From positions 243,143,731 to 243,160,093 of the forward strand of contig JANKJI020000002.1 of NCBI GenBank assembly GCA_024626585.2: a stretch of 16,363 nt of DNA. Direction: 5' to 3'. The notes beneath the pieces were generated by a model that was not told where the DNA came from, did no database searches, and saw only the letters and a list, made by a program, of their open reading frames with translations. Both the position numbers and the translations under genes were made by a program. Below are positions 1-16,363 of the stretch, piece by piece. The stretch's first letter is position 1. The number at the start of each line of letters is the position of its first letter. This DNA is from Ginkgo biloba. Its lineage: Eukaryota; Plantae; Ginkgophyta.

Positions 1-1188
1 TTTGCTTGGACACTAGATACCAAATATGCACATACATACAAAGGGTTCGCAACATGGCAGACACCCGCATAAGGAGAGGGCGATACTCTTATCTTGCATT
101 ATGTTCATCATAGGTTTTAGCAAAGCAAGAGATCACTGGACGTAGACATGGTTGGTACAGTGAGGTTTCAACACTATCTCAGACGATTGGTGTATCGATT
201 GACAGGTTGGCCCTTTCAAATTCTCTTTGGATGCAGAGAATCTCTACCTACAAGGACGTAGATCAATGAACAGAATTGGGAGAACATTTCCATGGCCTAC
301 ATTCAGTCTACATGGATCTCCCCAACTAGGGCCCTTAGCTCCAAGTTGGCCCTCTATCAAGAACACTTTCTTCGCATCTCTGACGACACCATAAACCTTC
401 CAGGCTACTTATGCCTACATATGTCACATGGTATGTGGTTCCCCATTGGGCAATTCAGAGTATGCTCTCGTCAACTCAGGATGGAGGTAGAACATCATTT
501 ACCCAAAGACCAGTGCACTTGTAAACTTTGTTCACTTGAGGTAGAGACGAAGGAATACTACATCTTTCGGTGTTCCATATTTTATGAGATCAAAGGGACA
601 TATTATTGCCTTTTCAACAACACAGGAGGGTCCCTTGCAACATTCATCTCATACGAGAAACAACAATGTGTTGCTCTCTTCCTTAGAAAGCTTTTCCTCC
701 ACATGCACCGCCTCCTAAGGAGTGTGACATAGCATCGTGATAAAACTCAATGTATCATTTCTTTCTTTTAGTTGATGAGCTCAGTAGTGGCACAAAAGCG
801 TCCAAGACACACACAGAATCCCCAACACGACATTCGACATTATTCAGAGACCAGGACCAATCACCGTCAAGACAACACAACTCAGTAGAAGACATCCCAA
901 ACCCAAGAGGGTCCTCTCACGGCAAAGGGGGGCAACTCTGGAGTTAGGAGAGGCAGACTTATTACTAGTTCCTTTAAGCCAAATAGAGGATCTTCGACCT
1001 TGGATGGTGGGAGAGAGATAGGGACAGGAAGACAAATGATAGAATCCGTTTGAAGAGCCATTAATGATCATACTATAGAGCCTATCATTAGACAGGCTCT
1101 AAACGAGTTTGTGGTAGTCAACCACTCGTAGACCTAGCATAATACATCAAAGGAGCATTGGGATTCCAATGCTTCTTGTTGGCGCCCT
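1..1188 (+). mobile_element. Non-LTR retrotransposon (LINE) copy 1, 3' portion: post-RT ORF2 region, C-terminal zinc finger, tail and 3' UTR. Runs off the window at the 5' side and into an N-gap at the 3' side
   Basis: Frame 3 from nt 3 reads CLDTRYQICTYIQRVRNMAD...YSYLALCSS*...WYSEVSTLSQTIGVSIDRL, then shifts to PFKFSLDA. ORF 292-732 contains GQFRVCSRQLRMEVEHHLPKDQCTCKLCSLEVETKEYYIFRCSIFYEIK, matching the R-x-S-x-H-x-L-x-[IV]-E ... C-x2-C ... E-x-H-x4-C module of LINE ORF2 C-termini. It is colinear with a second copy at 9479-10754. Confidence 0.85.
3..1131 (+). pseudogene. LINE ORF2 C-terminal part (pseudogenised); probable true stop at 1129-1131
   Basis: Frame 1 continues from 292 to 1131, interrupted by TAG (730, 769, 886) and TGA (1051), each one C>T transition from CAG/CGA. 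It ends EPIIRQALNEFVVVNHS*, homologous to DDLIRQSVGDFVLVDVS* (10648-10701) in copy 2. Confidence 0.75.
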
Positions 1189-1296
1189 NNNNNNNNNNNN
1201 NNNNNNNNNNNNNNNNNNNNNNNNNNNNNNNNNNNNNNNNNNNNNNNNNNNNNNNNNNNNNNNNNNNNNNNNNNNNNNNNNNNNNNNNCATCTTCA

Positions 1297-1412
1297 TGTA
1301 GGGTCCCTTAACTACACCCTAAGAATGCCCTGAAGGACCAATTCACCGAATATCCCAAATGGTAACCCCCAAGCCCTCTCTTAATCATAAGGTATTTGAC
1401 CAATCCCTTACA
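1297..1412 (+). repeat. Putative short LTR, or the 3' end of a longer LTR
   Basis: Begins TGTAGGG and ends CCCTTACA (imperfect inverted termini, TG...CA), immediately followed by a PBS-like sequence. No second copy is visible and an N-gap lies 8 nt upstream, so the 5' boundary is uncertain. Confidence 0.45.
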
Positions 1413-1425
1413 TTGGTACTAGAGC
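1413..1425 (+). promoter_or_regulatory. Primer-binding site complementary to the tRNA-iMet 3' end (degenerate)
   Basis: CA|T-TGGTACTAGAGC versus the canonical plant PBS TGGTATCAGAGC (10/12 match), in the expected position 1 nt after a CA terminus. Confidence 0.6.
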
Positions 1426-1844
1426 CCGATAAGGTTGAAACCAAAACCCACTAACGTTGGAAAGTACTTCATGCAGGTATCAAACAACTCACCAAGAAAA
1501 CACAATTGTTCACAAAAAGAAAATCCCAACCCTACCTAAGGAGCTCAACGTTTGGGTTGAAAAGATTGTGACTTCTTCGATATTGAAATCTTGTGATCTA
1601 AAAGTTGATGCCCAAGATGATTTAGGAAGAATATTTTCCTATTTTGATTTTCTTCGCCTAATTTGTATTCTTTCTTAGAGTCATCCCTGAACTCCATATT
1701 GTAGGGCCATATCGAGCCGAATCATTGCCATGGAATTCAAGTCATCGCCATGGCTCTAATAGCCTACAATACTATTACCATTTCAAAAGACATGATAGAG
1801 GATGGAAAATAGTAGCAAGCGATGTTAACCAAAATGCGAAAATG

Positions 1845-2016
1845 AATGAATACTAAGAGAAATTGAAAGAACTAGAAACAGTATGTATGCAATTCAATCG
1901 CCAAGTAAAAGAGCTCATTAATGAATATAATATTGTATAATAAGACCTTCCATCTATGACTAAGAAAATGAGATTGCCACTATTGTGAAAACTAAGGACA
2001 ATCGCAACCTTACGTT
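1845..2016 (+). pseudogene. Decayed gag-like fragment with a CCHC zinc-knuckle remnant
   Basis: Helical-looking NEY*EKLKELETVCMQFNRQVKELINEY, then at 1975-2016 C-H-Y-C-E-N-*-G-Q-S-Q-P-Y-(gt). This fits C-x2-C-x4-H-x4-C with CAY>CAA and a 1-nt deletion in the last Cys codon. It lies downstream of the PBS in the expected orientation. Confidence 0.4.
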
Positions 2017-2212
2017 GATAGATGTTGGGGCTAATCTGCTTGCCAATCAATTTTGATGGAAAGCCTTTTGTTCAAAATACATATGCAATATCTAAGGAGG
2101 TAGATTTTTTTCACAAACATCCTCCATGAAGGCTTAACCTCCAATGACGATTCTTTATTATAATTTGTGAGTACAAAATTGCTTTTGTTGATTTTCAAAC
2201 AAAGTTGATGGA

Positions 2213-2322
2213 AAAAATCACCACATATTTTACCGAAGATCTTGCTCAAAGGATCTAAGATGTCTCCAAAAATCACCACATATTGTACCGAAGATCTTGC
2301 TCAAAGGATCTAAGATGTCTCC
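2213..2322. repeat. 55-bp direct tandem duplication (2 copies, 1 mismatch)
   Basis: AAAAATCACCACATATT(T/G)TACCGAAGATCTTGCTCAAAGGATCTAAGATGTCTCC at 2213-2267 and 2268-2322. Confidence 0.95.
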
Positions 2323-2489
2323 CCATGGTAGTCACCATCTTCTTCTTCGCGACTCTTATATTTCACTTGAAGNNNNNNNNNNNNNNNNNNNNNNNNNNNN
2401 NNNNNNNNNNNNNNNNNNNNNNNNNNNNNNNNNNNNNNNNNNNNNNNNNNNNNNNNNNNNNNNNNNNNNNNNATGGAAAACTTGCTTCT

Positions 2490-3000
2490 ATATATTATTA
2501 AGCAACATAGAGATTTCCCACTTCTGGGGCAATTACAAAGAAATCACTATAAATCCTAGCATTCCTTACAAGTAGAAATTTCCTTGGGAGCAAGAAGTTC
2601 CAACACTTTTTGTACCTTAAAAAAATGAATCTCATCCAATTTATATCCTTATAATGAGAGCATTAAATAACTACTCATAATGACTTCCATCTTGTTCTGA
2701 TAGATGGTAGATATGTATTTTAGGGATTAGAGGTAATAAAATTAAAGCATTAAAATTCCTCCTTCTTCAAAGGCGGTGATAATAAATATCTTCCATAATG
2801 CATTATTCTATCCTGCTCGTGGAACTATTTTGATGAAGTGAGTCATGATCATGGCATTAAATCAAATTAAAGCACTATTTGCATGGTCCAGGTTACTCTA
2901 GCCTATTAGATAAGTTGTAATAACTCATCAACAATGTGAATTTTAAAACTATCATTATTGCATAGAAGGCTTTGCTTGGTGCCTATCAAATTCATATAAA
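2490..3000 (-). pseudogene. Highly decayed L1-clade LINE ORF2 fragment (pre-RT linker and RT domains 0-2)
   Basis: Minus-strand translation with frameshifts gives, in canonical order and roughly canonical spacing: YMNLIG...VDELLQLI**ARVTWTMQIVL ... AFEEG ... FNALILLPLIPK (2718-2729 = LIPK) ... RWKSL...YK ... VQKVLELLAPKEIS ... ARIYSDFFVIAPEVGNL. Compare N-x-x-x-I-x-LIPK / WRPISL / YK / RL..VL..LI..EQS / GR.I.DN...A.E. Confidence 0.45.
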
Positions 3001-4120
3001 TATTGAAATAGGTAAAAGTGCATAGTAAAACACAACACTTAGATATAAATGTGTTGTTGTTAAATATATAGAATTCAACTAATAGGTGGGATAATATAAC
3101 AAAATTAAAAATAATGATAAAATAAAAAGGAGAAAGAATTAATTAGGGTTGCAACTAGATTAGTTGAAGTATACGTTTCAATGCATTCATTATTGAATAT
3201 AGATGGCATTCATAAATGAAAAATATATATATAATATTGTAGACATTATCTATGTATATAAAGGTGGTAGGGTATGTTCTTAATCTAATATTTAGTATTA
3301 TATGATGTCAAGAAGAGAACATGGAATATGTTATCCACCACCATTATGAGAAACTTGATATTTCTTTCAGGTTTACCATCACCCACTTAGGGTTACTATC
3401 TAGATAATAAAACACCTAATCAAGAGAAAGCACCTTAGGTGATGTCCATAGTCAAAGTGGGTTGCGAAGAAGGGAGCCGAAGTTTTTCCTTGCAACTGTA
3501 GCATACTATGTTGCAGATAATATAGTTGAACCAACTTTAAACAAAGGTTGTATTTCAAACCACCAAATTAAACTATAGTTGATGTTACTTGAAGAGCTAG
3601 ATCTATCCATGGATTTCAAAATTTTTCCCAACGACTTGGAAGCATGATGAAGGAAATTGCCAATGTTTCAAGATGTATGCCAATGGGCAACTGAGTAAAT
3701 GGTTGCAAGCCATAATGAGAATTAATTTTATAATTTATGGGTAGTGGCATTAGAAAAATAGGACTAACAAACTCCATTGATAGTTAACATATGCATAGCA
3801 TAAATAATGGAATGTGCACGATTGGAACACCATACTTCATTGATGTATTCCCATCAACTAGGGTGCTTGTGATGAAGTTCTCACTATCAAGAAATGTGAT
3901 CCAGATTGCCAGGAAAAACATTGACAAAATGGAAAAGCAAAGGTGATTAGAGAAAGTGTTGCAGAGTGAGCGCAGTTAAGGAGGATGTGGTCATTCTGGG
4001 CGAAGAAGGTGGCCAACATCACTTATTTTTTAGCTTTCATCCAATTGAATTGCACATCTCCTACTACTCCTATATTAGAAAGTAGCTTGGTCCTCCTACG
4101 TTGGAAACTAGTTCATCAAT

Positions 4121-4311
4121 TTGAAGTATGGAGTACAACTTATACTCAAACTAAGTCTTCCACCCTTTCTTCCACGAGGCTCTACAATATCCATATGTAA
4201 TATTATAATACTACTATCTGTTAGCTTAGGTTGAAGTATGGATTATCACTTATGCTCAAACTAAGTATTCCACCCTTTATTCCACAAGGCTTCATAGTAT
4301 TCATATGTAAT
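4121..4311. repeat. Diverged direct repeat, ~80-bp matching block with 110-bp period
   Basis: 4121-4200 versus 4231-4310 (TTGAAGTATGGA...CTCAAACTAAGT...CACCCTTT...CATATGTAA): 12 mismatches in 80 nt by manual count, no indels. Confidence 0.9.
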
Positions 4312-4326
4312 GTTGACTAGTTCTGG

Positions 4327-4368
4327 AACCTTTATTGCAACAAGGTTAACCTTTATTGCAACAAGGTT
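4327..4368. repeat. Perfect tandem duplication of a 21-bp quasi-palindrome
   Basis: AACCTTTATTGCAACAAGGTT at 4327-4347 and 4348-4368. The unit has AACCTT/AAGGTT arms around TTGCAA. Confidence 0.95.
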
Positions 4369-4383
4369 AGCCTGCCCAACATG

Positions 4384-5131
4384 NNNNNNNNNNNNNNNNN
4401 NNNNNNNNNNNNNNNNNNNNNNNNNNNNNNNNNNNNNNNNNNNNNNNNNNNNNNNNNNNNNNNNNNNNNNNNNNNNNNNNNNNNNNNNNNNNNNNNNNNN
4501 NNNNNNNNNNNNNNNNNNNNNNNNNNNNNNNNNNNNNNNNNNNNNNNNNNNNNNNNNNNNNNNNNNNNNNNNNNNNNNNNNNNNNNNNNNNNNNNNNNNN
4601 NNNNNNNNNNNNNNNNNNNNNNNNNNNNNNNNNNNNNNNNNNNNNNNNNNNNNNNNNNNNNNNNNNNNNNNNNNNNNNNNNNNNNNNNNNNNNNNNNNNN
4701 NNNNNNNNNNNNNNNNNNNNNNNNNNNNNNNNNNNNNNNNNNNNNNNNNNNNNNNNNNNNNNNNNNNNNNNNNNNNNNNNNNNNNNNNNNNNNNNNNNNN
4801 NNNNNNNNNNNNNNNNNNNNNNNNNNNNNNNNNNNNNNNNNNNNNNNNNNNNNNNNNNNNNNNNNNNNNNNNNNNNNNNNNNNNNNNNNNNNNNNNNNNN
4901 NNNNNNNNNNNNNNNNNNNNNNNNNNNNNNNNNNNNNNNNNNNNNNNNNNNNNNNNNNNNNNNNNNNNNNNNNNNNNNNNNNNNNNNNNNNNNNNNNNNN
5001 NNNNNNNNNNNNNNNNNNNNNNNNNNNNNNNNNNNNNNNNNNNNNNNNNNNNNNNNNNNNNNNNNNNNNNNNNNNNNNNNNNNNNNNNNNNNNNNNNNNN
5101 NNNNNNNNNNNNNNNNNNNNNNNNNNNNNNN
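4384..5131. other. Largest assembly gap. Others at 1189-1288, 2373-2472, 5350-5380, 6411-6510, 7625-7724, 8629-8712, 9289-9305, ~13229-13328, 14492-14592, 15199-15298
   Basis: Runs of N. Most are about 100 nt, the usual unknown-size placeholder, so true distances across them are unknown. Confidence 0.98.
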
Positions 5132-5164
5132 TCAAATCATATCTTAATTAATGAAAAAATTATA

Positions 5165-5180
5165 CACACACACACACACA
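5165..5180. repeat. (CA)8 microsatellite
   Basis: Read directly from the sequence. Confidence 0.9.
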
Positions 5181-5230
5181 AAAACTATGAAAAGATTGTG
5201 AAATAACCTTTTCATTAATATGGTCCAAAT

Positions 5231-5600
5231 ATGAAAAGACTGTCAACTATTGCCAAATACATGGTCCCTGCTACTACCATGGAAATTCTAGTTGTTAAAC
5301 ATACAAAAACACTCCATAACTTTGTCGCAAGATTAAAACCTAAAGCAACNNNNNNNNNNNNNNNNNNNNNNNNNNNNNNNAACCTTAAAGTGGTAGAAAC
5401 GACAAAACACATTAGCGACATCTTGTATAAGGAAATATATGATCATCCAATGGAATTAATTGCTATGTTTACCTCCCCCTTACAATCATAAAGTAGGAGA
5501 CAACCGCACCAACCCTACAAAACTAACTCTAAAAGCATAATGAGTGTATAAAGAAAGGCCTTTATCAAGATGCTATCAACCATACTCATCCTACATCTCC
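5231..5600 (+). pseudogene. gag: Gypsy gag C-terminal remnant
   Basis: TLHNFVARLKPKA (cf. F-I-x-GLK-P), ...VETTKHISDILY, DHPMELIA (cf. the P-x-PMEL/ID motif of Ty3 gag), followed by a decayed knuckle KGL(Y)/RCYQP at ~5554-5585. Confidence 0.6.
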
Positions 5601-5707
5601 ATAACAAATGGAAAAAAACAAGCCCCCACAAACTCCCACCAAACAATGCCGTATCAATTGACTTTGCACAAATAGAAGACAACCAAAATAGATGAAGTTA
5701 AACTCAT

Positions 5708-5980
5708 TTTGCAAGGACACTCTAGGGGTGTGATGTCATAATACTCCTCAACTTTGGATGTTGACATAAATTCATATTCGCAAATATCGTAGAGAAATTA
5801 AAGCCACAGACCCAACAAGACACAAACCCATCCAAGGCAAAAGTTACCAATGGAGAAATCTCAACTCTGAACACAAGCATTCATTCAACTATCAAGATCA
5901 CCCAACAAGTTGGACAAAGATTTCACTACACAAGCATCCTTGTCAAACCTATGGGAGAGACAAGTGCTCTAGGGATATAA
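5708..5980 (+). pseudogene. Retroviral-type aspartic protease remnant
   Basis: FARTL*GCDVIILLNFGC*HKFIFANIVEKLK...KVTNGE...SALGI*, corresponding to LLDSGxSHNFIS ... VANG ... DxILG with the catalytic Asp changed to Asn (5750-5752). Confidence 0.8.
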
Positions 5981-5981
5981 A

Positions 5982-6900
5982 TCACCTAAAAGACCAATCG
6001 ACCATGCCATCCAACTAGAACAAGGGTCAAAACAAGTTTCTTGAATCCCATACCAAGCTCCACTCAAGCACATCGCTAAGTTCGAAAAAGAACCTACAAG
6101 GCCTTATCAACAAGAATTACATTCGACTTAGTACTAGCACATTTGGCTCCCCTATTTTGATGGTTAAAAAGGAGGATGACTCAATGAGACGATGTGTCGA
6201 TTATAGAGCTCCCAATAAAATGACAATTGAAAATAGATATATGTTACCTCATATCACAAATCTCCTCGATCGACTCCAAGGAGTTAAAGTATTTAAAAAA
6301 CCAACCTTAGAAGTGGCCATCACCAAATCAAATAAAAGTACAGGACGAATGTAATCAGCATTCCGAACAAATTACAACCCATATGAATACTGTTGCTCGG
6401 CCTCCCTAATNNNNNNNNNNNNNNNNNNNNNNNNNNNNNNNNNNNNNNNNNNNNNNNNNNNNNNNNNNNNNNNNNNNNNNNNNNNNNNNNNNNNNNNNNN
6501 NNNNNNNNNNATATGAGTACTGTTGCTCGGCCTCCCTAATGCATAAACAATATTCATGACTCTCACAAATGGCTTATTTTGTCCTTACTGTAATAACTTT
6601 GTAATTATCTATCTCAATGAGAAAGAACATAAAACACACTTACAACCATCTCTTGAATTCTACAAGAAAATCACCTCTACATCCACATGAAGAAATCTAA
6701 GAATTTAACACCAAATTATCATACGTCAGACACATCATATCAACTAATGGTATTTTCTTAGACCGTGAAATAATCGAAGCCATCTTATGATGGATACAAC
6801 CATAAACAATCCATGACATTCGTGCCTTCCTAGGGTTAGCCACCTTCTATGATAAATTTATCAAAGATTTTGCCACATATCGACCTATCTTAACAAGCTA
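5982..6900 (+). pseudogene. pol: Ty3/Gypsy reverse transcriptase remnant
   Basis: PKRPIDHAIQLEQG...PY; YIRLSTSTFGSPILMVKKEDDSMRRCVDYRAPNKMTIENRYMLPHITNLLDRLQG; NLRSGHHQI; SAFRT...YEY; GLPNA*TIFM; FVIIYLN (YLDD broken by D>N plus a short deletion); IRAFLGLATFYDKFIKDFA. Confidence 0.95.
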
Positions 6901-6959
6901 CTCAAAAACAACACACTAATGCCATAGAAATTTTTTAAAATCTAAAACTAACCCTCCAT

Positions 6960-7350
6960 ACTACCCTCGTTCTCACCCTTCCAAACCCTAAAAAACCATA
7001 TGAGGTAATGGCAAACACCTTAGATAAAACCATCGGAGCAATATTCATGCTATATGACCACTCAATTGCCTATTTTAGTCGTTCAATGAATCAAGCCGAG
7101 TAGAATTATTATATCTAGACAAGTAATTCTTGGCATTAAAAGAGGCTCTCCACCACTAGCAGCACTACTTAGAAGGTGTTGACTTCATCTTAAAGACTAG
7201 TCACCAATCACAGTAACATGTATTCTCACAACCAAGCATCGATAAATGACACACATCAAATGAATGGGATTCCTTGCTAACTTCCATTGCTTCCCAATCA
7301 TCCATATTCTAGGAACAAAACATCAAGTTGCCAATGCCCTTAGTAGGAAA
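6960..7350 (+). pseudogene. RNase H (Ty3 type) remnant
   Basis: VLTLPNPKKPYEVMANTLDKTIGAIF...IAYFSRSMNQAE*NY...FLALKEALHH*QHYLEG...KTSHQS...GTKHQVANALSRK (cf. TDAS, IAYFSR, WRHYL, TDH, NxVADALSR). Confidence 0.9.
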
Positions 7351-7550
7351 GCACAAGTATCTGCCATTGCAATAACAAGACTCGTTTATGTTAAGAACAT
7401 CAAAAGTTTGAACCCAAATGATCCTGACTTTGCAAAACCATGATTGAGCCTCAATAATCACACGCATACAAACCATGAACTCTCGCTATATACACACTAC
7501 CATCCCATGATGATCTCTCATACTTTAAAAATCAGCCCAACATTCCTTCT

Positions 7551-8790
7551 AACAAAGAATTACAATAGCAAATGATTCCAAAATGCCATGGCCCATTGCA
7601 AGTAGCACACCCCAATGTTTAGACNNNNNNNNNNNNNNNNNNNNNNNNNNNNNNNNNNNNNNNNNNNNNNNNNNNNNNNNNNNNNNNNNNNNNNNNNNNN
7701 NNNNNNNNNNNNNNNNNNNNNNNNCTCTATAACAACAAAGAATTACAATAGCAATTATTTTCCACAAGTCCCTAACCCACTGCCAGTAGCACTTCCTCAG
7801 TTTATAAGACATATCTCCTTGCCACGTGCACTTACAACTAGCCCAAAAAGAAATAAATATTAGATGCTATGTTAAGCAATGCCTCTAATACCAATGCAAT
7901 AAAATAAAGGGGAAAATTCTACAAGACTTCTCCAACCCTCAAAATTCCCATAATTGTTGGGAAAGCATATCATTAGATTTCATCACCATTCTACCAAAAA
8001 ACAAAACAACCAAATAAACAAAACCCCGTTGTCATAGACCACCTATCAAAGATGGCCTATTTTATGCGCTATAGTATGACGCATAAAGTTTATGACATCG
8101 CAACATTATTCCTATGACACAACTTCTGCCTCTATGGGCTACCTCGCTTTGGTGTCTTTGATCATGACCCCAAATTCACAAGTGCAATTTAAAATACACT
8201 CTTTAAAACATTAAGAACACAATTTGTGATTTAGCTCAACTTACCATTCAAAAACTAATGAACAAATAGAACGAGTAAGCCACATCCTCATGTATATGTT
8301 GCATAACTACATCCAACAAAAGTTGAGCTCCAAGAAACACTACCTATCCCTTGTCAGCTTGCATAGAACAACTCCTATCATACGTTAATTGACCTCACAC
8401 CCTTTCAAGCTACTTCGGGACATTCTCCCATTACATTTGGCAATCGGATCATCTCCTAAAAATCCATCCAAGTAAACAAAATAATAAACGATATAAGTGG
8501 TGTCATTAAACAAACTCGAGAAAATATGACAAAGCACAACAAATATACAAAGTGTAGGTCAAAAATCGTTGACATGCAAAGTTTGATCTGGATAATGAAG
8601 CCCCCCTACACATCACTTCAATACAAAGNNNNNNNNNNNNNNNNNNNNNNNNNNNNNNNNNNNNNNNNNNNNNNNNNNNNNNNNNNNNNNNNNNNNNNNN
8701 NNNNNNNNNNNNTACAAGTTACATGTTCCAACCACCTTCTAATTGGGGGAAGTGCATCCAACCTTCCATATCTCTTGGCTCAAATGTTAT
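7551..8790 (+). pseudogene. Integrase remnant (HHCC zinc finger, rve core, C-terminal GPY/F-SH3 part)
   Basis: KCHGPLQVAHP (HH); YVKQCL*YQCNK (CC); CWESISLDFITILPK; VVIDHLSKMAYF; LYGLPRFGVFDHDPKFTS; SSTYHSKTNEQIERV; NNSYH..IDLTPFQ; YKLHVP...VHPTFHISWLKCY. Confidence 0.93.
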
Positions 8791-8877
8791 GATCTGATAT
8801 ACACCCCACTAGTTGATGCAACACATGATCACGTACATACCTTCCCCCAAGAAAACAAGGTCGTACTAGCTATTGCG

Positions 8878-9015
8878 ACCACCATTATTTGCAAACAAAC
8901 AAAAACCTTGTGCAGTGAAACCATAATCAAACACCAAATCAAGTGGAAAGGATACTCGACAAAGGAAGTCACCCTGCACACTAAAGAATAACTCCAACAA
9001 TATCCAAAACTTCCT
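8878..9015 (+). pseudogene. Integrase C-terminal chromodomain remnant
   Basis: TTIICKQTKTLCSETIIKHQIKWKGYSTKEVTLHTKE*LQQYPKL (cf. IL..R......EYLVKWKGY..EEATWE...L..YP.L), which is diagnostic of chromoviruses. Confidence 0.8.
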
Positions 9016-9478
9016 CGCAAAAACCAAGTAATAGGTGTATCTACTAAAATAACAAAGCAAGGGTAATTAAAAGCTTCTTGGTCAAAGGATCAAGATCATG
9101 TCCTCGCTAGCATATATATACTCTAAACATGATATATTGTAACCAACTTTTAGTATTGAATCATACTTGGTCACTGAGGACTACCAACAACTCTTAGCTC
9201 CCACTTTTGTTTATGCATGAATGTTCAAGCCTGATTCTACTCTAACATCTTCATGCATGGTCCCTTAGTTACATCCCAAGCATGCCTCNNNNNNNNNNNN
9301 NNNNNCAATATCTACATCTGTAACCCACTCAACACTCTCTTAAACGTAAGGTAATAGATCAAAATTCTTAATGAACCCCAAATTTGGATGCCCCTCTAGA
9401 AAGATCTCTTTGAGGCATTAGCAACCATATTTGATTTCTCTGTCGATTCAATCCCATGTGAAACTTATCGGGTGTCGT

Positions 9479-10754
9479 GGATCACCACTAATGATGTGAA
9501 TTCCTACTCCTACGTGACATTTGCCCAATTTAACCAAGAACCCACAAGTTTGTAGATTCCATCAAGACAAGACCCTCTTACACATTAGTGTTGAATATTG
9601 TGGGATCAATGTTGAGCAAAGAATGAGCTTTGATTCTTTATATCTATCAATTCTTAAAACCTTGTTCATCCAAACCTCTCAGGAGACTCATTGCTTAAAT
9701 CAAGTAATGTTAAAATCACTACCTAACACTATGCTCTTGATAGAGATTAACAACGTAAGAGACCTCTAGAGATATACATGGATCATGCAATGAGACATCT
9801 GCCTTACTCTAGATTGTTGAGATCTTTCTTGATAAAGTACCAACCTTCGCATTTTCTCTCAATGCTCTTAATCTCCACATGACCCCAAAGAATATTAATG
9901 GGCACATCCATGGAGACATATCGTGCGTATCTTCTACTTTTCTAAAGGAACCATCAATCCTCTAAGTTACTTGCACTTGCACACGCTGCACGAGATGACG
10001 ATTCCACTTGGATGATTCAGAGTTTGCCCCCACCAACCCCAAGTGGAAGTCGAACACCAAGTACCTAGAGATCAACACATTTGTAAGTTGGCTTTTGATG
10101 TCCCGTACTTTTTAAAAATCAAGGGAAAATATTAAGGCATTTGTAAAGATTCAAGGGGAACCCTCTCTACATTCATCTCCTGTAGAGACCAAAAATGTGT
10201 AGCCTTTTTCCTTAGAGAGCTTTTTCTTCATAAATGTCACATTCTAAATAAAGACACCCAACAAATTGATGAGGTCCAAAACATCACTCCAATCTTTCAG
10301 TTGCAACCTTAATAGCAAGACATAAATGCCCAACTTGCACATAAGACAATCATGAGACATCAAGAACTATCTACGGACTCTAGCTAAACGCCAACCTCCA
10401 ACACAAACCATCGAGAGATTCCCTAACAAAGTTGTGCAACCCACCAGGAGACATCTTCCCATGGCTAGGAGAGTAGAGGCTAGACCAATAAAGTTCATCT
10501 TATTACCAATTTCTTTTGTAGAGAGGATGGGGGCCTAGCCTTGAGTGTTAGGAGTAGCAAAGAGAAGAGTAGCAACAAAGATAGATAATCCATTCAAACC
10601 ACATAGATCACACAGACAAACATGAGACCCCAAATGACTTGGCAATGGATGATCTCATTAGACAAAGTGTGGGCGATTTTGTCTTAGTGGATGTTTCGTA
10701 GTTTGTTACACCACCACTCTTTGTTCATGCAACATCACATGACAAATAAAAAAA
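9479..10754 (+). mobile_element. LINE copy 2, same family as 1-1188; 5'-truncated, with probable 3' end (AATAAA + A-run)
   Basis: GSPL..VNSYSYVTF (RT C-terminal V-x-S-Y-x-YLGV-x-F) at ~9479-9522; IFLDKVPTFAFSLNA; TINPLSYLHLHTLHEMTIPLG*FRVCPHQPQVEVEHQVPRDQHICKL[deletion]..KIKGKY*GICKDSRGTLSTFISCRDQKCVAFFLRELFLH, colinear with ORF 292-732. Terminal ...FVLVDVS* at 10701; AATAAAAAAA at 10745-10754. Confidence 0.85.
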
Positions 10755-10799
10755 CAATGGAGAAGACCTTTCTAACATACTTCTTAAAAATGAAATTTT

Positions 10800-11930
10800 G
10801 AAGTAAAGAAGAAAGATACATCCCTCCAAGTAGGAGGCCCTTGCAATCCTTTTTTATGCTCTCCTTATATGTTGCAATTATTAGTTTTTCCTTAGCATTA
10901 GAGCTACTATACGCACGCCAATGCAAATGCTTTACTTACTTGTACATATCAATCCCAATGACCAATATTTTATCATTAGCAAACAATAATATAATTTCGT
11001 TTCGTTTCGTTTTCCACGACAAATCTAACCCAATTTAGGACCCTTATTGCTCTGTTTTTTTAATGGGTCAAAGAACAAGGTTCATCTTTGATGAATAAAT
11101 CCTACACATTTCAAGGACCAAAATACGTTGTCAAAATTCCAAAGCAATATCTTTCAATGGAAAATTTAAAGAGGAATCCTTTTGCAAGGTCTGTAGTCCC
11201 AATTTCATTACTCACAAAAGGCCCCCTTATCTTCTTGACCTAATCATGTCTAAGTAGGGTTCCTTTTACACCATAAAATCTCCCAATCAACCCTTTCTCT
11301 CATAAGTTTCCCATTATCATTGCAACCTTTCTTTTGGAATGGTTGGTCTCCCCAAAGATTTTAATGAGAAACAAATTTCCCATTGCTTATCGTTGGACAC
11401 CTTCTAATTCTTTCTATGAGTAACACTAGGTTCGTGCTTCTTCTCTCCTCTCCTTTAATAAAGTCTTCAACTCCTTTAAAATGCCACCAAATCCTTCCTC
11501 GTTGTCGATGATTAATGCACGTGTAGTGTCCATTACTAATATAAAGGCCTCATTGGTGTTAAGGCCTGCCTTCCTCAACTTCTCCTCCATAACTTTGTTG
11601 GGTATTTCCCCTTTAATGACTTTCTATTATTTCATAAAACGATCAAAGGGGTCACAATTTTCTCCATCTTGTTCTATATGTAGGACTTCTCCCATTACCC
11701 CCTCTCTCAAGTAAAGAGCAAATGCCCCTCTTAAATAACATAACTCCTCTCTTGGGGTGTGGTTTCCTCCAATTAAACCAAACAATTGGCTATGCGTTTC
11801 TTTCCAATAAGTTTAATATTGAGAAAATCATTAAAGGGTCACAATCCCACCCTAGTTGTAAGGTTAACCCTTTCCCAAAGGGCAATCCTAAGTCCAAACC
11901 TTCCCTCAGAAATATAACTTATCATTCTTG
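10800..11930 (-). pseudogene. L1-clade LINE ORF1 remnant (DUF4283/RRM-type) with a long N-terminal extension
   Basis: The minus strand reads EKGLIGRFYGVKGTLLRHD*VKKIRGPFVSNEIGTTDLAKGFLFKF (11299-11162), ...FDPLK..IRVLNWVRF (to 11021) and KILVIGIDMYK. These match the plant L1 ORF1 pattern LIG[KR]F..W...W.P......L.KGFF...F / FDP / PVWVRL / RILV.ID. Upstream purine-rich coding-like sequence extends to ~11930. The 3' boundary is approximate. Confidence 0.75.
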
Positions 11931-12190
11931 TGACTCTTAGTACCTTACATGCATTGTCACACAATGCCTACGGTTGGGTGCCACACCCCCCTACTGTGAG
12001 CCACTTTCGAAACCACATAGCCCTCTGCAAGACTTCCATTCCACATAGCCTTCAATTCCTATCAAGTCAATCAATTCGTTAAGCATCATAGTGCATTCAA
12101 GTTTTCAAGCAAGACCATGAGTACATTCCTCATCACATGCGCACACCCCATGAGGCATCAATCATGCACTCCAAGAGACATGTGCCCACT

Positions 12191-12380
12191 GACTAGTGTT
12201 GTGCTAAACGATATCGCACGTTAGCATCACAACACCCAAAGACAATTTTGTTGCATACTTTACAGTTGCCATTTTGCCTTAACAAGATATCCATAACGTG
12301 TGAATTGGAAATCCATTAACTAGTTGTCTACCAAGTGATATCACTTGTCCACACCAACATGCCCAAAGATAGTTTTCTCA
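12191..12380. repeat. Diverged direct repeat (~127-bp period), each copy centred on a GATATC palindrome/hairpin
   Basis: ACTAGT...GATATC...AACA(C/TG)CCAAAGA.A.TTTT occurs at ~12192-12249 and ~12319-12376. Copy 1 folds GTGTTGTG-CTAA/TTAG(CAT)CACAACAC (12196-12235). Copy 2 contains the perfect 16-bp palindrome CAAGTGATATCACTTG (12332-12347). Confidence 0.6.
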
Positions 12381-12487
12381 CGTGTAAATTGGCAATCCTC
12401 TGCATGATTTGCAAATCTAAAACCCCTTTCGAACATGCAAACTATGTGTCTCTACCTTGATGTGAATTCAAACAATTCATGAAACAA

Positions 12488-12730
12488 TCCTCCCTGTACC
12501 CCTTTGCATCTCTCACATCTCAAACACGTGATTATAAAAAAATCAATGAGGGACCCATTTAAAGGGACCACACATCAACTTTGCATTCCTTCTCATGCCC
12601 CTCAGTATCTCATGAAGCCCAAGCACATGTGAAACAAAGAGATGTTGAGGGCCCCATTTAAATGGTCAACCATGCATCACCTTCATTTTCATCCTGACAC
12701 CCCTTCATATTCCACACATCTCAAGCACTT
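12488..12730. repeat. Diverged ~100-bp tandem array (~2.5 units)
   Basis: TGAGGG(A/C)CCCATTTAAA(G/T)GG at 12547 and 12646; CACATCTCAA(A/G)CAC at ~12514 and ~12715, with a weaker intervening copy (CCCAAGCAC, ~12618). Confidence 0.65.
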
Positions 12731-13977
12731 CAACTTTTATCAAAACCATTATATTTTGATAATATTGGATGAAACACAACAAATTTAAAAACGTAGTTAT
12801 TTTAACATTTTCTAGGCAAAGATCCATAAGAGTTTGGATTAGGGATTTGGGAAAATAATTGCAATGTTCAATTCCCATGCGTAGACTTCTCGCCCATGCC
12901 TCAATGCTTGGCACCTTTATAATCATACCATAATAGTGGCTCATTTCCATTATTCCCGCCTTTCGAGGCAACAAATTTTGTCAATCTATTTCAAATGCCA
13001 TGTCATATTCATGGTGCTAAAAGAAAATTCTCAAACACTACTATTTCAAAAGGTGATTGTGAGAACAATGGCATAACAAGTCAGCTTGCAAGTTCATGTC
13101 AAAGTCTATTTCAATGTCACCTGCTCTTAATGTCATTATTGATCCTTTGTTTGTTGATTTAACAATAAATATTCTTGCTCCCAGGACTCTTGTACGTTAT
13201 TGTATAGATGAATCTATTGTGTCCCTAANNNNNNNNNNNNNNNNNNNNNNNNNNNNNNNNNNNNNNNNNNNNNNNNNNNNNNNNNNNNNNNNNNNNNNNN
13301 NNNNNNNNNNNNNNNNNNNNNNNNNNNNTAACACAATTAGACCCTAGAATAAATGCATAAAGAAAACTTGAATCTAATAGCATAAGGATCCTTAAATGGA
13401 TTCATTTAGAATCAAGGAGCTAGAATAAAGGTGTTCAAGTTCTTAATATTTAGGGATAGTTTTAGGCCTAAATAACATCCTTAACCAATGTACTATAATC
13501 TTAGAGTATATGTTTGGGAAATAAAATGGATAGAATTATTCTTATTTTTTCATCTTTAATTCATAAAAATTTTCTACTTTCCTTATTAGAATAAGACATG
13601 TTTGGGAAGTAGGTTCTTCTAGTTTATTCTCTTGTGGGTAATAGGTTCCCCAAAACTTCATTTTTTCTTAGGAAATAGGTGCTCCAAGTATTTTTTATCA
13701 TTATCTCTCTAACTTTCTCTATCTTGATGATTCTTACTAGCTCTTTTGTGACCAAGTGTGATATACATTCATGATTATTTATTACATTTGATATTTATTT
13801 GTAGATATATATGCTTGCTTTTATTTTTAGTTGTAGAACCCATTTGGGTTGCTACACAATCACCTAGTACAGATTTTGCTTAGAGACTAGATTAGAGAGC
13901 AACAAGAGATTTACAGTTATGACGTCCATTCCATATGTAGCCTTGTTAATGGTTTAAACATATTAATAGTAGGAATC

Positions 13978-14400
13978 AAGTCTTCTCATAAGGTCCCTCT
14001 ATGGATAGAAGGAGCCTTTTGCTAATTTTCAAAATCCTTGCTCATCCTTTTAGGGCAATTTTGTTCTCATTAACACCAAAGACCCTTCTACCCTAAGCCA
14101 AATAAACGAGTTTATATGCAAGGTGATCTTTGCGAGGACATCAAAGAAGAGGCATATATTCAATGTGAACACAAATCTTAGGCAAGAGGTGGTATACTTG
14201 GATATCCCAATGCTTGATTTAGTTACCATGCTACTAGATATAAAATTTAATATCATCCCCTTATGAAGAAAAATCAACACAAGCCTACTAACAACCCCTC
14301 TAAAAACTACATCAAAACAAAACACTTTTGCAGATGGTGAGGGGGGCTTAGACTGTAACAGGTAGTGAAGTCTAGAGCTAAGAAAAGATGCCATTGCCAA
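13978..14400 (+). pseudogene. L1 ORF1 remnant with decayed CCHC knuckle
   Basis: HKVPLWIE (13987-14010; cf. PVW[IV]), NKRVYMQGDLCEDIKEEAYIQ (cf. R-V-C-V-x-[VI]-DL), QEVVYLDI/PNA*FSYHATRYKI*YHP (14206-14259). This has exact C-x2-C-x4-H-x4-C-P spacing with the metal ligands mutated. Confidence 0.7.
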
Positions 14401-14599
14401 CATAAAGAACATCCCAAAGGGGGGATATGACCTAATTGCAACCCCCAAGCAAATTCAATTGCCAACTACAAATCTTGACAAAAGAAAGAAGNNNNNNNNN
14501 NNNNNNNNNNNNNNNNNNNNNNNNNNNNNNNNNNNNNNNNNNNNNNNNNNNNNNNNNNNNNNNNNNNNNNNNNNNNNNNNNNNNNNNNNNNNCTTCTTT

Positions 14600-15198
14600 A
14601 CAAACCCGTAACAAAGATGGGATAAATGCCATAGACCCAAACCTTTAGTAAGAAAATCTCCTACCAATCCCTATATAATTAACCATGAAGGAGCCACAAT
14701 ATTTGGCTTTACACTAAAAACCTCACTTTAAGTCATAAAATGTGCAACTCTTACTTTTTCCTCCTGAACATAAAGAAGGTGGGGAAGATGTGACAACTTT
14801 TGTTATCTCCAACCTTAGAAAAAAAGTCACTTCTTAAGGTCATGGCCCTATTCAAAGAGTAGTTGGTTAATACTCTATTGAAATAATGCATTGCTAGATA
14901 GAGTTGATTCATAAGCTTCAAATACTATTGTAGAAAAGAGAAGAGCTTTGCAAGTGAATTATTAATTGCCTCCCCTCAACTTTCTAGGTTTTGTATTGTC
15001 ATTCTAAACTAATTGGGTCTTTTGAAGACAAAGAGGGCGCATCCCTCTCAAATGGCATGCAAAGGAGAATGAGGGCTTGTTTCACATGAAACCGAGTTGG
15101 ACTTCTATAACCCAAATAAACAGGAGGCAAATTCCCAAAAAGTATGGTTTGCATATTCCAAACTTTGGCATAAGCATGATAAAGTGCTCAATCACCCA
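14600..15198 (+). pseudogene. Apurinic-like (APE/EEP) endonuclease of L1 ORF2, remnant
   Basis: IFGFTLKTSL; EHKEGGEDVTTFV (cf. G-x-GGVA); GHGPIQRVV; ASNTIVEK (cf. IYAxN); *IINCLPSTF*VLYCHSKLIGSFEDKEG (cf. W..GDFN....EDK.GG); LDFYNP...VWFAYSK...DKVLNH (cf. D-x-W/P...FTW.N....SRLDR), cut by a gap. Confidence 0.75.
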
Positions 15199-15521
15199 NN
15201 NNNNNNNNNNNNNNNNNNNNNNNNNNNNNNNNNNNNNNNNNNNNNNNNNNNNNNNNNNNNNNNNNNNNNNNNNNNNNNNNNNNNNNNNNNNNNNNNNNAC
15301 GTATGGACATTAAAAAAAGTTCAAGAAGCCATATACACTCTATGGCTTTATTGTGCATGATATACTCTTCAATTGCATTGACCACTGAACTTTTGGTAAT
15401 CTATGAACAATAATAGAATTGCTTTCTTTCTTTCTATATATCTGGGAGTGCTTTCAACCTCAACACCTCCCATCTTTTAATATTTTAAAGATCGCATGCC
15501 TTAAAACACTTGCAGGGTTCA

Positions 15522-15770
15522 GAACCCAGCTCCTAAACAAGATGGTAAGGATGGTTAAATCAACAAGTGAAATAACATTGTGTCAAAAATGCTTCCTTTT
15601 CAGAGGTTATGGAAGACAAATAACATTCCTTGGGAAAAAATGTTGGAACTTAGCTCCTACGTAGCATGGTACAAATAGTTGCATCAACTAGTGGAATGAT
15701 TTTATGTCTGAAATCACTTCCTTGTTTAGAGGTTATGGAAGACAAATAACATCCATTAAGAAAAATATTG
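15522..15770. repeat. ~125-bp diverged tandem duplication within the L1 ORF2 linker
   Basis: Identical 25-mer AGAGGTTATGGAAGACAAATAACAT at 15602-15626 and 15728-15752. Flanking similarity GAAC..AGCTCCTA...ATGGTA...ATCAAC.AGTG starts at 15522 and 15646. Confidence 0.9.
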
Positions 15771-16363
15771 ACAAGAAAGAATCTCATTTTAATGAAGACC
15801 TATAGAAGAAAGTTGCGAAGCTAGTAAAATGATTCTAACTCAATCAAGATCAATTATTCTAAAGGGGCCAAAGGTATCCCACTTAGCGCCACATTACATA
15901 AAGTAGGAAATAGACCCTCCAAACAATTTTTCCAACTCTGAGAAAAAGCATGTAACTAAACAAAGCCATGATCTTCAAACAAGCAACTACAAAGTCATCT
16001 AATCAAGAGGGATATTTTTCTTGATCTGGAGCCAGCAACAAACCATGATGAATCACATGACAACCAAAATAGAATTTCTTGGATTGTAAAGCAAGCCTTA
16101 ATATCTACAAAGTCAACATAGAATCTTTTGTGCCAAAGAAATGTATGAACCTTTGTGCCAAAGGAAGTAAGAGTTCTCGTCTTCTAATACTTAGTCTATC
16201 CATGATATCGTCTCCTGTGCTCAACAAATAGCATATTCCAGTTCATAAAGGCTTCCTCCACAGTCTAATTAGAGTGTTTCAACTATTCATTTGTGGGTTT
16301 GTTGATCTCCTATGCTGAATCAGAGGGGACAAGTAGATTGAGAAATCTGCTTGTAGATGCTCT

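Follow-up and report, generated by a model that had tools for sequence, protein, structure and literature searches.

Retrotransposition of the human L1 element needs PCNA and a PIP box in the ORF2 protein, ORF2p (PMC10830420, PMC5371812), and PCNA recruits RNase H2 in this element (PMC10830420). PIP boxes are also borne by the pogo, Tigger and Lemi1 transposases, where their functional relevance is unclear (PMC5371812). The motif of human L1 lies at residues about 404-419 of ORF2p, in the tower between the endonuclease (EN) and the reverse transcriptase (RT). In pogo the motif is C-terminal and reads QKKITDYF; sliding clamps are targeted by pogo, by Tn7 and by IS elements. To our knowledge, a dependence of LINE retrotransposition on PCNA has been established only for human L1, and the role of the motif there is still debated. 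In the paper library covered, the literature on the PIP box in connection with ORF2, non-LTR elements or plant LINEs comprised human L1 work and a review, with no such motif in the tail of a plant element.

Here we present the C-terminal tail of a LINE ORF2 family that is represented by two decayed copies in a 16,363-nt stretch of the Ginkgo biloba genome (contig JANKJI020000002.1, assembly GCA_024626585.2; this whole stretch is "the window", and all coordinates are positions in it). Like human L1 ORF2p, the family presents a LINE ORF2 with a canonical PIP motif, but the motif is placed in a predicted disordered tail after a Cys/His domain, where its binding to PCNA is predicted, and a second, C-terminal motif occurs that human L1 does not have. 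As there is no sequence homology between the contexts of the L1 and the plant motif, the likeness would result from convergence and not from inheritance. The pogo motif is almost identical to QKKITDFF of one relative (P0050) and likewise belongs to an enzyme of a transposable element, although pogo, Tigger and Lemi1 are DNA transposases and the plant protein is a LINE reverse transcriptase.

ORF2 remnants in the Ginkgo window and their relatives

An exhaustive phmmer search yielded 223 related proteins at E<=1e-3 (best 7.9e-36), nearly all of which are short genes called in decayed copies; the relatives recovered include no full-length, intact ORF2. Those named by source come from Diphasiastrum complanatum, Ceratopteris richardii, Adiantum nelumboides and Taxus chinensis. 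A word-index protein search with 262-729, which covers proteins of 86-273 aa only, was empty, and Pfam matched no family on pieces of the window. The features of the two copies, in which stops are read as X upon translation, are the following:

1-258, + strand: remnant of the upstream, post-RT part of ORF2, copy 1, shifted in frame against 262-729 and truncated by the window start
262-729, + strand: C-terminal Cys/His domain of LINE ORF2, copy 1, in frame 1, with phmmer relatives
730-732, + strand: TAG in place of an ancestral Gln codon (CAA in copy 2, Q in relatives, crossed in frame by tblastn)
745-768, + strand: proximal PIP-box-like TQCIISFF (island 1), copy 1, a decayed form of Q-x-x-I-T-x-F-F, 26-30 residues past the anchor Cys (667), as in relatives
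769-771, + strand: TAG in place of an ancestral CAG (Gln), which is CAG at 10298-10300 in copy 2 and Q in relatives
793-810, + strand: basic cluster QKRPRH, 8-9 residues past the motif, with KR-rich clusters at equal offset in relatives
823-846, + strand: island 2, QHDIRHYS, unsupported as a motif, aligned to EDPSW / DDPLL in relatives
952-975, + strand: probable distal PIP-like GRLITSSF (island 3), copy 1, by MAFFT placement and the rarity of [IL]IT..F; no profile match
1051-1053, + strand: TGA, likely the ancestral ORF2 stop or close to it, by tail length compared with relatives
1054-1188, + strand: probable 3' UTR remnant, collinear with copy 2, cut by an N run at 1189, its extent an estimate
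9872-10309, + strand: copy 2 of the Cys/His domain, more decayed, frame mod 3 = 2, from tblastx, DNA alignment and tblastn with P0004 and P0008
10274-10297, + strand: decayed proximal motif VQNITPIF, copy 2, aligned in frame with 745-768
10493-10516, + strand: distal motif VHLITNFF, copy 2, I-T-x-F-F core intact and in frame with the rest of the copy

The identity of the element was deduced from its longer relatives. RVT_1 is found upstream of the Cys/His domain in P0153 (1.4e-17, with YADD), P0104 (9e-15), P0158 and P0160, and at a further locus (L006) an RVT_1 gene lies immediately upstream of the domain. Because RVT_1 stands directly ahead of the domain in these longer relatives, the assignment to the C-terminus of a LINE ORF2 holds, and with it the placement of the tail behind a Cys/His finger that a sequence-only reading of this DNA had proposed. 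In an alignment of 20 sequences (A2), the H and C columns of the family's finger, C-x2-C-x7-8-H-x4-C, are invariant among the relatives, and weak zf-RVT matches occur in P0037 and P0156 (E about 0.005-0.008). The finger of copy 1 (CKLCSLEVETKEYYIFRC, 520-573) reads CKLC...YYIFRC, with His changed to Tyr. Within an intron of a Diphasiastrum myosin gene, one locus (L005) runs from an endonuclease-end-like segment through the start of the RT to the domain and the tail; its ORF 8872-9903 begins with an EN-end-like ...SDHS..., continues into the RT start and has no Pfam match. Among PDB sequences, the only ones compared, the RT of P0153 gave E = 5e-13 to 2e-11 with R2 RTs and 3.5e-7 with human L1 ORF2p, so that human L1 ORF2p, which should be closest in a member of the L1 clade, was not the closest sequence there. 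This greater closeness to R2 RTs places the element probably outside the L1 clade, and sequence comparison apparently describes an old, putatively APE-type, non-L1 LINE.

In copy 1, frame 1 is open for 156 codons (262-729), and the ORF at 292-732 is terminated by the TAG at 730-732. Upstream of it, residues 32-100 of P0008 match 18-242 in frame 3, and residues 121-181 of P0031 match 6-212 (both tblastn). Further stops of frame 1 follow at 769 (TAG), 886 (TAG), 1051 (TGA), 1129 (TAG) and 1135. The sequence-only reading had carried frame 1 on beyond 730, and the relatives agree: their tblastn alignments cross this stop in frame 1 and reach 768-837, with Gln at the 730 position in P0001, P0004, P0012, P0025 and P0042. 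Similarly, the residue after the two Phe of the proximal motif (the 769 position) is mostly Gln, e.g. in P0012, P0006, P0005 and P0060. The equivalents of the two TAGs in copy 2 are CAA (10259-10261) and CAG (10298-10300), exactly as that reading had given them.

Copy 2 extends from 9872 to ~10590 overall, contains stops at 9896, 10013 and 10133, and has lost the middle of the finger through a 32-nt deletion. An RT is missing from the window, which begins within copy 1 and in which copy 2 is 5'-truncated. The tblastx match between 379-768 of copy 1 and 9941-10297 of copy 2 (E 2e-25) spans the stop at 730. Beyond ~770, the two tails gave nothing above shuffles when their DNA was aligned by a strict local method, while global alignment of 772-1131 with 10310-10705 reached z = 8.5 over dinucleotide shuffles, which identifies the two tails, weak as their similarity is, as collinear descendants of one sequence. 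This homology of the tails had been claimed before, together with the view that the three islands alone were conserved between the copies; the first part stands and the second does not. In sliding windows of 24 nt, islands 1 and 3 are in the top four by identity but tie with 1083-1131 (16/24 at 1083-1106 and at 1108-1131 against 10653-10701), and island 2 is absent from the top eight.

The tails of the relatives run 89-135 residues from the anchor Cys (CVALFL, 667) to the stop, which follows 3-20 residues past the distal motif. Measured in the same way, the tail of copy 1 has 128 aa up to the TGA at 1051 and 155 aa up to 1131. As the former value falls inside the family range and the latter exceeds it, we take ~1051 as the old end of the ORF and 1054-1188 as a 3' UTR remnant; the ancestral ORF2 stop was probably near 1051 rather than at 1131, to which the coding tail had been extended previously. 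From the alignments with relatives, positions 733 to ~1053 represent an inactivated LINE ORF2 C-terminus, whose tail was coding in its ancestor. With both motifs mutated and the frame broken by C-to-T-type stops, no functional element is present in the window.

The motifs of the ORF2 tail

The tails of the relatives were compared in a first set of 60, each of at least 45 residues, and in an enlarged set of 85. A core [ILMV]-x-x-[FY]-[FY] is located 28-34 residues past the anchor in 33 of the 60 and in 52 of the 85 tails, and the canonical form Q-x-x-[ILMV]-x-x-[FY]-[FYW] in 15 and 26 tails, respectively. Shuffles of the 60-tail set, scored in a wider window, gave 2.6 cores (maximum 8) and 0.17 canonical motifs (maximum 2), against the 33 and 15 observed. 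The scan with an ELM-style PIP pattern that the sequence-only reading had suggested was also positive, in that 25 of the 85 tails fit this stricter pattern.

Among the 33 core instances, I and T occur in 30 each, the first aromatic residue is F in 27 and Y in 6, and the last F is kept in 32, whereas the Gln of position 1 is present in 15, i.e. about half of the core-bearing relatives lack it. Examples are QKKITDFF, QTSITDFF, QRQITEFF, QSQITSFF and QRTITTFF, with S, D or T by turns at position 6. Alignment A2 shows no variation at T260 and at least 90% conservation at I259, F262 and F263; the I/T/F/F residues thereby equal the His and Cys of the finger in conservation, while their flanks vary freely. 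The codons used for these residues differ across loci (ATC/ATT/ATA for I, ACT/ACA/ACC for T, TTC/TTT for F), and such synonymous variation shows the constraint to be on the peptide. Basic clusters at an offset matching that of QKRPRH in copy 1 are found in relatives as GVKRPS, GTKRH, SNKRR, CRRRR and RSRRPRP.

The PIP-box consensus Q-x-x-[ILM]-x-x-[FY]-[FY] is thus seen in the family and in decayed form in the window: TQCIISFF has its Q at position 2, and VQNITPIF is without the first aromatic residue. On the strength of these alignments, island 1 is a decayed copy of a family-wide, positionally fixed PIP-box-consensus match. Among PDB sequences, a 30-column profile of the motif best matched a 20-residue peptide chain of entry 6o09 (PLVQTKIIDFFRIQRSP, PLVQTKIIDFF...), over 17 residues and with E = 0.11, which is not significant alone. 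This peptide, which we take to belong to a host chromatin protein and not to a transposon protein, is that of a plant PCNA client, and its Q-x-x-I-x-D-F-F-type motif resembles the family profile. Entry 6o09 is a structure of Arabidopsis PCNA (PMC10653895).

To look for a second motif closer to the stop, we took 40 tails in which the proximal motif is followed by 35-130 residues. Nine of them contain another strict [ILMV]-x-x-[FY][FY], against 0.72 by chance (maximum 5); an earlier set had given 13 of 48 against 1.4. This distal motif lies 3-20 residues ahead of the stop and reads H[AS]MTDFFLPKK in P0158 and P0187, RITVFF in P0004, WIKSFF in P0012, QITLYF in P0025, RITSFY in P0008, QSSIARFF in P0131 and SLLDFF in P0054. 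Other subfamilies have hydrophobic endings instead (ILRFLH, MMDLLHP, MLDILGP, PMYxILHP), and the fern-type distal motif is without the aromatic pair.

In the MAFFT alignment, GRLITSSF and VHLITNFF of the window coincide with the distal motif as it occurs in the nearest relatives. In the 29,521 six-frame codons of the window, IT.[FY][FY] occurs twice, one occurrence being island 3 of copy 2 in the correct frame, and of the three instances of [IL]IT..F, two belong to island 3, one per copy and both correctly in frame. A profile of distal half-tails (P0004, P0012, P0025, P0042) run against the six-frame window gave no match at islands 2 or 3, and the linker between proximal and distal motif measures 69-73 codons in the window against 43 in the nearest relatives. 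Taken together, the sequence comparisons make it quite likely that island 3 is the counterpart of the relatives' distal motif.

All three islands of the sequence-only reading exist where it had located them, but the pattern ascribed to them, I-x-x-aromatic-aromatic/hydrophobic, fits TQCIISFF, VHLITNFF and, out of frame and ignoring the stop within the motif, S*DIKNYL; it does not fit QHDIRHYS, GRLITSSF or VQNITPIF. Within the window alone this loose pattern has a probability of 0.06-0.13 for at least three hits, the six-frame background being 1.8 per 133 codons. The suggestion of a multivalent tail with three motifs stands insofar as the relatives show two, a proximal and a distal one, the latter plausibly represented by island 3, and fails for the third, island 2.

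Island 2 had been considered as a PIP-like motif of the RFC1 type. This was rejected, as it has no counterpart in relatives and the S*DIKNYL of copy 2 contains a stop and is out of frame with the other islands of that copy (10350 mod 3 = 0, the others 2).

A PIP degron, timing degradation to S phase, had been proposed as well. Some relatives indeed have the T-D of the PIP degrons of Cdt1 and p21 (CRL4-Cdt2) at positions 5-6 (QKKITDFF, QTSITDFF, MTDFF), but the basic +4 residue that these degrons require is not conserved in the plant family. None of the 85 tails fits the combination of TD and a basic +4 residue, and P, S, T or E predominate at +4; the degron proposal is therefore abandoned.

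The disorder of the tail was examined with an AF2 model of the C-terminal 347 residues of P0008, which excludes the RT. The domain is folded up to residue 251, pLDDT stays below 50 from residue 256 onwards, and short helices are formed at 256-261 and 330-338, which coincide with the proximal (256-263) and distal (331-339) motifs. The model thus predicts for P0008 the setting expected of a PIP box, a disordered region in which the motif forms a short helix.

Substitution rates, proposed earlier as a check on the tail, were obtained and gave a weak signal, with a tail pN/pS of about 0.5 in two pairs of copies. In one pair (L006 and L007, from one sample) dN/dS is 0.06 in the domain and pN/pS 0.54 in the tail up to PQPPP (P = 0.21); in a fern pair (L002 and L008) the tail pN/pS is 0.49 (P = 0.04); a third pair is saturated for dN/dS. 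A tail signal this weak is what dead copies would be expected to give, and the conservation of the motif across taxa is the stronger argument for constraint.

The called frame of the T-rich DNA of L006 gives SQRSIQSFF, the next one DLSRVSFFRP, which is backed by P0083 and P0095. Since FF can be read here in two frames, single decayed copies can mislead.

Predicted PCNA docking and competing readings

We consider it reasonably probable, from the sequence comparisons, the structure model and the analogy with human L1 and pogo, that the tail of working relatives is a disordered PCNA-docking extension, of which the window holds an inactivated copy. In such relatives, ~90-135 disordered residues behind the Cys/His finger domain would be organised in four parts: a near-invariant PIP box Q-x-x-I-T-[S/D/T/E]-F-F, 28-34 residues past the domain; a basic cluster ~10 residues further downstream; a variable linker, basic and Ser-rich; and a second hydrophobic motif 3-20 residues ahead of the stop. 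For this last part, conifer-type copies would have M-T-D-F-F, I-T-x-F-F or Q-S-S-I-A-R-F-F, and fern-type copies M-M-D-L-L-H-P or P-M-Y-x-I-L-H-P. By analogy with human L1, the proximal motif would dock ORF2p at the integration intermediate on PCNA, through the hydrophobic pocket of the latter, presumably during or after target-primed reverse transcription, and the distal motif might provide a second contact with PCNA.

The conservation of the motif is observed, while the identity of its partner is predicted only, and PIP-like motifs can be used by Rev1 or Mlh1 too. The tail could also carry a genuine short linear motif under selection whose partner is a protein other than PCNA, such as a different reader of FF or PIP-like sequences (the Rev1 C-terminal domain, Mlh1, a plant-specific factor) or ORF1p, or which acts with the basic cluster in nuclear import. 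The many copies without the Gln of position 1, the constant presence of the basic cluster after the motif and the E value of just 0.11 of the 6o09 match would all suit such a partner. We nevertheless think it rather unlikely, given that 26 of the 85 tails are fully canonical and 25 agree with the stricter pattern, that I-T-D-F-F and M-T-D-F-F, which are classic PCNA-binding cores (p21, Cdt1), are both present, and that the use of PCNA by human L1 and pogo provides a precedent (PMC5371812). Conservation of I-T-x-F-F could also serve folding, with the motif forming a structural helix that packs on the RT or the Cys/His domain. The PIP helix of human L1 does contact palm and fingers and anchors the tower to the RT (PMC10830420), and packing on the RT could not appear in a model that lacks it; yet the motif lies past the last confident helix, where pLDDT is below 50, and its flanks are variable in length, low in complexity and rich in Pro, Ser and Arg, which is the signature of a linear motif and not of a packed helix, so that this role appears improbable.

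That the tail in the window is merely untranslated or decayed sequence, its islands a chance reading of T-rich DNA through stops, would agree with the insignificance of the loose pattern on the window alone, with a conservation between the copies that is not confined to the islands and with the different frame of island 2 in copy 2. As an account of the tail it is very improbable: the four named genera keep an open frame here with the motif at an equal offset, and the counts of the motif at this offset, the in-frame alignment of relatives over the stop at 730 and the conserved columns of A2 refute a chance reading of island 1. It holds only for island 2 and for 1054-1131.

Clamp recruitment in mammalian and, possibly, plant LINEs

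Compared with human L1, the PCNA-docking tail that we favour would be novel in the position of its motif, in the clade of the element and probably in valency, as far as sequences can tell. A bolder extension, which we regard as unlikely though worth stating, is that an old vascular-plant LINE lineage outside L1, common to lycophytes, ferns and conifers, has a dedicated disordered module of PIP box, basic patch and C-terminal PIP-like motif by which one ORF2p could engage two of the three protomers of PCNA.

The occurrence of a conserved PIP-box match in an apparently non-L1 clade, in lycophytes, ferns and conifers, suggests that the recruitment of sliding clamps, with binding deduced from the motif, is a recurring strategy of LINEs, and a plant LINE would join the transposons that target such clamps. 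The motif also offers a handle of peptide size on the question of PCNA in plants. Should the bolder extension be true, plant and mammalian LINEs acquired PCNA capture independently of each other, and target-primed reverse transcription would require it in general.

FF strings outside the tail motif

The PIP box, the putative PCNA-docking motif of the tail, is preceded at a distance of about 39 residues by a second string, of the form [LI]-x-T-F-F and likewise conserved. This second string reads S-L-S-T-F-F in relatives and has the following counterpart in the window:

631-654 (window): SLATFISY, inside the folded domain

This string falls within the part of the domain that is confidently modelled as folded, and it does not count as a candidate for docking. 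FF motifs are unsafe when read from lone decayed copies, and a warning is provided by L006, a locus with an RVT_1 gene directly upstream of the family copy. Here, a T-rich stretch at about 6640-6700 yields SQRSIQSFF when read in the called frame; one frame on, it yields DLSRVSFFRP, the reading backed by other relatives.

Repeats and gaps of the window

Repetitive sequences and an N run next to one of them are located as follows:

2213-2322: 55-nt unit in two tandem copies (98% identity)
4121-4204 and 4231-4314: 84-nt direct repeat, its two copies 85% identical at a spacing of 110
4384-5131: 748-nt N run, adjoining the 84-nt direct repeat

N runs number eleven in the window and amount to 1581 N in total. 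The 55-nt tandem repeat contains MEKITTYFT (2217, frame 3), the only string of the window besides the distal motif of the second LINE copy that matches IT.[FY][FY], apparently by chance.

Affiliation and 3' tail of the LINE family

Several database 'proteins' (P0010, P0026, P0040, P0117, P0196 and P0200) join the LINE domain to host domains, namely AMP-binding enzyme, UvrD-like helicase, pseudouridine synthase and KH domain; these entries are probably gene-model chimeras spanning intronic LINE fragments.

Compared with PDB sequences, the reverse transcriptase of P0153, a protein relative of the window's LINE, came closer to R2 reverse transcriptases, at E 5e-13, than to human L1 ORF2p, at E 3.5e-7, and sequence similarity suggests that the family probably represents a non-L1 clade in vascular plants. 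Microsatellites accompany its copies in ferns and a lycophyte:

L002 (fern) 1729-2730 and 4195-4428: LINE sequence with (TC)n/(CT)n downstream
L008 (fern) 3921-4006: LINE sequence with (TC)n/(CT)n downstream
L005 (lycophyte) 8833-8859: (TC)13 run immediately 5' of the LINE copy

At the fern loci, about 200-290 nt separate the ORF2 stop from the microsatellite. Because such microsatellites follow the fern ORF2 stops and (TC)13 occurs at the lycophyte copy, the 3' tail of the family appears to be (TC)n rather than poly(A).
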